Shown here: piece after piece, positions 1-64,000 of the stretch | How the letters are laid out: every line of letters starts with the position of its first letter | Numbering within the stretch: the stretch's first letter is position 1 | Assembly: GCA_963809485.1 (NCBI GenBank) | Contig: CAWEJX010000004.1 | Span: 160,001 to 224,000, forward strand | Length of the DNA: 64,000 nt | From: an uncultured Acidobacteriota bacterium | GTDB taxonomy: Bacteria; Acidobacteriota; UBA6911 | Reading direction: 5' to 3' | The notes under the pieces: generated by a model | The model's input: only the letters and a program-made list of their open reading frames with translations | What the model was told of the DNA's origin: nothing | Database searches by the model: none | Position numbers and translations under genes: made by a program

Positions 1-1
1 G

Positions 2-1042
2 CGCCAGTTTCTGGAAAATGGGTGGACCGACGGGCTCATGATAGCCCTCCCCACCGAAGCAAAGGTTTCAGAAATGCTCAAGGCGACCAGCCACAAGCCT
101 GATGAGATCGTGGGCCAGATGATGCCTTCGCCGGCTCAGGCGCCGTGGAAATACACGGTCGAAATGGTTGCAGTCAACGCCGTGATGGCAGGCGCCAAAC
201 CGAAACACTTCCCTGCCATCCTGGCTCTGGCTGCAACGGGGCAGGGTTCGCTGCCTTCGTCAACGTCCTCTATGGCGAGAATGATAGTCCTCAATGGACC
301 CATCAGGAACGAACTAAAGATGAACATGGGAATAGGAGCGCTTGGGCCCTTCGATGAGACCAATGCGGTCATTGGAAGAGCTTGGACGTTTATCACCAAA
401 AACCTGGGAGGGGGCGGAAAGGCCGGGACCACGTATCTCGGAACCTTCGGAAACAACTACAACTACAACAATCTTTGCTTTGCCGAAAAAGAAGAAGACC
501 TCCCATCCGGCTGGAAACCGTTGCACGTACAAAAGGGCTTCAAGCAGGAGGAGAGCGTTGTGAGCGTGTTTAACGGCTGGACCTTGCTTAATTACAGCGC
601 CTACAATCCGGATCCTTATCACGAGCTGATGAGACGTCAGATGGTAGCGCTGGAAATGAGCGGAGCCGGCGCTCATCATACTCCGGGTGTAAACATACAA
701 ACCGCAGGGATGTTGATTATAGATCCGGTGACAGCAACGGCGCTTAAAGAGGATGAATCCTTCGAAACGAAAGAGAAACTCAACCAGTGGTTGACGGAAA
801 ATGTGCACTTTACTATGTGGAACTACTGGAATGCCATGCCGGATTATCTCAAAAAGGCCAAGGAAGGAGTCCAACCGTACGCCTCCTTGTTGAAACGAGC
901 GCCGGAGTCCGATTCCCCGCTGCAGCTTTTTAGCCCCAGGGCGGGAGTGGAAATTGTCGTGGTGGGAGGGGGAACCAATCCTTACTGGTACGCCGGCGAC
1001 TTCCGTTATCTGGCCAGCGCCTCTATAGACAAATGGAAATAG
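2..1042 (+). CDS. UGSC-family (seleno)protein-like protein, C-terminal part (5'-truncated by window edge)
   Basis: Frame open from base 2 (RQFLENGWTDGLMIALPTE...). Motifs WTDG..PTE.KV..ML, AVNAVMAGAKP, NGPIR..L.MN.G.G and C-terminal IDKWK are shared with 27196-28536. Confidence 0.75.
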   Translation, partial: RQFLENGWTDGLMIALPTEAKVSEMLKATSHKPDEIVGQMMPSPAQAPWKYTVEMVAVNAVMAGAKPKHFPAILALAATGQGSLPSSTSSMARMIVLNGPIRNELKMNMGIGALGPFDETNAVIGRAWTFITKNLGGGGKAGTTYLGTFGNNYNYNNLCFAEKEEDLPSGWKPLHVQKGFKQEESVVSVFNGWTLLNYSAYNPDPYHELMRRQMVALEMSGAGAHHTPGVNIQTAGMLIIDPVTATALKEDESFETKEKLNQWLTENVHFTMWNYWNAMPDYLKKAKEGVQPYASLLKRAPESDSPLQLFSPRAGVEIVVVGGGTNPYWYAGDFRYLASASIDKWK

Positions 1043-1055
1043 TTGAGGTTGAAAA

Positions 1056-1622
1056 ATGAGATTCTCAACTGCTTGTGCGATCTTTTTGATCCTCGCATTG
1101 GCTTTTCTTGTTGCCTGTGCGGAGAAACCGGCCCCTGCCCCGGAGCAGAAGCCCGGGGCAGGCTTTTCGTCCGCTGATGCGGCATCGATCGGAACGACCG
1201 TGCCGGCGATGGTTGAACTCAGTGACATGTATGTTTCACCTGAAACATACGACCTCAAGGTGACGGTCGCTGAAATAGTTCGCGGCGAAAAGGCCGGAGA
1301 GTTTTTAAAGAAGGCAGGCGCATCCGAGACACAGATCGGGACTGATTCAGAATACCTTCTCGCGCGTGTTCGTCTTGAATACAGCGCCCGTGGCGCTCCG
1401 GGAGATAAGCCCTGGGAACTGAGCGGAGCGCAATTCAATGCTTACTCTGAAGAGGGCAAGCCCTTCGGGAGCGCCTCGATTGTGGCGTCGCAATCAGGTC
1501 TGACTCCATCGCTCCGTTCCGGGGATACTCTGGAATGCTGGCTTGCATTTGCGGTGGCGAAAAGTGACAGGAAACCGGTAATGACCCTTAATCCCGGAGG
1601 CGTCTGGTTTCGCCTTTACTGA
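1056..1622 (+). CDS. Lipoprotein, DUF4352-like Ig-fold
   Basis: Signal peptide with lipobox LVAC; EYLLARVRLEY and LRSGDTLECWLAF pattern. Confidence 0.55.
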   Translation: MRFSTACAIFLILALAFLVACAEKPAPAPEQKPGAGFSSADAASIGTTVPAMVELSDMYVSPETYDLKVTVAEIVRGEKAGEFLKKAGASETQIGTDSEYLLARVRLEYSARGAPGDKPWELSGAQFNAYSEEGKPFGSASIVASQSGLTPSLRSGDTLECWLAFAVAKSDRKPVMTLNPGGVWFRLY

Positions 1623-1878
1623 TGCGCACGGAGACGCGATCCCGCCTGTCCTGAAAAAGAATACCGGTGAGGGAAGGACGGCCCTCGATTTTGCCGGGCA
1701 GTCAAAAGGCACCAGACTTCCGGATTGCGTCTCTGCAGCCGCAAAGATGCAGCTCTCCTTTTTGCTCATCCCGACCATACCGGAAGTTTCGAGGAACGCC
1801 GTGGTCAAAGACAAATCGGCACAGGTGGGAGTTTGCCTGTTTTGCCCGCCCGGTGCCGGAGCGGAAATCCTTGCAGTA

Positions 1879-3240
1879 TCAGTGACTGGAAAAAGTCGTC
1901 TCCTGAGCCAACTGGTCGAGCGATTTGCCCTTGGTCTCTTTCTTGACGAACAGGAAGGCCGCCAGGGCGCCGACAACAGCCGGAATGAGGTAGAACAGGA
2001 AAGACACCCGCATCCCAAGCTGCATTCCCATGATGGCCCCGCTCACGATGGGAGCCAGCGCTCCACCCACCCGGCCAAACGCCTGGCACCAGGATACGCC
2101 GGTGTTTCGGAACTCGGTCGGATAGGCTTCGGCCATCAGGGGCTGCACGGCCGTGATCGCGTAATTGATGGCGAAACCCATGAAAATGCTGGCAGCCAAA
2201 ATGGTCGTGAAACCGCCGCCGACGAAGGCCATCAGGATTATGGAAAGACCCCCGACCAGATAGCTCATGATGAGGTTCGGCCTGCGGCCAATGATCTCGG
2301 CGACGAAGCCGGTCAGGCAGTTGGCGATGACTGCAGCCGCATTGTTGGCGATGGCCAGAGTATATGCGGAAGTCAGCTGGAAGCCTTTTTCCAGCATCAG
2401 GGAAGGCAGCCAGGCATTGAGGCCGTATACGGTGAAACAGCCGCAGAAGTATGTGATCCATACGCCCGCGGTGATTATGCGGTAATCCTTGGAGAAAAGG
2501 GCTTTGGGACCGGCGACTTTAGGAGCCGGCGGGACGACCAGAGCACCGGGGTCACGCGGAGTCACTTTGCCCGTGGCGCGTTTTTCTATTCGGGCGAGCA
2601 TTTCCACCGCTTCCTTTTTGCGCCCTTTGCTGGCCAGCCAGTAAGGCGACTCGTGCATCCGAAGATACAGGAAAATGGCGTACAGGAAAGGAACACCGCC
2701 GATCAGGTAGCAGATCCTCCATCCGTGATGCGGAACAAGGAGGGTAGGTATCAGCCCGCCCAGCACCCAGCCGACGATCATCCAGGCCATGCCGAATGTG
2801 ATGAACAGCGCGCGTCGGGGAGTAGGTGTGGATTCGGAGAATATGGTCGTAACCACCGGGATGCAGGCACCCAGGCCCACGCCGGCCAGAATGCGGAAGA
2901 ACGCGAACTGTGCGAAACTGGTGGAGAAGTAGATTGGAATTGTCAGCAGCGAATAGGCGGCGATGGAAAAGATAAGAGTATTTCTCCGGCCGATTTTGTC
3001 CGAGATGATACCGGCGCAAGCACCGCCGATGATCAGGCCGAAAAGGCTCCAGGACGACAGGCTGCCCGTCTGAACCTTGCTTAGAGCCCACTCGGCGGAA
3101 ATCTGGGGCATGGTATACGAAACAACCATGTAGTCATAGCCGTCGAAGACCATGGACATACCGAGGAAGAAAAACACGGACCAGGTAAACTTGTTGACCC
3201 CCAAAGAGTCCACTACTTCAGAAATGGTAAATTTTTTCAC
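1879..3240 (-). CDS. MFS transporter, aromatic acid:H+ symporter-like
   Basis: FDGYD in TM1, SDKIGRR motif A, about 12 hydrophobic segments; probable GTG start at 3240 behind GGGAG. Confidence 0.85.
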   Translation of the reverse strand: MKKFTISEVVDSLGVNKFTWSVFFFLGMSMVFDGYDYMVVSYTMPQISAEWALSKVQTGSLSSWSLFGLIIGGACAGIISDKIGRRNTLIFSIAAYSLLTIPIYFSTSFAQFAFFRILAGVGLGACIPVVTTIFSESTPTPRRALFITFGMAWMIVGWVLGGLIPTLLVPHHGWRICYLIGGVPFLYAIFLYLRMHESPYWLASKGRKKEAVEMLARIEKRATGKVTPRDPGALVVPPAPKVAGPKALFSKDYRIITAGVWITYFCGCFTVYGLNAWLPSLMLEKGFQLTSAYTLAIANNAAAVIANCLTGFVAEIIGRRPNLIMSYLVGGLSIILMAFVGGGFTTILAASIFMGFAINYAITAVQPLMAEAYPTEFRNTGVSWCQAFGRVGGALAPIVSGAIMGMQLGMRVSFLFYLIPAVVGALAAFLFVKKETKGKSLDQLAQETTFSSH

Positions 3241-3654
3241 CTCTTGATTCTCCCTTTGCCAATCCGTCTGACAGGCATGACCCATCGGATGTGAAAGCTT
3301 GATCCGGCCTTGTATTCGCTTCCAACACGAATCTCTCACGGGATTTCCTGGAGAAGCTCGTATCGGAACCTATCTTTTTTATTTGTTCGAGGCTGCAGCT
3401 ATCAAGCCTTCATGCTGCAACCTGGAACCGGTAACATTCAATCGAGAGTATATATCTCCATCTGAGCCACCGCATCAGGAAAACTGTGAGAAATGCGGGC
3501 GGGCATGTTTCGGGACGGCGCCTATTGCTAAAGATCGATATTCGTCAGAGCCGTAAAGGCTCTTCCGCGGCTTTGCGATTGAAATGCACTTCTCTGCTGC
3601 AAGAGGAAAATTGATTTGATCGGCCCGGCGCTTGGACGAGGCCAGCTTGCCGCT

Positions 3655-3960
3655 AATTAGTTTCGTCGCGAAACTGGTTTGTGCCGCGTAGCGGCACTAT
3701 GATTTTAGCCCGGCCTTTCAAGGCCGGGAACCATGGTACAGCGAGCAGCGCGTCGCGTAGCGACGCCTGAGATTCAGCCGTCGCTACGCGACGGAAAACT
3801 TAACTCCTTTCGATCCAGGCCTTAAAAGGCCTGGCAAATTCAGCTGGCCGCTACGCGGCCTGACTCCAATTATCGGCTTCTATGTAATATCAAATATCCT
3901 ATTGACGGTTGAAAAATTTGGCTTTTTCACAAAACCCGAGTTTCGCGACAGAAACTAATT
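3655..3960. mobile_element. MITE-like element with ~21-bp terminal inverted repeats and internal REP-like palindromes
   Basis: Left AATTAGTTTCGTCGCGAAACT; right AGTTTCGCGACAGAAACTAATT (1-nt indel). Interior has paired CGCGTAGCG/CGCTACGCG palindromes and GGCCTT..AAGGCC hairpins. Confidence 0.7.
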
Positions 3961-3965
3961 ACATC

Positions 3966-4153
3966 GGTAAACCCCCGGCTCTGCTGGGGGACTCAAAGAG
4001 TTCGACAGATCCGTATTTTGAAACGCTGATAAAAGCGCTGACAAACGCCGATTTGTTCGGCGAGGGTCGGCGAGCAAAACCGGCGTAACTCCTCCAACCG
4101 CTTTGAGCGGTTCAAATCTTTCAAGCCTCCGGCTTTGCCGGAGGTACCTGACT
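3966..4153 (+). mobile_element. IS200/IS605-like non-autonomous element, copy 1 (short form)
   Basis: Left end GGTAAACCCCCGGCTCTGCTGGGGGACTCAAAGAG; right end CCGCTTTGAGCGG...CAAGCCTCCGGCTTTGCCGGAGGTACCTGACT; matches four other copies in the window. Confidence 0.75.
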
Positions 4154-4173
4154 GGATTCGGCATATACCCGGA

Positions 4174-5130
4174 TCAGGATTCCCGGAGAAGATGGCGATA
4201 GCTTTCAGGGTGCTGCTCGAGGTATTCGGACAGGGATTGGGCCGCGTGTCCCGTCAGTTTCGGAACCGTATCACTAACCTTGGACAAATCACCCATGGCA
4301 ATTTGCAGGAAATGGGTGACGAAAACGTCGACCTCGTAGTCATCCAGCCCGTGTCCGGTCAACATCCGGCGCTCGGCCTCGAATTTTTCCAGCCGGCTGG
4401 TCGAGCGTGTTTCCCGGGCTTCTTTGGGAGTCTGGGGCTGGTAAACGATTTCCCGGTTCAAGGCCGCGGACAACCGTTCGGCAGTCTCGACCATCGTGAG
4501 CGCCTCCGGGCCTGTTACATCATAAGTAAGCCCTTCATGCCCCATACCTGTCAAAACCGCAACGGCCGTTTCGGCAATATCGTCACGCGTAACCCAGGCG
4601 GCGCGCCCATCTCCGGCCGGCGCCCGGATAACGTCATCGGCCGAGACGCATTGCGGCACGTTATCGGTATACAGGCTAGCGCGCAGGATAGTGAAGGGCA
4701 TGCCCGAAGCCCGTAGGTGCTCTTCGGTGTGAAAATGGTCGTGCGCCAGGATGAAAGTGGCGTCGGGAGCCGCATTCATCACCGAGAGGTAGACGATGTG
4801 CTTCACCCCGGCAGCCGCTGCGGCATCCACGGCCGTAAGCTGCTGCTGCAACCGATCGTAGGGAGGAGGCGCCGTGTGATTCTTGGCGCTGATGTGGGCC
4901 ACTCCAAAACGGTCGCGGGCGGATACCAGGAACAATGTGTCGACACCGTTCAGCGCCCTGCGCATCGCGGCGGCATCGCCATAGGATGAAGCCTGAACAA
5001 CCTCGGCTCCCGGAAGTTGAGGCGCCCGCGCGGGATCGCGCACAATCAGCCGCTGAGTCCGTCCCCTCCGGGCCAGGCGCACTGCAATCCTGCCCCCTAC
5101 TTCCCCCGTGGCTCCGGTGATTGCCAGCAT
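4174..5130 (-). CDS. NmrA-like/atypical SDR NAD(P)H-binding protein
   Basis: ITGATGEVG Rossmann motif, GVKHIVYLS, VTRDDIAE, YDVTGPEAL; probable start MLAITG at 5130. Confidence 0.85.
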   Translation of the reverse strand: MLAITGATGEVGGRIAVRLARRGRTQRLIVRDPARAPQLPGAEVVQASSYGDAAAMRRALNGVDTLFLVSARDRFGVAHISAKNHTAPPPYDRLQQQLTAVDAAAAAGVKHIVYLSVMNAAPDATFILAHDHFHTEEHLRASGMPFTILRASLYTDNVPQCVSADDVIRAPAGDGRAAWVTRDDIAETAVAVLTGMGHEGLTYDVTGPEALTMVETAERLSAALNREIVYQPQTPKEARETRSTSRLEKFEAERRMLTGHGLDDYEVDVFVTHFLQIAMGDLSKVSDTVPKLTGHAAQSLSEYLEQHPESYRHLLRES

Positions 5131-5237
5131 GGCTTCGGTCCTTGTGAAAATGATAGCCCTGAGATGGTTTGCACGCTCCGGAGGCAGGGATTTCATGCGC
5201 TCCAGTGAAATAAGGAGCGTGCGGGTTCTCCCGAGCT

Positions 5238-6392
5238 TTAAATCGCCTCGCTAAGTATCTCCGTCAGTTCTTCCAGCGTCAGTTGAACGGGATTGCCTTT
5301 TATGCTGCTTGACCTTTGAGCTTTGACGGCGATGCCGGGCAAATCCTTTTCCGTCAATCCGAAATCGGCAAGCCGCGGAACAGAGAAATCATCCCGCATC
5401 GAATGCAGCCATTCTACACCCTCTTTGGCTCCCGCCGATGCGCGGCCCGTCAGCAGGCGGGCAATCTCGTCGTAGCGGGGAATTGCAGGGGAGTCTTTAG
5501 CCCTGGCATTCAACGCTTTCAGGTTGGCCTCCATTACTATCGGCAGCAGGCGGGCGCAGACAACTCCGTGGGGGACAGGAATCATTCCGCCCAGGGGAGC
5601 GGCAAGACCGTGGACTGCGCCCAAGCCTGCATTCGTCAGAGCGATGCCGCCGAACAGGCTGGCCAGCGCCATATTTCCCCGAGCCTGGACGTTGCTGCCG
5701 TCCGCATAGGCCGCACGCAGCCAGAGGGCTGCGCGGCGGATTCCGTCGCGGCAGATGGCATCGGTGACGGGATTGGCAGCGTTGGATACAAACGGCTCGA
5801 TCAACTGGCACAGAGCGTCCATCCCGGTGCTCGCCGTAATGGAGGGGGGAACCGAGTGCGTCAGGTCGGGATCCACTACGGCAAGCCGGGGGAGCATACC
5901 GGGGCTGCGCAGGCTGACTTTAACGCGATGCTCGGGAGAAGCCAGCACGGCGTTTCGGGTCACCTCGCTGCCCGTGCCTGCCGTCGTCGGTATGCAGATG
6001 CACGGAGCACACGCTTGTGTCAAAGGAAGGCCTTTGCCGACAACCTCCAGATAATCGAGCGGATCGCCTGGATTGGACAGTAGCGCCGCAATCGCCTTAG
6101 CGCCATCCAATGCGCTGCCGCCGCCGAAGCCGATTACGACGTCGCATTCGGCATTCCTGGCAATCCGCACTCCATCCAGAATCCCGGGAATCGTCGGTTC
6201 GCCCGAAATGGAGAACAGGCTGCATGCGACGCGCTCAGCCTGCAATCCGGCAACGAATGGATCCAGACGGGCAGGCGTGCTTCCGGCAACGATCAAAGCC
6301 TTGCGCCCCAGAGAAGCTGCCGCAGGTATCGCCTCCCCGACTCTGCCGGAGCCGAATGCTATCCTGGTTGCGGTGACAAAATCGAAACGCAT
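5238..6392 (-). CDS. Iron-containing alcohol dehydrogenase
   Basis: GFGGGSALDGAKA, IPTTAGTGSEVT, GMDALCQLIE, GAVHGLA, PHG motifs. Confidence 0.92.
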   Translation of the reverse strand: MRFDFVTATRIAFGSGRVGEAIPAAASLGRKALIVAGSTPARLDPFVAGLQAERVACSLFSISGEPTIPGILDGVRIARNAECDVVIGFGGGSALDGAKAIAALLSNPGDPLDYLEVVGKGLPLTQACAPCICIPTTAGTGSEVTRNAVLASPEHRVKVSLRSPGMLPRLAVVDPDLTHSVPPSITASTGMDALCQLIEPFVSNAANPVTDAICRDGIRRAALWLRAAYADGSNVQARGNMALASLFGGIALTNAGLGAVHGLAAPLGGMIPVPHGVVCARLLPIVMEANLKALNARAKDSPAIPRYDEIARLLTGRASAGAKEGVEWLHSMRDDFSVPRLADFGLTEKDLPGIAVKAQRSSSIKGNPVQLTLEELTEILSEAI

Positions 6393-6454
6393 CGGATCAA
6401 CCCCAAAAGTCATTATACAAAGCCAGGGTCAGTGTTGCCCGGCCGGCGCTGCAC

Positions 6455-6952
6455 ATGCCCACCGTGTGCGGCCCATGCTATCACGCCGGAGCCTGGAGTG
6501 ATCGCTTTTATGTCGATGGAGGCGTTTGCACGGGAAGGCCGTATTTCGAGCAGCTGCTCTATTGCCGCCGTCATCCTGACAGCCTCGGGTATGGAGGCGG
6601 ATATTCCATCACTTTCCCCGATCTTCCGGGTTGTTGTTCTGACGGAGCCACTCCGGAGGAAGCTGTCAAACATGGTCGCGATGCACTTGGGTCCTGGCTT
6701 GCAGTTGCGCGCGAGTTCGGTGATAAAATTCCAATGCCTTTTTCCAAGGTAAGCGGACGTTTCGTTCAGCGTGTTCCTCGATCCCTTCATGCTCAACTCA
6801 TCGCCCGCGCAAAAATTGAAGGTGTATCCCTCAATACTTTGGTTGTTTCAATCGTATCGCAAGGACTTGGACAGCGGCAGGCCGAAATAATAAAAGACCC
6901 GTTGTCTAACTATTCGTTGCGGCGGACGGCGAAAAAGGCGCGCCGCCGCTGA
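6455..6952 (+). CDS. hicB: HicB-family antitoxin (orphan; N-terminus atypical, start uncertain)
   Basis: GGGYSITFPDLPGCCSDGATPEEA, then SGRFVQRVPRSLHAQL...EGVSLN ribbon-helix-helix; no intact hicA seen. Confidence 0.7.
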   Translation: MPTVCGPCYHAGAWSDRFYVDGGVCTGRPYFEQLLYCRRHPDSLGYGGGYSITFPDLPGCCSDGATPEEAVKHGRDALGSWLAVAREFGDKIPMPFSKVSGRFVQRVPRSLHAQLIARAKIEGVSLNTLVVSIVSQGLGQRQAEIIKDPLSNYSLRRTAKKARRR

Positions 6953-6978
6953 AATACGGCGGAATTGGGGACCGGAAG

Positions 6979-7002
6979 TGGGGACAGTCACGAATGTCCC
7001 CA
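6979..7002. repeat. GGGGACAGTCACGA.TGTCCCC palindrome (REP-like)
   Basis: TGGGGACAGTCACGAATGTCCCCA; near-identical to 50898-50923. Confidence 0.6.
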
Positions 7003-7592
7003 AACTCCGCACGATTATGCTTTAACCGGCTCCGCCGCCGCCCCCGATATCGGCAGGTTAAAGTTGTTCATTTCCACTGCGGCTTCGACCGTTTGTGATG
7101 GTTACAGCGCCCTGGGACAGGCGGACTCATTAACCATAAGCTTGGGCGAGGCGTGGACATCCATGAGATAGGTGGGTTCCAGTTTGCCGGCAGCAGTTCT
7201 TCTATCGGATGGATCTTGCGCTCCGGGAATGGCTTGGCACGGGAATGGGCCTTTACCAAGTCCAGGGTATCAATCCGACTCTGCAGTTGCTTCCGCCGGT
7301 CTGCCTCCGTTAAGCGACGACCTTGTCAATGCATCTGCTCCAATGTAGCATTCAAAAGGGCGATATGCGGTGCCGGTGCTTATCGCAGCGAAGTTGGCCA
7401 CCCCGAACCGAAGCGGCGTTCAATTGCCTTAATCCTCTTTCATGCGGCCAACATCGGTCAATAAAAACCAGGAAACTGCAGAAGCACACAGAAGGAGATG
7501 AAACCGCCCTATTTCGCTCAGCTTTAGGATATTTCCACAAGGTATCGAAGGCAGGGCAACAAAGCGGTTCTCGCTGATTTCAGGAGGAACAG

Positions 7593-7907
7593 ATGTCGAA
7601 GGCTGAAATAAATTCGGGTGTCTGCGGCCACGTTACGAACGTCGAAGCGTCCATGGACGGCAAAACCTGCAAACTGGCTATTACCAGCGACTGCAAAGCG
7701 ATTGAGCAGCTCGCGCTGGAACTTCCCCAGGTCAATCCCCTCCAGGAAATTTCCTCCAAGAGGGCAGTTCCACAAGCGCTCCAAATGGGCCTGAAGCACT
7801 GTTTTCACGCGGCCTGTCCTGTCCCGGTGGGGATTATCAAAGCCGTTGAAGTGGAAGCCAAGCTGGCACTGCCCAAGGATGCCGTGATCAAGGTATCCAA
7901 GGAATAA
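7593..7907 (+). CDS. Small conserved Cys/His protein (DUF6951-like)
   Basis: GVCGHVT, SDC, HAACPVPVGIIKAVEVEAKLALPKD; AGGAGG RBS. Confidence 0.7.
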   Translation: MSKAEINSGVCGHVTNVEASMDGKTCKLAITSDCKAIEQLALELPQVNPLQEISSKRAVPQALQMGLKHCFHAACPVPVGIIKAVEVEAKLALPKDAVIKVSKE

Positions 7908-8041
7908 TTGCCATAGGACGACGCCGGGATCGGCACCTCCCTGCTCCCAATTTTTCATCCGGGAATTCCTTGTCGGCTCTACCTCAATGGCAGGACAGGG
8001 CATGTTGTCAAAATGGCATGCGGCTTTGCCAGGGGAGAAAA

Positions 8042-9013
8042 ATGGAAAGCGTCATCCCTTATCTGCTGCAATCCAATGAGCCGTCCATCCGCTATAAAAC
8101 GCGAGTGAATATACTGGATGAACCTCCCGATTCGGCTTCGATAAAAAAGCTCAGGGAAGAAATTCGCATGTCGCCGCGAGTCCTGGCGCTACTGTCGGAA
8201 CGAGGCCGGGACAGGCGTATCCCGTTTCATCCTTACGCCAAATTTTGCGGCGCGCACTGGGTGCTGGCGGCGTTGGCCGATCTTGGCTATCCGGCCGGCG
8301 ACAAAACGCTCGTTCCGCTGCGCGACGAGGTCCTGGGATGGCTCACCTCGAAGGAGTATGAGACCCGGCTCATCCGCCGCCGGAAGAGCGGCCCCGTCCG
8401 AATACACGGATCCGTCGACGGCAACGCGATATTCAGTATCCTGACGCTCGGACTTGACGATCCGCGCCTGGACATCCTGATCGGGCATTTGCTCGACAAC
8501 CAGTGGCCCGACGGCGGATGGAACTGCGATCTCAAAGCCAAAGGAACAACATCCTCATTCGACGAAACATGGCTCGCCTTTCGCTCTCTGGCGCTGCACG
8601 CGCGGCTGGCCGGGGACAGTAAATCCCGGAAGGCGGTAAAAAAGGCAGCGGAGGTCTTTTTGTCCCGTCGCTTGTGCTGGCGGCGGTCGAATGGACGCGT
8701 AATCAGGCAAAGCTACACTAAACTGAACTACCCCTACTATTGGCACTACAGCCTGCTGTCGGGTTTAAGAGTAATGGCGGAAGCGGGATTTATCCGCGAC
8801 GCGCGCTGCAAGGACGCTCTTGACCTGCTGGAAAGCAAACGCCTTCCGGACAGCGGATTCCCGGCAGAACACGCCTATTATCAGGCCACGACAAAAACAG
8901 TTCGAAGCGGACGCTCTCTGGTGAAATGGGGCGGAGTCAGCCGCCGCCATTTGAATGAATGGGTCACGGTGGAGGCTCTTACAGTACTGAAGGCAGCGGG
9001 CCGCTTTGTTTGA
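8042..9013 (+). CDS. Alpha/alpha-barrel protein with prenyltransferase/squalene-cyclase-like QW repeats
   Basis: QWPDGGWNC, YPYYWHYSLL, LLESKRLPDSGFP, NEWVT; RBS GGGGAG before ATG 8042. Confidence 0.65.
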   Translation: MESVIPYLLQSNEPSIRYKTRVNILDEPPDSASIKKLREEIRMSPRVLALLSERGRDRRIPFHPYAKFCGAHWVLAALADLGYPAGDKTLVPLRDEVLGWLTSKEYETRLIRRRKSGPVRIHGSVDGNAIFSILTLGLDDPRLDILIGHLLDNQWPDGGWNCDLKAKGTTSSFDETWLAFRSLALHARLAGDSKSRKAVKKAAEVFLSRRLCWRRSNGRVIRQSYTKLNYPYYWHYSLLSGLRVMAEAGFIRDARCKDALDLLESKRLPDSGFPAEHAYYQATTKTVRSGRSLVKWGGVSRRHLNEWVTVEALTVLKAAGRFV

Positions 9014-9200
9014 TGCATCGCCGGATCACACATCAATAAACTCCAAAATCGCAATCCGGGAAGATAAAATCATTTCCCCGGGTGTAGAATCCCTTCGGAA
9101 TCAATGGGAGCAGCGAACGGCGGCCTTCACCGGATGGCTCAGATGAATAGAGATTCCACTCCGGTTGTATTGCTGTGTTTTTTGGGTCGGGCACTATTGA

Positions 9201-9432
9201 AGTCAGGTAACTCCGGCAAAGCCGGAGGCTTGAAAGATTTGAACCGCTCAAAGCGGTTGGACTAGTTACGCCGGTCCTGAACGCTGACTTACGCGGGCAA
9301 AAGCCGATGAGGCGCTTCCGATCCACGCCGAACAAATCGGCGTTTGTCAGCGCTTTTATCAGCGTTTCTCAGCGTTTCAAAATACGGAGCTGTCAAACTC
9401 TTTGAGTCCCCCGGCAGGGCCGGGGGTTTACC
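9201..9432 (-). mobile_element. IS200/IS605-like non-autonomous element, copy 2 (intermediate form)
   Basis: Reverse complement of the copy 1/5 ends; keeps only one arm of the internal palindrome. Confidence 0.75.
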
Positions 9433-9479
9433 AATATCATTAATATTCGCTGCTGATGTCAAAGCGCTTCGAGGAAACA

Positions 9480-10514
9480 ATGCAGGAACAAGAACTCGGC
9501 GACCTGGGAATCCATCGCATCCCAATCCCGATCCCATTCCGTCAGGCCGGAGGGCCGGCCAACGCCTACGTCGTCGAAGAAGATAACGGTTTACTGCTGT
9601 TCGATACCGGCATCGGACTGGACGGGTCTCAAAAGGCCTTGGCCGACGGACTAACTCAGACAGGGCATCGTTTTGAAGAAGTGAACCGCATCGTTTTGTC
9701 TCACGGTCATATGGATCATTTCGGCGGAGCTGCCTGGGTCCTGGAACAAATCGGGCGGCCAGTTCCCGTCTCGATTCACAGCGCGGATGCGCACAAAGTT
9801 CTCGAATCGGGATTGCCGCTGCCGGTTCTCTTCAGGCAGAACGCCGGCTATCTTTCCAGGCTCGGATTGCCGCCATCGGTGCTGGAGGAGATAATGGCCG
9901 ATATCGGCAAAGAGTCCGGCATGGGCAGACAGTTGGCTGATGTGACGCCGCTCTGCCCTGGCGACATCCTGCGGTGCAAATACGTCACTCTCGAAGTCCT
10001 CCATATGCCCGGCCACACACCCGGCCTCTGCTGCCTTTACGAACGCAACCACCGGATATTATTCTCAGCTGACCACCTCCTCGAGAACGTGTCACCCAAT
10101 CCGCTTATCGAGCTCACGCCGGGAACCGAACCCGGATGGTTCAAACCGCTGGTTACTTACTTCGAATCCCTCGACCGGCTGCGCGGGCTTGCCATTGACC
10201 TTGTTTTGCCCGGTCATGCGGAGCCGTTCGGTGCGCACCTCGATGTCATCGATTCCCTCCATGCCTTCTATCGGCGCCGCCAGGCCAAGCTTCTGGATTT
10301 ACTCCAACGCGAACCGCGGACCGTCTACGAGCTCATGAGAGAACTCTTCCCTTCCAGCAGCGCTTTCGAACTCTTCCTGACGATGTCGGAAACCCTCGGG
10401 AACCTCGAGATGCTCGAGCATCAGGGCAAGATAAAGCGCGAGACTCATGGTGAATACCTGCGCTTCCAAAAAATTGCCGGTCGATACGGAGACAATTCCG
10501 TCAGAGAAATATAA
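9480..10514 (+). CDS. MBL-fold metallo-hydrolase with C-terminal winged helix
   Basis: SHGHMDHFGG, PGHTPG, SADH, LPGH; GAGG RBS before ATG 9480. Confidence 0.9.
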   Translation: MQEQELGDLGIHRIPIPIPFRQAGGPANAYVVEEDNGLLLFDTGIGLDGSQKALADGLTQTGHRFEEVNRIVLSHGHMDHFGGAAWVLEQIGRPVPVSIHSADAHKVLESGLPLPVLFRQNAGYLSRLGLPPSVLEEIMADIGKESGMGRQLADVTPLCPGDILRCKYVTLEVLHMPGHTPGLCCLYERNHRILFSADHLLENVSPNPLIELTPGTEPGWFKPLVTYFESLDRLRGLAIDLVLPGHAEPFGAHLDVIDSLHAFYRRRQAKLLDLLQREPRTVYELMRELFPSSSAFELFLTMSETLGNLEMLEHQGKIKRETHGEYLRFQKIAGRYGDNSVREI

Positions 10515-10520
10515 AGTGGA

Positions 10521-11897
10521 GTGGGAACGCCAGTGAAGGAACAAATCTTCAAATACCTGCAGGAAGCCGGAAAGGGAGTTTCGGCGGCTCAGATCCTCGC
10601 TGATGTACTGAAGATCGGTTCTCCCAACGACCATTCCTCCGAAAGTATCCTGGCAGGCCTCCTGGGCCAGGATCCGCGATTTGTTTTTGCTGCCGGCCTC
10701 TGGCAACTGCGTCTTCCCTCGGTAAGCGCCCCTGACTGGGACGACAGCCGCATCGTGGTTCTGCATTTGCAGACTGCGGACAATTCGGCGACCTTGCGGC
10801 ATTTTCGCGGTGCAGCCCGCTGGGCAGACAGACGCCTGAAGGAGTTTGCGTCGCCGGCAGCCGTCAGGATCCTGAGCCGGCTTCGCGATGAGATCGAACT
10901 CCATCTCCTGATCGTTTGGAGCGGCCGGGAGCTCGGGATTTGGAACGCATTGATGCAATCGATGAGGCTTGAAGTCTGGCGAGGAGATACTCTGTTCCTG
11001 CGAAACCTTGCCGCGCGGGCGCTGGAACGAGTGCCCTCAAAACTGCAGCCGGAGGACATGGCTCCAATACTGGGCCTCTCGCCTGCAGATGAGGAAAGGC
11101 CGCGTGAGGTGGTTGAATACCTGAGTGCATGTTGGCGGCTCCTTCTGCAGCGCGTTCCAGACGAGTTCTGCCGGACTCTCGATTCGCTCCGCGAATGGAT
11201 CGACGACCGGGGATCGGCGGTTGATTTTAGTCATTTCGCCTTCGGGCCGGACTTCTTACGTCAACTGCCCCGCACAGCCGGGGTATATATAATGACGAAC
11301 CGCGAAGGCAAAATCATTTATGTCGGCAAGTCCCGCAACCTTAGACGTCGCGTTTCCTCCTATTTCACGCCCCAAGCCCGGAATGATCCCAAAACCGCGA
11401 GGATACACGAGCGGCTGTATTCCATCGATGTCTGCACAACCGGAAACGAGATCGAGGCTTTGCTGGTGGAAATGCGCCTGATCAAGGATTTCCGGCCTGC
11501 CATCAACCTGCAGACCGAGATTCACGAAAACATGGCGGGCCAAACTGAAGGACGCAATCTCATCCTTTTCGTGGCTGACGAGGAACAGAAGAAAGCTGAA
11601 ATTTATCTGTTCCGGAATGGGCGCTTTGCCGGCCGGCAATCCGCTCCCCTGGGGCGTTTGCCGTCGAAGCGCCTGCAGGAAAAGATCCGATCCATCTTCT
11701 TCGCACAGGGCAGGATAAGAAAGCGGAAAGGTGAAACCTGGGAAAAGGAAATTGTATCCCGATGGTTCAACGCCAATCGGAAGCGCATGAACTATCTCGA
11801 TGTTGACGAAGCGGGCGACCTGACGCGCGTCAAGGAGCAGCTGACCCGCTACCTTTGCGACCCGGACAAGCTCGCGCACAAGGTCTACTACCGTTAA
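10521..11897 (+). CDS. GIY-YIG endonuclease (UvrC/Cho-like) fused to a degenerate exonuclease-like region
   Basis: LPRTAGVYIM, IIYVGKSRNLRRRVSSYF, EALLVEMRLIKDFRPAIN. Confidence 0.8.
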   Translation: MGTPVKEQIFKYLQEAGKGVSAAQILADVLKIGSPNDHSSESILAGLLGQDPRFVFAAGLWQLRLPSVSAPDWDDSRIVVLHLQTADNSATLRHFRGAARWADRRLKEFASPAAVRILSRLRDEIELHLLIVWSGRELGIWNALMQSMRLEVWRGDTLFLRNLAARALERVPSKLQPEDMAPILGLSPADEERPREVVEYLSACWRLLLQRVPDEFCRTLDSLREWIDDRGSAVDFSHFAFGPDFLRQLPRTAGVYIMTNREGKIIYVGKSRNLRRRVSSYFTPQARNDPKTARIHERLYSIDVCTTGNEIEALLVEMRLIKDFRPAINLQTEIHENMAGQTEGRNLILFVADEEQKKAEIYLFRNGRFAGRQSAPLGRLPSKRLQEKIRSIFFAQGRIRKRKGETWEKEIVSRWFNANRKRMNYLDVDEAGDLTRVKEQLTRYLCDPDKLAHKVYYR

Positions 11898-12136
11898 GCC
11901 GCAGCATATTTTACAGAACAAAATAAAACAAGAAGCAACCGGCCCCTGCAATGTTTTTCATCAAATGCAATTCCACCCCGAACGCCGTCTCTCTGGAAAA
12001 AAATTGGTAAGAGATTTGAGACCGCTGCAGGAAATCCTGAATCTGCCGGCAATCCCGGCCGAAAAGTAACAATGAACCCGATGAATGGATCGTAATGACC
12101 TGAGGATGCAGTCTGTGCTCAGTCGCTGCAGGCTGT

Positions 12137-13360
12137 ATGGCCTCGAGATACCCGGAGATTTCATTGAAAAGGCAACTTCTCATCTCAGGTGTTGCAGCTG
12201 CTTTGGCATTGCTTCTCATGATTCTCTGTGCCGCCGGACAGATTCACATTCCCCAATCGGCGCAGGCGCAAGCAAAGGTTGCCGCGGTCCCGAAGGCACA
12301 GCAGAAGCAGAAGAACAGGGACCGATTAAACATGGAAGTTCGCGGCCTGTATATGACCTCCTGGGTTGCAGGCACCAAACGGTTCCAGGAAATTGCCGAC
12401 GGCGTTTCGCGCTACGGCCTCAACGCCCTGGTCATTGATATCAAGGACTGCACGGGAAAGGTGGGTTACGACTCCGCGGTGCCGATGGTGGCGGAAATTA
12501 AGGCCCGCGAGCGGCGCATACGGGACCTGGATGGCGTGCTCGCTTACTGCCGCGAACGAGGGATCCACACAATTGCCCGCATCGCGGCCTTCCAGGATCC
12601 TGTGCTCGCAGGCGCGAGGCCCGAGCTTGCGATAAAGACGAGCGGCGGATCCGTCTGGACCGATAACAAAGGTCTATCCTGGGTGGACCCCGCCTCCCGC
12701 TGCGTTTGGAAATACAATGTGGACTTAGCCAAAGAAGCTGCGGCGCGGGGCTTTAACGAGGTCCAGTTCGACTATGTCCGTTTTCCGACCGATGGCCGGC
12801 TCACGGGACTGGTATATCCCGCCTACAAAGGCGATGTCCCCAAAAGACAGGTTATCAAGGAATTTTTCCAGTACGCGGACCAGGAACTCAAATCCATCGA
12901 CATCCTTGTCTCAGCCGATATCTTCGGGCTAACGACGGTCGCCATAGACGACCTCAATATCGGGCAGAAGATCGAGGATATAGCCCCATACGTGGATTAT
13001 GTCTGCCCAATGGTATACCCTTCGCATTTCCCGCCGGGCTACCTGGGCCTCAAGAATCCTGCCGAAGAACCCTACAAGGTCATCTTCGACAGCTGCTCGC
13101 GAGGGCTGGAGCGTATCAAAGGGCAACGGGCTAAACTGCGGCCGTGGATCCAGGATTTCGACATCGGTGCCCGTTACGACAGGCGCATGATCCTGGAGCA
13201 GATCCGGGCGCTCCGCGATGCGGGCGCATTCGGTTTCTGCTCCTGGAATGCGAGAAATGTATACACGATCAGCGATTACGAGGCCCCTCTTCCCCAGGCC
13301 AATCCCAACCCGCCGCCGCGTTCCACGCAGACCGCAAGCATTGGTTCCGGGCCGCAGTAA
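12137..13360 (+). CDS. Putative glycoside hydrolase (DUF4015-like), membrane-anchored
   Basis: NALVIDIKD, IARIAAFQD, GFNEVQFDYVRFP, PMVYPSH, LRPWIQDF. Confidence 0.8.
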   Translation: MASRYPEISLKRQLLISGVAAALALLLMILCAAGQIHIPQSAQAQAKVAAVPKAQQKQKNRDRLNMEVRGLYMTSWVAGTKRFQEIADGVSRYGLNALVIDIKDCTGKVGYDSAVPMVAEIKARERRIRDLDGVLAYCRERGIHTIARIAAFQDPVLAGARPELAIKTSGGSVWTDNKGLSWVDPASRCVWKYNVDLAKEAAARGFNEVQFDYVRFPTDGRLTGLVYPAYKGDVPKRQVIKEFFQYADQELKSIDILVSADIFGLTTVAIDDLNIGQKIEDIAPYVDYVCPMVYPSHFPPGYLGLKNPAEEPYKVIFDSCSRGLERIKGQRAKLRPWIQDFDIGARYDRRMILEQIRALRDAGAFGFCSWNARNVYTISDYEAPLPQANPNPPPRSTQTASIGSGPQ

Positions 13361-13419
13361 ATCGCTGCCCGATTGCGTCTCTCCGCTGGAGGCGGCGGTT
13401 TACCAAAGTGAATAAACTG

Positions 13420-13613
13420 ACAATCCCCCAGCTCTGCTCGGGGACTCACAAAGTTTGGCAGTTCCGGGATCATTTAACGCCGACATACACCGACAAAACG
13501 CCGAAGAACGCCGATCAATAAGGCAACGGCCGGCGCTCCAGAGCCAAGGTAGTTCATCCAACCGCTTTGAGCGGTACACACTCAAGCCTCCGGCTCTGCC
13601 GGAGATAGTTGAC
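13420..13613 (+). mobile_element. Divergent IS200/IS605-like non-autonomous element, copy 3
   Basis: CCCCCAGCTCTGCTCGGGGACTCACAAAGTTTG ... CCAACCGCTTTGAGCGG...TCAAGCCTCCGGCTCTGCCGGAGATAGTTGAC; different interior. Confidence 0.6.
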
Positions 13614-13913
13614 CTACTGGCTATCCCGGAGGACCTTCCCCGTGGCCTTGTCTTTCCAGTAAGCCCGCTGCTGGACCGGCCAGTTAAAGGTGATGGCCTG
13701 GTTGGGGCAATCGGTCGCGCAGCAGCCGCAGTACCAGCATTCATCCGGGTGCAGGATGACCGGGGGCATCTTTTCTTCCGGGTTGGGGATAAAGACATCT
13801 ACCTGGCAGACTTCCACGCAGTGGTTGCAGCCGGTACAGACATCAGGATTGAAAATTACCGGATTCGCCGGGCTGATAATATTGGGTAATGCATAAGTTT
13901 CTTTACGAGGCAT
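13614..13913 (-). CDS. 2x[4Fe-4S] ferredoxin, AprB-like
   Basis: CTGCNHCVEVC and ECWYCGCCATDCP. Confidence 0.85.
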   Translation of the reverse strand: MPRKETYALPNIISPANPVIFNPDVCTGCNHCVEVCQVDVFIPNPEEKMPPVILHPDECWYCGCCATDCPNQAITFNWPVQQRAYWKDKATGKVLRDSQ

Positions 13914-13924
13914 AACAGTTCTCC

Positions 13925-15858
13925 CTATTTTCTTTTATAGACTCCGGTGTAGTCCTTGTTGTGGGCTTCATAGTTCGCTTTCATATCGCCCCAGTAGTTC
14001 AGGGGCAGTTCGCCCGTCTTGACCTTGTTGTTCTCCAGCTTGACGGTAACGAACTTGTTCCATTCCGGCGGGTCTATGTCGGGGTAATCGATTCTGAAGA
14101 AGAACAGCGCACGGCTGCTGGCCTTGCGTGCCAGGGATGCATGGATGACAATTTGCGCGTGGGTCAGCAGGCTCAGGTCTTCGATACTGCGCATGAGTTT
14201 GTGGGGGTCGAGGGCATACAGCCTGGGCACAAAAACTTCTTGTATTTCTTTCAGAGAATCCAGCCCGATATTCAGCATCAGATTCCGTTTTGAATTCACT
14301 GCACCAGTACTGCAGGGTGCGGGCAATGCCGGCGTGCAGTTCTTTCCAGTCGATGCCGTCATTGCGATTTATCGGGGCGTAGACGCGGGCTTTTTCCAGA
14401 GCGATCTGGTCTCTGGATATTTTGCCTGCGCCTATCTGCCTGGCGTAGGCAGCGGCTTTTCTGCCGGCATACCGTCCGGTCGAAGCGGCGTAGCTGTGGT
14501 CGCCGGCGGAGAACATGTGATTCTCCGGCGATGTACAGACCGTCGAGGGTTGATTTCAGGTCCCAGTCGACGACGGGACCGCCACGGCCCGCTGTTAGCC
14601 AGTGGGACGGGCTGGTTCCTTCAATCAAGTTATAGTTCATCAGCAGGTGTTTGGCCGGGTCGAAGCCGGCTTTTTCATAGGAATTGATGATATTTCTGGT
14701 GGTAGATTCCTCGCCCAGCATCAGTTTCCAGGTAACCCGGCGTTCGACCTCGGACATGGCGGGGAAATCGCCGAAGAAGGGCAGGGCGTAAGTGCCATCC
14801 TGGATGCCCTTGATGATTTTTTGCCTGTTTTCCGGAGAAGGTCCCATCGCGCCGCCGTCCGGCCATCCCTGCAGAGGCCAGGGCAGCTTTTTGCCGTTGG
14901 CGTCGACCTGCTGGATATTCTCGAAACTGGCGTCGCTGGCGCCGCCGTACCAGGTATGCTTGAGCCCGGTGCCGAGCCCATGCGGCATAGTCTGTTCCAT
15001 CAGGGTAAGCTCGGCGCCGGCCCTCCAGGCCATGGCCACGCCGTCTCCAGTCTTGGTCCGGGAGCCGGGGAAGGTATTGTAACCGGCCAGCTCGGTATTC
15101 AGGAACCCGAGTGAATTACTGCCGGCGGTAGACAGTACGGCGGCCTTCGACTTGAAGACCATAAACTCGCCGGTGCGGTTGTTAAAGCCCATGGCCCCGA
15201 TTACTCTGGCTCCCTGGACGCCTCCCTCGGTCAGCAGGTTGGTAACCATGACGCGGTCGTAAATTTTCACGCCCAGCCGCTGGCACTCTTTCTTCAAAGC
15301 GGGCTTAAAGGTTGTCCCCCAGACGCGGACAGTCACCTCGGTGGCATGGTTGGGGCTCATGCGCGGAGAAAACATCAACTTGTCGTCATAGCGGCCTTCG
15401 GCTCCCACGTATTCGTCGTCGGTGTCCCGGATCTTGCCGCCCATCTGTTCCATTTCCAGCAACGTATCCCAGTCCTCACGGCATTGAATCTGGGTGCCGA
15501 TGCCGTTGGCGTAGGAAATCGGCAGCGGTCCGGTCGGCGGGTCGCCGGCATGAACCGGATGCTCCACAAGTCGCTTGGCCCAGTCATCGGGGTCAACCTT
15601 GGAATGGGGATTGGCCGGTGTGACACACCAGTGGTCGCAGCCGGGGCCTCCCGCACCGCTCCTGATGGTATCCGCCTTTTCCACCAGCGCCACTTTAACA
15701 CCGGTTCTGGCGGCGCTGATAGCCGCCCAGCACCCGGCGATACCCCCGCCGATAATCAGGACATCGGTTTCGATTTCCTGTTCCTTATCGTAGCGAATGG
15801 GATAAGGCCAGGGCGTCGGCTTGCCATATTTTTCCAGTAAATCCTGCCATTTGGTCAT
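13925..15858 (-). CDS. FAD-dependent oxidoreductase, AprA/SdhA-FrdA superfamily (two frameshifts, ~14520 and ~14285)
   Basis: DVLIIGGGIAG, RSGAG, TGDGVAMAWRAGAEL, STLDGLYIAGE; continues as ASTGRYAGRKAA, then HKLMRSIE...ASLARKAS...RIDYP in other frames. Confidence 0.8.
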
Positions 15859-15914
15859 ATCACTGCACTCCTTTCACAAGTGACGAACCGCGTAATAGAT
15901 CAACCATCATTGGG

Positions 15915-16805
15915 TTATCGGCTGTGTTCCATGCCCCAGGATTCGAACATTTTCCTATAGATTTCCGGCTGCGGAAAATCGGAATCCATCATCATCTGCT
16001 CGTGAGCAAACATGGATTCCTTATAAAACTTCCTTAGGCCATCCATGAATTCATTCAGTTTGGAAACCGGTATGGAGAATATCATCTCTCCGGGCTGCGT
16101 CAGTGCCCTGACATACTCGCCCGGATCCGGCAGATTTATCCAGTACTCGTTGTCCAATATCGGGTTTGTGATGCAAAACGCGCAGGAAATGGGGAAAAAA
16201 TTTGATTTGACCTTGGGCTTCTCTTCCTCCTTCAATGACAGGAGCATATCTCTCAGTTGATTGGTGTCCGAATAGATAAGCACAAGATCCGGCTCGAAGG
16301 CGGCTGACTTTAATGGACCCGTCATTATCCCGATATATTTGCCGTACTCAAAACGCTTGTACTGCATTTTGGGATCGCCGCCCTGTGCTCCGTCCTGTGC
16401 TTTTGGCGAATCGACCATTCCATATGCGAGCAGAGGACCCAGACACCAGTTGTCATCCTTGAGCATCGCCACCGTCATCCTGTCTCGCCTGGACAGTCCG
16501 AAGACCTGGCATTGAGCATAATGCTGGTTCTTATCTTTCCTGGGTCTGAAAGCTCCCTTCGGAATGTCGGCCTCCGATTTCAGCATCTTTACCGCTATAG
16601 GCGAGGTGCGAAGCACCAGCGATCGCTCCAATTCCTCTCCGAAATTGTTACAATCTTTCACGTTAAGCATCCGATTCCCCTCCTGCGGGTTTGGGACGGG
16701 TTGGGTTCCGGCAGCGGTCGCTGCCGCCGACCCGCCGCACGCTGCCACGATTGCGGATCCAAGCCCCATTTCCAAGATATTCCGTCTGGTGAACGACTCT
16801 TTCAT
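15915..16805 (-). CDS. DUF169-family protein with Tat-like leader
   Basis: SFTRRNILEMG leader; LRTSPIAVKM, CQ, NWC, FEPDLVLIY, C.F, LPDPGE motifs. Confidence 0.7.
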   Translation of the reverse strand: MKESFTRRNILEMGLGSAIVAACGGSAAATAAGTQPVPNPQEGNRMLNVKDCNNFGEELERSLVLRTSPIAVKMLKSEADIPKGAFRPRKDKNQHYAQCQVFGLSRRDRMTVAMLKDDNWCLGPLLAYGMVDSPKAQDGAQGGDPKMQYKRFEYGKYIGIMTGPLKSAAFEPDLVLIYSDTNQLRDMLLSLKEEEKPKVKSNFFPISCAFCITNPILDNEYWINLPDPGEYVRALTQPGEMIFSIPVSKLNEFMDGLRKFYKESMFAHEQMMMDSDFPQPEIYRKMFESWGMEHSR

Positions 16806-17024
16806 CGGCGAATCCTCACTCTCCATGCCGCTTGCAGGCTTATGCATTGATGCGAATCTATCCCATGCCGCGCCTTCATTGCAACAACCAACCGGGATGC
16901 CGTCATCAAACTCCCGCAGGGATGGAGGACGATCAATGTATTTGAAGGGCGCCAGGAAAGATATATCATCAATCATTACAAAGATAAACGCAGTTCAACT
17001 CCACTGCGACATCGGGAGGCGGGA

Positions 17025-18751
17025 ATGAAATGGGATCCTCTGTTGGCTTCCCTGATTTTTTTCTGTGTAGTACCCGCCTTATGCCTGAACAGGCCCGCCG
17101 CAGATCTCATCATCCGCAACGCAAAGATCTGGACGGTTGACACGGCACGCCCGGAGGCGCAGGCCGTCGCCATCCTCGGAGACCGTATCGTCGCAGTCGG
17201 CGCCAATCAGGAACTCGATGCCTGGATTGGGCCCGAAACCAGGATTATCGATGCCGCAGGGAAACGGCTGCTTCCCGGTTTCAACGACGCTCACGTGCAC
17301 TTCGAAACCGGTGGAGCCCGGCTCGACGAAGTGCAGCTGCACGAGGTGACCAGTCCACGTGAGTTTGCCCGGAGAATTGCGGATCGCACAGCCAGGGGCG
17401 CCAAAGGCGAATGGATTATGGGCGGCAACTGGGATGAAACGCGCTGGGACCCTCCACAGATTCCCGCCAAAGATCTTATCGATCCCGTTACGCCGGATTC
17501 ACCCGTTGCAGTGAGCCGGTACGACGGGCACATGATCCTCGCCAATTCACTCGCCCTGAAAGCCGCCGGAATCACCGCGCAGACTCCCGATCCCCGGGAG
17601 GCGTCATCGTCCGCGACTCTCGCGGTAATCCGACGGGCGCGCTTAAAGATGCTGCAGCCGATCTTGTCCTGAAGATCATTCCCGAGCCGACACACGCCCA
17701 GCGCCGCCAGGCAATCGAGCGGGCGCTTCAAATGGCTGCGTCCGTCGGGGTAACCAGCGTGCAGCACATGAATCCCGAGTATGCCGACATTGCGGTTTAC
17801 TCCGAGCTTCTCGACCAGGGAAAGCTGACCGTGCGCGTATATGCTGTCCCGCTGATCTCGCAATTCGAGGACCAGGCGAAAATCGGCATTCGCCATGCAT
17901 TTGGCAATCCCTGGTTGAGGATTGGGGCGCTCAAGGCATACGCGGACGGTTCCCTCGGTTCTGCGACCGCCTATTTTTTTGAGCCTCTGAACGATCAGCC
18001 CCAAAATCGGGGATTGCTTGCCGACCTGATGCACCCCGTCTCGGCCATGCAGGACCGGATGGCGAAGGCCGAGGCTGCCGGGTTGCAGCTCTGCGCACAC
18101 GCGATAGGGGATGCAGCCATTTCCACAATTCTCGATATTTATTCGGCCATCGAAAAAGCTCATGGTAAAGCCGACCGCCGCTGGCGTATCGAGCATGCCC
18201 AGCACATGGCCGCCGGGGATTTCGACCGCTTCGCCGGGTTGCGTGTCATTGCTTCGGTCCAGCCCTATCACGCGATCGACGACGGCCGCTGGGCCGAAGC
18301 CCGCATCGGGCGCGATCGTGCCGCCAGAACCTACGCATTCCGCACTTTCCTCGATCACGGCGTCCGCCTTGCCTTCGGAACCGACTGGTATGTCGCACCG
18401 CTCAACCCGATGCTGACGCTTTACGCTGCCGTGACGCGTGCAACTCTCGATGGCAGGAATCCAAATGGATGGTTTCCCGAACAGAAGCTCACAATCAGAG
18501 AAGCGATCGAGGCCTACACAATGGGTTCTGCCTATGCGGAGTTTCAGGACACGGTAAAAGGCTCCATCACTCCCGGGAAGCTGGCTGACATGGTCCTTCT
18601 GAGCGAGGATATTCTGAACGTTGATCCTGACAGGATTCGAGACATCAAGGTGCTGAAAACCTGGATTGGCGGCAAACTGATCTATGACGCCGAAGGCGCC
18701 TCACGACTCACACACGATGAGTCAGGTCCTCCGGCAAAGCCGGAGGCTTGA
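17025..18751 (+). CDS. Amidohydrolase 3 family, exported (frameshift ~17597)
   Basis: LPGFNDAHVH, DGHMILANS, KAYADGSLG, HAIGD, RIEHAQ, FGTDW, GSITPGKLAD. Confidence 0.88.
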
Positions 18752-19106
18752 AAGATTTGAACCGCTCAAAGCGTCTAAGAAGTTACGCCGGTCTTGAACG
18801 CTGACTACGCGGGCAAAAGCCGATGAGGCGCTTCCGATCCCCGCAGGGGCCAGCGCTCCGCGCTGGACAGTTTTCTGCGGCGGCACTGTGGCAAGCGCCG
18901 TGCGGCAGGGAGATGAAGGGTATGAGAAACCGGACGTTTGCCACAGTGCCGCCGCAGAAAACTCCATCGGAAGCGCCTCATCGGCTTTTGCTCGCCGACC
19001 CTCGCCGAACAAATCGGCGTGTGTCAGCGCTTTATCAGCGATTCTCAGCGTTTCAAAATACGGAGCTGTCAAACTCTTTGAGTCCCCGGCAGAGCGGGGG
19101 TTTACC
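18720..19106 (-). mobile_element. IS200/IS605-like non-autonomous element, copy 4 (long form)
   Basis: Near-identical reverse complement of 44781-45173. Confidence 0.8.
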
Positions 19107-19132
19107 AATGTAATCAAAGTCTTTCCTGTGCT

Positions 19133-20137
19133 ATGATCCGCAACAAAACAAGACTCTTCAAGCCGTTAAATCTCAAAGAAAGGGTTCCCCCGGTGCTCGG
19201 CATAGCCTGCGTCCTGATCGGAATTTTGCTTGCAGCGTCTGCCGCTCCCTGCGAATCACGCGCGCCAATCCCTGAAGAACCTTCCGTCGAATCGATCATG
19301 GCCAGGGTAGCCCGGAATCAGGACGAGGCACAGAAAATGCGGCAGGCTTATGTTTACAGTCAATCGTTGCTTCTGCGTTTCCGTCAAAGCAACGGGAAAG
19401 TGGTTCGGGAAGAGACACGCGAATATGCGGTAATGCCCACGGATACGGGAACAACAAAGGAACTGACCCGGTTCGCCGGCATCTATGAAAAGGACGGCCG
19501 CATGATCCCCTATTCCCAGCCGGGCTTCATCTATAAGGACACCGATATTGATGGCGAACTGATCAACGGCCTTGCGGATGACCTGGCAAATGACCGTAAT
19601 TCACGCGACGGGATCGCTGCGGATCTCTTTCCGTTGACTACGGAGGAGCAGCGCAAGTACCTCTTCAAGCTTGAAGAGACCGAAGAGCGCCGGGGACAGC
19701 TTGTCCACCGGATCACATTTAGGCCCGCGAATAAGCAGTGGGACGAAGCCGATGGAACCCCTTGGGCGGGTGAGATCCTCGTCGATGCAGCAGAATGCCA
19801 GCCTGTCCTCGTCACCACACGGCTGGCACAAGGCATTCCGATGCCCGTGCGTACCCTCCTGGGCACTAATCTCAAGGGGTTGGGATTCAGGCTTTCCTAC
19901 CAGAAATTCGAGGACGGTGTCTGGTTTCCCGTCGACTACGGGGCTGAGTTCGAGGTTAAAGTCCTCTTTGTCTACAAGAGGAGAATCGCCATTGCTCTTA
20001 CCAACAGCGCATTTAAGAGAGCACTTGTGGCTACAAACGTGACCTTCGAAACTCCCTCAAAGTTTAGCCCTCCTGCTGAAGAATCCGAAACCAGGTCGGT
20101 ACCGGAAGGTCCTCAGCAATCTCCGGACCAGCGATAA
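19133..20137 (+). CDS. Exported hypothetical protein
   Basis: Hydrophobic N-terminal segment; beta-rich body with WAGEILVD and GVWFPV patterns. Confidence 0.65.
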   Translation: MIRNKTRLFKPLNLKERVPPVLGIACVLIGILLAASAAPCESRAPIPEEPSVESIMARVARNQDEAQKMRQAYVYSQSLLLRFRQSNGKVVREETREYAVMPTDTGTTKELTRFAGIYEKDGRMIPYSQPGFIYKDTDIDGELINGLADDLANDRNSRDGIAADLFPLTTEEQRKYLFKLEETEERRGQLVHRITFRPANKQWDEADGTPWAGEILVDAAECQPVLVTTRLAQGIPMPVRTLLGTNLKGLGFRLSYQKFEDGVWFPVDYGAEFEVKVLFVYKRRIAIALTNSAFKRALVATNVTFETPSKFSPPAEESETRSVPEGPQQSPDQR

Positions 20138-20153
20138 TTCGCCTTCCAGCCGG

Positions 20154-22256
20154 CTATTTCAGGTTTTTCCGGAGGAAAGTGTAAGCCAGGGCATTCATGT
20201 GCGCCGTCTGCTCGTTGTTTGCTGAGCCGCTGTGACCCCCCTCGATGTTTTCGTAGTAGCGGGCGTCATAGCCGAGATCCTTCATCTTGGCCATCATCTT
20301 GCGCGCATGGCCGGGGTGAACCCGGTCATCGCGGGTGGAGGTGGTGAAGAGCACAGGCGGGTACTTTTCGCCCGCCTTCACATTCTGATAGGCTGAGAAC
20401 GTCCGGATGAAATCCCAATCTCCAGGCTTATCGGGATCCCCGTACTCGTCCATCCAGGAAGCACCCGCCAGCAGGTGTGAATACCTCTTCATATCCAGCA
20501 GCGGTGACTGGCAAACAACCGCGCCGAAAAGCTGCGGATAGAGCGTGACCATATTTCCCATTAGAAGGCCGCCGTTGCTGCCGCCTAATGCTCCCAGATG
20601 CCTTGGCACAGTCACCTTCCGGGCAAAAAGATCCTCTGCAACTGCGGCAAAATCCTCGTAGGCACGAAGGCGCTTCTCCCTCAGGGCGGCCTGATGCCAC
20701 CGGGGACCATACTCGCCGCCGCCCCGGATGTTAGCCACTGCATATACGCCTCCCTGGGTAAGCCAGGCCCGGCCGACTCCGGCGTTGTAGCTCGGGGTGA
20801 GGGCAATCTCGAAACCGCCATAGCCATAGAGCAAAGTGGGATTTGTGCCGTCCAACTTGAGTTCCCTCCGGGAAACCTGAAAGTATGGAATCCGCGTGCC
20901 GTCCTTGCTGGTCGCGAAGTGCTGACTGACCTCCAATCCTTGGGCATCGAAGAAAGCCGGTAACTTCTTCAGCTTCTCCGGGGTTTTTCCAATGATTCCA
21001 TAGAGCAGGGTGGTGGGCGTCAGGTAACCGCTGGTGGTCATAAAGAAAGCATCGCTCTCCTCCGAATCGACAGCGTTGGCGGATATGGTGGCGAAGCCCG
21101 GCGCGCCGCTCAGGGGCCCATGCTTCCAGTCTCCCTTTCCCGGTGTGAGTACCGTAAGCGTGTTCTTTACGTCCTCGAGCGTGTTTAAGATCAAGTGATG
21201 GCGGGTCCCGCTGACTCCCGCAAGAGAAGTTCGCGAAGTCGGCTCAAAGAGCACCGTGAACTCGCGCTCGCCTTTAGTGAATCCCTCAAAGCGGGCTGCG
21301 AGGAGCGATCCTGCGGTATAGGTCTTGCCGCCCACGGACCAGGGGCTGCGCAGTTCAATAAGGAACCATTCCCGATAGGGCGTGGCCTGAGCATCCTCGG
21401 GAATTTCCATTTTCTTGAGCTCTCCGTCCCTGGTCCTATAGAACAACTCCATCGTGTAGAACGTCGGCCTCCGGGAGATGAAGTGACGCTCGAAGCCCCG
21501 GGTGTCGTCAACGAATGCGCTCACCGACATGTCCGTGACCTTGCCTTCGAACACTACTGAGGCGGAAGACAAAAGAGTGCCGCGCTTCCAGAGCTTGACA
21601 ATACGCGGATATCCCGAGGTTGTCATGGATCCCGGACCAAAGTCCGTCTCGACGTAGACATGATCCTTATCGATCCAGGAAATTCCGCCTTTGGCCTCCG
21701 GGAGCTCGAAACCGCCCTTAACGAATGTGCGCGTTTTCAGGTCAAACTCGCGCGTCACACTGGCATCGGCTCCGCCCCGGGATAGATTTATCAATACGTG
21801 CTGGTAGCCGCCGACTTTGAGGATCTGTGCCCCCTGCCATACCCAGTTTTCTTTCTCGGCCGCCCCCAGGGCATCCAGATCGAGGAGAACATCCCACTTT
21901 GGGATTGCCTTCCGATATTCCTCCAGCGTGGTTCGACGCCAAAGGCCCCGAGGATTCTTCGCGTCGCGCCAGAAATTGTAATAGTAAGGACCATGCTTGC
22001 TGACAGAGGGTATGCGTTCATTTGAGTCCAGGATCTTCAGCAGGTCAGCCTTCAGTGCCGCGAAATCCGCGGTCTCGGCCAACTCCCTTCCGCTTTCCGC
22101 ATTGCGGGCTCTAACCCACTCCAGGGCTATATCGCCAGTGATCTCCTCAAGCCAGAGGTAAGGATCCTCCGGTGCAGAGAACGCCTTGCTCATCTGCCCA
22201 CAAATCGGCCAGGCCACCGCCAAAACAAGCGCCAGGATGCCGCATAGAAACCTCAT
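20154..22256 (-). CDS. Prolyl oligopeptidase (S9A), exported
   Basis: EDPYLWLE, LYGYGGF, NIRGGGEYG, GGSNGGLL, DDRVHP, EGGH. Confidence 0.93.
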   Translation of the reverse strand: MRFLCGILALVLAVAWPICGQMSKAFSAPEDPYLWLEEITGDIALEWVRARNAESGRELAETADFAALKADLLKILDSNERIPSVSKHGPYYYNFWRDAKNPRGLWRRTTLEEYRKAIPKWDVLLDLDALGAAEKENWVWQGAQILKVGGYQHVLINLSRGGADASVTREFDLKTRTFVKGGFELPEAKGGISWIDKDHVYVETDFGPGSMTTSGYPRIVKLWKRGTLLSSASVVFEGKVTDMSVSAFVDDTRGFERHFISRRPTFYTMELFYRTRDGELKKMEIPEDAQATPYREWFLIELRSPWSVGGKTYTAGSLLAARFEGFTKGEREFTVLFEPTSRTSLAGVSGTRHHLILNTLEDVKNTLTVLTPGKGDWKHGPLSGAPGFATISANAVDSEESDAFFMTTSGYLTPTTLLYGIIGKTPEKLKKLPAFFDAQGLEVSQHFATSKDGTRIPYFQVSRRELKLDGTNPTLLYGYGGFEIALTPSYNAGVGRAWLTQGGVYAVANIRGGGEYGPRWHQAALREKRLRAYEDFAAVAEDLFARKVTVPRHLGALGGSNGGLLMGNMVTLYPQLFGAVVCQSPLLDMKRYSHLLAGASWMDEYGDPDKPGDWDFIRTFSAYQNVKAGEKYPPVLFTTSTRDDRVHPGHARKMMAKMKDLGYDARYYENIEGGHSGSANNEQTAHMNALAYTFLRKNLK

Positions 22257-22328
22257 GGATATCCTCCCATAACATCCGGAATTTAGCGATAAAAGCGATA
22301 TCGATATGCCGCAGAGCAGCGGCACTTC

Positions 22329-22757
22329 CTAAATTCCCTTCTTCGATACCGTAATTGCGCCTACCTGGGTAAACAACGCCCGTGTGTCGGCGACATCCCA
22401 ATGCTCACAAAGCTTTCCGTCCCGGAGACGGAACATATCCACGACATCATATTTCACCTTGTTGCCCGTAGGTGGAAGGTCGAGAAAGCCTTTGCCGGTA
22501 TGGGTGCCCGTGATCGTGTTGTAAACGAAAACAAGATCGCCGTCGGCAACTATCTGGTTGATGGTCGCACATTGGTCCGGAATCGCGGCGAAAAAGCCCA
22601 CGTGAAATTCGATGAAGCCTGCCTTGCCCTGGTTGGCGTCGGGATTGTGCTGGATATAGTCGTCGTGCATATACCGCCCCACCGCATCCAGGTCGTGCTT
22701 TTGAAAAACCACTTCATAGAATTCCCGGACAACTTTTTTATTGTTTTCGGCACTCAT
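22329..22757 (-). CDS. SnoaL-like ester cyclase family protein
   Basis: YIQHNP, ADGDLV, GTHTG, PPTGNKV, EHWDV. Confidence 0.85.
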   Translation of the reverse strand: MSAENNKKVVREFYEVVFQKHDLDAVGRYMHDDYIQHNPDANQGKAGFIEFHVGFFAAIPDQCATINQIVADGDLVFVYNTITGTHTGKGFLDLPPTGNKVKYDVVDMFRLRDGKLCEHWDVADTRALFTQVGAITVSKKGI

Positions 22758-22852
22758 ATCGGTTCCTTCTTCAAGAGAGCCTGTTTTTGTTGTGTAACCC
22801 ACAATACCCCGAAGCGCCCCATCGACCGTTGTACACTGATTTTATAGTAATT

Positions 22853-22893
22853 GTCGGCGTTCATCGGCGCCTTTATCAGCGTACGTCGGCGTT
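22853..22893 (+). repeat. Four-unit TC(A/G)GCG phased array
   Basis: tcggcgttca tcggcgccttta tcagcgtacg tcggcgtt (10-12-10). Confidence 0.7.
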
Positions 22894-22954
22894 ATTGAGG
22901 ATCCCCTTTTCGCTGGCTGCCTCATCGCGGCTTGAAAATCCACCGGGCCGATCC

Positions 22955-24719
22955 CTAGGGGGATTTGGTCGAAGCCGATGCCTGGTACACTATTTCCCCA
23001 TTAATCATGGCCAGCTTAACCTGCGTCTGGTGTATTTGAGTGACTGGAATCCTGAACGGATTGCGGTCCAGCACCAGCAAATCGGCGAGCATGCCTTTCT
23101 CGATGCTGCCGGTTCGGCTGCGGTTGCCCATATGGCGTGCCGCGTTCACCGTAAACAAATCGAAAGCTTGCTGCAATGGGATTTTCTCCGCCTCGCCCAG
23201 AGCCTCACCACCGCCGCCCGGCTTCTGACGCGTAATCAGGGTTTCTATTGCAATCCATGGATTGACGGACGGCACTACATTCCAATCGGACCCAGCTACA
23301 ACCAGCGCGCCTGAGTCGATCGCTTCCTTAACCGGGGTCCACCGCTTCATGCGCTCTGCACCGACCGCTTTGGCTATATCGGGAATGATCGGGTTCGGGT
23401 ACCAGATGTAGGGAGACATCTCGAAAGTGGCCTGGATATTCCGGGCGCGGCCAAAATCGCTCAATTGCACGAAACTGTTGTGCCCGACGCTATGCAGGTT
23501 TCCGCTGAAGCCATTTGCTTTGCGCGCCGCCTCGATGGCGTCCAACCCTGCTCGCACCGCAGCGTCGCCCGCCGTGTGTATTTTCACTGTGAGCCCTCGC
23601 GCATCGAAACCAGTGACTGCTGCATTGAGCAGCTCGGGCTTTACCATCAGCAGCCCCTGTGCTCGGGCGTCATCCGAACCCGATGCGTCGGCATACGGTT
23701 CCACCATCGCCGCTGTGTGGCTGTCTGTTGGTACGCCATCGAGGATAATTTTGACGCAGTCCGGCTTGAAGCGGTCCCGTTCGTACAGATTCCGAAGATC
23801 TAAGGCATCGTTCGGCGAACCCTGATAGGAACCGGAATCGGCGGGGCTCCATAGGATGCATCCCCTGACCCGCTGCTTTAATACGCCTTGATCGGCGAGC
23901 CCCGCATAGGCTTTCAAGCTGTTTTCGTCGACAACCGCATCTGTGAAGGACGTAATCCCATAGGACAACATTTCCGACAGAGCCCAACTCAAGGCCCTGG
24001 TGCTCTCCTCGCCGGTGTAAGGAGGAACGGAGCTTCGCACGAGTCCGGCGGCAGACTCGCGCAGCACTCCGGTAGGTTCTCCTTTCTCGTCCCGTTCGAT
24101 GATCCCCCCGGGCGGATTCGGAGTCGTTGCGGTAATACCGGCAAGCTGCAGCGCTTTCGAGTTTGCCCATATGCTGTGTCCACTGATATCGGATAGCACC
24201 ACGGGATTATCAGGCGCCACTCTGTCCAGCAAAGATCGATGCAAACCCTCTTTGCCAAACGAAGCCGCATCCCATTGCCCGCCGCTAATCCATTCTCCCC
24301 GGGCGTGCTTGATAACGCAGCTCCTGACCGTATCAAGAATTTTCTGCGGCAGGGAACCTTGCGGGAAATTGCAGGCCAGCTGCTGCAATCCCCCGCTCAT
24401 AGGGTGCACATGCATGTCGTGCAGCCCCGGCACTACTGTGTCGCCGTGCAGATTTATGATCCGGGTCTGCGGCCCACGAAATTGCCGGACCGATTCATCA
24501 TTTCCCACGGCAATGATGACGCCCTTGCGCACAGCGAGCGCCTGCATCCAACCGCCAGGTGTGTAGATCTGGCCATTGCCGAGAATCAGATCCGCCGCCT
24601 CCCCGGTGGAGGCGCTTGCAGTCGCCGGACTGTTTCCGGGTTTGTGCCGGCATCGCAATCGTTCCTCCGGTCCACAGAACGATTGCCGTAATCGCGGCGA
24701 TATACCGGAAGCCATTCAT
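22955..24719 (-). CDS. Amidohydrolase 3 family, exported (frameshift ~24635 after the signal peptide)
   Basis: Signal MNGFRYIAAITAIVLW in one frame; VPGLHDMHVH, SGHSIWANS, KIILDG, HTAGD, AGSDW, GSIEKGMLAD in the next. Confidence 0.85.
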
Positions 24720-24785
24720 CGAGAACCTCCTTTGACAAAAGCAGCAATGTTTATGGAAACGGCAAACGAATCCGGCCATTGAAAT

Positions 24786-26507
24786 TCACAATATTATGCC
24801 CGGTCTGCATTCGCGGTCTCTGGAATTCAATGCATTGCGGTTCTGGCTTTTAGTCAGTTCAGTCTTTGCCATTTGGCCGTAAAGCTGTGCCTTTGCGTAA
24901 TATGTCATAGCATCGGCCCACAAGGCCATCTGCTTCTTCGCATCGGCCGAAAGACCCGCGAACGAGGATCTGTCCATGCCCTGAGCATAGGCCGCCATCG
25001 CCTGGTCGAGCTTGTCTTCAATACTCGCTGCAATTGCCGGCGTGAGGTAACCGGCCTTGGCATTCATGTCGTGTTCGAAGGAATCGCAGGCGTCCCAGTA
25101 CAGATCCAGTGCATCCTTATCCGCCTGCTTCACAACCGCTTTGGGATCGGTCGCCAGTTTGATTTTGACATATTCGCCGGTCGCGTAGGCCGGGATCCCC
25201 CGGCCGCTCGGGGTGCCCGTCTGCAGATAGGCAGTGAGATCCGCAGGGAAAAAGATCGCCTGGCTGACTGAAGTGTGGCTGTTGGAAATTTCCTGAACTC
25301 CGGGTTTATTGCGGTTCCACGCAGCCTTCCCCGAATCGTACCAGTCGCATGAGGCAAACAGGTTTTTGCCAAACGCAAAATTGACAGTGGCAGTGGGCGC
25401 TTCTTTCAGAAACTGGAAAAGTGTGTCATAGCGGGCATAGGTGCCGATTTCCGCCAGCCATTTCGGATTAAAAGCCTCAAGCGACTTGCCAACCAGGTGG
25501 TTTGTCTGGACCACAAATGGACCGGGTTCACCTCTTTCGCCGGGGTGGCTCAAGTGGAAGTGATCGGCGGTGCCTTCAAATACGGAGATATTCCCCGAAG
25601 AATCCGTCAGTGTGAAACCGCCGGTAACTCCGGCCTTGGGCGTAGATTTAAGATATTCGAGAGCCTCAGCAGGCGATGCGGTCAGTTGAGCCAGGTAATG
25701 GAAGTAAACCTCCGGCGCAACGCCCCAGACGGGATTATCGGACATGATGGCTGTCATGGTCCAGGCCAGGCCCTTGCTGTTCATTGCATAGTTCGAATTG
25801 ACTCTTCCCGCGTAGGTTTGACCCACAAAACTGGCTCCCCGGGCAGGAAATGCCAGAAGTATTACGTTGTTCATCGCTTCGGTCTCGGCCATGGAGGTTA
25901 TCCCGTGGATCGGCTTTCCGTCCGGCGTCATGGCCCCTGCTGCAGCGAAGGTATTGCAGGAATGAAAGCCGCTTCCTGATATGGCTGGGAGAGCAGCTTT
26001 GGGCGTTGAGATGCGGGTCTCAGCCGGATAAGGCGCTTTGGGTCTTGACCAGAGCTCCGTCGGATAAATCATGAGCATAATCAGGTCGAGGTAGCTCATC
26101 TCGTATCCCTTATTCCTGCATCCCTCCACAATACCGTGAAGCCATTCCCTGTAGACCGGGTTATGCCGGGTTAGGTAGTAGTCCCAGACCCGCATATCGC
26201 TCTCTGTTGTTTCCCGTCCCAGGCTGTCATAGAGGCGGCTCTTGAATATTGCGACATTATGCACGATTGCTGCGGCTGCCTGTTCGCCGTACTGAATGCC
26301 CATCTCGCGGTCGGTTCCGGAGACTGTCACAACCTGAGGGAACCCAGTGGACAGATAGGGTTGGGACGGGACCGCTGCGGCCCTTTCAGGACTCGATATT
26401 GCGCGGCTCTTTTGCGCGCTGCTCGAAAAACCGGTCATCCAAAACACGATTACACAAACAACAAGAACTACCCCCGATCTGTGCCAAATACGATGATTTG
26501 TGTGCAT
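24786..26507 (-). CDS. Peptidase C45-like (Ntn-hydrolase) exported protein
   Basis: SGTDREMGIQYGEQ, HSCNTFAAAG (putative catalytic Cys), MNSKGL, QTNH. Confidence 0.7.
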   Translation of the reverse strand: MHTNHRIWHRSGVVLVVCVIVFWMTGFSSSAQKSRAISSPERAAAVPSQPYLSTGFPQVVTVSGTDREMGIQYGEQAAAAIVHNVAIFKSRLYDSLGRETTESDMRVWDYYLTRHNPVYREWLHGIVEGCRNKGYEMSYLDLIMLMIYPTELWSRPKAPYPAETRISTPKAALPAISGSGFHSCNTFAAAGAMTPDGKPIHGITSMAETEAMNNVILLAFPARGASFVGQTYAGRVNSNYAMNSKGLAWTMTAIMSDNPVWGVAPEVYFHYLAQLTASPAEALEYLKSTPKAGVTGGFTLTDSSGNISVFEGTADHFHLSHPGERGEPGPFVVQTNHLVGKSLEAFNPKWLAEIGTYARYDTLFQFLKEAPTATVNFAFGKNLFASCDWYDSGKAAWNRNKPGVQEISNSHTSVSQAIFFPADLTAYLQTGTPSGRGIPAYATGEYVKIKLATDPKAVVKQADKDALDLYWDACDSFEHDMNAKAGYLTPAIAASIEDKLDQAMAAYAQGMDRSSFAGLSADAKKQMALWADAMTYYAKAQLYGQMAKTELTKSQNRNALNSRDRECRPGIIL

Positions 26508-26778
26508 TGCCGCCTTCCTCCCTTCCGGCCTGGATTTCCGACGATTATGGCACCTTTGCCAGGTTATTTCATTCCCGGAGACATATTCTTCTCACCCGCA
26601 GGGCTGTTGCCGGGATACCAGGAGCCTTGGAGTCATTGAGGCTCAATGGACCCGGCTCCAAGGCCCAATAATTTCGTGCCCAATGAGTTCTATTTTCGCT
26701 TGCGGTATGCAATGAAATGCCCTATATGTCAATTTAAATGCCCATAATTTATTTAGGTTCCCAATTGCGGAGGAAGAA

Positions 26779-28536
26779 ATGAAGAACAAGATACTGATTG
26801 GCAGTTCTCTGATCGTGCTTATTGCCTTGATTTGCATTGCGATAGCGCCGTCCGCGACAGGTCAGGCCGGCGCGGATAAGGAGTGCGAGGAACTGCTGTT
26901 AAATGTCCTGAATCCGTCGATTTCGACCAGGATGGTGGCGAGGGTTCCGCTCGCCCCCCGTGCCGACACCCTGGAAGGGAAAACCATCTATATGGTCGAC
27001 CTGCAATGGGGCGGGCCCGAAGCCGCGTACAGCGTTTTTGAGGAGATGCAGGGCTGGTTCGCCCGAAACATGCCTTCGGTTAAGACCGAGGTTCGAAGGT
27101 CCAAAGGAGGCTGGATGGGCGGCGATGATCCCGAACTCCGGAAGGAGATAATTGGAAAGAAGGCTGCCGGCGTTATCGTCGGGATCGGTGGCTGACATGG
27201 CTGCGTATCGGCCGTGAGCCGATTCGCCAGAAGACTTGAAGAAGAATCCAAAATACCCACCGTTGGCGCCTCCGGCATCAACGTTGTGAAATTCAAGGAT
27301 TACGAGCTTAAATACTCCAACGGCATGCCCATCCGTTATGTCGCGTTCCCTTTTCCCGTCGCGGGCCAGCCGAAATCCGTACACAAGGCCTATGTCGAAG
27401 GGAAAGATCTCCTGGGCGGGAAACCAATGATGCAGGCGATCATTGAAGCGCTTACAAAACCTCTTACCGATGAGGAAAAGAAAAGCGGAATTCCTCCGGA
27501 AGGGGCCCCGCAGCCGAGGCTGCTGAAGCCCGATACCGAGGCCAACCTGCAGCGTCTGTTCAAAGAAAAAGAGTGGACGGACTTTAATCCCATCATCCTG
27601 CCCACAGAGGAAAGAGTCGCCGCGATGCTCAAGGCGACCAGCCACAAGCCCAACGAGGCGGTGAGCAAAATGGGTTCGCGGGAATTGACCGTGGAAAAGG
27701 CGGCTGCTATTGCCGTCATGGCCGGCGCAAAACCCGAATATTTCCCGACCCTTCTCGCAGTTCTTACCCAGGCGGGGTCTTTCGGCAACTCCACAAGTTC
27801 CATGGCAAGCATGATCGTCGTGAACGGGCCGATCCGAAAGCAATTGGGAATGAATTCGGGAACCGGAGTGATGAGTCCCTATAGCGAGCCCAACTCGGTC
27901 ATAGGCAGGGCCTTCGCGCTGGCGGGCAAGATCATGGGGGACTTGCGTCTCAAGGAAACCGTCTATACGTCGATTGGCAACAATCTTCAATACAATAACG
28001 TGTGTATCGCGGAGAACGAGGAAGAGCTACCCCAGGGATGGGAGCCTCTCAGTGTGGAACTGGGCTACAAGCGGACGGACAATGTCGTCAGCATAGGCAC
28101 CGGATGGAGCTACATATCGAGTGTGGGTGAGGCCCAGCTGAACCATCCGCCCCATATGATGTTCCGGGACTACATGAGATCCCTCGCCGGAATGGGGGCT
28201 ACGATCATCATGGATCCGACCGTAGCCGGCCTGCTCAGGGACGCGCACGGCTTCAAGACAAAGGCCGAACTGAGTGAATGGCTGTCGAAGAATGTGGAAG
28301 TAGCCGCCGCCACCTATTGGGGGAACGGCGTCAACGCTACTGCAAGCTCGCCTATGGCGTTCCAGGGGCTGGAACCTTTCGCCACATGGAAAAAAGTCCC
28401 TCCTGAAACACTGATCAAGCCGTTCACGAATGCCAAAGCCATCCAGTTTGTGGTCGCAGGCGGAAAGATCCAGACCACCTGGTTTGCAACGGATTTCAGA
28501 CTCGGCCGGGGGATTTTGATCGACAGCTGGAAATAG
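26779..28536 (+). CDS. Exported UGSC-family selenoprotein (Sec at TGA 27193-27195, motif GG-U-HGC), 585 aa
   Basis: ORFs 26779-27195 and 27214-28536 are in the same frame, joined by TGA CAT GGC TGC; hairpin directly downstream; paralogous to 2-1042. Confidence 0.82.
27198..27229 (+). promoter_or_regulatory. Putative bacterial SECIS hairpin
   Basis: GCG-T-ATCGGC-[CGTGA]-GCCGAT-T-CGC stem-loop just 3' of the in-frame TGA, with outer TGGC/GCCA pairing. Confidence 0.7.
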
Positions 28537-28642
28537 CCAACCAGGCAGAGACTGTGCCCTTGGTATCCAGAGCAACAAAATCATCCTCCCCCGGGGAACG
28601 GGGCATTTTCCCCATCCTGATGCAAATGGGGGAAACAATTCC

Positions 28643-28713
28643 CTCACGCGGAGGCGCGGGGGGCGCGGAGTTAGGGAATGATTCTATCCGCGCCCCCCGC
28701 GCCTCCGCGTGAG
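28643..28713. repeat. Perfect 27-bp inverted repeat (REP-like hairpin, possible terminator)
   Basis: CTCACGCGGAGGCGCGGGGGGCGCGGA / TCCGCGCCCCCCGCGCCTCCGCGTGAG followed by TTCTTTTT. Confidence 0.75.
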
Positions 28714-28770
28714 TTCTTTTTAGGCTTCTGTTGTTCTGCAACGATATATCTGCAGCTTTTGGGAGTATAT

Positions 28771-30416
28771 ATGCCGCAAATCAGAAGGAAGCTGAGCCGG
28801 ACCGTGCTTTCTGGAATCATCCCAATATTTATCCTTTTAAGCGCTGCGCTAATTTTGCACACAGGCACAATCCCGGCGCGCGCCCAGGCTTTCGCGGACC
28901 TGAAAACGGCGCTGGTGGACTACTCGAAGGCGGATATGGAGCCCGGCAAGGATTGCGAGGCGTTGAGCGAGTTCAAGTCGAAGGAGATTGTGCAGATCAC
29001 GGCGGCAACAATACCCGCCACCGCCGCGGTGCCTGCCTACTGTCGCGTCACCGGTCTGCTCGATCCCGAGATCGCGTTCGAGGTGAGTCTGCCGGCCAAG
29101 TGGAACGGCCGCTTTTATATGATCGGCAACGGCGGCCACGCGGGCGAGGCGCTGGACGATGCCAGGCCGCGTCTCGCAGCGCAACGCATGCCTTGCAGGT
29201 CGGATTCGCCGTCGCGCAGACGAATACGGGCCACGACTCGCGCAAGGAGCCGGGCGCGACCTTTGTGCTGAGCAATCCGCAGAAGGCAATCGACTATGCC
29301 TACCGTGCGGTGCACCTCACGGCCACGACCGCCAAGGCACATCACGAAGGACTATTACGGCAAGCCGGTTTCCAACGCCTACTGGAACTCCTGCTCCAAC
29401 GGCGGGCGCCAGGGCCTGATCGAGGCGCAGCGCTTCCCGGAAGACTTCGACGGCATCGTGGCCAACGCGCCGTGGCTGGATCAGACGGGTTTCACGATCG
29501 GCGCAATGTGGAACCAGAAAGCGCTCAGCGAGGCGCCGGTCACGGCTGCCAAAATGGCGCTGGTGGCCGACAAAGTCATGGCTAAATGCGATGCGATCGA
29601 CGGACTCAAAGACGGATTGATCGACGATCCGCGCAAGTGCACCTTCGATCCGGCGCGCGACGTCCCGGCCTGCAGCGCGGACACGGATGGCGCAGACTGT
29701 CTCACCGCCGCCCAGGCAGCGGCAATCGCCAAGGTTTATGGCGGTCCGGTGAGCAACGGCAAGCCCTTCTTCCCCGGTTTCATGCCGGGCAGCGAAGCGG
29801 TGATGCCGAACCTGTTTCGGCGGCGGCACCGGCAGCGGGTGGATGAACATGATCGTGAGCGCGCAGCCGGATGGCAAGCCCGCGGATTTCGGCCTGGCGG
29901 AAAACACGATGCGTTATCTCGTGCACAAGCCGCCGAAACCGGATTACGATTACAAGACGTTCGACTTTCGACCGCGACATTCACATGCTGGACGACTGGA
30001 GCAAGCAGGCCGATGCGAAGAATCCGGACCTTTCGAAATTTCAAAAAGCGCGGCGGCAAGCTGCTCATGACCTATGGATGGGCGGACTCGATCCTGCAGC
30101 CGATGATGGGCGTGAATTACTACGAGCAGGCAGTGGCCAAGAACGGTCCGGATACGACCGATTTCTTCCGCCTGTTCATGGTGCCGGGCATGTCGCACTG
30201 CAGCGGCGGCATCGGTCCGGATCGCCACGATCCCGATGACGGCGATCATCAACTGGGTGGAAAAGGACAAAGCCCCGGACTCGATGCTGGCGAAGCCGCG
30301 TCGTGGACAACCAGGTGGTGCGCACACGCCCGTTGTGCCCATACCCGCAGGTGGCGCGCTACTCGGGCCAGGGCAGCATCGACGATGCCGCCAACTTCCG
30401 CTGCGTGGTGCCCTGA
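28771..30416 (+). CDS. Tannase/feruloyl esterase family hydrolase, exported (multiple frameshifts)
   Basis: WNGRFYMIGNGG, TNTGH, DYAYRAVH, CSNGGRQG, DFDGIVA, CDAIDGLKDG, GWAD, VPGMSHC, RPLCPYP spread over three frames. Confidence 0.82.
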
Positions 30417-30468
30417 TTTGGGGCCGCGAAATATTCACGGACACACCTCTTGGAACAGGAGAACTGCC

Positions 30469-33313
30469 ATGAGAATTCCATCGGCCGCCGCTTTGTCCGT
30501 TTTTGCATTCTTTGCCTTGTTCGCCTGTTCCCGGCAGCCGGAGAAGACCGGATCCGCCATGAAAACGCTGAAAATCGAGCCGCTGAAGTTTACCGAGCGC
30601 ACATTGCCCAACGGACTGCGCGTCTATGCAATGCCTGACACGAATACGGCGAACGTATCGGTACAGGTCTGGTATGACGTGGGTTCGAAGGACGATCCGG
30701 CCGGCCGGTCGGGCTTCGCGCATCTCTTCGAACACATCATGTTCAAAGCGACACGCAACATGCCCGCGGAGATGCTCGACCGCCTGACGGAAGATGTCGG
30801 CGGCGAAAACAACGCATCCACCGGGGACGACTTTACGAACTACTACGAAGTCGTCCCGGCCAACCACCTCGAGCGGTTGTTGTGGGCGGAGGCCGAACGG
30901 ATGGGCTCCCTTGTCGTCGATAAGGCGATTTTTCTTTCCGAGCGCGATGTCGTGAAGGAGGAATTCCGCCAGCGCGTCCTGGCCTCCCCCTACGGCAAGC
31001 TTTTTCTCTATCTACCTCAGACCAATTTCTCCGTGCATCCGTACGGGCGCCCGGGCATCGGCTCGATCAAGGATCTGGACGCGGCCACGATCGAGGACGT
31101 GCGGGCCTTTCACGCCACGTACTATCGACCGGACAATGCGGTGCTGGTCGTTTCCGGAAATTTCGATCCCTCTCAACTTGACGGGTGGATCCATAAATAT
31201 TTCGGACCGATCCCCGCACCGAAACGGCCGATCCCCCGCGTAACGGCCAAAGAACCGGCGCGCACCGCTCCGCGCGCATACACCGTCTACGAACCAAACA
31301 CCCCGCTGCCCGCGGTATCGGTTTCCTATCCGTCCCCGGAAGCGTTGAGCCCCGACCAGGCGGCGCTGAGCGTGCTCGACGCCATCCTGTCCAAGGGCGA
31401 AAGCTCGAGGCTCTACCAGTCGATGGTGTACACACAGCAGATCGCGACGGAGGTGTTCACCCTCTATGATCCGACACGCGATGCGGGCGCCTACAGCCTG
31501 ATAGCGATCCTGAGCGAGGGCAAACCGGCGGATGACGGCCTCAAGTCTTTAAGCGCCGAGATCGCGCGCGTCCGCGACGGCGCGGTCACCGCAGCCGAGC
31601 TCGATGAAGCGAAGAACGAGCTGGTCTCCGAAACCCTGCGCGGCCGCGAGACGGCGTTCGGCCGGGCTATGGAGCTGGCAAATTCGGTGATGCGCTACCG
31701 CGACGCCAGGCACGCCGACAAGTTGCTGGACGAGATCCAGACCGTCAGGGCGGAGGACGTTCATCGGGTGGCGAGGAGGGTGATTGACGACGGCAAGCAG
31801 GTGACAATCCGTTATCTGCCGGAGGAGGCCAAACCGCCGGGCGTCGGAAGCGACGCGATCGCGTCAGCGGCAACCATTCAAGCCCAGAAGCTCGACATCC
31901 CACAGGATGAGATCCCATCCTATGTTCTTGCGCCGGAAGCCGAGCGCGCGAAGCCGCCGGCGCCGGCTGCACCCGTAGCGGCAAAACTTCCCGCTCCGTG
32001 GAGCGCAAGCTTGCCAATGGTTTACGCGTCATTATCGCGCCCAGACGCGGTCTGCCGCTCGTCAGCGCCGAATTGCGCGTATTGTCGGGATCGAGCAGCG
32101 ATCCAACCGGCAAAGGCGGACTCGCCTCATTTGCGGCCGACCTGCTGACCAAAGGCACGAAAACACGCAGCGCCACGGAAATCGCGCGCCAGATCGAGTC
32201 GCTCGGCGCTCTGCTGTCGGCCTCGGCCGGCCCGGACAGTTCGGGCGTTTCGCTCGAAACGCGCGCAGACCGCGCCGCCGATGCCTTCACGATTATGGCT
32301 GACGTCGCGCGCAATCCCGCCTTTGCGGCTGCTGAGGTCGAGCGTCGGCGCCAGCAGGCCCTCGACGAATTGCGGGTGGACCTGCGGCGTCCGGGCGCCG
32401 TGGCCGGATTTGCCCTGACCCGCCTGCTATTCGGCGACGGCCCTTACGGCAGCGTCGCTTCGCCGGCGAGTATCGCCGCAATCAAACCGGAGGATGCCAA
32501 GCGGCTATCATGCCGCTTATTGGCGGCCCGACAACGCGTTGCTCGTCATCTCGGGGGACGTATCCCCTGAAGAGGGATTTAAACTGGCCGAGCGGTTCTT
32601 CGGAGACTGGGCGAAACCGGGCACGCCGCTTGCGGCCGAGCCGAACGTGGCGCTATTCGCAGACGAGCGGCGCGCCGTCGCAATCGATCTGCCGAAATCC
32701 GGCCAGGCAGCCGTGGGTTTTGCGGTGCTCGGCGTTTCGCGCTCAGATCCGGATTACTTCCCGGCGCTGGTGATCAACTCGGTCCTGGGTGGCGGGTATT
32801 CCGCGCGTCTGAATCAGGAAATACGCATCAAGCGCGGGCTTTCTTACGGCGCCAGGATCCATCCTCCCGCAGCGGCTGGCGCCCGGGCCGATCACAGCCC
32901 TTACGCAGACGCGCAACGACGCCGCGGTGCAGGTGGTCGAACTGATGGAGCAGGAACTTGCCAAACTCGGTCAGTCGGATACGCCTGCAGCCGAGTTCGA
33001 GGCACGCAAGGCAAATCTGATCGGCTCGTTCGGGCGCGAAGTTGAGACGGCATCGGGATTGTCGGGGCAACTTGCTCTTTTGGCGACCTTCGGCCTGCCG
33101 CTGGACAGGCTGCAATCCTATGTCGCCGACGTGCAGTCCGTAGCTGCACCGCATTCAAGGGCGGTTGCAGCCCGGCTCTTCGATCCAAAGAAGGCCACGA
33201 TGGTGGTCGTGGGCGATGGCGCGATCTTCTTCCAGGCGCTTAAGAAGAAGCGCGCGGATGTCGAACGAATCCCGATCGACAAGCTCAACCTCGACAGCGC
33301 GGATTTGAGATAA
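30469..33313 (+). CDS. M16 (pitrilysin-family) zinc peptidase, lipoprotein (frameshifts ~31997, ~32497, ~32860)
   Basis: LFAC lipobox, GFAHLFEH (HxxEH), ERDVVKEE, HPYGRP, YYRPDNA, LGGGYSARLNQEIRIKRGLSYG. Confidence 0.88.
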
Positions 33314-33372
33314 ATAGTCTTCCCATTGCAGAGGATGGCTCGTGGCATCCTGACTATTGTCACTATTCAATT

Positions 33373-33413
33373 GTCAGCGTTCGTCGGCGATTTTTTCAGC
33401 GTCTGTCAGCGTT
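33373..33413 (+). repeat. Four-unit TC(A/G)GCG phased array
   Basis: tcagcgttcg tcggcgattttt tcagcgtctg tcagcgtt (10-12-10), between convergent genes. Confidence 0.7.
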
Positions 33414-33445
33414 GAACGATCGCTCCCCCCAATCATGGATATCGA

Positions 33446-33994
33446 CTATTGCTTGGGCGCGTTCTCGATAACGATCGGCTTGCCGGTCAGGTTTACGCTT
33501 AAAGTGTGGACCCAGCGGTATCTCCCATTTACCAGCCGGAATGTGTGGGAATCGGGCATGCCGTTTTCTCCTCCGAAGCGGCAGAATACGTTGACGGTCC
33601 CCATCTCTTCATCTACTAAAAAGGTCCGTTGCGTAATAAAGAGTTCTCCGAGAGGAGCATCAACTTTGCATGTGTCCTTGTATTCATTCTTGGGGTTGGT
33701 ATATGCGCCTCCCTCAAGCCGGGCGCACGGCGTCCCCCAGGGCGCCCGTACATACTTGTCCAGGAATACAAAATCAAAATACTGGTTGCCGCCAACGATT
33801 GCTATTCGAATCGAGTGCTGCACCCAACCGCAGAAACGAGCAACTTCCTGCTTTGATATTTCGAAATCCCGGCAAAGCATATTCGCCAGAGGACAGCGGC
33901 TGTCCGTTGGCGAGCTTTGAAGGTATTCCCTATATCCTAATATAGGAATCCATCCGTCTGGAAAATATTGCGATGAGGCCGATCTTACGGACAC
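33446..33994 (-). pseudogene. Probably N-terminally truncated conserved hypothetical protein
   Basis: C-terminal ~115 aa look conserved (PWGTPCARLEGGAYT, VDEEMG, PDSHTFRL...VHT); N-terminus lacks a convincing start or signal peptide. Confidence 0.5.
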
Positions 33995-34226
33995 GCGCAG
34001 GGCAAGCTGGCTATACAGATAGCTTTAATGTAGAATTGGAGACAGATGCCGTCAGGGGACTTGTTTAACCGACGGATACAGCTGGCAAAGCACCTGAAAT
34101 GCAGCAACTGGCAGGCTGCAATCCGGACTGCAGCCTATGTCGATAACACAGTCGAATGTGCGCTGCGGCTTCGAATCTCACGGTTCAGCGTGAATTGACG
34201 CCGTTCTCTTTGGAGGCAAGTGAAAC

Positions 34227-35003
34227 TTGAACAGTCCTGTAAGGCGGTTTTTTGCATCGACTGCGATTCTGGCAATTCTGATATTTGTCCTACCATCCCA
34301 TGCTGCAGAAAAAAGCGTTGAATCTGCCGCGGAGAAGGAAGGCGTGTCATGGACAAAGATATTGTACCAGTCCGGCCTCTTCCTGACGTTGCAGAGTGGA
34401 GTTCGCATCATTTACGAGGAGGAAACCCGTCGTGATATGGCCGGACCATTTTGGAAGGACTACTTCGAGTCGGTGCGCGGCCTGCACGGATGGGATGATG
34501 GAGATCCCTTCGCGGTCAATTACCTCGGCCATCCCTGGATGGGAGCGGTCGCCGGCAGGATATTCGTTAATAACGACCCGAAGGGCAGGGATTTTACCTT
34601 CAGCAACAGTAAGCCTTACTGGAAAAGCAGGCTGAAAGCGCTCGGCTGGAGCGCGATATATTCCACAACATTTGAACTCAGCCCAATGGGTGAAGCGGCG
34701 CTGGGGAATATCGGGGGTGAACCCTGGCCCGACGGCATGACTTATGGAGACCTGGTTGTTACTCCTGTCGTGGGCACAGGAATTCTTATCACGGAAGACC
34801 TCGGAGACCGGTACATTATCAGTTGGCTGGAACGACGTGCGGACTGGGTCCCCCTGATGGCTGCAACCCGGACGATCCTCAATCCCTCCCGCACAATGTC
34901 AAACCTTTTCCGTTTCAAGTGGCCCTGGCATCGCGATTCCCGGCCCGGCTGTCGGGCGATCCGCCAGATGAATCGATCGATAGCCGATGCCCGCGGGGAT
35001 TGA
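34227..35003 (+). CDS. Exported/membrane hypothetical protein (DUF3943-like)
   Basis: Signal peptide; WDDGDPFAVNYLGHPWMG, YSTTFE, DLVVTPVVG. Confidence 0.65.
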   Translation: MNSPVRRFFASTAILAILIFVLPSHAAEKSVESAAEKEGVSWTKILYQSGLFLTLQSGVRIIYEEETRRDMAGPFWKDYFESVRGLHGWDDGDPFAVNYLGHPWMGAVAGRIFVNNDPKGRDFTFSNSKPYWKSRLKALGWSAIYSTTFELSPMGEAALGNIGGEPWPDGMTYGDLVVTPVVGTGILITEDLGDRYIISWLERRADWVPLMAATRTILNPSRTMSNLFRFKWPWHRDSRPGCRAIRQMNRSIADARGD

Positions 35004-35116
35004 GGCTATTTAACGCTGACACACGCCAACCTACGGAGCCTCAGCGTTCGTCGACCATTATCAGTGTAAGTCAGCGTTATTCTGCTTCTTACGGCCCATC
35101 GTCGATGCGGGAAAGC

Positions 35117-37375
35117 CTAAGTCCTGCCTAAGGCTTTCAGCACTTTGTCCGGTGTTACCGGCGGGAAGATCCATTGTCCGATGGCATTGGCCACGGCGCA
35201 AACGGGAAGCAGAGGAGCGGCCATGCAGTGGCTGATGCCTGTCGCTCCATAGCAGGCGTTCCCCGATCGGGTTTCAACGGCATAGGTTTCGATCGGCCCA
35301 AAATCCAGCATCGTGGGCTTCTTATACTCCCACATGTTCGTGCTGAGCTTAACACCCGTCGCCTTGTCGAAAATCCACTCCTCGGATAATCCCCCTCCAT
35401 GACTGAAGAACATCGCCTGATGTAACTGGCCCTCAAACGACGTCATCCTCAGCACCTTGCCCGGATCACAGACGACCACATATTTGGTCACCTCCACCGC
35501 CCCGGTTTCGGGATCCACCGCCACCTCGCAGAAGCTCGTATTCATGACATCGAGGACTTTCCCGCCCTTGTGCCACGTGGTTTCCGGCGGTCTCCCGAAG
35601 AACGTCGCCGTGATATCCAGGTCATGATCGCCGAAGCCTTCATCCGCGATAAATTTCCCGAACGGGATGGATTGGCTGGGATCAGACTTCAGGTAAACCA
35701 TTGTGTCCCTTGTCTCAAGATCCTCAGGTTTGGCTTTGAATTTTGGGGCAGCCAGCTCCAGCAGCAGTTTTTTGCAGGCTACGGCCGCCTCTTTCATGAC
35801 CCAGGCGGATGCCGAAGTGCCGTCGCTCCCTCCCCCAACGGGAGTGAAAATGGCCTTGTTGTCATAAAGGAGAATCACATCCTCGATTTTTGCGCCCAAC
35901 TCCTCGGCGACGACCAGTGCGCAGGCATCGGCAGCGTAGACGCCAATCCAGGGTCCTTTGAGAGGCACATAGACTTTGTTGTCTGCCTGAATGGTGACCG
36001 TTGCCGTGTATGGTTGCTGGGCGTGGCGGGGAGACTGGGCGTACCGGAAGCTCAAGCCGTGCAGCCTGCCGTCGGCGAGCTTCTTCGTCCCAGCCGGATG
36101 CCACTTCCAGTTCATGGCCTGCTTGCCTTTTTCGATGCATTGCTGCAAGCCGGGAGGGACTCCGGGATCGGTCTGCGAAGCGGGACCGTGGACGTTTTTC
36201 AGAGCGATGTCCGTCGGGTCCATGCCAAGTTTTTCCGCCACGAGCTGTTCGGCTATGGTCATGGCGTCCCAATTAAACGGAGATGTCTGGCTGCCGGTGT
36301 TTTTGCCCGAACTCGTGTATACTCCCTGGGCATCGCTTCTAAGATTGACACAGCGGGTGGTATTGAACGGACTGAACATGGCTTCAAAGGCTCCCATGGC
36401 AAAAGCGCGCGCATTTTTGCCCGGAGCCCCCTGATCCCCGATCTGGCTCTCATAGACCGCCGTAATCGTCCCGTCATTTTTGAATCCGACTTTTGTGTGC
36501 ATGTAGCGCTGCGGATTTGAAGGATAGAAGTCGTTCTGCCTGGTATTCATGCACCGGACGGGCCGCCCCGTCCTCCTTGCCAGCAAAGGCGTAATGTAGG
36601 CGGCGCGGCGGATGAACCAGTCGCAGTACTTGCCGCCCTGGAAGGTGGTTCCGCGGTAGAGCTTATCGAAGGTGACGTTGTACATGGGACGAAGCTCAAA
36701 CGAACCCCACGTAGGGCTTATGCCCTCGATATAGAGCGTCGGGCCATCAACTCCCAACGGATCCTGAGCCCACCACGAGACGCTCCCGTTCGGATTCGGG
36801 ATATGCGAAGCCATGAGCGCCTGAGCCCAGTCGAATTCGACAATGTGGTCCGCCACTTTGAAACCGGCCTCAACATCCCCCGTGGTGAACGGTTTGGAGG
36901 CAAGGTCCTTGGGATCGATGCGAACGACCGGTGCGCCGGCCTTCAGACCATCCCGGGGATCCACCACGGTCGGCAGCACTTCCCATTCCACCTGGATCCG
37001 CTTCAGCGCCTCATCGCAGATTTCCGGGGTTACGGCGACAACTACCGCGCCTATTTCTTCGTCTTCGGTATCCGATTCGTCAATAAGCAGCGGCTCCCGG
37101 GTTCCTTTCATGTTCAGGATATCCGGATCGTCCCAGGTAAGGATATCCACCACTCCTTCCAGCGCTTTGGCTTTGCTGATATCGATGCTCTTGATCTTTG
37201 CCCGGCCATAGGGATTCCTGAGGAATTTGGCATGAAGCATGTCCGGCACGACATAATCGCTGCCGAATTTTGCTCTGCCTGTGGCGATGGTATACGACAG
37301 CCTGCCGGGCACATTCGTCCTGCCGACGGCTATAAATTCCGTTCTCTGTCCATTGCTGCCAACTATATCTGCCAT
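35117..37375 (-). CDS. Xanthine dehydrogenase-family molybdopterin-binding large subunit
   Basis: ATGRAKFGSD, LRNPYGRAKIKSID, AEKLGMDP, VAEELG, EVAVDPETGAVEV, PVTPDKVLKAL. Confidence 0.9.
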   Translation of the reverse strand: MADIVGSNGQRTEFIAVGRTNVPGRLSYTIATGRAKFGSDYVVPDMLHAKFLRNPYGRAKIKSIDISKAKALEGVVDILTWDDPDILNMKGTREPLLIDESDTEDEEIGAVVVAVTPEICDEALKRIQVEWEVLPTVVDPRDGLKAGAPVVRIDPKDLASKPFTTGDVEAGFKVADHIVEFDWAQALMASHIPNPNGSVSWWAQDPLGVDGPTLYIEGISPTWGSFELRPMYNVTFDKLYRGTTFQGGKYCDWFIRRAAYITPLLARRTGRPVRCMNTRQNDFYPSNPQRYMHTKVGFKNDGTITAVYESQIGDQGAPGKNARAFAMGAFEAMFSPFNTTRCVNLRSDAQGVYTSSGKNTGSQTSPFNWDAMTIAEQLVAEKLGMDPTDIALKNVHGPASQTDPGVPPGLQQCIEKGKQAMNWKWHPAGTKKLADGRLHGLSFRYAQSPRHAQQPYTATVTIQADNKVYVPLKGPWIGVYAADACALVVAEELGAKIEDVILLYDNKAIFTPVGGGSDGTSASAWVMKEAAVACKKLLLELAAPKFKAKPEDLETRDTMVYLKSDPSQSIPFGKFIADEGFGDHDLDITATFFGRPPETTWHKGGKVLDVMNTSFCEVAVDPETGAVEVTKYVVVCDPGKVLRMTSFEGQLHQAMFFSHGGGLSEEWIFDKATGVKLSTNMWEYKKPTMLDFGPIETYAVETRSGNACYGATGISHCMAAPLLPVCAVANAIGQWIFPPVTPDKVLKALGRT

Positions 37376-37622
37376 ATTCTCGCCTCACCCACCAAATTAT
37401 TAGCGCTGGTTATGCGAGCGATTGTACTACGGAATACGGGATTGGGGTCGAGAAGTCTTCGGTTGGATCCCAAAGCCATCGAGCCAGGGTGCAGCAGAAG
37501 CTTGCCTTGGGCAAACTAGCTGAGTTTCCCCAGCAATCCCGCAGCTCAAACCCGCACTTCGCCGGTTGTGTTATCCCGCAACCGGCCATAAAATGTCCGG
37601 CGATCTTAACATGGAGATGAAG

Positions 37623-38216
37623 ATGGCCAATCGCGCTGTCAGGGTGATCCTAATAGCCTTCATCGTTCTTGTTCTTCTGGCCATGATCGCCACCGCTTAT
37701 TACTTTGCCAGGGTGAAGCCCCTGATCCGGGCAGGCAAAGAGCAGGGCGTTTATTCCACCGTGCCGGAGCGTCCCCAGGTGGGCGGATTCGGATTTGCGG
37801 CTGAAAGCAGCCCGGGAAAAACAATTGCAGACCTCCGGGGCAAGGTCGTAGTCGTTGACGTCTGGGCCACATGGTGCCCGACCTGCATTTACACCATTCC
37901 CAGCATCGTCGCATTGCGCAACAAGTATCCCGCCGAATCCGTTGAAATTATCGGGCTGAATGTTGATGATGAAGGATGGGTTAAAGCAAAGCCGTTGCTT
38001 TTGAAACATCCGAAAATCAACTACACGATAGCCCTGCCGTCCCCTGCCCCTTCCTTTCTCCTGCAGTCGATTGTTGATCTGAAACCGCTTGGGGAGGTCT
38101 CCGCAATCCCGACTGTTTTTGTGATAGATCGGCAGGGCAGGCTTGCCGGGAAATTCATCGAAACGGGCCATGAACATGAAATCGACAACCTGGTTGCCAG
38201 CCTGCTCAACGAATGA
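37623..38216 (+). CDS. TlpA/ResA-family thiol-disulfide oxidoreductase, membrane-anchored
   Basis: GKVVVVDVWATWCPTC, IPTVFVIDRQG; start uncertain. Confidence 0.88.
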   Translation: MANRAVRVILIAFIVLVLLAMIATAYYFARVKPLIRAGKEQGVYSTVPERPQVGGFGFAAESSPGKTIADLRGKVVVVDVWATWCPTCIYTIPSIVALRNKYPAESVEIIGLNVDDEGWVKAKPLLLKHPKINYTIALPSPAPSFLLQSIVDLKPLGEVSAIPTVFVIDRQGRLAGKFIETGHEHEIDNLVASLLNE

Positions 38217-38433
38217 ATGCTATGAGCGGAGGATCTAACCGATTGTATGCTTTTTGTTTGGCCGTCTTCCCATTCATTTTCAGTGCGGACAACTCGCTTC
38301 TTCTGTTTTGCTGAGGACGGGTCTCCGGCAGCCGTCCGCTGGATCCTCACTGGTGATTTGCCAGATAGGCTGAGGCCGTAATAGACTGGTATTGTCCTCA
38401 AAACGCACGAGCCTTAAGAATGAAAGGAAACGC

Positions 38434-39240
38434 ATGATTATCAAAACAATCCCCATTCCAAGCATGGACCAGGCATTTTCCGTAAAAGGCAAGAACGTTA
38501 TTGTTACCGGAGGCAACCGGGGCATCGGTTTCGGCATCAGCACCGCTTATGCCCAGAGCGGCGCAAATGTGGCGATCCTCTGTCGAAACAAGGGGAGCGG
38601 CGACAAAGCCGTCCAGGAACTCGACAAATACGGAACCACCTGCATATGCGTACCGTGCGACGTGGGTCAGGCGCAGGAAGTAAAGACGGCCGTGGACAAG
38701 GTCTTCGAAAAATTTTCCATGGTCGATGTGCTCATAAACAACGCCGGCACTTCGACCGTTTCCCAATTCCTGGATGACAAGGACCTCAAGGAATGGCACC
38801 GCATCATCAATACAAATCTTAACGGCCCGGCTCATACGATTTATGAAGTTGTTCCCCGCATGATAAAGGCAGGCAAGGGTGGAAGCGTCATCAATATTTC
38901 TTCAACCGGAGGACAGAACCTCGGAGGAGCCAGAACGCACCCGATGTCCCCCTATCATGTCTCAAAAGCGGCTCTGGATATGTTCACACGCAATATGGCC
39001 ATCGAATTCGGCGACTATGGCATTCGCGTGAATGCGATTGCGCCCGGCCCGACGCATTCCGATCTGGACAAAGACCTGCCGCCGGATGCGTTTGAAAAGT
39101 TTGAAAAGCTCATGCCGATGCACCGTTTTGCGGAACCGATTGAGATCGGCGCCCTGTGCGTGTTCCTCTCCTCGCCGGCCGGCAATCAAATTACAGGGAC
39201 GGTCGTGGTCCACGACGGCGGTCTGCTCTTAATCGCCTAA
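38434..39240 (+). CDS. Classical SDR oxidoreductase
   Basis: TGGNRGIG, NNAG, YHVSK, IRVNAIAPG. Confidence 0.92.
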   Translation: MIIKTIPIPSMDQAFSVKGKNVIVTGGNRGIGFGISTAYAQSGANVAILCRNKGSGDKAVQELDKYGTTCICVPCDVGQAQEVKTAVDKVFEKFSMVDVLINNAGTSTVSQFLDDKDLKEWHRIINTNLNGPAHTIYEVVPRMIKAGKGGSVINISSTGGQNLGGARTHPMSPYHVSKAALDMFTRNMAIEFGDYGIRVNAIAPGPTHSDLDKDLPPDAFEKFEKLMPMHRFAEPIEIGALCVFLSSPAGNQITGTVVVHDGGLLLIA

Positions 39241-39457
39241 TGAGGAGGATTTGGAAACGGTTTCATGAAATCCGGTGCTCTCCAATGCCGTAATGCGCGG
39301 ACCCTCACCAACCATCAGCGCTTTTCAGCGCCGTTGTGGGTGCAGGTCAGGATTGCCGGGCCAAAGGTATGTTATTGTTTCCGGCTTCATTTTTCTCGAT
39401 AATTATGGCCGAATTTGATTTATGCTTAGCCTATAGCCCTGCTAAGGAGATCGGACC

Positions 39458-40183
39458 ATGGCTGAATCGAAGACAGGCGAAAAAAAGAAGAAACAGGTTT
39501 TAAGACGTGAATTCCTGGTTGGCGGCGGAGCGGCCATCGCGGCCGGCGCCCTGACGGTATGCGCCCCTGAATCCGCAGCCCTGGCAGAACCGGTGCCCGC
39601 GGCGGCAACGGTTTCATACGAGCCGTCGGCCGGGTACATCGTCTATGACAGCAGGCTCTGTCTTGGCTGTCAGAGCTGCATGTTTGCCTGCTCGATGACG
39701 CATGAGGGCGAAGGGAATCCCTCGGTATCCAGAATCCAGATCATTCGCGACGCCCCGTCATTCACAAAATACCCCTACGACATCGTCATGTCGGTATGCA
39801 GGCAGTGTGTCACCCCGTTGTGTGTCCAGAATTGCCCAACGGGTGCATGTCATGTGGATGCCGCCAACGGCAACGTCCGGAGGATCGACGAAAAGAAATG
39901 CATCGGCTGCAAGCGGTGCATCAACTCCTGTCCCCAAAGACCGCACCGGACGATCTGGAATGCGGCCAAGAAAAAATCCACGAAATGCGACCTGTGCACC
40001 GATGCTCCTTATTGGAGCCAGAAGGGCGGTCCGGACGGACACCAGGCCTGCGTTGAAAACTGCCCCGCGAAGGCCCTCAAGCTGGTGAAAGAGCCACCGC
40101 CACAAATGGATGTTGCGGGATATGACGTGAATCTAGCTCCGCCCCCGGCGAAGAAAGCCGCCCCGCCCAAAATAGTGCAATAG
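39458..40183 (+). CDS. 4Fe-4S dicluster protein (DmsB/HydN-like) with Tat-like leader
   Basis: RREFL leader; CLGCQSC, CRQC..P.C...CP, CIGCKRC...CP, KCDLC...ACV..CP. Confidence 0.85.
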   Translation: MAESKTGEKKKKQVLRREFLVGGGAAIAAGALTVCAPESAALAEPVPAAATVSYEPSAGYIVYDSRLCLGCQSCMFACSMTHEGEGNPSVSRIQIIRDAPSFTKYPYDIVMSVCRQCVTPLCVQNCPTGACHVDAANGNVRRIDEKKCIGCKRCINSCPQRPHRTIWNAAKKKSTKCDLCTDAPYWSQKGGPDGHQACVENCPAKALKLVKEPPPQMDVAGYDVNLAPPPAKKAAPPKIVQ

Positions 40184-40251
40184 CAGCCCCAGGGACGCCT
40201 GCTGCGCTTCTTCCGCGCCGGCGATGCGGTGGTTTACCAAAGTGAATCGTT

Positions 40252-41661
40252 TTAGCGCTTTCTCAAATCCTCGATAATCTCCCGGTATTCACGCCTTATT
40301 CTCAAGGGATCGAGGTCCGGGCTGCTTTCCAGCGTTCCGATGTCCCGGTACCCTTTTGCGACTGCATTTCTCAATGCCTCTATCGCCTGTTTCACTCTGC
40401 CGCCCAGGCTTTGCGCGCGGGCGAGATGAAAAAAAACCTGCGGATTGTCCGGCTGAATCTGCGTCATTAATTCCAGCCGGAGTGCCGCAGATGCATAGTC
40501 CCGCCTTTCGAAAGCGTCTGAGGCATCCGCGTTCAGCACGATCCAGAATTGAGTGAGGACGCGAATCCCGGCAATGCGGGCGATCCCATCTTTCTTCTGA
40601 TCGGCTTCACCTCTGATACGGGAAAGACTGGTCCGGAGTTCCCGGGTGGCGTCCAGAGGATCTCTGCCTGCTTTCACATTTTCAAAAAGAAGCGAAAGAT
40701 CCCTGACAGTGATTTTCTGCCTCTTCTCGACATCCTTTTCCAGCGCGCGGGATTTCCTGACCTCTTTAGCTGAATTCAGCTGCTTTGCTTTCATCTCAAC
40801 GGCGGTCACATCTCTCAGTCCGGAAAAGCCTTCATGCGCTGCAGAATAGCGCTCCAGGGATGCATCCTGCCGCCCTTGCCTTTCCAGTGTTTCGGCTTCT
40901 TCCACGGTCTTCGCATAAATCTTTTCGATCAAAGACGCATCTCTGCCGCGTAGCCCCGCTTTCATTGCCTGGAGTTCCAGCCATTCAACAGCGTGAGTGC
41001 ACACATTTTCCGGCGGCCACTCGTGACCACCGGAAAATGTCTCGAATTGGCGGGGAACCCTTAATCCTGCGAGTACCCGGTCCAACTCCCGGAGTTCAGG
41101 AAAATTGAAATCCTCAAAACCCGCGGCGAGGTACACCGCGAACGGGGTTGCCGCAGTCGGAGGGAGGTCCGGAGGAAAGCCCGCGCCAAAAGCAGCGATG
41201 CCGGCAACTTTCCCCTTCATGGCAAACCCGACCTCAACGGCAGCGCGGGCGCCGCCGGAAAAACCGGTCAGATAGAACCTCTGCGTATTGATGGAAAATC
41301 GAAGCTGGGTATCGCGGAGCATGGCGTTGACGGCCGCTTCAACGATCTTGACAGGGCCATTCCGCGAATTGTTGGATCCCGCCAGGATATAGCCGTATTT
41401 CTCGGCAGCTTCCCTGAAACGCTGAACGGGCATCAGGCCCCGGGCGCCCGGGTCCAACGCATAAAGGATAGGCCATTTCCTGTCCGGCACATAGCCGTAA
41501 GGCAAATAAAGGGCATAGGTCTGCGCTGGATCGGCCTGGCAGGCAACTGTCTCCAGAATTTGACCGCGGGGCAATTCCTGGCCTGCGAGCAGCGGTCCGA
41601 TGAACAGAAAATAAACAAGCCGGAGATTCAGTTGGATCAGCCTGAAGCTGCGCTTTTTCAT
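40252..41661 (-). CDS. Alpha/beta-hydrolase-like protein with C-terminal TPR region
   Basis: YALYLP, SNNSRNGP, GFSGG nucleophile elbow, GGHEWPP, TPR-like C-terminus. Confidence 0.75.
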   Translation of the reverse strand: MKKRSFRLIQLNLRLVYFLFIGPLLAGQELPRGQILETVACQADPAQTYALYLPYGYVPDRKWPILYALDPGARGLMPVQRFREAAEKYGYILAGSNNSRNGPVKIVEAAVNAMLRDTQLRFSINTQRFYLTGFSGGARAAVEVGFAMKGKVAGIAAFGAGFPPDLPPTAATPFAVYLAAGFEDFNFPELRELDRVLAGLRVPRQFETFSGGHEWPPENVCTHAVEWLELQAMKAGLRGRDASLIEKIYAKTVEEAETLERQGRQDASLERYSAAHEGFSGLRDVTAVEMKAKQLNSAKEVRKSRALEKDVEKRQKITVRDLSLLFENVKAGRDPLDATRELRTSLSRIRGEADQKKDGIARIAGIRVLTQFWIVLNADASDAFERRDYASAALRLELMTQIQPDNPQVFFHLARAQSLGGRVKQAIEALRNAVAKGYRDIGTLESSPDLDPLRIRREYREIIEDLRKR

Positions 41662-41887
41662 AAAAGCCCGACTGGAGGATTGGGAGTGCGCATGGGCCTG
41701 CCTCTTGTGCCCTAATCATAACAGCGATCCGGCGTAATAGGGACGTCATTCATCATGCTGCGCAGCGGTGCCGGCTTTTAGCTCTGGCTTTGGAGATCGC
41801 TTCTCCAGGGGCATAAGATGAGTCTCCATTCTCGGCTATTCAAGATTATGGGATTCCGCTAAAATAGGCCTCAACCACCGAAACGCT

Positions 41888-42253
41888 ATGCATTGTATTT
41901 CACCGGCTGTCGGTTTGGAGGGATACCTCGTGATCGGCAAGGACCAGGGCATGCTTTTCGGCGCCATGGCGGTCCTCAGCCCTCCGGTCGCCAATTACAT
42001 CAAGGCAGAAGGATTCGATACGGTTGAGAAGCTGACGGAATATATAAGGCCGGCCGCGGAGCCTCCCATGGGAAAGCCGCCCGCCGGCAAAGAGCCTGCC
42101 GGGAAGGCGCCTGCCGGAAAGCAAGCCGGCGGAGCCCCGCCCTTCGGTGGAATGCCGATATCCATCGTCGTATCCGGAGGAGCGAACAACAATTATTGGA
42201 GCTATGGAGGAATGGCTCCCCGCCAAAGCGTCCTGATCGACAAGTGGCGCTAG
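41888..42253 (+). pseudogene. C-terminal fragment of a third UGSC-family paralogue
   Basis: PVANYIKAEGFDTVEKL...IVVSGGANNNYW...LIDKWR aligns by eye with the C-termini of 2-1042 and 26779-28536; upstream domains absent. Confidence 0.65.
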
Positions 42254-42324
42254 GCCGGTGCAGTTTGTCTTTCCGGTTTTCGAGGAGATCGATCCAAATA
42301 TTGCATGAGTTCCAATTGCTTTGG

Positions 42325-42397
42325 CCGCTGACGTACACTGACCGAAGCCTTAAGGATCAGCGTACGTCAGCGGTTTTGTCAGCGTTCGTCGGCGTTA
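42325..42397 (+). repeat. TC(A/G)GCG phased array with two inverted units
   Basis: cgctgacgtacactga ... tcagcgtacg tcagcggttttg tcagcgttcg tcggcgtt. Confidence 0.7.
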
Positions 42398-42574
42398 CCC
42401 GAACCCGGAGCTGCCAAACTTTATCGGCCCCCTGCAATGCCATGTGATAACGGATGCCTCCAGGGACTAAACCTGCGCTCTCCGCATACCGGCAACACAA
42501 AGGTGTATAATGCCCGGCGCCCGGAATCATAAAAACCCGGATTGAAGTCTGAGAGTCTATAAGGAGGCCTTTCT

Positions 42575-44155
42575 ATGAATCACCGCGCATTTCCGATCCT
42601 GTTCATCGCATTGCTGGCCAGCTTTGCGCTCTTTCCAGTCCCTGCGGCTGCTCAGCAGTCCTGCGAAAGTCTTATGTCTGTCAAAATTCCTAACGTAACA
42701 ATCACTTCAGCCAAGGCCGGCAGCCCCGGGATTTGAATTGCCCGCCCAATCCGGTTTAATGAATGTTCCACCCAGGAAAATCACGGTCCCCTTTTGCAGG
42801 ATTGAAGCTTATTCGGCGCCGACCAGCGACTCTCATATCGGCATCGAAGTGTGGCTTCCCGTTGCGGCGAACTGGAATGGGAAATTCCTGGCCGCGGGAA
42901 ATCCTGGATTCATCGGCTCATTGTCCAGCAGCGGGCTGGCGGCAATTATGGAGACCGGATATGTTGCCGCGGGAACCGATACGGGGCATGTGGACGCGGG
43001 ATTCGAGTGGGCCATAGGTCACCCCGAGAAATGGGCCGACTGGGGCTATCGCGCCGTCCACGAAATGGTTGTGGTAACCAAACAGCTGGCCGAGAAATAT
43101 TACGGCAAGCCCATTCAATATTCTTACTGGAACAGCTGCCACAACGGCGGCAACCAGGGGCTCAACGAAGCACAGCGCTACCCTGAAGATTTTGACGGAA
43201 TTGTCGCGGGCGATCCCGCCTACTACATATCGCACCTGCAGCCGGGCTCCCTGTACATCAGCTGGGTCGCGCTCAAAGACGGAGTCGGCGGCCCCGGGCA
43301 CATCCCGCCCGCAAAGGTCGCCGTCCTGAATAAAGCGGCCATCGCCGCCTGTGACGGGGACGATGGGCTCGTCGACGGTCTCATCACGGATCCCACGCGC
43401 TGCAGATTCGATCCTGCCGAGCATTCAGTGCAAAGGCGCGGATGACGGTTCCTGCCTTACCGCCGCGCCAGGTGGACACGGCGAAAAAGATTTATGCGGG
43501 CGCGAAATTCAAAGACGGCACCCAAATCTATAGCGGATTTGAGCCGGGAAGCGAGCAGAACTGGAACTTCATGATTGAGAAGGAGCCCTTTTCCGTCAAT
43601 ATCAACTACTTCAAAGGAATGGTTTTCCAGGACCCCAACTGGGATTTCCGCACCTTCGACGTGGACCGGGATACTCGGCTGGCCATAGATCGTACGGGCA
43701 AATACGTGGACGGCAACAATCCCGATTTGAGGCCTTTCAGGAAAGCGGGCGGCAAACTCATTATCATCGCCTCCTGGAACAGCATGGGCCTTCCGCCGCG
43801 ATCGGTGGTCGAATATTACAAAGAGGTGGAAAAAACCATGGGCGGGCCTGCGCAGACACAGGACTTCGCGCGCCTGTTCGCGGTGCCCGGATCGGGCGGC
43901 TGCCCCGGATTTATCATGAATACTGAGGATTTCAAAGCTTTCGAGGCCATGCTGGAATGGGTGGAAAAAGGCAAAGCTCCGGAGCGGATCATTTACTCGC
44001 ACAGAGAAGCGGGAGGCGCGACCGCAGGGATGGGGAGTCCGGGAAAGGTCTATCGCACCCGGCCGGCCTGCGCATATCCCAAGGTGCCCAGATACAAGGG
44101 AAGCAGCGATATCAATGACGCCGCCAATTTCACCTGCGTCTCTCCGAACAGATAG
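42575..44155 (+). CDS. Tannase/feruloyl esterase family hydrolase, exported (frameshifts ~42730 and ~43420-43465)
   Basis: AAGGAGG RBS, signal peptide, WNGKF, TDTGH, DWGYRAVH, CHNGGNQG, DFDGIVAG, WVEKGKAP, RPACAYP. Confidence 0.82.
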
Positions 44156-44240
44156 AGTCCCTGAGTTCCGCGAGTCCCAAACGCTGACCAACGCTGAAAT
44201 CCACTGGGGATTATCAGCGCTGGTCAGCGTTTTTATTGTG

Positions 44241-44702
44241 TCAGAATGAATCCTGCCGGAAATTAACCTGAAAGCTGTAGCCGTGGTGCTCGAACCCCAG
44301 GGACTCATAGAATGCATGCGCCCGCTCTCTCTTCAAGTTCGACGAAAGCACAGCCTTGTAGCAACCTTTATCCGCAGCCAGCCTGAGCGCATGCCGCATC
44401 ATGGCCTTGCCGATTCCCCGTTGCTGCCACTCCGGATCCACTGCGACATCTTCGATGATGGCGGAGGGATCGCCCAAATGGGCCAGGTTATGCATGATGA
44501 GCAGGGCGAAAGTGCCGACTATGTTTTTTCCGATGGTCGAGACATAAACCTTATAATCCGGGTAATGCGCCATCAGATTAAAGATCCGTTCGGCTTGTGC
44601 CAGCGGCAGCGTCTGCCCGCTGTCCAGGTCCGTCCGTGCATACAGGCGAAGCACCGCCGGAAGGTCCGCCATGGAAGCTTCCCGGCAAAGAATCTCGCTC
44701 AT
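44241..44702 (-). CDS. GNAT N-acetyltransferase
   Basis: IIEDVAVDPEWQQRGIGK, GCYK, AHAFYESLGF. Confidence 0.9.
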   Translation of the reverse strand: MSEILCREASMADLPAVLRLYARTDLDSGQTLPLAQAERIFNLMAHYPDYKVYVSTIGKNIVGTFALLIMHNLAHLGDPSAIIEDVAVDPEWQQRGIGKAMMRHALRLAADKGCYKAVLSSNLKRERAHAFYESLGFEHHGYSFQVNFRQDSF

Positions 44703-44780
44703 ATCATGACTCCATGCCGCCCCGCTTGAGGCTGCCTGCCGCAGATCACGCGGCCAAAGTGCTTTATTATTGATTACATT

Positions 44781-45173
44781 GGTAAACCCCCGGCTCTGCC
44801 GGGGGACTCAAAGAGATTGACAGCTCCGTATTTTGAAACGCTGAGAAACGCTGATAAAAGCGCTGACAAACACCGATTTGTTCGGCGAGGGTCGGCGAGC
44901 AAAAGCCGATGAGGCGCTTCCGATGGAGTTTTCTGCGGCGGCACTGTGGCAAATGCCCGGTTTCTCATACCCTTCATCTCCTTGCCGCACGGCGCTTGCC
45001 ACAGTGCCGCCGCAGAAAACTGTCCAGCGCGGAGCGCTGGCCCCTGCGGGGAACGGAAGCGCCTCATCGGCTTTTGCCCGCGTAAGTCAGCGTTCAAGAC
45101 CGGCGTAACTCCTCCAACCGCTTTGAGCGGTTCAAATCTTTCAAGCCTCCGGCTTTGCCGGAGGTACCTGACT
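44781..45173 (+). mobile_element. IS200/IS605-like non-autonomous element, copy 5 (long form, nested palindromes)
   Basis: Terminal hairpins as in copy 1; perfect internal IRs at 44899-44922/45054-45077 (24 bp) and 44927-44952/44996-45021 (26 bp). Confidence 0.8.
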
Positions 45174-45278
45174 CGATCCGTTACATCCGGCGGCTGAACC
45201 TGTATCATTTTTGTTGGCACGAAACAAGATTTTGCATTCGCGCCCCTTCCGGCTTGCGTATATATCCGATGAGCGGGC

Positions 45279-45809
45279 GTGATGGCAGACACAACAGCGA
45301 TTATTACAATGACAGCGGATCTTCCGGAATTTGCCGACCTGGTGCGCGCGTACCAGCGGATGGTATTCAGCATCGCTTACCATTTCCTGCACGACCGTGC
45401 CGGCGCCGAAGATGTGGCTCAGGAGGTTTTCCTGCAGCTCCACCAGAAACTGTCATCGCTCAAATCGGAAGCGCACATCCGCTCGTGGCTGTGCAAAGTT
45501 GCCAGCCATCGCTGCATCGACCATGTGCGCAGCCGGAAGGAGGACCTTCCGCTTGACAGGATTCCGGAGCCTGTTTCGAAACCCAGTTCCGGAGATCCTC
45601 TAATGGCTGCGCTTGTGCAGCGCGCCGTCGCTTCGCTGCCCCCCAAAGCGCGCATCGTGGTGGTCCTGCGCTACCAGGAAGACCTCGAGCCGGCAGAGAT
45701 TGCGCGCGTACTGGGCTTAAGGGTCAATACCGTCAAGAGCCAGCTTCACCGCTCGCTGGATATATTGCGCCAAAAGCTGGGGGGCACTTTAGGAGATGTG
45801 GAATCATGA
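45279..45809 (+). CDS. ECF sigma factor
   Basis: AEDVAQEVFL, SWL..VA.HRCID, EIARVLG..VNTVKSQLHR. Confidence 0.9.
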   Translation: MMADTTAIITMTADLPEFADLVRAYQRMVFSIAYHFLHDRAGAEDVAQEVFLQLHQKLSSLKSEAHIRSWLCKVASHRCIDHVRSRKEDLPLDRIPEPVSKPSSGDPLMAALVQRAVASLPPKARIVVVLRYQEDLEPAEIARVLGLRVNTVKSQLHRSLDILRQKLGGTLGDVES

Positions 45810-46135
45810 ATCGCCTGGAAAATGAGCTGCGCAAAGCAATGAAGCGGGAGGAACCGCCGGAGGATTTTGCCGATCGGGTTCTTGCGCGGGTTTCTGAGAG
45901 AAAGCAGGTCTCCCCGATTAATTTCCTGATGCGGGCTTCTTTCAGATGGGCCTTAGCCGGTGCCCTATGCCTGCTGCTGGTTGTGGCCGGAGTCGAGTAC
46001 CGTCAGGATAAGCAGGAACAGGCCCGGGGCGAGGCCGCCAAAGCACAGCTCATGCTGGCTCTGCGCATTACCGCCGGCAAGCTTCAGCTGGCCCAGGAGA
46101 AGGTCCAGCAAATTGGTGATCTGCAACGCTATTGA
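45806..46135 (+). CDS. Putative single-pass anti-sigma factor
   Basis: PPEDFADRVL plus one TM helix; ATGA overlap with the sigma gene. Confidence 0.7.
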   Translation: MNRLENELRKAMKREEPPEDFADRVLARVSERKQVSPINFLMRASFRWALAGALCLLLVVAGVEYRQDKQEQARGEAAKAQLMLALRITAGKLQLAQEKVQQIGDLQRY

Positions 46136-46152
46136 ATATGGAGAAGAATTTT

Positions 46153-46716
46153 ATGCGAAATACAACCTTTATATGCTTTTCAATCCTCGGCCTGGCATTA
46201 AACGCCTTTGCACAGGCGGCAACCTCCTGCAAGCTTCCCATCAACCTGGACAGGCTTGCTGCCAAAGCCGCGGAGGTCGTGGATGTCGATATGGATGCCA
46301 ACATGCTTCAATTCGCGGGCAAATTTCTTAATGGGCAAAAATCGGATGAAGCCCAGGTCCGGAAACTGATATCCGGTCTAAAAGGGCTTTGCGTCCGCAG
46401 CTTCGAGTTCGATGGGGAGGGCCAATACGCCGCTGAAGACGTCGAAGCGATCCGTAGCCAGTTTCAAAGCCCCACCTGGTCCCGCATGGTTGGCGTGCGC
46501 AGCAAACGCGACAGGGAAAATGTCGATGTCTTCTTTCGGATGGAAAAAGGTTCCGTCACGGGGCTGGCCGTAATCGCCGCAGAACCGAAGGAGTTAACCT
46601 TCGTCCACATCGATGGCGTCATCGATCCACAGCAACTGAATGAATTGGGCGGCCAGTTTGGCATCCCCAAGGTGGAAATGCCTGAAAAGCCAGCGGGAAA
46701 GGCGGAATCCAAATGA
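46153..46716 (+). CDS. DUF4252-family exported protein
   Basis: Signal peptide; LKGLCVRSFEF, ELTFVHIDGVID...LGGQFGIP. Confidence 0.75.
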   Translation: MRNTTFICFSILGLALNAFAQAATSCKLPINLDRLAAKAAEVVDVDMDANMLQFAGKFLNGQKSDEAQVRKLISGLKGLCVRSFEFDGEGQYAAEDVEAIRSQFQSPTWSRMVGVRSKRDRENVDVFFRMEKGSVTGLAVIAAEPKELTFVHIDGVIDPQQLNELGGQFGIPKVEMPEKPAGKAESK

Positions 46717-47201
46717 AGCGGATCGGCGCGATTGGGCTGGCCTGGATCGTGTTGTCGGTCCCGTGCTTTGCCGACGATTTTGATGCGGTAGTGCAAGGGA
46801 TTGAATCGCACTACGGCATTCAGCGCGTAAATCCTCACCTGATCGGATTTGCGACATTTTTGGCCAAACCGGTGTTGTGGGGAAGCGGGGCGGGTGAATT
46901 GAAGATCGCCGCGTTTGAAAACGACAGCCGCCCCCTCAAACCCTCCGTGCGCGAACTGGACAAAATCATGGTCTCATCCCTCGATCCCAAATGGCATCCA
47001 TTTGTGCGTGTGGATTCACGCAAAGATGGTGAAGCCGTGGTCATCTATTCGATCGTTAAGGATCAGCACATGACCATGATGATCGGTTCGGTTGAGCGCG
47101 ACGGCATCTCCCTGGTGCAGATCAGAATCAGCCCGAAAGCCTTCGAAGACTGGAGGACCAGTCCCGGGGATAAAGCAAAATGCGCATCCCAAACAAATTA
47201 A
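46713..47201 (+). CDS. Exported hypothetical protein (ECF operon)
   Basis: Signal peptide, ATGA overlap, WHPFVRV. Confidence 0.65.
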   Translation: MKRIGAIGLAWIVLSVPCFADDFDAVVQGIESHYGIQRVNPHLIGFATFLAKPVLWGSGAGELKIAAFENDSRPLKPSVRELDKIMVSSLDPKWHPFVRVDSRKDGEAVVIYSIVKDQHMTMMIGSVERDGISLVQIRISPKAFEDWRTSPGDKAKCASQTN

Positions 47202-47657
47202 TCTGCATTTCTCAATGCCTTGCGCAACCAGACGCAGCAACACAGCCCCGTGTGGAAGCTGCGTAACGAGCCGAAGCCGCATACCTGCGGAGCATTTTCC
47301 CTTGTACAATGGCCCGGAGCAAGCGTACTTTGCCGACTGGATATATCATCCTCCCAGGCTCATCGGAGAGTCCGCGCCTCAAATTGCTGATGCGGCGGAT
47401 TCGATTCCACTTGAAGGGAATAGGTCCGACTGGGCTTGTCACAATCCGGGTATGAATCCCTCGCCTATTTAGTCCAGGAAGAAGCCGGGTGATCTCCATG
47501 GACATTGAAGGCGCCCGCCCTGCCAGAATGGCTCTCAATGCCCGAATAATATCGAGTGTCCTCAATTCATTCTCCGCATATGCGGAGCCGGCAACTTCTC
47601 CTCATCTGTTCAAAGGGCTCCTTGATATTTCAGGACATATTTATGTACTATTTCTTT

Positions 47658-47906
47658 ATGAAATCCGTACCAATAAATGAACTCAAACAAAGGCTTGCAT
47701 CGATTGTCGCCGAAGCCGAAGCGGGCTACGATGTGCTCATAACAAAACATAACAAGCCTGTAGCCCGGTTGACTCGTCCGGACACGCAGCACCTGCACAG
47801 AGGATCGCGATTCGGTAAAGCGAAATTGACTCCGGTCATGAAGGGAAAAACGGCGGGGCGCTATCTTCAAATACTCGAAAAAGATCGTGACTCGGACACC
47901 CGGTGA
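47658..47906 (+). CDS. Phd/YefM-family antitoxin
   Basis: MKSVPINELKQRLA...VLITKHNKPVARL. Confidence 0.85.
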   Translation: MKSVPINELKQRLASIVAEAEAGYDVLITKHNKPVARLTRPDTQHLHRGSRFGKAKLTPVMKGKTAGRYLQILEKDRDSDTR

Positions 47907-48328
47907 TATCCATGGCAAAGCGATTGTATCTGGATACCTCCGCGTATTTATGCATCCTGTTGGGCGAAACCGGGCACGAGAAGCTGGTCCGGGAAACAAC
48001 AGGGGCGGAATTGCTCTCCAGCGTTATCCTTGTGCTTGAAACCGGCAGAAACCTGATAAGACTTTCCCGCGAAGGTATTCTCACCGCCGCTGATTTTCAG
48101 GCATGCATGTCTGCCTTCAGTGACCATATGCAACAGTTTCTGCTGCGCGATCTCACTCTTGATTTATGCGGATCCATGATGATGCCGGTGGTCTCAACTC
48201 CTCGTTCGTTTGACCTTGCGCATTTACGCACAGCTCTGTGGTTTCATCAACGGAAGAAGCTCCATCGTTTTGTCACGCTCGATCAATCCCAGGAAATGTC
48301 CGCCCGTGAACTGGGATTGCCCGTATAG
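47903..48328 (+). CDS. PIN-domain (VapC-like) toxin
   Basis: LYLDTSA, D.AHL.TA, FVTLD; overlaps the antitoxin stop. Confidence 0.82.
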   Translation: MISMAKRLYLDTSAYLCILLGETGHEKLVRETTGAELLSSVILVLETGRNLIRLSREGILTAADFQACMSAFSDHMQQFLLRDLTLDLCGSMMMPVVSTPRSFDLAHLRTALWFHQRKKLHRFVTLDQSQEMSARELGLPV

Positions 48329-48639
48329 GATATCGTCGCAGTCGACGAGCAGGCCCGGGGTAGCCTTTTCCATCAGGCATTTTCCGCTCATTCCCATTTC
48401 AAAAGATGGGAATAACCACTCGCTTTCCAATTCATGGAACGCATCCGGCCGATTCTCCTCAAAGCCAGGCGGCTTCCGGCTGCACAGAAACCTGATTCTG
48501 TCCTTGCCCGGGCAATTTTGCAGTGTACCCTTGCGACAAAGCATACCCAGCGACACATCAAAGCGCAGGGCAATCCATAGGATGAAAGGATCCGAAGCCG
48601 GGTGCGCCGATTGGAAAAGCGCAATGCGGCTTAGACGAT

Positions 48640-48951
48640 TTATCCGCTCAGGCCGTCGATCAAATGGAGGATGGCCAGGATGGGATGCCGTTTCAGCATG
48701 CGCGGGCCCGCATACCGCATCACGGTCTGGATCTTGTCGCGCATCTCCACCTTGTAGCAGTGAACGGAGCATTTCGCGCAGGTAGGTTTCTCATCCTGGA
48801 ACCGGCAGGTCTCGAGTCTGCGCCGGGCATAGGACTGCAGCGCGCTGCAATCCTCGCATAAGACGGTTTTATGCCCATGGTGATCACGGCAGTATATACG
48901 GATCATGGCCAAAACTGTCTTTTGTTCTCGTTTAATTCTGGAAGCGAGCAT
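48640..48951 (-). CDS. YgbA-like (nitrous oxide-stimulated promoter family) protein
   Basis: REQKTV..MI.IYC..HH, C..C..L..YA..RL..C, KPTC.KC..HCY, VMRYAGPRM..HP. Confidence 0.85.
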   Translation of the reverse strand: MLASRIKREQKTVLAMIRIYCRDHHGHKTVLCEDCSALQSYARRRLETCRFQDEKPTCAKCSVHCYKVEMRDKIQTVMRYAGPRMLKRHPILAILHLIDGLSG

Positions 48952-49219
48952 CTTATCGAACAGTCTGCCATGTGGCGGCACGGCATTCAATCGTCACCCG
49001 TCCATCGCATCGAGATATTCGAAAGCTGGCCATGCCAGGCAACCGGGACAACGTCAGCAACACGACAGTCGCACGACAGCAACAGTAGGACAGGCTGCGT
49101 AATTCCCTAATTCCCATAAGGTTGCCGGTACTGCAGGCACCCACATAGCTTGGGGAATTACATAGCCTGTCCCCCTTTTTCCCGCTTGATTCAATATATA
49201 AATACTTGTATATTAATGC

Positions 49220-49582
49220 ATGGCCGATAAGCCCCTTTTCTGGCTTGGATCCTCGCTTGCCGACTTGAGGTCCTTTCCCGCAGATGCGAGGCGGATTGCC
49301 GGATTTCAGTTGCGCCGGATTCAACAAGGGTTGGACCCAAACGACTGGAAGCCGATTCCCGCTGTCGGCCAGGGGGTCCGGGAAATCAGGATTCACATGG
49401 GGCTTGAGTTCAGGGTGCTGTATGTCGCGCAGTTTGCCGAAGGCCTCTATGTTCTTCATGCGTTTGAAAAACGGACGCAAAGGATGTCCAAATGCGACAT
49501 AGAGCTGGGAAGCAAACGCCTTGCAGCCCTATTGGCAGGAACGCGGGCCTCAAAACGCCAGTCAAAAAAAGGTAATTTATGA
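49220..49582 (+). CDS. RelE/ParE-superfamily (Gp49-like) toxin
   Basis: DLRSFP...GFQL..IQQG..P.DWKP...VG.GVREIRI, YVLHAFEKRT. Confidence 0.88.
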   Translation: MADKPLFWLGSSLADLRSFPADARRIAGFQLRRIQQGLDPNDWKPIPAVGQGVREIRIHMGLEFRVLYVAQFAEGLYVLHAFEKRTQRMSKCDIELGSKRLAALLAGTRASKRQSKKGNL

Positions 49583-49887
49583 GAGTCAAAATTACTCGGT
49601 CCAACCGCAATGTCTTCCGTGACCTTGGCTTCGATGTGCAGGAGGCGGAACACCTGAGGATTCGCGCCGATCTGATGATTGAGCTTCAAAAGCGAATTGC
49701 CGAAGGTGTATATAAACAGGCCGACGCCGCGAAAATCCTGAAAGTGACGCAGCCCCGGATAAGCGACCTTATCAATGGCAGGATTGATTTGTTCAGCACC
49801 GATACACTCATAGATATGCTGGCGCTCTTCGGCACCAGGGTCCATTTGATTCTAAAGCCTTCGCGCAATACCCGCCGAGTTGCATAG
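49579..49887 (+). CDS. XRE-family HTH antitoxin
   Basis: NVFRDLGF, QADAA.IL.VTQPRISDL..G....FS. Confidence 0.88.
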   Translation: MRVKITRSNRNVFRDLGFDVQEAEHLRIRADLMIELQKRIAEGVYKQADAAKILKVTQPRISDLINGRIDLFSTDTLIDMLALFGTRVHLILKPSRNTRRVA

Positions 49888-49908
49888 CGATTTGATAGAT
49901 CGTAATTC

Positions 49909-50149
49909 GGGGTCGGACCACGCTAAATAACTGGCATTAAAGGGTAAAGGTGCAGTTTTGCAGGTCTAAATGGGCTTAGAGCAGAATTGGGGAGGGTATT
50001 TTTGACTGTAAGAAAACAGGGATGTCTCCAATCAGTATGAAAATCCTTACACGTAAAATATGCCGCCCCAAATTGCAGCCGGCCCTTTTATCGGTCCCGA
50101 AAAATTGGTTATCAATAATCCTGCGAAGGCTTTATCGTGGTCTCACCCC
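49909..50149. mobile_element. ~240-bp repeat element with imperfect terminal IRs (GGGGTCGGACCAC / GTGGTCTCACCCC); uninterrupted copy
   Basis: Left part matches 54900-55003, next part matches 58917-58960, right part resembles 52458-52614. Confidence 0.7.
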
Positions 50150-50203
50150 CCGTTCGATTCAAAATAGATGGCGACAAGGCGTATATGATGGTAATATACT
50201 ACA

Positions 50204-50518
50204 GTGCCTGAATGGAACCGGGTGGAAGGCTTTGAATGGGATGAGGGCAACGCCCGAAAGAGCGCTGAGAAACATGGTGCATCTCAGGCTGAAGCGGAGT
50301 CTGTGTTCTTCAGTAATCCCTTGGTTGTTGTCCCGGATCCACGACACAGCCATGCGGAATCGCGCTACCACGCCCTCGGCCGGACAGTCTCAGGGCGGTT
50401 GCTGCATGTGGTGTTCACTCTTCGCCGCCGGGAGACGCTGATCCGCGTTATTTCCGCCCGTGACATGAATAGGAAGGAACGAACTGTTTATGCGAAAGAA
50501 ACGAAAGCCCATTCCTAA
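50204..50518 (+). CDS. brnT: BrnT-family toxin
   Basis: GFEWDEGN..KHG...EAESVF, HS.AE.R, IRVISAR.M..KER. Confidence 0.9.
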   Translation: MPEWNRVEGFEWDEGNARKSAEKHGASQAEAESVFFSNPLVVVPDPRHSHAESRYHALGRTVSGRLLHVVFTLRRRETLIRVISARDMNRKERTVYAKETKAHS

Positions 50519-50750
50519 GTTTTCCTCAGAGGCGGAAGAACGCGCGTTTTGGGAATCCGGCGATTCCACGGATTTTGTGGATTGGAGCCAGGCGAAACAC
50601 GTTCGCCTGCCCAAACTAAAACCGTCCACCCAATCCATATCGCTCAGGCTTCCTGTGATTCTTTTCGAGCGTATCAGAGTTGAGGCGAACAGGCGAGACG
50701 TTCCCTACCAATCCCTTATAAAGACTTGGCTCAGCGAGAAAGTGGGATAG
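50490..50750 (+). CDS. BrnA/CopG-family antitoxin
   Basis: IPKF.SEAEERAFW...DSTDFVDW, ISLRL, DVPYQSLIK. Confidence 0.88.
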   Translation: MRKKRKPIPKFSSEAEERAFWESGDSTDFVDWSQAKHVRLPKLKPSTQSISLRLPVILFERIRVEANRRDVPYQSLIKTWLSEKVG

Positions 50751-50897
50751 GCTTTGTTGTTCGAGTTCCTGTTCCAATGCCTTCCGGTTCGTAAACGCAC
50801 CGCGGGTTTTCTCAAAACCTTACAATGGATTCGCAGCCGGACCCCATGAACCGGCATTATTCATGAAGCTTCTGCTGCAGCGGCAAAGTCTCATGAG

Positions 50898-50923
50898 AAG
50901 GGGACAGTCACGACTGTCCCCTT
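50898..50923. repeat. Perfect palindrome AAGGGGACAGTC-AC-GACTGTCCCCTT (REP-like)
   Basis: Seen directly; sibling at 6979-7002. Confidence 0.65.
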
Positions 50924-51153
50924 TTTCTGATCGCAGGGGAGTATTACTTTGGAAGGTCACAAGCGGACAATGGGCTCACAGGACGCATACGAAGAAATCA
51001 CCCTCGCACCAGTGCTGGAAGAGTGGGGACGTCCACCTCGTTCCATTTTTTCGGCAGCTGAAAAGAAAATCGAGGCTTACGTCCCCGTTTCCCCCCGGCA
51101 ATGGATGCGAGAAGCGGCCGGCAAGTAAAAAATTCATCTTAAAAAAAGAGACC

Positions 51154-51187
51154 ATAGTCCACTTTACTAATGAGTAAAGTGGACTAT
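51154..51187. promoter_or_regulatory. Perfect 15-bp inverted repeat, putative operator
   Basis: ATAGTCCACTTTACT-AATG-AGTAAAGTGGACTAT, 10 nt before ATG 51198. Confidence 0.6.
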
Positions 51188-51197
51188 AGTCCGTTTT

Positions 51198-52334
51198 ATG
51201 CGAGTTCCGCGTTATCTCGAGAGTGCTGTGGGCGAGGCGTTGCGCAAGAAGATGGCATTCGTCGGCGGTCCCAGGCAGGTCGGCAAAACGACGTTTGCGC
51301 TTGGCTTTCTCGGCAAAAATGCCGATGAAACGCACCCTGCCTATTTAAACTGGGACCGCCCGAGCGTTCCACCCAAATTGAGAAAAGCGGAAATGCCGGC
51401 CGGAGAGCCTCTCGTGCTTCTGGATGAAATCCACAAGTACGCCCGCTGGAGGGGCATGGTCAAGGGAATCTTCGATGTTGAGAAGTCCCGCGGAAAATTC
51501 CTTGTGACCGGTTCCGCCCGGCTCGATTATTATCGTAAAGGGGGAGACTCTCTCGCGGGCCGCTACCGGTAATTTCGTCTCCATCCCTTCTCTCTGAGAG
51601 AACTCAATCGCCACCCGTTGCGGTCGGACCTTTCGGCTTTGCTGCAGTTCGGCGGATTTCCCGAGCCTTTATTCTCGCAGAATGAACCGGAGCATCGAAT
51701 CTGGCGTCGAGACCGCATCGTGCGAGTCGTTCGACAGGACCTCCGTGATTTGGAACAGGTCCGGGAAATCAGTCTCATGGAACACCTGGCCGATTTGCTG
51801 CCGTCCAAAGCAGGTTCCCCGCTGTCGATCAAGAGCCTGAGGGAGGGCCTCCAGATCGACCACAAAACGGCGGAACGCTAGCTGCAGATCCTGGAGAATC
51901 TCTATGTCTGCTTCCGCGTCTCTCCCTATGGCCCCCCGAGGATCCGAGCCGTGAAAAAGGAAAGGAAGTTGTATCTCTGGGACTGGTCGAGCGTTGAGGA
52001 TGCCGGGGCTCGATTTGAGAACCTGGTCGCCTCTCAGCTTCTGAAGTATTGCCACTGGATTGAAGATACCGAGGGCTACCCGATGGAACTCAGGTACCTT
52101 CGAGATACGGACAAACGCGAAGTCGATTTTGTGGTTCTGAAAGATCGCAAGCCACTGTGGGCGGTAGAATGCAAATCAGGAGAGAAGTCCGTCGGTCAAG
52201 CGCTCCGCTACTTCGCCGAAAGAACCGCAATCCCTCGATTTTTCCAGACGCGTCTCGGCGAGAGGCACTTCGAAAGTGGCAAGATCACGGTGTTGCCATT
52301 CACGCGGCTTTGTCAAGAGCTCGAGCTGCCATAG
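51198..52334 (+). pseudogene. AAA ATPase with DUF4143 domain; two in-frame stops
   Basis: GPRQVGKTT, LLDEIH, TGSA, SLAGR, GGFPE, FEN, REVDF in one frame; TAA at 51570-72 and TAG at 51879-81. Confidence 0.85.
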
Positions 52335-52728
52335 CGCCGGGGGGCTTGAAACAATATGAGAAAAGATCACGGTCTTGCGGGTTTTCTGTTAGGAGATTGT
52401 ATCCGATGCGATATCGGTTCATCAGCTGCTGCGATATCGTAACGGTGTCACGGGCTTGGTATTTTTGGCTTCAGAAAAATCAGCAAGGTCTTCAAACATA
52501 GTGAAAATCCTTAAATTCAAAAAATGCCGCCCAAAATTGTGGCTAAGTCATCTTTCCAGCCCCAATAATCGAGCTATCGATTTTTTTGCAAAGGCATTAC
52601 CGTGGTCTGTCCCCGTTAAACCATTTCTTTTCTATGGGCGCCCATCCAATTTTGCTATATTAGCTCTACCCGATTGATCCCACATTGCATGCATTGAACC
52701 CGATGTCGACGTGGAGGAAGCGCTCCCT

Positions 52729-53339
52729 ATGATCGGCAAGACGCTGGGGCACTATAGAGTCGGCGAACAGCTTGGCCGCGGAGGCATGGGGGAAGTCTTT
52801 GTTGCCGATGACCTCAATTTGAACCGCAAGGTCGCCCTCAAGTTCCTTCCCGAAGCATTCACGGGCGATCCCGAAAGAATGGCCCGCTTCGAGCGCGAGG
52901 CCCGACTTCTGGCATCGCTCAATCATCCCAGCATCGCTGCGATCTATGGACTCGAACAGGCCGAAGGCAAGAGGTTCCTCGTCCTGGAACTGGTAGAGGG
53001 CGAGAATCTGGCGCAGAGGACCGGCTGTCGAGGGCCCCTAATCAATTGCTATGGTACGACCGGCAGGGAAAAGTCCTCGGATCCGTTGGACCGCCGGGCA
53101 TCTAATCAATTCCGGTAATTTCTCCGGATGGCAGGCGATTCGCGGTCAGGACTGCGCCGGATTTTGAAGCCGGTGTCCCTGTTACTCTTTTTAATGCCTT
53201 TCCCGGCGCCTGGCGGACCCGGAACAATTTCGATGTCACAAGCGACGGGCAACGCTTCCTCATTGTCAGCCTGACCCGGGACGAGACCACTTCATCGATC
53301 ACCGTTACTCTTAATTGGACTGCCCTGGCAAAGAAATGA
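52729..53339 (+). pseudogene. Internally deleted Ser/Thr kinase-beta-propeller gene
   Basis: LGRGGMGEV, VALK, RFEREA, HPSIA N-lobe; then QLLWYDRQG..*..PVISPDGRRFA; then FDVTSDGQRFL...VTLNW C-terminus; catalytic loop absent. Confidence 0.8.
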
Positions 53340-53486
53340 CGCTCCCCCACCCTCTTCCGGGCCCTGCTGCGCAATATAAACCTGAATTTACCTGCAATAC
53401 CGCCCACAAGGAGTTTATAGCCTGACGGTAAAAATGCTCGCACGATTTCCTTGCAAATTAGAGGGCGGCGCTCTAATCTGCATAGT

Positions 53487-54647
53487 ATGTGGCGACGCCT
53501 GGCTCAAACGAGATTGCGTGCACTCTGGCGGCAGTTTCCGGCCGTGCTGATTTTGGGAGCGCGCCAGGTCGGCAAAACGACACTGGCCCGCCAGACATTT
53601 CCCGGCTTTCCCTACTGCGACCTGGAGGAACCGCACCTCCGTGCACTGTTTGCCGACGATCCGACATTCCAGATCCAACAACGTTCGCGCCCCGCACTCA
53701 TTATTGACGAAGCTCAGGCCGTGCCCGCTGTTTTTAATTCACTGCGCGGAATCATCGACGCACATCGCAAGAAGAATGGCCGCTTTCTGTTGCTTGGTTC
53801 GGCGCAGCCTTCGCTGGTCCGCCAGATTTCCGAATCGCTCGCCGGCCGGGTCGGAATCCTGGAATTGGACCCGCTTACCGCAGCTGAGGCCGCCACGGGG
53901 GACCGGGCGCGAGACTGGCAGCAATTATGGCTGCAGGGAGGTTTTCCCGATGCTTTGGGCGGCTCCTTTCGCGAATGGTGGGAAGCCTACTTGCGGACTT
54001 ATGTGGAGCGCGACCTACCTCAATTGGGAGTTCCTGCAGATCCCATTCTGCTGCGCCGCCTGCTCACGATGCTGGCGCACATCCAGGGCGGCATGCTCAA
54101 TGCTTCGCAACTCGGCAACTCCCTGGACGTTACGTACCATACGGTGCAGCGCTACCTGAGCGTTCTTGAGCAGACCTTCATTATCCGGCACCTCCCGCCA
54201 TACTATCGCCACATCGGGAAACGCCTGACGAAAGCTCCAAAAATCTATTTGCGCGATACCGGACTGCTGCACCATCTGCTCAATATCAATACGCTGGAGG
54301 AACTCGATCATCATCCCCAGCGCGGCGCCAGCTGGGAGACGTTTGTAATGGAAGACCTCATTCGCAGAGAGAAACTGCGCCATCCGCACGCGCAATTCTA
54401 TTATTGGAGAACTGCGACCGGAGCAGAGCTTGACCTGTTGCTGGACCGCGGATCCCAACGCATTGGAATTGAGATTAAAGCCGGGCGAGGCGACAAAACA
54501 ACTATTGCCCGCGCAACCGAGCAGATTGCCAAGGATGCAGGCGCCACTTCGGTTTGGATTCTCGATCAGGCTGCAGGTACGGAGGCTCTCCGGCCATCTG
54601 TCCGGCGGCGCGGCTTCGCCGAAAGCCTAAAATGGCTTCCCTCCTGA
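53487..54647 (+). CDS. AAA ATPase with DUF4143 domain (intact)
   Basis: GARQVGKTT, IIDEAQ, LGSA, SESLAGR, GGFP, KAPKIYLRDTG, WE, YWRT..GAELDL. Confidence 0.9.
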   Translation: MWRRLAQTRLRALWRQFPAVLILGARQVGKTTLARQTFPGFPYCDLEEPHLRALFADDPTFQIQQRSRPALIIDEAQAVPAVFNSLRGIIDAHRKKNGRFLLLGSAQPSLVRQISESLAGRVGILELDPLTAAEAATGDRARDWQQLWLQGGFPDALGGSFREWWEAYLRTYVERDLPQLGVPADPILLRRLLTMLAHIQGGMLNASQLGNSLDVTYHTVQRYLSVLEQTFIIRHLPPYYRHIGKRLTKAPKIYLRDTGLLHHLLNINTLEELDHHPQRGASWETFVMEDLIRREKLRHPHAQFYYWRTATGAELDLLLDRGSQRIGIEIKAGRGDKTTIARATEQIAKDAGATSVWILDQAAGTEALRPSVRRRGFAESLKWLPS

Positions 54648-54823
54648 TACACTAGCCTGGGCCTCACTGCGAAAAATAAACCTGGCCGAATAATTCGAGA
54701 TTCGATCTTTGTGGAATTAGCGAACTTCATGGCATTCTGCGTCTTGAAATCCATTACAATGTGCCCAACACGATTCTATCAAATTGTATTGAACCGGTTG
54801 TCGACGTGGAGGAGGCGCTCCCG

Positions 54824-54895
54824 ATGATCGGCACGACACTCGGGCATTACCGGATCACCAGCCAGCTTGGATTAGGGGGTAATTTGGACAATTAG
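54824..54895 (+). pseudogene. 5' stub of a second Ser/Thr kinase gene
   Basis: MIGTTLGHYRITSQLG.GG; leader TGTCGACGTGGAGGA.GCGCTCCC.ATGATCGGCA shared with ~52704-52738. Confidence 0.7.
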
Positions 54896-55022
54896 TGACA
54901 ATTCGGGGTCGGACCACTTTAAATCACTGGAAGGGGAAAGGTGCAGTTATGCGGGCCTAAATGGGCCTAAAACAGAATTGAGGGGGGGCATTTTTGATTG
55001 TAATTGACCGGCCAATCGCTGC

Positions 55023-56171
55023 CTATTTTTCTTCTCCAGCCGATCCTGAAGGGTGGAGTTTTTTCAGTTTGCTTGACACCTTGGCAAGCCGATTGATGAG
55101 GCGCTGCATTGTAAGCTGTTGTTTTGAAGCGTTGAGGCCTCGCCGATTCATTTCGAGGAAGTGCATCGCATCGGCAATGCACTGGAGAGCACGGATATGA
55201 GGGTGTACGGATTGGTTACGGGGATTGCTGCGTTGCGGCAGCTGGTAGAGGTTGGCCAGGTTGGCTCGGGCCGAACTATATTCGCGTTGTAGATCTACCT
55301 GACTCACCTCTACATAACGCATTGTCATTTCGATTTTTGTATGTCCGAGGAGTGTTTTGACTGCAGGCAGGCTGGCGCCGCCGCGGAGCATCTCGGTCGC
55401 AAAAGTATGTCTCATTTGATGCGTCGTGATTCGGGACGCACTGCAGTTTGCTTTTCGGGCCGCTTTCCTGATCATCGCGACCATTTGGCTATACGAAGGA
55501 CGGGAGCCATCTTCGCGCATTAGCAAGAAGGTGGATAATTTTCTGGCCTTAGCCGGGGCTCGATTGCGCAAATCATCGAGGTGTTCAATAAGACTACGGC
55601 TATGGGCGTCCAAGGGAACCAATCTTTCCGTATGCATCTTGCCGAGAGGGACGCGGATTGCCCACTGTTGATCGCCCAGATCCCGGAAGCAATCGACTGC
55701 GAGATTCAAACATTCACCAACGCGCATACCGGTGGCACGCATGAGAAGCAGCGCAGTTGCTTCAACGGTGCCTTTTTTGCGGAGTTCTTCGCAAATGAGG
55801 CGATCATCTTCGGGCGAGAGGGGCCGGGGAAGGTACTTGTCCAGGTGTGGGAAGTCTCGGCGAACGATGAGGTTTTCTCTTATTCGGTCTATTCCTTCAT
55901 CGGCAAGGTCGCGAAGGCACTTGCGTAGCTCATAGAGTTGGTGGAGACGGGTGCAGGTTCGGGAGCTGGCCAAAGTTGAGATCCATCCGAGGATATGCGG
56001 ATCCCGCCTGAGTTGGGAGAGCTTATGAATCTCGGGGTGGTTTTGTTTGAGGAAGCGCATGAAGCCATTCAAAGTGCTTCGATACCGATACATCGTGTTT
56101 GGCCTGTGAACAATAGCAAGACTCTGAAGATAGGAATCGAAGATCTGTTGAATAGTGCGCGGTTTACTCAT
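55023..56171 (-). CDS. Tyrosine recombinase 2
   Basis: TGMRVGE, VPLGK..TER, THQMRHTFA, LLGH..IEMT.RY; full catalytic set; helical C-terminal extension. Confidence 0.92.
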   Translation of the reverse strand: MSKPRTIQQIFDSYLQSLAIVHRPNTMYRYRSTLNGFMRFLKQNHPEIHKLSQLRRDPHILGWISTLASSRTCTRLHQLYELRKCLRDLADEGIDRIRENLIVRRDFPHLDKYLPRPLSPEDDRLICEELRKKGTVEATALLLMRATGMRVGECLNLAVDCFRDLGDQQWAIRVPLGKMHTERLVPLDAHSRSLIEHLDDLRNRAPAKARKLSTFLLMREDGSRPSYSQMVAMIRKAARKANCSASRITTHQMRHTFATEMLRGGASLPAVKTLLGHTKIEMTMRYVEVSQVDLQREYSSARANLANLYQLPQRSNPRNQSVHPHIRALQCIADAMHFLEMNRRGLNASKQQLTMQRLINRLAKVSSKLKKLHPSGSAGEEK

Positions 56172-57222
56172 CGAAGGAAGCACTCCGGAGTTGGGCCAAC
56201 GCTTGCGATCGCTTTTCGACGGCGCGGTGATATTCCCGCCAGACATCCTGGGGAGACAATTCCACGTAGAGCATGGTCGTGTGAATCTGAGAATGACCCA
56301 TGAGTCGCATCAGTGCGGGTACTGAAACGCCGGCACGGATCATGTCGGCACCGAAGGTGTGGCGGAACCGATGCGGGTGGGCGTTGATCGTTTGAGTCGC
56401 ACGTCGATGGTGACGAAACAACGAACGCAGGCCGGCGGATGTCATCGGTTGGCCGCGCCGCCATCCCTTGAGAGAAAGAAACAGGAGGGGCGACCCGAAA
56501 GCAGGCCGTTCGAATTCGAGATAACGCCTAAGAACCCGAATGATCGCATCTGCCAATGGCAGAACCCGCTGTCTGTTTCCTTTGCCACGAACAAAGATCT
56601 GAGTCTCGGAAAGCCGCAAATCTTCGAGCCGGAGTTGGATCGTTTCATGGGAACGCAGGCCGTTAAAAAGCATCAATCCCACGAGACTGAGGTCACGGAA
56701 GGTGCGAAAGCTGGACCAGAAACGTGAAACTTCATCAGGCTGGAGGGGGATGACGACTTTTCGAGGTTGTCGTAACCGCAGTCCCGCGATTGCGGTGCTG
56801 GGTTTTCCTATGCCCATTGGACTTCGTCTCTTGTATCGGGTTTGCACACTGGCGCGAGTTCTGGGGACTTCCTTCTGGTAGTAGAATCGGTACAGGGATC
56901 GGACAACCACCAAACGATGATTGACCGTAGGCGGCGACGGCTTGGGTTCGTTTTCAAGTTGGTATCGAACGTAATCGAGCAGACGAAGCTCGTTGAGAGT
57001 GGATAGACTCGGCCAGCGAGAACCGTGTAACCACCAACGGACGAAGTTCAACAGATCGAACCCATACGAGCGCAAGGAACGGACGGAAAGGTTGCGCAGG
57101 TACTGGGCATCCAGAAAATCATTGATGAAACGGACCGGCTGGTCCTTAGAATCCAAGAGTTGATAGGGAGACATGCCCGCAGGGCCGGATGGGTAACGAA
57201 TGAGATGAAAAGGCGGGGTCAT
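56164..57222 (-). CDS. Tyrosine recombinase 1
   Basis: NGLRSHE, RGKGNRQR, HPHRFRHTFG, LMGH..IHTT.LY; ATGA overlap with the primase stop. Confidence 0.92.
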   Translation of the reverse strand: MTPPFHLIRYPSGPAGMSPYQLLDSKDQPVRFINDFLDAQYLRNLSVRSLRSYGFDLLNFVRWWLHGSRWPSLSTLNELRLLDYVRYQLENEPKPSPPTVNHRLVVVRSLYRFYYQKEVPRTRASVQTRYKRRSPMGIGKPSTAIAGLRLRQPRKVVIPLQPDEVSRFWSSFRTFRDLSLVGLMLFNGLRSHETIQLRLEDLRLSETQIFVRGKGNRQRVLPLADAIIRVLRRYLEFERPAFGSPLLFLSLKGWRRGQPMTSAGLRSLFRHHRRATQTINAHPHRFRHTFGADMIRAGVSVPALMRLMGHSQIHTTMLYVELSPQDVWREYHRAVEKRSQALAQLRSASFDE

Positions 57223-58226
57223 ACACATTGTGCTTCCTCCAGACATCTTGTGAAATCAGCAGCGGTGGCTCCGGAAACAAAGAAACTATTGGGATCATGG
57301 TTTTCCGGAAGCGGTACGATCTTCGATTGCAGACCGGCCTCCCGGAGTTGCCGTGCCAGTTTCAAAGCAGCGCGTTGACCGGCAGCATTCGTATCCGAGT
57401 CAAAAGCAATGAAGATCTGTCTATTGAGATCGTCGCATAGTTGGGCAAACTGCTTGCCTGTCAGGTGGCAGCCGAGAGCGCTGGTTGTATTGCGAAAGCC
57501 AGCCTGCCAGAGAACCGCAAGATCGAAAAGGCCTTCCACCAGGATAACGTTGGGAGCATTGTGAATCGACTCCCATGCGACCAGGCCGATCCTAACACGA
57601 GGCAGAAATCGATGTGGCGGCGGGGGACCGATGCTGCGTCCGTACAGATTGACGATGCGGTTCTGATCGAGACAAGGAAAGACGATGCGGTGAAAGAAGG
57701 TGTCATGCCCCTTTTGATTTATCAATCCAAGATTCACGAGCCGGTCGTAATTGTGGCCGCATACCGATAACAGGTGCCCACGCAAACTGCCGCCTGGCGC
57801 ATAGCCCAATCGAAGGTGACGTAATATCTCTGGATCCCGCAATCCGCGTTGGTGAAGATAGTTCATCGCTTCCTGGTGGTGCTGCAACTGATACTGGTAA
57901 AAAGCGACCGTATCGCGGAGGAGGTCGTCATCACCCCTGAGCTTGTCCCATTCTCCGGCCAGCCGTGCGACGCTATCGCGGAAAGAAAGGTTGAAGTAGA
58001 CCTGGACGAAGCGAATCAAGTCGCCGCCATAGCCACAGCCATGGCAGTGAAAAAGATTTTTCTCGGCGTTGACATAGAACGACGGCTGGGTCTCGGAGTG
58101 CAGCGGGCACAATCCAACATATTCGTTCCCTGAACCCACAGGACGGCCAGTCCAATTGAGGCGTTTGAGATAATCCAACAGTGGAAGATCGCGCTTAAGT
58201 TTTTCCACTTCCTTGCAGTTTGCCAT
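57219..58226 (-). CDS. DnaG-type primase (CHC2 zinc finger + Toprim), no helicase-binding domain
   Basis: CPLHSETQPSF, FHCHGCG.GGD, YL..RG, RIVFP, LVEGLFD, FDSD..GQ.AA, DPN. Confidence 0.9.
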   Translation of the reverse strand: MANCKEVEKLKRDLPLLDYLKRLNWTGRPVGSGNEYVGLCPLHSETQPSFYVNAEKNLFHCHGCGYGGDLIRFVQVYFNLSFRDSVARLAGEWDKLRGDDDLLRDTVAFYQYQLQHHQEAMNYLHQRGLRDPEILRHLRLGYAPGGSLRGHLLSVCGHNYDRLVNLGLINQKGHDTFFHRIVFPCLDQNRIVNLYGRSIGPPPPHRFLPRVRIGLVAWESIHNAPNVILVEGLFDLAVLWQAGFRNTTSALGCHLTGKQFAQLCDDLNRQIFIAFDSDTNAAGQRAALKLARQLREAGLQSKIVPLPENHDPNSFFVSGATAADFTRCLEEAQCV

Positions 58227-58609
58227 CAGAGCCTCCGGACGGGAACGCCTGTTCGGCCGCAAATGATGCAGGCGATACGTTCGAGAGGGTTTGCTCTCGC
58301 AGATCCGACGTTCCCTGACTTTGATGGATCGATCCTGACATTACTGTCTTGGCTTCTGGAACCCTGATACGTCACGCTTTTTTTATTGGACTGGCGCAGA
58401 CGATAGTTGCGCTGGTGGTCTCGATGGTCGAGTTTGCCTAAGGGACTTTGCCGGTAGCGTCTATTCGCTTCGCGCAGTTGGTGCCGGCGGGCGCGGTCCC
58501 GACATGCCTGACTGCAGTAGTGCTGTCCGCGATCGCAGTGACTGCAGATATGGAATATCTTGCCGCACCCCGCGGCATGGCAAGATCGTTGCCGGAGGAT
58601 GAGTTCCAG
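58226..58609 (-). CDS. Cys-rich basic protein (~127 aa), absent from the ORF track
   Basis: Hand translation: LELILRQRSCHAAGCGKIFHICSHCDRGQHYCSQACRDRARRHQLREANRRYRQSPLGKLDHRDHQRNYR...VTYQGS...CIICGRTG; TGATG overlap with the primase start; CTG start, or TTG start if the C-run has one extra base. Confidence 0.75.
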   Translation of the reverse strand: MELILRQRSCHAAGCGKIFHICSHCDRGQHYCSQACRDRARRHQLREANRRYRQSPLGKLDHRDHQRNYRLRQSNKKSVTYQGSRSQDSNVRIDPSKSGNVGSARANPLERIACIICGRTGVPVRRL

Positions 58610-59043
58610 GGGCCAATCGTCCTTTCCCGAAGGCGGGACTCGACAACGGCCCCCATGTCATGGCACGCTAAAGACGACTTTGGTTCTGGGAGCTTTAACC
58701 GGGCTCTTGGAATTTAGCCTCGATCGTTACAGCGGTCGGGGCTTTCTTTTTCCGCCTTTCACGCCGCCACGATATCACCACCAGGGCTCAAGAAATCTAT
58801 TGCAGTTACCCAGAAGCAAAGAACACGGCTGAATAAAAGAGAAACCAGCTGAAAGAAAAAATAGGCAGCCACTCCTGGGCTGGTTTAGAAAAAACGACAT
58901 TTTGGCCGGTTAATAGGTAAGAAATCGGGGATGTTTCCAATCAGAATGAAAATCCCTACATACTCAGCATCTTTTCGAAGGGCGGCGCGTCAGGCGTTTT
59001 GTGAGAATTGAATCTGTGGCCATGCGCGAACCTACTCATAAGG

Positions 59044-59085
59044 TTCAGCGTTCATCGGCGTTTTTGTCAGCGTAGGTCAGCGTTA
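59044..59085 (+). repeat. Four-unit TC(A/G)GCG phased array
   Basis: tcagcgttca tcggcgtttttg tcagcgtagg tcagcgtt (10-12-10). Confidence 0.7.
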
Positions 59086-59109
59086 AAAGGGCCTGGAGCC
59101 CCGGCGCAG

Positions 59110-60555
59110 CTAAAAAGCTTCCCGTATCTTCGCCGCCCAGTGGACGAAATTGCCGTAGAGGTGCCCAAGGTGGGGCGCCGGGGAAAAGTGCCCGTGCCTG
59201 AGGTCCGTCTCCAGGGACTTTTTCATCAGCTCCATCGGGATATTTTTGCTGTCGGGCAGCGTGCGGTCGTAAAAGAACAGCAATTCAACATGGGCGCCAT
59301 GGCCATACTCGATCGGGATAATCTGGAAATTATTCGGCGCGTTTAAAATCAGCTTCCTATCGATGAAGTCGTTGAGGAACTCCGGAAACGCTTTAGCTAT
59401 CTCACAGGTGTGGCGGAGCGAGTCTGCGTGCAGGACCGGCGCCCACCCTCCGCCAAGCTTCAGCACGCGTTGCAGGAAACTCACGATGATGAAGAAGTCC
59501 ATATTGTCTTCCCATATCTTACGAATGGATGGATCGACTTCTTCTCCCCCAGTTTCTCTGACGATATCCCACAGGACCCGCTCCTCATACGCCGTTTCCT
59601 CCGGAGACGAGGTGGCCAGGTAAACCCAGACCGCGCAGGACAGCTCTTTCTGGAAAAGTCCGCTGTTCCACAGCGTCCAGAAATCGTTGGCCGAAACCGT
59701 GAACATCACAGCCGCAGTGGCATAGAAGAACTTCAGCACCGCCGCACCGATTTCGGCTCTGCCCATTTCGATCATGAAATCGCGGGCCTTTTCGAGCGCA
59801 GCAAACTTGAAGATAAAGACTTTGTGGCAGTCCTGAGGCAGGCGGACCTTGTACGATGGAGTGCGTCCAAAAGACGGCATGACTGCAGGCCCTTTCCAGG
59901 CGTCCAGGCCAATGGCTGCCTTGGTAAAAACGCCGCGCCCCTTCTGAATCAAGCCTACCAGACTTGGTCCGGGCCCATCCGGGCAGAACCATCCGGCGTC
60001 ACCTCCAAGAGAGCCGGCCCTGAGAATTTCGCCTGAAGGCATCACCCACTCGTATCCCAGCAGATAGCGGTTATTCTTCGAGGTGCTGTGCTGGTTGTGG
60101 TGTTCCCCCTTGCCCAGAAAGTTTGACATTACCGAGCACGACGGTCCTACGGACGGGACCGGATAGCTCAGTCCCCTTTTCATGAGTTCCGGCTTCAACT
60201 GGACATGCCGGACTCCGGGCTCAACCACCACGTAGCGGTCCTCTTCGTTGATCTCCAGGATCCGATTCATTCGTCTCAGGCTGAGAATGATCTTCAGCTT
60301 GGGGCCGGGCGGCATTCCGGCGGAAAGGAGCGAGACGACTGAATTGCACTGGATGTCGTACTGCCTGCATATTTTGACGACAGCCTGCACCTCTTCGGTA
60401 TTGCCCGGCAAAACGACGGCATCGGGGCTTGCGGGCTTGCGGCCATCCTGGGGCGAAGTGTGCCGGTAGGCGGCGAGGATATGGGGGCGGCCACTTATGT
60501 ATTCTTTCCCCACAACGCCTTCGAGCATCCTGAAAATATCTTCCGGTAAGCTCAT
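59110..60555 (-). CDS. FAD-binding oxidoreductase (GlcD/VAO family)
   Basis: PDAVVLP..TEEVQ, LRRMNRILEI, VVEPGV, EWVMPSGE, WFCPDGPGPSL. Confidence 0.85.
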   Translation of the reverse strand: MSLPEDIFRMLEGVVGKEYISGRPHILAAYRHTSPQDGRKPASPDAVVLPGNTEEVQAVVKICRQYDIQCNSVVSLLSAGMPPGPKLKIILSLRRMNRILEINEEDRYVVVEPGVRHVQLKPELMKRGLSYPVPSVGPSCSVMSNFLGKGEHHNQHSTSKNNRYLLGYEWVMPSGEILRAGSLGGDAGWFCPDGPGPSLVGLIQKGRGVFTKAAIGLDAWKGPAVMPSFGRTPSYKVRLPQDCHKVFIFKFAALEKARDFMIEMGRAEIGAAVLKFFYATAAVMFTVSANDFWTLWNSGLFQKELSCAVWVYLATSSPEETAYEERVLWDIVRETGGEEVDPSIRKIWEDNMDFFIIVSFLQRVLKLGGGWAPVLHADSLRHTCEIAKAFPEFLNDFIDRKLILNAPNNFQIIPIEYGHGAHVELLFFYDRTLPDSKNIPMELMKKSLETDLRHGHFSPAPHLGHLYGNFVHWAAKIREAF

Positions 60556-60578
60556 GCGATCGATCCCTTCCCTTTTAA

Positions 60579-61829
60579 TCAAAGCGCGCGCACGACAAGC
60601 TCGCAGAAATCATGGTAGCCAAGCCCATTTTTTCGAGTCTCCGCAGCTTTTTGGAAGCTGGATTGGCAAAAGGGGCAGCTGGAGACTATGGCTTCTGCAC
60701 CCGTGGAAGCGGCTTCTTCAATTCTTTCGCCGGCTGTCCAAAGCGCAAATTCCGGGAACGCGGCGGGCACGCCTCCTCCGCCCCCGCAACAGAACGCGTT
60801 TTCCTCGTTCCGGGTCATCTCGAGCAACTCGATGCCGGGAATCGAGCGCAGAACCTGGCGCGGCGCGTCGTAGACGCCATACGTTCCCCTGCGCCACTGC
60901 TTCGGAGGATCGTGATACCCGTACGGTTTGATTTCCCCGCTCCAGGGCACATACAGCTCCGAAAGCCTGCCGAGAAGGCACGGATCATGATAGGTCACCC
61001 GGATATCCGGAATCCTGCCCGGCCTTAGTCTGCCGTCCTGCAGCAGCCGGCTCACAACTTCGCTGATGTGCAACACTTCGAAATCCAGGCCGGCGAGTCT
61101 CGGATAAAAGCCCTTGAAGGTTCCATAGCACTCGGCGCAGCTTGTAATCAGTGTCTTTATCCCCAGCTTTTTTATTGCTTCCAGGTTATGCCCGGCCAGT
61201 TGTGCAGCGGCCTGTCTTTGTCCGGTCCGCCACAGCGGCGCGCCGCAGCAGTATTCTTCCGCGTACAACAGAGTGAAATCGATTCCGGCGGCGCTCAGGA
61301 TCTTTACTGTGTCGCGGGCGATGCCGGGGTATAGATAGGAGGCGGTGCAGCCGGCGAAATAGGCTGTCTGCGCTCCCTCGGATACCCGCAAACCCTCGGG
61401 CACCCAGTCGAATCGTTCTTTATGCGCCAGTCCATAGATGTTGTGACTGCCGGCGGCATGCACGGCCTGCTCCCTGTGCTGCGGCATCGGTCCCCGGCCG
61501 TCCTCAACGCACTTCGCCCTGAGAGCAAGGATTGTGTCCAGGACTTCCATGTCGCGGACCGATTTGCAGTTGATATCGCAGGCGCCGCAGGTTGTGCACG
61601 CATAAATATGCGCCAGAAGATCCTCTTCATACTCGAGGGTCCCTTCCAGAAGCTCCTGTGCGATATTAATAAGCCCCTGCCCGGAATAGGAATCGAACTT
61701 ATATCTCTGGTATATGGGGCAAACCTCCGAGTATTCCCAGCCTTTCATTTTGGGGCCCAGGATAAAACGGCACTGGCCGCAGTGATTGCAGGATTCCATG
61801 GTGTATTTATAGTCGCCCAGCGTATCCAT
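60579..61829 (-). CDS. (Fe-S)-binding CCG-domain oxidoreductase (GlcF/HdrD-like)
   Basis: CNHCGQC..CP, CTTCGAC...C, YFAGC, CCG, SCAEC, YHDPCLLGR, CCGGGGG, SCPFC. Confidence 0.9.
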   Translation of the reverse strand: MDTLGDYKYTMESCNHCGQCRFILGPKMKGWEYSEVCPIYQRYKFDSYSGQGLINIAQELLEGTLEYEEDLLAHIYACTTCGACDINCKSVRDMEVLDTILALRAKCVEDGRGPMPQHREQAVHAAGSHNIYGLAHKERFDWVPEGLRVSEGAQTAYFAGCTASYLYPGIARDTVKILSAAGIDFTLLYAEEYCCGAPLWRTGQRQAAAQLAGHNLEAIKKLGIKTLITSCAECYGTFKGFYPRLAGLDFEVLHISEVVSRLLQDGRLRPGRIPDIRVTYHDPCLLGRLSELYVPWSGEIKPYGYHDPPKQWRRGTYGVYDAPRQVLRSIPGIELLEMTRNEENAFCCGGGGGVPAAFPEFALWTAGERIEEAASTGAEAIVSSCPFCQSSFQKAAETRKNGLGYHDFCELVVRAL

Positions 61830-61839
61830 ATCTCATTTC

Positions 61840-63358
61840 CTAAAAACAGAGTTTGCCCGGATTCAGGATGTTGTTCGGATCGAAGATGCCTTTCAGCTTT
61901 CTCAGCGCTGTCGCACTTCCGGTATATCGCGCGTAGACCATTTCCGCCCACGGCCCGTACGGCCGGCTGAAAAATGCGCCGTTCTCCATCAGGGATTCCG
62001 AGGCATCCATGAACAGATTCCTGACTTCAGCCGTTTCGTCGGGATTGGACCTGTCGCAGGGCAAACTGAACTCGCAATGGCATCCCCTGCCCTGAACCAT
62101 GGGTTGGACATAAGCGCCTATATCTTCGCCCGGATACCGGTATTTAGCGGCGATCGTTTCCATAAGACGGATGAAGCCTGGAGCTTTACTTAAGGTTGTC
62201 AGAAAAAACAGGTCATGGCACGAACCCTTGCGACGGAGTTTCCAGTACGGTTCTTTTTCCCATGGACCCGACAGTAGTTCGAGAAGAGCATCTTCCTTCC
62301 CCTCCGCTCCGGGCAGCGTAGCCTGTGAGCTTCAATCCAAGTTCCCGGCAGATTTCCTTAAAATACCTTTCCTGGATATTCAGCCTTTCGTCCGCCCTCC
62401 TCTCATACCCGGCGACGCAAACAATAATGGTCCAGGGAGGCAGCTTTTTTTTCAGCTCGCCGTAATCCGAAGGCCAGTTCTCAGCCAGCACAGAAGCCAG
62501 GTTCACGTTGTTCAAGCCCAGGCATTCATCGACGACTCTGCGCTTCAACAGACGGATCATGGGCGCTGCCAGGTCATCGACGTTTGCTATGGGTATAAAA
62601 TAGATCTTCTGCAGGGAAGGCAATACTTCGGCTTTGGTGGTTGCCCAGGTGACCAGGCCCATGGTCCCCTGGGCCCCGGACACGAACCTGCAATAATCAG
62701 TCTGCCCTGGGCCCCAAGGGTCCACCTTGTCGGACTTGAGCGTCTCCAGAGGTCCGGGGCCTGATGCCGAGCCGGTTCTCAAATCATCCCCTGTTCCATA
62801 AACTATCTCCAGGGTCAGAAGCGGATCCAAATAGTCAAACTGATACTTAGGTATGAGGGTCGGTTCCCTTTCCAGGCGGCTGGCAACCACGGATTTGGAG
62901 GCTCGCGGCAGGAAAGGCATGCTGAGCCTCAGCCCTTGTTTCTTCAGTTCCGGAAGAAGCTGTCCAAAGGTCACGCCCGGCTGAACCGTGGCACAGCGGT
63001 TTAGGGAGTCTATTTTGACAATCCTGTTCATCCTGCTGAAGTCCACAATTACACCGCCCTGGACCGGCACGGTGCCGCCGTGAAACCTGGGCGGGCCTGA
63101 GCTGACCGGCACCAGCGGCATCCTGCTTTTATTGGCCAGCCTGACTATTTCCTGCACCTCCTCCCTGCTCTCCGGATACACGAGAAGCAGCGGAGCGCCC
63201 CCGGCGACGAAGCTGCAGTCTTCGGAATATCCCGCAAGAGCAGCCGGATCGCTGACAATTCTCCCGGCCTGGACAATCCCGGTCAGTGAGTCCTTGAATG
63301 CGGCCGCATCGGCAGCAGCTTTGTTTCTCGTCGCGATGTCGTTCTCATCAAAACTCAT
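61840..63358 (-). CDS. FAD-binding oxidoreductase (GlcD/VAO family; frameshift ~62310)
   Basis: VDFSRMNRI, VQPGVT, GAQGTMG.VT; C-terminus FFSRPYG...KLKGIFDPNNILNPGKL in another frame. Confidence 0.85.
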
Positions 63359-63839
63359 GGGCTTGCTCCATCCTATATCCACCGGGAATTTACAATCGGG
63401 TCCGGATAAAACCCGGAGATTCATTCCCGCAAGCGGGGTGGATCCGCGATTCTGCAAAGGCACAATTGACGCCTATAGTACACCGGCATCCGCTTATGCG
63501 CACTATTTTCAGACACTCCATTCCCAGGGGGACTGTTCCCGACGCCCTATGGATTATTGAGTCCGACAAAATGAGGAGTGCTGATTTCTCAAACACAGCT
63601 TGCAGCTGTTTGTTGCTAATTGCATTGCCGCAGTGATTTGCACCCTTTATACTCAACCAAACGGACGCAATGGAGACTCCTGGCTCATGGCAGATGGGGC
63701 GGATCTTGTGCGAAATGCTTCCCCCGTTGGCTTTTGCCGACGCAAACATTAGAAGATGCCTGAGCAAACATTGGCTGAAACATGGCATCCGTAACCTGGC
63801 AACATGAACGGAGCCCTCGGTTCCGGGAGGCAAGACAGA

Positions 63840-64000
63840 ATGCAGGCTGACAGCGAAATCTATGACAGGCTGGAGCATAAATACCACCTTGCAGGTGACA
63901 AACATTTTCGTGAAATACTCGAGACACTCATGACGCCCGATGAAGGAGCCATAATTCTTGAACTGTCCGTTCCCATGACTCCTGGCGAATTGGCAGCCAG
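63840..64000 (+). CDS. 5' end of a probable Fe-S protein (truncated by window edge)
   Basis: GGGAGG RBS; MQADSEIYDRLEHKY...EILETLMTPDEG.IILEL...TPGELA. Confidence 0.5.
   Translation, partial: MQADSEIYDRLEHKYHLAGDKHFREILETLMTPDEGAIILELSVPMTPGELAA

Follow-up and report, generated by a model that had tools for sequence, protein, structure and literature searches.

What is the 3.9-kb segment that splits one copy of a short dispersed repeat at this locus, how did it arrive and is the repeat its target? The window (the whole 64,000-nt stretch analyzed here) holds an uninterrupted copy of the same repeat 5 kb away. An initial annotation made from the letters alone had proposed that an element inserted at a GTAA core inside a multicopy repeat and that the empty paralogue defines its ends to the base. 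The empty-site inference as such is routine, and its value is that an empty and a filled site together fix the ends of a mobile element without experiment.

We queried the whole genome (6,035,645 bp) by BLASTN with window 49904-50055 and obtained nine alignments, including the query itself. Query positions 1-108 match window 54900-55003 (82.6% over 109 columns, E 3e-24) and positions 105-148 match window 58917-58960 (88.6% over 44 columns, E 4.7e-9), reproducing the exact coordinates of the pairs 49904-50011/54900-55003 and 50008-50051/58917-58960 that had been proposed. Six more distant copies lie on contigs C12 and C7 at 73-79%. On the query, the two pieces from the window run collinearly and overlap by four bases, which are GTAA, and MAFFT agrees; a break in collinearity across the join, which the initial annotation had named as fatal to its reading, was thus not seen. 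The match between the empty and filled sites is far beyond chance, and its parts are as follows.

50008-50011: single GTAA of the empty site, which reads ...TTTTTGACT GTAA GAAAACAGGGATGTCTCCAATCAG; the two alignment pieces overlap here.
54900-55003, no strand assigned: left portion of the split repeat copy, with the left GTAA as its last four bases (55000-55003).
58921-58960, no strand assigned: right portion of the split repeat copy; no similarity to the family extends past 58960.
Filled site: ...TTTTTGATT GTAA (55000-55003), element, GTAA (58917-58920) GAAATCGGGGATGTTTCCAATCAG.

The element between the repeat halves is 3917 bp long and recurs, 100% identical, on contig C7 (C7:257815-261731), where it sits 127 nt downstream of lepA. 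Identity between the two copies begins at GTAA and ends at GTAAG, and the flanks outside are unrelated. Two copies with the same bounds in unrelated flanks confirm the ends independently, and the presence of identical copies in different contexts marks the element as mobile. The ends are therefore defined to the base as proposed, save for the four-base ambiguity that any shared core leaves, and insertion at a GTAA core is borne out both by the overlap of the empty and filled sites on GTAA and by the GTAA that also bounds the C7 copy.

We considered whether the uninterrupted paralogue might itself be a former insertion site from which the element was precisely excised, that is, repaired rather than virgin. 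Excision by a recombinase would restore a single core and look identical, and the two repeat copies are 5 kb apart. However, the empty site carries no distinguishing trace, and the paralogues differ by 11-17% and hence are old. We regard such a history as extremely unlikely, and the ends of the element read identically under either view.

A version of the filled locus without the element is also found in metagenomic data. No RNA run was among those listed for the window. Three DNA sequencing runs of one study cover small shares of it, and in one of them (X2) a single low-depth contig (151 nt, depth 2) matches 54944-54986 with 2 mismatches, continues for 12 letters and then matches 58918-59012 without mismatch, bridging 54986 to 58918 without the element. 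Its left 43 nt, which hold the 2 mismatches, lie within repeat sequence; its right 95 nt match the window without a difference and extend 52 nt beyond the repeat, which identifies the contig as the same locus lacking the insertion. The site reads ...GACTC TAAG... in the contig as against ...GATTG TAAG... at the filled site, which hints at a strain polymorphism or, if the contig is ancestral, at a core matched at only three of four bases. In the closest genome, G006, no orthologous empty site was found: the right flank is shared only from window 59021, with other DNA leftward, and the lepA side of the C7 site runs to the contig end.

We also searched for the joined ends of a circular form. This genome's assembly contains no such junction, and an assembly is a poor place to find a transient circle, which makes this a weak test. 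Seven matches to the joined-end pattern in IMG/VR had no element genes nearby and were set aside as chance hairpins.

The surroundings are accessory and repeat-rich. Within window 49220-50750, the empty repeat copy lies between two toxin-antitoxin pairs, Gp49-like plus HTH_37 upstream and BrnT plus a CopG-type antitoxin downstream. To the right of the interrupted repeat (window 58960-59090) is a patchwork of further short repeats, of which 58960-59031 finds one site each, at 85-88%, in three related genomes and about 59041-59090 has 26 matches in G006.

The element carries four genes, all on the minus strand, which in the direction of transcription are the zinc-finger-like ORF, the primase, recombinase B and recombinase A.

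55023-56246, minus strand: tyrosine recombinase A, 407 aa, Xer-like (Pfam PF00589, E 6e-31).
56164-57246, minus strand: tyrosine recombinase B, 360 aa, Xer-like (Pfam PF00589, E 2e-31).
57219-58262, minus strand: DnaG-type primase with CHC2 zinc-binding, primase core and Toprim regions (Pfam PF01807, PF08275, PF13155).
58229-58657, minus strand: cysteine-rich zinc-finger-like ORF, a conserved fourth ORF upstream of the primase.

Alignment to PDB structures shows that both recombinases retain the complete catalytic set R, K, HxxR, H and Y, as is expected of the enzymes of tyrosine-recombinase transposable elements. Neither is a chromosomal XerC or XerD by the equivalog models TIGR02224 and TIGR02225, the scores of 119.5 and 121.6 bits (cut-off 335) and of 117.4 and 109 (cut-off 330) being far too low. 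No Tn554-specific family matched the recombinases in Pfam or NCBIfam, and the best NCBIfam matches were the Xer models, below cut-off. Searched with Pfam, the ORFs of the element contain no DDE, HUH, serine or other transposase domain.

The primase probably starts at ATG 58226, which gives 335 aa, the length of the stored homologue P0001. Residues 17-328 align with a solved DnaG structure (PDB 2au3, E 1e-36), and C52, H55, C73, C76, E243, D288 and D290 are invariant in 19 homologues. The zinc-binding and core/Toprim regions are present and the C-terminal helicase-binding domain of a replicative DnaG is absent, with a TIGR01391 score of 181 against a cut-off of 283.6; a separate DnaG-like gene on contig C20 shares 31% identity with the element primase.

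The zinc-finger-like ORF matched no Pfam family at its cut-off, and a strict motif recognized it in 8 of 91 loci, distant members included. In the window its ATG (58656) is out of frame with the rest, and the two parts would be brought together by a -1 shift at the CCCC run 58609-58612. The ORF is split likewise in L082 (458-946) and L084 and runs in one frame in L001 (1331-1789) and L002 (512-985). As judged from the reading frames, the split could reflect programmed frameshifting, as in some insertion sequences, or decay.

Based on a profile of the primase, we collected relatives of the element from contigs representing one genome per species. Among 529 candidates, 399 stretches encode the primase, and the best 80 were kept. 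The record titles of these best 80 of 399 place the hosts mostly in Acidobacteriota, with others in Planctomycetota, Nitrospirota, Verrucomicrobiota, Methylomirabilota, Acidimicrobiia, Limnocylindria and Proteobacteria. Of the 69 loci with enough DNA, 57 keep the order primase, recombinase B, recombinase A, and the 12 exceptions include loci with interrupted elements or inverted pairs. Eight other genomes hold 2-4 compared copies each, about 3.95-4.0 kb long and 96.6-99.95% identical. Many homologues stand alone on contigs of about 4 kb; multi-copy elements of this size break short-read assemblies. In the plasmid collection, no relative of the primase exceeded 30% identity.

We found no paper on an element that combines two tyrosine recombinases with a DnaG-type primase, within a literature search of main texts outside subscription journals, and the element appears to be new among multi-recombinase transposons. 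A compact four-gene element for which we found no description occurs in hundreds of soil and sediment genomes, going by the 399 candidate stretches.

The family also includes rearranged loci. Some genomes hold close inverted pairs of copies, such as L031/L032, which lie about 6 kb apart on one contig, and elsewhere extra DNA interrupts the element between or after the recombinase genes (paired-inverted or interrupted elements: L031/L032, L014/L015, L012, L069).

The ends of the element indicate how GTAA should be read. Each end carries a 12-bp inverted arm, and a 7-nt spacer, deduced from the two junctions, adjoins each arm.

55004-55015, no strand assigned: recombinase-side terminal arm, TTGACCGGCCAA, a 12-bp inverted repeat.
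58902-58913, no strand assigned: primase-side terminal arm, TTGGCCGGTTAA, a 12-bp inverted repeat.
58914-58920, no strand assigned: element-borne 7-nt spacer, TAGGTAA, whose last four bases are the right GTAA (58917-58920).
54997-55003, no strand assigned: target-side 7-nt spacer, ATTGTAA.

We used the arm motif as a search key to locate the ends of family members, and in eight genome groups it is present at boundaries that BLAST defines independently. Both ends were located in this way in 40 distinct related insertions, three of which (L010, L031 and L065) have odd sizes and probably mis-paired ends. Joining the ends would give, in every subfamily among the 40, an arm, 7 nt and the inverted arm. 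Core sites of tyrosine recombinases have this arrangement of arms and a 7-nt spacer.

Comparing the primase-side spacer with that of the other side, we found identities of 0.95, 0.95, 0.93, 0.90, 0.45, 0.33 and 0.57 at positions 1 to 7 (n = 40, related copies included, so that the counts at positions 5-7 are not independent). The first four positions are thus shared with the target in 90-95% of the 40 insertions, and all seven bases are identical in 6 (for example TTACCTC in L082 and CTATGAC in L002). The shared four bases differ by subfamily: GTCG; GCCG or GCCC; TCGG; and TTAC, found in L001 and L082, the closest relatives, as well as in the window element, and equal to GTAA on the plus strand of the window. 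In the window, spacer bases 5-7 are the element-derived TAG (58914-58916) on one side and the target-derived ATT (54997-54999) on the other, and TAGGTAA is identical in both copies of this genome. Across nine genomes with multiple copies, the primase-side spacer is a single sequence in eight and the other-side spacer in two.

The arm-7-arm geometry, together with the sharing of only the first four spacer bases with the target, makes the homologous start of a recombinase crossover region the best reading of GTAA, which would then not be a duplication of the kind a transposase makes. This spacer pattern gives a concrete and directly testable prediction of the recombination site. We note that a 7-nt overlap with partial homology, a 4-nt overlap and a target-specific 4-bp duplication would look the same at this level and cannot be separated by sequence alone.

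Under the last of these, GTAA would be a true target-site duplication: a preferred tetranucleotide would be cut with a stagger, and the recombinases would serve another role. A 4-bp direct repeat beside terminal inverted repeats does resemble a classical insertion sequence, and spacer identity falls sharply past base 4. Against this stand the lack of any DDE, HUH or serine enzyme in the ORFs of the element, the recombinase-type geometry of the ends and the 6 of 40 insertions that repeat all seven spacer bases; moreover, a single tetranucleotide flanks all copies of a subfamily and equals the start of the spacer that the element itself carries. We judge a duplication to be very unlikely and retain the crossover reading.

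We also asked whether the targets mimic the arms of the element. An ungapped comparison gave means of 3.8 and 2.5 matches of 12, near chance in that register, and the idea was dropped.

The repeat unit is longer than first described (49904-50051), and the filled copy retains only its left ~143 nt.

49909-50149, no strand assigned: uninterrupted (empty) repeat copy, ~241 bp, one of the ~245-bp units, delimited by terminal-inverted-repeat (TIR) scan and pairing and by BLASTN.
Repeat TIRs, 20 bp: GGGGTCGGACCACG.. starting at 49909 and ..CGTGGTCTCACCCC ending at 50149.

A conserved 14-mer at the start of the repeat, the TIR motif, matches at 41 places with no more than one mismatch, and these often form inverted pairs separated by about 230 bp. 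Pairing them delimited 13 units, two of which overlap; they span 159-345 bp, mostly 241-249 bp, and solo ends occur besides. With a short non-coding unit, terminal inverted repeats and many dispersed copies, the host repeat is a MITE-like unit. What it shares with MITEs is the ~245-bp non-coding unit, the 20-bp TIRs and the dispersed intergenic copies; a target duplication and a related autonomous partner are not among the features identified here. The genes around its copies encode toxin-antitoxin systems, DUF4143 ATPases and truncated kinases. An Rfam scan of 49000-60000 returned one sub-threshold microRNA match only, so the repeat belongs to no known RNA family. The toxin-antitoxin neighbors had prompted a reading of the repeat as an integron attC site, which was dropped given the 20-bp terminal inverted repeats.

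Fragments of Ser/Thr-kinase genes end at or within copies of this repeat, which suggests that it has disrupted kinase paralogues. Window 54826-54884 encodes a 19-codon kinase N-terminus (MIGTTLGHYRITSQLGLGG, then stop), and L091:2607-3041 (G000:C7:579106-579540) encodes a 144-aa kinase fragment that covers Pfam Pkinase positions 1-121 of 263.

Does the element seek out this repeat? The initial annotation had inferred that the repeat could offer many harmless landing sites, and a survey of occupancy and a comparison of flanks now bear on that claim. About 14 repeat units exist and one carries the element; none of the 13 TIR-bounded units (two overlapping) is occupied. The homologous GTAAG is present in only 2 of these 13, the empty paralogue and C20:1133494, and the remaining 11 read CTAAG, GATAG, GCTAG, TTCAG, TTAAG and so on at the site.

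The host of the C7 copy is another dispersed repeat, about 95 nt long, and 3 of the 5 displayed paralogues (those on C9, C20 and C6) keep GTAAG at the corresponding position. This second repeat (G000:C7:257709-257820) contains AACTGGRAAC-like tandem motifs, has paralogues at C9:83609, C20:257415, C6:16012, C7:384716 and C4:44633 and often stops a few tens of nucleotides short of a gene start; the C7 element copy is located toward its 3′ end, 19 nt upstream of a hypothetical ORF. Part of the second repeat is also matched by a tandem array at G000:C19:41168-41906, made up of about eight palindromic stretches of 25-30 nt that recur roughly every 100 nt.

To set a base rate, we sampled 400 GTAAG sites in DNA outside ORFs of at least 100 aa. 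A non-self match of at least 40 nt lay within 75 nt of 187 of them (47%). At this rate both local insertions would fall in repeats about one time in five by chance, so their shared context is unremarkable. What the two local sites share with those of the closest relatives is a short consensus and not this repeat. In the four independent TTAC-type insertions (C4, C7, L001 and L082, the last two being the closest relatives with both ends readable), GTAAG on the plus strand is preceded at 5-10 nt by an A/T-rich run. The resulting 15-nt consensus, a motif partly derived from these same sites, has 12 unoccupied matches in the genome, three of them in the two repeat families. Beyond the local sites, no more than 10 pairs of family flanks proved related in an all-against-all BLAST, several being trivial, and most flanks are unrelated beyond about 25 nt.

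These results allow us to weigh the view that the element has a specific target and safe haven in this multicopy repeat, or in dispersed repeats generally, and recognizes the repeat itself beyond a short core. Both local copies do lie in dispersed repeats whose unoccupied paralogues keep GTAAG, so that the claim of an insertion inside a multicopy repeat is borne out, if weakly. Elsewhere in the family, L041, L059 and L071 (three insertions in two other genomes) share a related right flank of ~80 nt, and the targets of the GTCG subfamily are alike over ~30-40 nt. However, the two local insertions occupy two different repeat families, the full units of the first family are all empty and mostly lack GTAAG at the site, nearly half of comparable sites lie near repeats anyway and the family flanks diverge soon after the core. 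We consider targeting of repeats as such unlikely, and dedicated targeting of the MITE-like repeat is not supported, either by the occupancy survey or by the flanks of homologous elements. Some preference for repeat DNA is possible, given that both local insertions lie in dispersed repeats with GTAAG-bearing paralogues. We conclude from the site comparisons that the element would recognize a short sequence, of which repeats supply some copies. In all likelihood the repeat context is a coincidence: the site is an acceptable match to the short target consensus of the subfamily in DNA where insertion does little harm, and the repeat itself is probably common intergenic filler.

Taken together, we think it likely that the 3917-bp element entered one MITE-like repeat copy through site-specific recombination by its tyrosine recombinases, with the repeat as an incidental setting. 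The joined ends would form a core site that reads, in primase orientation, TTGGCCGGTCAA-TTACCTA-TTAACCGGCCAA, that is, a 12-bp arm, a 7-nt spacer and the inverted arm. The two recombinases would perform the exchange with the spacer as their overlap region, and the GTAA on both sides (TTAC on the gene strand) would be its first four bases, the sole part obliged to match the target. The direct repeat would thus reflect crossover homology and not a duplication from a staggered cut. After insertion, the spacer of the element itself would remain by the primase-side arm and the spacer bases of the target by the recombinase-side arm; asymmetric spacers are what is expected if only one strand pair defines the product.

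The primase would fit a replicative step after such a one-strand exchange. We hypothesize, tentatively and with some doubt, that these elements are widespread, undescribed replicative transposons in which one strand pair is exchanged at four bases of homology and the element-borne primase primes the synthesis by which the one-strand product becomes a new double-stranded copy (copy-out, paste-in). If this is true, the mechanism would have left as its footprints a primase-side spacer that stays constant, an opposite spacer taken from the target and the many near-identical copies per genome.

The closest known analogues are the Tn554, SE, GInt and RIT elements. The pairing of a primase with a recombinase has a further parallel in the NBU1-type mobilizable transposons of Bacteroides, in which the primase-like PrmN1 travels with a tyrosine integrase and is needed for excision. 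NBU1 resembles the present element in carrying a DnaG-like primase gene alongside a tyrosine integrase; it has one integrase, mobilization genes, a length of ~10 kb and a tRNA-end target.

The trio of consecutive tyrosine recombinase genes that characterizes RIT elements is not found here, where two recombinases accompany one primase. The recombinases also do not fit the Tn554 gene set (TnpA, a large TnpB and TnpC), being of ordinary size (360 and 407 aa). Tn554 shares with the present element two tyrosine recombinases plus a small third protein, an asymmetric short junction and a site preference. As described, it differs in its large TnpB recombinase, its TnpC, the lack of a primase, its resistance genes and its occurrence in Firmicutes (PMC10214605, PMC8138268). 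RIT (recombinase in trio) and GInt elements, mentioned in both papers (PMC10214605, PMC8138268), have three recombinase-fold genes, in contrast to the two recombinases and primase here; they are alike in the compact operon of tyrosine-recombinase-fold genes between inverted repeats and in being multi-copy in some genomes.

SE elements are described as having two RHRY recombinases within the core genes intA, tfp, intB and srap, terminal inverted repeats of 13-19 bp and a 6-bp spacer that is inherited asymmetrically (PMC10214605, PMC8138268). The elements are 7-16 kb long with cargo, occur in 1-2 copies per replicon and are reported only in Gammaproteobacteria (PMC10214605, PMC8138268). Recombination between attL and attR leaves no empty site, which the authors explain by one-strand exchange followed by replication, and copy-out-like behavior has been proposed (PMC10214605, PMC8138268).

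The present element is like SE in having two RHRY tyrosine recombinases plus two further core genes and no other strand-transfer enzyme, short imperfect inverted ends (13-19 bp in SE, 12 bp here) and a short joined-end spacer (6 bp in SE, 7 nt here); its near-identical multiple copies also fit the proposed copy-out-like behavior of SE. The non-recombinase genes differ, being a DnaG-type primase and a zinc-finger-like ORF here as against tfp and srap; judged by gene description, only the two recombinases have counterparts among the SE core genes. The elements here are also ~3.9-4.0 kb long, carry no cargo, occur in two to four or more near-identical copies and, among the best 80 of 399, are found mainly in Acidobacteriota and in six or more other phyla or classes. 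Spacer asymmetry is seen in both but may not be of one kind: in SE, as described, the spacer by one end is carried from the previous site, whereas here the primase-side spacer is constant within and between genomes (8 of 9 genome groups as against 2 of 9 for the other side) and does not come from the last site. The presence of a primase in a recombinase transposon bears on how elements such as Tn554, SE and GInt could increase in number with no empty donor site left behind.

Follow-up and report, generated by a model that had tools for sequence, protein, structure and literature searches.

Tn554 moves without a primase and needs both of its tyrosine recombinases, TnpA and TnpB. As far as the available text of the SE study goes (PMC10214605), Tn554 also requires TnpC, a DUF6262 protein; its route of movement is regarded there as unsettled, and a 'copy-out' of one strand, dependent on DNA synthesis, is proposed for the SE, GInt, and gamma-mobile-trio elements. 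Recombinase pairs of actinobacteria have been called Tn554-related (Van Houdt et al., 2012). For Tn554, SE, GInt, and RIT alike, all of them transposons with more than one tyrosine recombinase, the mode of movement is unsettled, and a family that carries a primase offers a way to test it.

We describe here an element of ~3.9 kb that is present in two copies in the genome of a soil bacterium, an uncultured member of the Acidobacteriota. Copy 1 lies in a stretch of 64,000 nucleotides (hereafter, the window), to whose numbering all coordinates refer unless a contig is named. The reading that we favor, and hold to be rather probable, is that the element is an autonomous site-specific transposon with a recombinase pair of Tn554 lineage and a primase that primes the transposition intermediate.

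Limits, Copies, and Ends of the Element

The element extends over positions 55000–58921, which limits are those of an exact match to copy 2, 100% identical and located elsewhere in the genome on a different contig (G000:C7:257811-261732); the identity ends at both limits, and the flanks of the two copies are unrelated. The original prediction had placed a compact integrative element at 55000..58920; that the element is compact, autonomous, and moved by tyrosine recombinases is borne out by those identical copies, together with the empty forms of both sites. The empty site of copy 2 was found in the closest relative, G006, where the 7-mer at the insertion point is present once. For copy 1, a contig from public runs links position 54986 to 58918 across the element, with a depth of 2 and with two bases beside the joint that depart from the expected sequence; and a paralogous uninterrupted repeat, with GTAAG at the same point, provides a second empty form. 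In 29 genomes of the genus the empty site of copy 1 was not found, because its flanks are repeat-rich. The element is therefore discrete and mobile.

The flanks consist of ordinary chromosomal genes. The element itself carries no cargo, its content being a Cys-rich ORF, a DnaG-type primase, and the tyrosine recombinases YR1 and YR2. As predicted, these are four co-oriented and overlapping genes, all (4/4) on the minus strand and densely packed: the ATG of the primase and the TGA of the Cys-rich frame have one base in common, YR1 overlaps the primase by 28 nt, and YR2 overlaps YR1 by 83 nt. No Rfam match was obtained in 54500–59400, and a promoter and terminator scan gave signals near the shuffle level.

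At the ends lie two terminal 12-bp inverted arms, the recombinase-proximal one, a presumed recombinase binding site, at 55004–55015 and the recombinase-distal one at 58902–58913; the span from arm to arm is 3910 bp, to which a 7-nt overlap is added. The motif TTRACCGGCYAA and its complement mark both ends of 44 related elements, at a spacing of 3429–4732 bp, and the earlier expectation that homologues would share their terminal ends holds for these arms as well as for the 7-nt repeat beside them. When the 7 nt abutting the left and right arms were compared, 16 of those elements had 7/7 positions in common, 17 had 6/7, and 6 had 5/7, the remainder having 4/7 (four elements) or 3/7 (one element). 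Position by position, the identity was found in 43, 43, 44, 42, 33, 33, and 25 of the 44 elements, while the next 7 nt outward, taken as a control, had mostly 0–2 positions in common.

The recombinase-distal 7-mer (58914–58920; TAGGTAA on the plus strand) does not differ between the two copies of our element, nor does that of the two copies of a variant in another genome of the genus (G012), and it is therefore carried by the element instead of being a target duplication. In the Tn554 family, insertion makes no target duplication and a short footprint comes along from the donor site; here the carried 7-mer may be either fixed or copied from the donor flank, the two copies agreeing at 6/7 positions. 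The target's own 7-mer stands at the opposite, recombinase-proximal junction (54997–55003), of which only 55000–55003 (GTAA) is common to the other copy; for copy 2, the 7-mer in that position is the single one of the empty site in G006.

The 13-bp inverted repeats that had been predicted as termini do exist, with 13/13 positions matching between 55018–55030 (the right copy, overlapping the YR2 stop codon) and 58857–58869 (the left copy); but such a perfect repeat belongs to this element only among the 45 compared, the other 44 being at the level of shuffled sequence, which comparison rules out the inner repeat as a family feature. The outer imperfect repeat, matching at 12/13 positions between 55003–55015 and 58902–58914, is family-wide, and the functional ends, to judge from this conservation, are the 12-bp arms beside the 7-nt repeat. 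Two elements, G314a and G314b (4106 bp, 99.9% identical), have ends that depart from the simple arm-plus-7 scheme. In the loci that we fetched, only two arm-like half sites were seen beside right ends, at G314c and L134.

The Recombinase Pair

YR1 (56164–57246, minus strand) is a tyrosine recombinase of 360 aa and YR2 (55023–56246, minus strand) one of 407 aa, the two matching Pfam Phage_integrase at 2e-31 and 6e-31. Both keep the full set of catalytic residues, in agreement with the prediction: R198, K222, H292, R295, H318, and Y327 in YR1; and R175, K203, H276, and R279 plus the GH...Y motif in YR2. The best plasmid matches of YR1 are the short recombinases of the actinobacterial pairs (33–37% identity, E down to 8e-50), versus 53 bits with the long partner of such a pair; YR2, for its part, matches the long recombinase of Dietzia with 130 bits (E 4e-37, the core-binding and catalytic domains being covered) versus 65 bits with the short partner. 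The same recombinase pair, with a DUF6262 gene, was found by similarity search in Tn558.

In the recombinase tree, YR1 is sister to the actinobacterial TnpA-like proteins (SH-aLRT 89) and joined with Tn558 TnpA at 82, and YR2 is sister to the actinobacterial TnpB-like proteins (87) and then joined by Tn558 TnpB at 93, which supports for the Tn554 links (82–93) are moderate and come from a quick search with no bootstrap, Tn558 TnpA being on a long branch. The genome also holds RIT-like trios (C20:1020233-1026254), which branch elsewhere in the tree, except that one of their gene pairs lies close to the TnpA-like clade (support 83). Against the NCBIfam equivalogs the two recombinases stayed below the cut-offs, at 121.6 and 119.5 bits for XerC (cut-off 335) and 109 and 117.4 bits for XerD (cut-off 329.6). 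On this evidence the pair belongs to the Tn554 lineage, YR1 being its TnpA-like and YR2 its TnpB-like member, and is no separate class; the 'distinct class' originally proposed is not supported. YR2 is without the N-terminal extension of ~230 aa present in the TnpB of the Tn554 family, and some members of its own family reach 649–698 aa. One closely similar recombinase pair has no primase beside it and is present in two copies that are almost identical.

The Primase

The DnaG-type primase (57219–58226, minus strand, 335 aa) comprises a CHC2 zinc-binding domain and a Toprim RNA-polymerase domain, with no helicase-binding domain. Pfam recognizes the CHC2 Zn-ribbon (5e-20), DnaG_N (5e-10), and Toprim (2e-16); and a profile of the protein aligned, over profile positions 1–313, with the zinc-binding and polymerase domains of Aquifex DnaG (2au3) at E 6.6e-52. 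The protein contains the zinc-binding and Toprim domains with the acidic active-site residues that characterize TIGR01391, and scores 181.2 bits against that full-length model (cut-off 283.6), ending as it does after the Toprim domain. The acidic residues of EGxxD and DxD are invariant in 15 sequences, and the catalytic and zinc-binding residues are likewise invariant across relatives of 44–86% identity, which invariance indicates selection for enzyme activity. The host dnaG is a separate gene on contig C20, with a 596-aa frame.

YR1 comes after the primase in 70 of the 72 loci that leave space for it, with YR2 next in order in 47 of 48; a scan of 301 genomes from the phylum gave five loci in two genomes, the same ones for the profile of the primase as for that of YR1. 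The best 120 primase homologues are all 57–100% identical, and at least 574 of the 600 pattern-matching stretches examined from soil metagenomes encode a relative. The best plasmid matches reach only ~30% identity, and a search of 2.9 million viral contigs brought up no member of the clade; it gave 34 matches, of which the best has 31% identity. In the G012 variant the slot of the primase holds a small protein that matches PHROG 19658 (E 1.1e-6), that is, the N-terminus of a phage replication initiator. By its conserved gene order, then, the primase is a constant and unusual core gene of the family. In this respect the original prediction is sustained, and we found in the literature no description of a DnaG-type primase joined to a Tn554-type recombinase pair.

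The Cys-Rich Gene and the Leader

The Cys-rich ORF (58226–58657, minus strand, start codon uncertain) encodes a protein in which a zinc ribbon is combined with a basic helical hairpin and with a CxxC at the C-terminus. Its frame, open from 58657 to 58226, has no ATG, GTG, or TTG upstream of the zinc ribbon: the first in-frame start candidate is the CTG at 58609–58607, and the ATG at 58656 is in another frame. A conserved leader (58595–58750, minus strand) has two predicted hairpins, the second spanning the out-of-frame ATG and 'MGAVVESRLRE'; its covariation is weak, coming from four sequences only.

The Cys-rich gene is present in 10 of 80 related loci, versus 54 for a DUF6431 gene; and the four-gene unit that had been put forward as the defining architecture is unsupported on that count as well as on the replaced primase slot of the G012 variant. 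The slots upstream of the recombinases are, in effect, exchangeable among relatives. The Cys-rich gene also occurs on IS21-type and conjugative elements: IstA/IstB are present in 59 of the 76 other loci that carry it, the copy on the IS21-type element of the same genome is 44% identical, and one family member adjoins ArdC on a conjugative element, so that the gene connects the primase transposon with IS21-type and with conjugative elements, three kinds that are otherwise unrelated. The family is uncharacterised, with ~3900 representative sequences; the protein belongs to no Pfam or NCBIfam family, its atlas neighbours are unnamed, and for its AlphaFold model (pLDDT 76.5) Foldseek returned nothing at E≤0.001, and VIA nothing above Z 3.4. 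Pfam detected no DUF6262 in the ORFs of the element, and when the Cys-rich family was compared by profile with Tn558 TnpC, the probability came to 0.04. From this distribution the gene is an exchangeable accessory, whose product is probably nucleic-acid-binding and outside the recombination chemistry.

Proposed Mode of Transposition and Alternatives

By analogy with Tn554, YR1 and YR2 would act jointly on the two inverted arms, and the joining of the ends would restore a core site of the classical kind, with arm, 7-nt overlap, and arm; the resulting circle would then enter targets in which the overlap is matched, always at its first four positions (GTAA on the plus strand here). The primase might then take part either in complementary-strand synthesis after a one-strand exchange, as in the 'copy-out' that has been suggested for elements of the SE and Tn554 kinds, or in the replication of the excised circle. 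Its most likely role, given its linkage and intact active site, would be to prime DNA synthesis on the transposition intermediate, and its constancy hints that the element copies itself while moving. In a stricter version, which we put forward tentatively, the element would be a self-priming replicative transposon: a one-strand exchange would leave a single-stranded bridge or circle, whose complement the element's own primase would prime—perhaps beginning at the conserved leader hairpins—in an obligatory copy-out.

ColE2-type replicons are started by a plasmid-specific primase, and one might accordingly see in the element an integrative mini-episome, cut out and pasted in conservatively, whose primase only starts a plasmid-like replication of the excised circle and so prevents its loss. 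The ends would indeed rebuild a full arm-overlap-arm site, as in the attachment sites of phages and ICEs, both copies have empty sites, and the protein in the primase slot of the G012 variant resembles a replication initiator. Nevertheless, we judge this scheme rather unlikely, in that the ORF list and Pfam revealed no helicase, initiator, or partition gene in the element, nor were iteron-like repeats found there; and none of the 160 fetched loci was a circular or permuted contig, the ~4-kb contigs stopping at the element borders, as is expected for dispersed chromosomal repeats. It also weighs against the circular form in the reading that we favor that a circular junction was found neither in the same genome nor in the fetched loci nor in the public runs, which were searched as contigs, and that the arm-overlap-arm site is absent from the genome.

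The primase could also have no priming role, assisting the recombinases instead as a structural or accessory protein that replaces TnpC or Srap, or else being a cargo or counter-defence gene that travels along. To that effect, the family is without the TnpC/DUF6262 that Tn554 is stated to need (PMC10214605, in the text available), its upstream slots are exchangeable, and DnaG-like domains are known also in defence-associated reverse transcriptases; but the invariance of all the catalytic and zinc-binding residues, along with the near-absolute linkage to the recombinase pair, makes such a role improbable. Finally, that the element should be non-autonomous, having come from a phage or conjugative element as a fragment or serving one as a satellite—integrase-plus-primase pairs being typical of P4-like satellites, and a Cys-rich relative adjoining ArdC—is very hard to reconcile with the absence of the primase clade from viral contigs, the chromosomal flanks, the precise empty site, the constant size of 3.4–4.7 kb, and the conserved ends of 44 elements, all in keeping with a place outside prophages and conjugative elements, as the original prediction requires.

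If the self-priming version were true, no earlier family of prokaryotic transposons would have had a DnaG-type primase in its transposition machinery, and the finding would directly support the copy-out route proposed for Tn554 and SE elements. The family is suited to such a test, being small, cargo-free, and widespread in soil metagenomes, with the primase tied to a Tn554-type pair; with four genes in 3.9 kb and with defined 12-bp arms and 7-nt overlap, the element should be easy to rebuild as a mini-element, in which the primase could be switched off by point mutation.

Comparison With Known Systems

IS21-family elements of Acidobacteriota open with a gene of that Cys-rich family, and the one in the genome studied here is likewise compact and multi-copy; but their movement depends on the DDE transposase IstA with the AAA+ helper IstB—both absent from our element according to its ORF list and Pfam—and they have neither recombinase pair nor primase. 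The primases TraC and Sog of conjugative plasmids, which serve to prime second-strand synthesis on the single-stranded DNA that enters the cell, are also short and DnaG-type with no helicase-binding domain; they sit, however, in large transfer systems, whereas the element primase is on a 3.9-kb transposon without transfer genes. RIT elements are similarly compact, cargo-free, and multi-copy, with inverted repeats, but hold between these only tyrosine recombinases, in three genes and with no primase, against the two recombinases here. BIM elements were considered as the nearest kin and rejected, having one recombinase and an SMC-like protein in the accessible part of their description (PMC3414803).

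The SE, GInt, and gamma-mobile-trio elements share with ours the combination of several tyrosine recombinases with small accessory proteins and, by the available text of PMC10214605, the same asymmetry of the junctions. That text describes them as elements of 7–16 kb with cargo, from Gammaproteobacteria, and reports none with a primase. Our element has no counterpart of Tfp or Srap and no catalytically dead recombinase-fold gene; its scores of 27.8 bits for NCBIfam GmtY (cut-off 340) and 21.7 for GmtZ (cut-off 600) place it outside the IntA-Tfp-IntB-Srap and GmtY/Z/X sets.

The closest likeness is with the Tn554 family (Tn554, Tn558, and the actinobacterial pairs), in which a short TnpA-like recombinase adjoins a TnpB-like one in the same order and insertion is site-selective; at Tn554-like junctions, too, a short sequence travels with one end and the target copy is recombinase-proximal (PMC10214605, in the text available). 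The element differs in that TnpC/DUF6262 is missing and the upstream genes are instead those of a DnaG-type primase and a zinc-ribbon protein; in its YR2 of 407 aa as opposed to the 637–655 aa of TnpB; in its clear 12-bp inverted arms and lack of cargo; and in its hosts, which are Acidobacteriota and other soil phyla.

Limits, gene content and mobility of the element

The element is delimited by a second copy in the same genome (contig C7, 257811-261732), which is 100% identical to the first over window positions 55000-58921 and not one base beyond; the discrete unit that the original prediction had placed at about 55000-58920 is thus confirmed, its limits being fixed by the stop of that identity at both ends. 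Between 55000 and 58921 lie four head-to-tail genes, all on the minus strand. The Cys-rich gene is an open reading frame running from 58657 to a TGA at 58228-58226, one base of which is shared with the ATG of the 335-aa primase, which ends at 57219 and matches the Pfam models for the CHC2 zinc ribbon, DnaG_N and Toprim. The two tyrosine recombinases, YR1 (360 aa, 57246-56164) and YR2 (407 aa, 56246-55023), match Phage_integrase, and the R-K-H-R-H-Y set claimed for both is complete in each. The primase profile matched the zinc-binding and polymerase domains of the Aquifex DnaG (E 6.6e-52), the match ending where the helicase-binding domain would begin; the EGxxD and DxD residues were invariant across 15 relatives, and an ordinary dnaG is also present elsewhere in the genome. 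A sigma-70-like -35/-10 pair, by consensus match only, lies on the minus strand at 55025-54997, crossing the element end and directed outward into the flank, so that its -10 hexamer is partly made of flank sequence.

The element moves. The site of the second copy is unoccupied in G006, the closest relative in the genus, in which genome the flanks are joined and GTAAG occurs once, versus GTAAT, the element and then GGTAAG in the occupied state. For the copy in the window, a contig from a public run, at a depth of 2, connects 54986 with 58918 through 12 other letters, and two bases beside the joint deviate from those expected; moreover, the dispersed repeat that hosts the element has an uninterrupted paralogue, in which GTAAG is found at the same point.

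That repeat, of some 150-200 nt, surrounds the first copy at 54785-55003 and 58922-59031, and has a paralogue at 49904-50050 along with others on contigs C7 and C12, several copies being present in this genome and in other genomes of the genus. Close by, at 59044-59085, is a 42-nt unit with three ACGCTGA motifs that looks like a REP-type intergenic repeat, having more than 30 occurrences in the genome and being partly tandem at C7:251553-252063. The neighbourhood looks rearranged: two gene fragments at 51951-53118, one for the C-terminal part of a DUF4143 protein (127 aa) and the other for the N-terminal part of a Ser/Thr kinase (135 aa), are located upstream of a DUF4143/AAA_14 gene that is itself intact (53451-54647).

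Terminal arms and overlap region

A 12-bp arm, TTRACCGGCYAA, and its complement terminate both ends of 44 related elements, with an arm-to-arm spacing of 3429-4732 bp (median 3959). The original prediction had instead taken a 13-bp perfect repeat for the terminal inverted repeats and had asked whether homologues share them. The repeat does exist, at 55018-55030 and 58857-58869, but among 45 elements it is peculiar to this one, the others being at the level of shuffled sequence; what the homologues have in common is the outer 12-bp arms, not the inner repeat.

Abutting the arms on the outside is a 7-nt direct repeat, identical at all seven positions in 16 elements, at six in 17, at five in 6, at four in 4 and at three in 1; position by position, the two sides agreed in 43, 43, 44, 42, 33, 33 and 25 of the 44, and in the next 7 nt outward, taken as a control, mostly only 0-2 positions were shared. 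The targets of the element share the first four overlap positions, and it is mainly there that identity is demanded. At the recombinase-distal end (the side of the Cys-rich gene) the two copies here carry one and the same 7-mer, and the two copies of a variant in G012, a genome of the same genus, likewise agree with each other; at the recombinase-proximal end (the side of YR2) the 7-mer depends on the site and, for the second copy, is identical to that of the unoccupied site. This rules out a DDE-type target duplication as the source of the repeat. The repeat corresponds to the overlap region of a core site for tyrosine recombinases, with one copy belonging to the element and the other to the target, and an end-to-end joining of the element would yield arm, 7-nt overlap and arm. 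At two further loci, L233:3290-3330 (a third copy, in genome G314) and L134:3925, the right arm is separated by 7-8 nt from a 10-nt stretch beyond it that is similar to the left arm and could be a target half-site or the remnant of another copy.

A primase constantly linked to the recombinase pair

At least 574 relatives of the primase were found among the 600 pattern matches listed when metagenome contigs were scanned with its profile, and 80 of their loci served for the linkage counts. YR1 followed the primase in 70 of the 72 loci with at least 400 nt of room, both misses being borderline, and YR2 came next in 47 of 48 with room, the single miss being interrupted; the DnaG-type primase thus stands, as originally claimed, as a part of the element, constant across its relatives. 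Across 301 sampled genomes of the phylum, the hits of the primase profile coincided with those of the YR1 profile, at five loci in two genomes, and no member of the primase clade was found in the viral collection. The G012 variant, in two 3464-bp copies, has a related recombinase pair with the primase replaced: its upstream genes are a Cys-rich-like gene and, in the primase slot, one for a 105-aa protein resembling the N-terminus of the phage replication initiator PHROG 19658 (E 1.1e-6). These copies (L113:6123-9585 and 10460-13922) are 99.9% identical, point the same way and are separated by only 874 bp, and their right flanks have in common a 16-nt stretch similar to a terminal arm.

By analogy with Tn554, whose two recombinases act together according to the genetics cited in PMC10214605, YR1 and YR2 would act jointly. 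The intermediate would be circular, and the primase would most likely prime DNA synthesis on it. No circle junction was seen in the public-run contigs, the fetched loci or the genome itself. That the excised circle is instead maintained in the manner of a plasmid seems to us unlikely; that a primase intact and tightly linked to a recombinase pair should be non-priming, or mere cargo, is more improbable still. Priming on a transposition intermediate may be set beside the junctions, which are asymmetric, with the element's overlap distal and the target's proximal. The same asymmetry is described in PMC10214605 for the SE and Tn554-related elements, for which that paper carries the proposal of a one-strand exchange followed by replication; an element-borne primase agrees with such a route, and so does the initiator-like protein that the G012 variant has in place of the primase.

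The Cys-rich gene as an exchangeable first gene

The original prediction had defined the architecture as a four-gene unit including the Cys-rich gene, a definition that is not supported, the first gene being variable: the Cys-rich family occupied 10 of the 80 primase loci, and a DUF6431 zinc-ribbon gene 54. Conversely, of 80 genome loci with the Cys-rich family just 4 had the primase and recombinases, and in 59 of the remaining 76 an IS21-type transposase adjoined the gene. The one locus examined among the other 17 belongs to a conjugative element (L028:5962-12011, from a Terriglobia MAG), in which the gene stands immediately upstream of that for the anti-restriction protein ArdC, with a TraG/VirB4-type ATPase encoded nearby, which makes this the third kind of mobile element with a Cys-rich gene.

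The genome itself holds two IS21-type copies outside the window (C12:21600-24620 and C20:513000-515540; loci L238 and L239), whose Cys-rich gene is 44% identical to that of the element. Each has four genes, namely the Cys-rich gene, IstA, IstB and an ORF of about 120 aa, the first and last being uncharacterised, and many Acidobacteriota MAGs hold several copies of this form, one assembly, for example, having 8 loci or more. The Cys-rich family comprised 3882 representatives at E ≤ 0.001 and has no Pfam model; the protein was predicted to fold into a zinc ribbon, a basic helical hairpin and a C-terminal CxxC hairpin, for which model structural searches gave no informative match.

Among relatives whose gene is normal the closest is L015, and its Cys-rich protein begins MGAVVESRLRE; in the element and in L115 this stretch and the zinc ribbon are in different frames, and L115 has in addition lost the ATG. 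In the element, the protein may start at a CTG (58609-58607) behind an AAGGA motif. The MGAVVESRLRE stretch and the approximately 110 nt preceding it show conservation at the DNA level across four elements, the Cys-rich proteins of which share only 60-72% identity, and the predicted leader fold (58595-58750) has two hairpins, the second covering the whole MGAVVESRLRERTIGP stretch; four sequences and two compensatory pairs offer a lead, and only a lead, towards reading the conserved DNA as a cis element and not as coding DNA.

Relationship to the Tn554 lineage

Both recombinases score far under the NCBIfam cut-offs for XerC, XerD, integron and GmtY/Z recombinases. The best plasmid matches of YR1 (33-37% identity) are the short members of actinobacterial recombinase pairs that are followed by a DUF6262 gene, the same arrangement as in the Tn554-family transposon Tn558 (tnpA, tnpB and then tnpC, a DUF6262 gene). 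The long partner scored 130 bits with YR2 versus 53 with YR1, and the short partner 65 with YR2, so that the correspondence is reciprocal. In a quick-search tree of 40 sequences, with SH-aLRT support only, the YR1 clade (100) was sister to an actinobacterial TnpA-like sequence (89), and the YR2 clade (99) to actinobacterial TnpB-like ones (87) and next to the Tn558 TnpB (93); the Tn558 TnpA grouped on the YR1 side (82) on a long branch. The reciprocal scores and the tree placement make the pair a distant member of the Tn554 recombinase lineage, in place of the distinct class of transposon at first envisaged.

In five metagenome loci (L122, L123, L128, L136 and L148) YR2 has 649-698 aa, with two extra N-terminal copies of a core-binding-like domain, and approaches the length of the Tn554-family TnpB. 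Elsewhere in the genome (C20:1020233-1026254, outside the window), seven tyrosine-recombinase genes in opposed runs, three on the plus and four on the minus strand, look like two RIT-type trios head to head.

We found no description of a two-recombinase transposon with a primase in the literature searched, supplementary family lists aside, those of PMC3414803 and PMC8138268 being ones that may contain these recombinases unremarked; and none of the five groups of tyrosine-recombinase transposons listed in the SE paper (PMC10214605) is listed there with a primase. Tn554 has a third gene, TnpC/DUF6262, which the element lacks, no counterpart having been found among its ORFs with Pfam or for the Cys-rich family by profile comparison with the Tn558 TnpC. 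By its sequence relationships, then, the element is a two-recombinase transposon of the Tn554 lineage, of which the recombinase pair is the known part, and the DnaG-type primase, as the constant third gene, the new one.

Follow-up and report, generated by a model that had tools for sequence, protein, structure and literature searches.

The window, a stretch of 64,000 nucleotides from the genome of an uncultured Acidobacteriota bacterium, contains a mobile element at positions 55000-58921. A search of the same genome (G000) showed that this 3922-bp stretch recurs with 100% identity at G000:C7:257811-261732, and the sequences flanking the two copies (copy A in the window and copy B on contig C7) are unrelated. 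Both copies start with GTAA followed by a 12-mer and finish with a 12-mer followed by TAGGTAA and a G, and the 12-bp inverted repeats lie exactly at the boundaries of the duplicated stretch. The interval between the end repeats is occupied by three overlapping open reading frames (ORFs) on the minus strand, which encode a primase and two tyrosine recombinases, YR1 and YR2 (Table 1). Read along this strand, the order is IR-L, a small Cys-rich gene with a frameshift, the DnaG-like primase, YR1, YR2 and IR-R. The primase and the small gene upstream of it are gene content absent from a preliminary description of this DNA, and no cargo genes are found in the 3.9-kb element. Domain searches revealed no DDE-type transposase domain in any ORF of the element, Rfam gave no match at E ≤ 1 within 54800-59200, and a promoter scan returned 5 sites (2.3 expected), none of them conserved. 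Taken as a whole, the observations are best explained if the repeats described earlier mark the primase-side end of a cargo-free 3.9-kb transposon that moves by tyrosine recombination, an explanation that we consider probable with good confidence.

Table 1. Features of copy A of the element and its 7-nt flanks, in positions of the window.
Feature	Position	Strand	Basis or remark
Target-derived 7-mer ATTGTAA beside the YR2-side end	54997..55003	.	Unoccupied paralogue on the same contig; contig of run X2
Terminal inverted repeat, YR2-side end (IR-R in gene orientation)	55004..55015	.	Boundary of duplication; motif conserved there in relatives
Conserved block inside the YR2-side end	55016..55030	.	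Holds the inner 13-mer (55018-55030) and the YR2 stop codon (55023-55025)
YR2, tyrosine recombinase, 407 aa	55023..56246	-	PF00589, 6e-31
YR1, tyrosine recombinase, 360 aa	56164..57246	-	PF00589, 2.3e-31
DnaG-like primase, 347 aa	57219..58262	-	PF01807 5e-20, PF13155 2.3e-16, PF08275 5.1e-10
Small Cys-rich gene Z, split by a 1-nt frameshift	58226..58656	-	Intact 153-aa homologue in L047
Second copy of the inner 13-mer (58857-58869) in a terminator-like hairpin with T-run	58857..58882	-	Sequence match; hairpin scan
Terminal inverted repeat, primase-side end (IR-L in gene orientation)	58902..58913	.	Duplication boundary; conserved in relatives
Brought-in 7-mer TAGGTAA	58914..58920	.	Identical at both copies; TAG absent from unoccupied sites

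YR1 and YR2 are Xer-like proteins, each with a SAM-like N-terminal domain and a phage-integrase catalytic domain (Pfam). Alignment showed that the residues R198, K222, H292, R295, H318 and Y327 of YR1 are invariant in the relatives aligned, as are R175, K203, H276, R279, H302 and Y311 of YR2 in 4 relatives; YR2 continues for ∼90 aa beyond the catalytic tyrosine. Against the NCBIfam equivalog models of XerC and XerD, the best scores of the two proteins were 119.5 and 121.6 bits, well under the cut-off of 335.15 bits. The best matches of YR1 in a plasmid collection were actinobacterial tyrosine recombinases with 33-37% identity. Two of these places were inspected. On the Rhodococcus plasmid pR1CP1, a 360-aa recombinase is followed by a 643-aa recombinase and a gene of ∼100 aa; YR1 shares 36% identity with the short protein over 329 aa (E 5e-56), and YR2 aligns to residues 217-536 of the long one, with 30% identity over 325 aa (E 3e-39). 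YR1 and YR2 match each other over 188 aa only (32%), and each is closer to its pR1CP1 counterpart. A similar row of genes on a Mycobacterium plasmid consists of a 360-aa recombinase, a small hypothetical ORF, a 484-aa site-specific integrase and a gene of ∼100 aa.

The primase contains the CHC2 zinc finger and the Toprim core and lacks the C-terminal helicase-binding part of cellular DnaG; its score against TIGR01391 is 181 bits, under the cut-off of 283.6. Across 3 relatives there is no change in the zinc ligands C52, H55, C73 and C76 or in the acidic Toprim residues E243, D288 and D290. A locus search with the primase as the single query protein returned 1 relative only, and a phylum-wide search of 401 genomes gave mostly matches to host DnaG, with short relatives only in G279 (3 places), G113 (2) and G126 (1). 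In one related element, from a Bryobacterales MAG, the primase gene is split by an insert with a 414-aa ORF (L011, 5058-6302); since an ORF of equal length lies at 673-1917 of the same locus, the insert is probably an insertion sequence.

The small Cys-rich protein Z, of ∼135-153 aa, is intact in L047 and a few other relatives, and its gene was found in only 9 of 58 elements. No Pfam family scored above cut-off (the best, NinG, reached E 5.5e-4 in L059 alone, below cut-off), and neither a relative in the PDB nor a PADLOC family was found. In the window, the start of Z (MGAVVESRLRE, from 58656) and its body (58226-58609) are in differing frames, which we attribute to one base missing at the C-run near 58609-58612. 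As the two genome copies are identical, both carry this frameshift, which may reflect a genuine defect, programmed frameshifting or an assembly error in a homopolymer.

The sequences into which the two copies are inserted reveal what belongs to the element. Copy A sits in a repeat of ∼300 bp whose inverted termini are of the form GGGGTCGGACCACG ... CGTGGTCCGACCCC; it belongs to a MITE-like family present several times in the genome (window 54900-55003 plus 58921-58975; a paralogue at ∼49904-50100; C7:579523, C7:581042 and C12:250201). The paralogue ∼5 kb upstream of copy A carries a single GTAA at the insertion site, followed directly by the sequence that adjoins the element on its right. In addition, a 151-nt contig of run X2 joins position 54986 to 58918 with 12 letters between and represents the site of copy A without the element; this is one contig of depth 2, with CTAA instead of GTAA. 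Copy B lies in a different repeat family, whose paralogues likewise carry a single GTAA, followed by G-tatc. It is situated at the edge of this second repeat (aactgggaactctgaactggaaactgaattt..., G000:C7:257700-257810), which has its core in a tandem array at C19:41168-41906 and paralogues at C7:384716, C6:16012, C20:257415 and C9:83609. Because the paralogues of both sites carry one GTAA, the insert amounts to 3913 bp plus the repeated GTAA.

A comparison of the occupied and unoccupied sites showed that the two flanks differ in origin. TAGGTAA adjoins the primase-side end in both copies, and its first three bases, TAG, are not derived from the target. The 7-mers at the YR2-side end, ATTGTAA in copy A and CAGGTAA in copy B, are the target's own, as seen in the unoccupied paralogues or the X2 contig. 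In copy A the last 4 nt, GTAA, are the sole part of ATTGTAA that is repeated at the other junction. The flanking 7-mers of the two copies are thus imperfect repeats, matching at 4 of 7 positions in copy A and at 6 of 7 in copy B. Since the copies themselves are identical, such imperfect flanks argue that the 7-mers are not duplications left by the repair of staggered cuts; with one flank belonging to the target and the other to the element, they are not a target duplication made by replication either. The TAGGTAA shared by the two copies matches neither target-side 7-mer, so that under the 'brought-in' rule of Tn554 neither copy would be the donor of the other.

These observations bear on the reading that a DDE transposase acting in trans produced the 7-nt flanks as target-site duplications, with the recombinases as cargo, or that the element is an invertible segment. 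Short terminal inverted repeats next to short direct repeats do have the usual look of an insertion sequence, and DDE-type insertion sequences carry a transposase and make perfect duplications. The element has neither: a transposase domain is found in none of its ORFs, its freshly duplicated copies have flanks that agree at only 4 and 6 of 7 positions, and the mismatches have a polarity (see below) unexpected from staggered cuts. An invertible segment, for its part, would not occupy two unrelated loci with precise boundaries. We consider this reading close to refuted and extremely improbable.

According to the preliminary description, joining the ends of the element would create a site of the core type, with 12-bp inverted arms around a 7-nt spacer, and a second, inner pair of repeats would lie asymmetrically inside the first. 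Pattern searches and shuffles confirmed all the repeats, TAGGTAA and the spacings at the positions given there. The outer repeat, on the plus strand at the primase-side end and on the minus strand at the YR2-side end, agrees at 11 of 12 positions (1 mismatch). For a 12-mer with up to one mismatch, 0.22 matches are expected in the window, and two or more occurred in 1 of 100 shuffles. The spacer of the element's own circle would be either TAGGTAA or the 7-mer of the other flank, ATTGTAA. The prediction of a 12-7-12 core-type site is supported for the family to which the element belongs by the 7-nt register of the flanks, by junctions in three metagenome contigs and by the precedent of Tn552-II, all of which are considered below.

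We searched the contigs of one genome per species with a YR1 profile built from four elements, and obtained at least 602 matching stretches. The matches listed included 531 confirmed relatives, and 80 loci were retained. These relatives came mostly from Acidobacteriota MAGs, with a few in bins labelled Nitrospirota, Chromatiaceae, Hyphomicrobiales, Xanthobacteraceae, Verrucomicrobiota and Deltaproteobacteria, again among the matches listed, where many consist of a contig of ∼4 kb, i.e., of the element alone. Relatives of the element are common across soil bacteria. Family members measure 3.3-4.2 kb and retain the order primase-YR1-YR2, except that a subgroup of 3.3-3.7 kb has no match to the primase while its ends and the 7-nt rule are unchanged. 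In the primase position, L102, the one member of this subgroup whose ORFs were listed, carries a 181-aa ORF (1193-1738) with a faint match to HTH_36 (E 0.19); related ORFs were detected in 12 elements examined, with the same position in L095, L106 and others.

Both end motifs were found at the expected distances in 58 of 84 loci examined, and the remaining 26 include many cut contigs. In 48 distinct end pairs, 13-14 nt are conserved at the primase-side end and ∼27 nt from the tip at the YR2-side end, and the third base from the tip consistently distinguishes the two 12-mers. Because a motif search served to locate the ends, part of the conservation of the 12-mers follows from the method, which does not hold for their position. 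One genome, G279, holds two copies (L043 and L044) that are 99.88% identical and whose shared sequence extends beyond the 7-mers by 9 nt and 8 nt on the two sides, and a search of that genome at up to 3 mismatches gave no match to an unoccupied site of this pair.

The flanks of the relatives disclose a rule of target choice. In 57 distinct related insertions, several of which come from one genome or from close relatives and are therefore not independent, the 7-mers outside the two ends agree with each other in one register only. Within this register the flanks have an identity of 0.84, which drops to 0.18-0.27 on sliding either flank by 1-3 nt, and 334 of 399 flank positions match, compared to 137 on average and 177 at most in 2000 re-pairings. 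With numbering from the YR2-side end, positions 1-7 match in 55, 55, 54, 54, 39, 40 and 37 of the 57 insertions, and identity is complete (7/7) in 28. Thus 55 of the 65 mismatches fall at positions 5-7, and this concentration indicates that homology is needed only beside the YR2-side arm. Two insertions are exceptions. In L050, 2 of the first 4 positions match, and the flank resembles a second arm and forms a natural 12-7-12 pseudo-site; in L123 the flanks correspond only after an offset of 4 nt. By our own count from the table of insertions, the 57 have ∼25 different 4-nt starts. Lineages share a 4-nt start together with the whole target context across genomes, as in tgagNtt-TCGGCAA-gNctgcg, which means that insertion is lineage-specific and site-selective.

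A direct pattern search for the right end, any 7 nt and the left end gave no match in the genome contigs, and four metagenome contigs matched. Three of them (L127, L129 and L130) run from the last bases of an element through exactly 7 nt into base 1 onward of the same element type; the elements in question are the relatives L121, L072 and L059, respectively. Two of these three contigs, Ga0326727_10092818 of 4058 nt and Ga0315268_10049716 of 3973 nt, have about the length of one element unit. The fourth contig, L128, is arranged differently: within other (chromosomal) DNA, the right end of a full element is followed by a shared 7 nt and by a mini-element. This mini-element (L128:1950-2041, minus strand) measures 71 bp and consists of the left 12-mer, 47 nt and a 12-mer of the right type. 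The arrangement in L128 indicates that such junctions can also come from tandem insertion, and the junction contigs could accordingly be tandem copies. In three runs of one study (contigs; word shares 0.16, 0.06 and 0.00) the element itself occurred only as fragments, in 5, 6 and 1 contigs, and no junction of its own ends was seen among them. A head-to-tail junction with 7 nt between the ends is seen in relatives of the element; for the element itself it is predicted.

We propose head-to-tail joining of the ends by the two recombinases, which would produce a circle or a copied-out circle. The junction would consist of IR-R, 7 nt and IR-L, that is, of a 12-7-12 core site with the geometry usual for tyrosine recombinases, and would recombine with a target that matches the 7-mer of the element at least in the first 4 nt, beside IR-R. 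Following insertion, the 7-mer of the target would lie beside IR-R and that of the element beside IR-L. Circles (as opposed to tandem copies), the order of strand exchange, the pairing of recombinases with sites and the replication of the excised form by the primase are parts of this scheme that we infer from the sequences. Two readings of the exchange fit the data: either only the exchange at the YR2-side arm is required and replication resolves the rest, or both strands are exchanged and heterology is tolerated. If the former applied, the element-borne 7-mer would always be found at the primase side, as is seen at both copies, which represent two events only.

A possible elaboration of the first reading, which we put forward tentatively, is a strand-biased transposon that primes its own replication. 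Exchange would take place on the IR-R side only and leave a single-stranded or half-exchanged intermediate, on which synthesis of the complementary strand would be started by the element's own primase, perhaps at the hairpins located slightly inward of the primase-side end. Exchange on this side alone would explain why pairing with the target is required for no more than the first 4 nt. The 7-mer would then serve each lineage as an inherited address tag that directs it to a target of its own.

The element may alternatively be an ordinary integrating replicon, in which both strands are exchanged over a 7-bp overlap, as in phages and integrative conjugative elements, and heteroduplex at positions 5-7 is settled by repair or replication. 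The primase, or the HTH-like gene that replaces it, would then replicate the excised circle in the manner of a small plasmid. The 12-7-12 geometry is the classical one for such a replicon, and the 28 insertions with complete flank identity, the presence of a replication-type gene in both subgroups of the family and the two junction contigs of unit length are in keeping with it. However, random settling of the heteroduplex should place the 7-mer of the element at either junction, and it is found at the primase side in both copies; as these are two events only, the argument is a weak one. In addition, classical tyrosine recombinases are generally blocked by heterology in the overlap. We regard this alternative as rather doubtful.

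The preliminary description went on to assign the two repeat pairs to the two recombinases, the outer 12-mers serving one and the inner 13-mers the other, in an asymmetric arrangement. The inner repeat itself is exact, on the plus strand near YR2 and on the minus strand near the primase-side end; its copies are separated from the left and right outer repeats by 2 nt and 32 nt, respectively, on the inner side, and the left one covers the stop codon of YR2, all as described. The expected number of matches in the window is 0.08, and none of 100 shuffles gave two or more. A local alignment of the end interiors of this element was also better than in shuffles (p=0.000 over 200 shuffles), and its closest relative, L047, has a weak counterpart of the 13-mer at a similar offset, with 4 mismatches in 13. 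The proposal of two site types was, however, not borne out in the family. Of 50 distinct relatives, only 2 had end interiors whose alignment exceeded that of shuffles at p ≤ 0.01, and 5 did so at p ≤ 0.05 (∼2.5 expected by chance); the two cases at p ≤ 0.01 are the element in the window and L059, where the repeat lies at another place. An exact reverse complement of the inner block of each element was found in its other end in few cases.

Each copy of the 13-mer belongs to a structure of its own. The copy near YR2 is part of the 27-nt end block that is conserved in the family and overlaps the YR2 stop codon, and the primase-side copy makes up the 3' half of a hairpin that resembles a terminator and has a T-run (partner 58866-58882). 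Of 50 primase-side ends, 21 contain a T-rich motif 32-116 nt inward of the tip, compared to 10 of 1000 shuffles. Also against two tiers of sites are the architecture of YR1 and YR2, which are simple Xer-like proteins with one core-binding domain each, and the consistent one-base difference between the core arms, which already provides two half-sites. Two slightly different core arms are a simpler home for two recombinases than two site types, and we consider the two-tier arrangement improbable.

We compared the element with known systems. Transposons that move by tyrosine recombinases and lack phage or conjugation functions fall into five groups according to PMC10214605, and their route of strand exchange remains under debate. 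In the full-text literature searched, from which subscription journals and ISfinder/TnCentral were outside the scope, we found no description of a transposon with a primase and two recombinases, and a term search of PMC8138268 (a classification of tyrosine recombinases) returned no mention of a primase. The element apparently represents an undescribed transposon of the Tn554/SE kind with a distinct gene set.

The resemblance to the Tn554 family is extensive. Both have two adjacent, co-oriented and overlapping tyrosine recombinase genes, one for a protein of ∼360 aa and one for a longer protein, and both have target sequences that are specific to lineages. In the Tn554 family (Tn554, Tn553/Tn552-II), transposition passes through a circle that has a 7-bp spacer, as we propose for the element, and the 7-mer of one flank comes from elsewhere (PMC12486829). 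For Tn552-II, a transposon of the Tn554 type with tnpABC, that source reports a PCR-verified circle with termini set apart by a 7-bp spacer, together with a 'brought-in' att, and proposes a model in which a single-stranded circle is formed and then replicated. Actinobacterial transposons with kinship to Tn554 have been described by Van Houdt et al. (PMC3414803), and judging from the architecture given there we take the pR1CP1 pair to be of this kind. A short and a long recombinase thus connect the element to the group by way of pR1CP1, the link to Tn554 proper being drawn from PMC3414803. A 7-nt spacer between joined termini, within the 6-7 bp of Tn554-related transposons, was found in the relatives L127, L129 and L130, and at both copies of the element one flank is derived from the target and the other is brought in.

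There are also clear differences. The long recombinase of Tn554-related elements has an N-terminal extension of ∼200 aa, which YR2 lacks (407 aa, compared to 643 aa). Unlike the Tn554 family, the element has no TnpC-like gene, as its end repeat starts 7 nt after the YR2 stop codon; relatives end ∼10-30 nt after YR2, and some of the related elements in PMC3414803 are likewise without TnpC. Instead, the element carries the primase and the small Cys-rich gene, has strongly conserved terminal inverted repeats of 12-14 bp and is devoid of cargo, and its hosts belong to another phylum. Its brought-in 7-mer lies upstream of the recombinase genes, whereas that of the Tn554 family is at the far end.

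Strand-biased circularizing elements (SEs), as described in PMC10214605, share with the element two catalytic tyrosine recombinases, imperfect terminal repeats that form a joined site separated by a spacer, one flank that is the 'fingerprint' of an earlier site (the same asymmetry of flanks) and an absence of conjugation genes. SEs consist of intA, tfp, intB and srap, have a 6-bp spacer and repeats of 13-19 bp, carry cargo and are found in Gammaproteobacteria, according to the same text. The element differs in its 7-nt spacer, its primase, its lack of cargo and its occurrence mainly in Acidobacteriota; the difference with respect to Tfp and Srap is based on the description of gene sets. RIT elements are alike in their overlapping tyrosine recombinase genes, a unit of ∼3.5 kb, terminal inverted repeats and multiple identical copies per genome, and are set apart by description, with three recombinases as opposed to two PF00589 ORFs and a primase (PMC3414803).

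XerC/XerD at dif and integrases of the CTnDOT type also employ two related recombinases on two inverted arms around a central region of 6-8 bp. The scores of 119-122 bits against a cut-off of 335 argue that the element's recombinases are not XerC/XerD, and the arm-binding domain of IntDOT is absent from YR1 and YR2. IntDOT needs homology on one side of the overlap only.

Transposons of this kind that depend on tyrosine recombinases are few and poorly understood, and the present family offers advantages for their study, being small (3.3-4.2 kb), cargo-free and very numerous, with sharp ends. Dozens of natural insertions display its rule of target choice, in which 4 nt must match and 3 nt are free. 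Linkage to a primase or to another putative gene of the replication type points to replication of a transposition intermediate, a step that is merely assumed in current models of Tn554 and the SEs. The family also explains many orphan contigs of ∼4 kb in Acidobacteriota MAGs as copies of an element collapsed as repeats.

Directly to the left of the target repeat, the window contains a gene for a 398-aa ATPase with AAA_14 and DUF4143 domains (53451-54647). Between them, at 54823-54880, a short ORF begins with MIGTTLGHYRITSQLGLGG, which we take to resemble a Ser/Thr kinase at its N-terminus, and stops soon after; pieces of 70 nt similar to this stretch occur at ∼52705 in the window, at C7:575102 and at C20:1059403. 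To the right of the element, a repeat of ∼42 nt at 59044-59085 makes up 36 of the 45 places that the own-genome search listed, among them tandem sets on C7 near 251553-252063.
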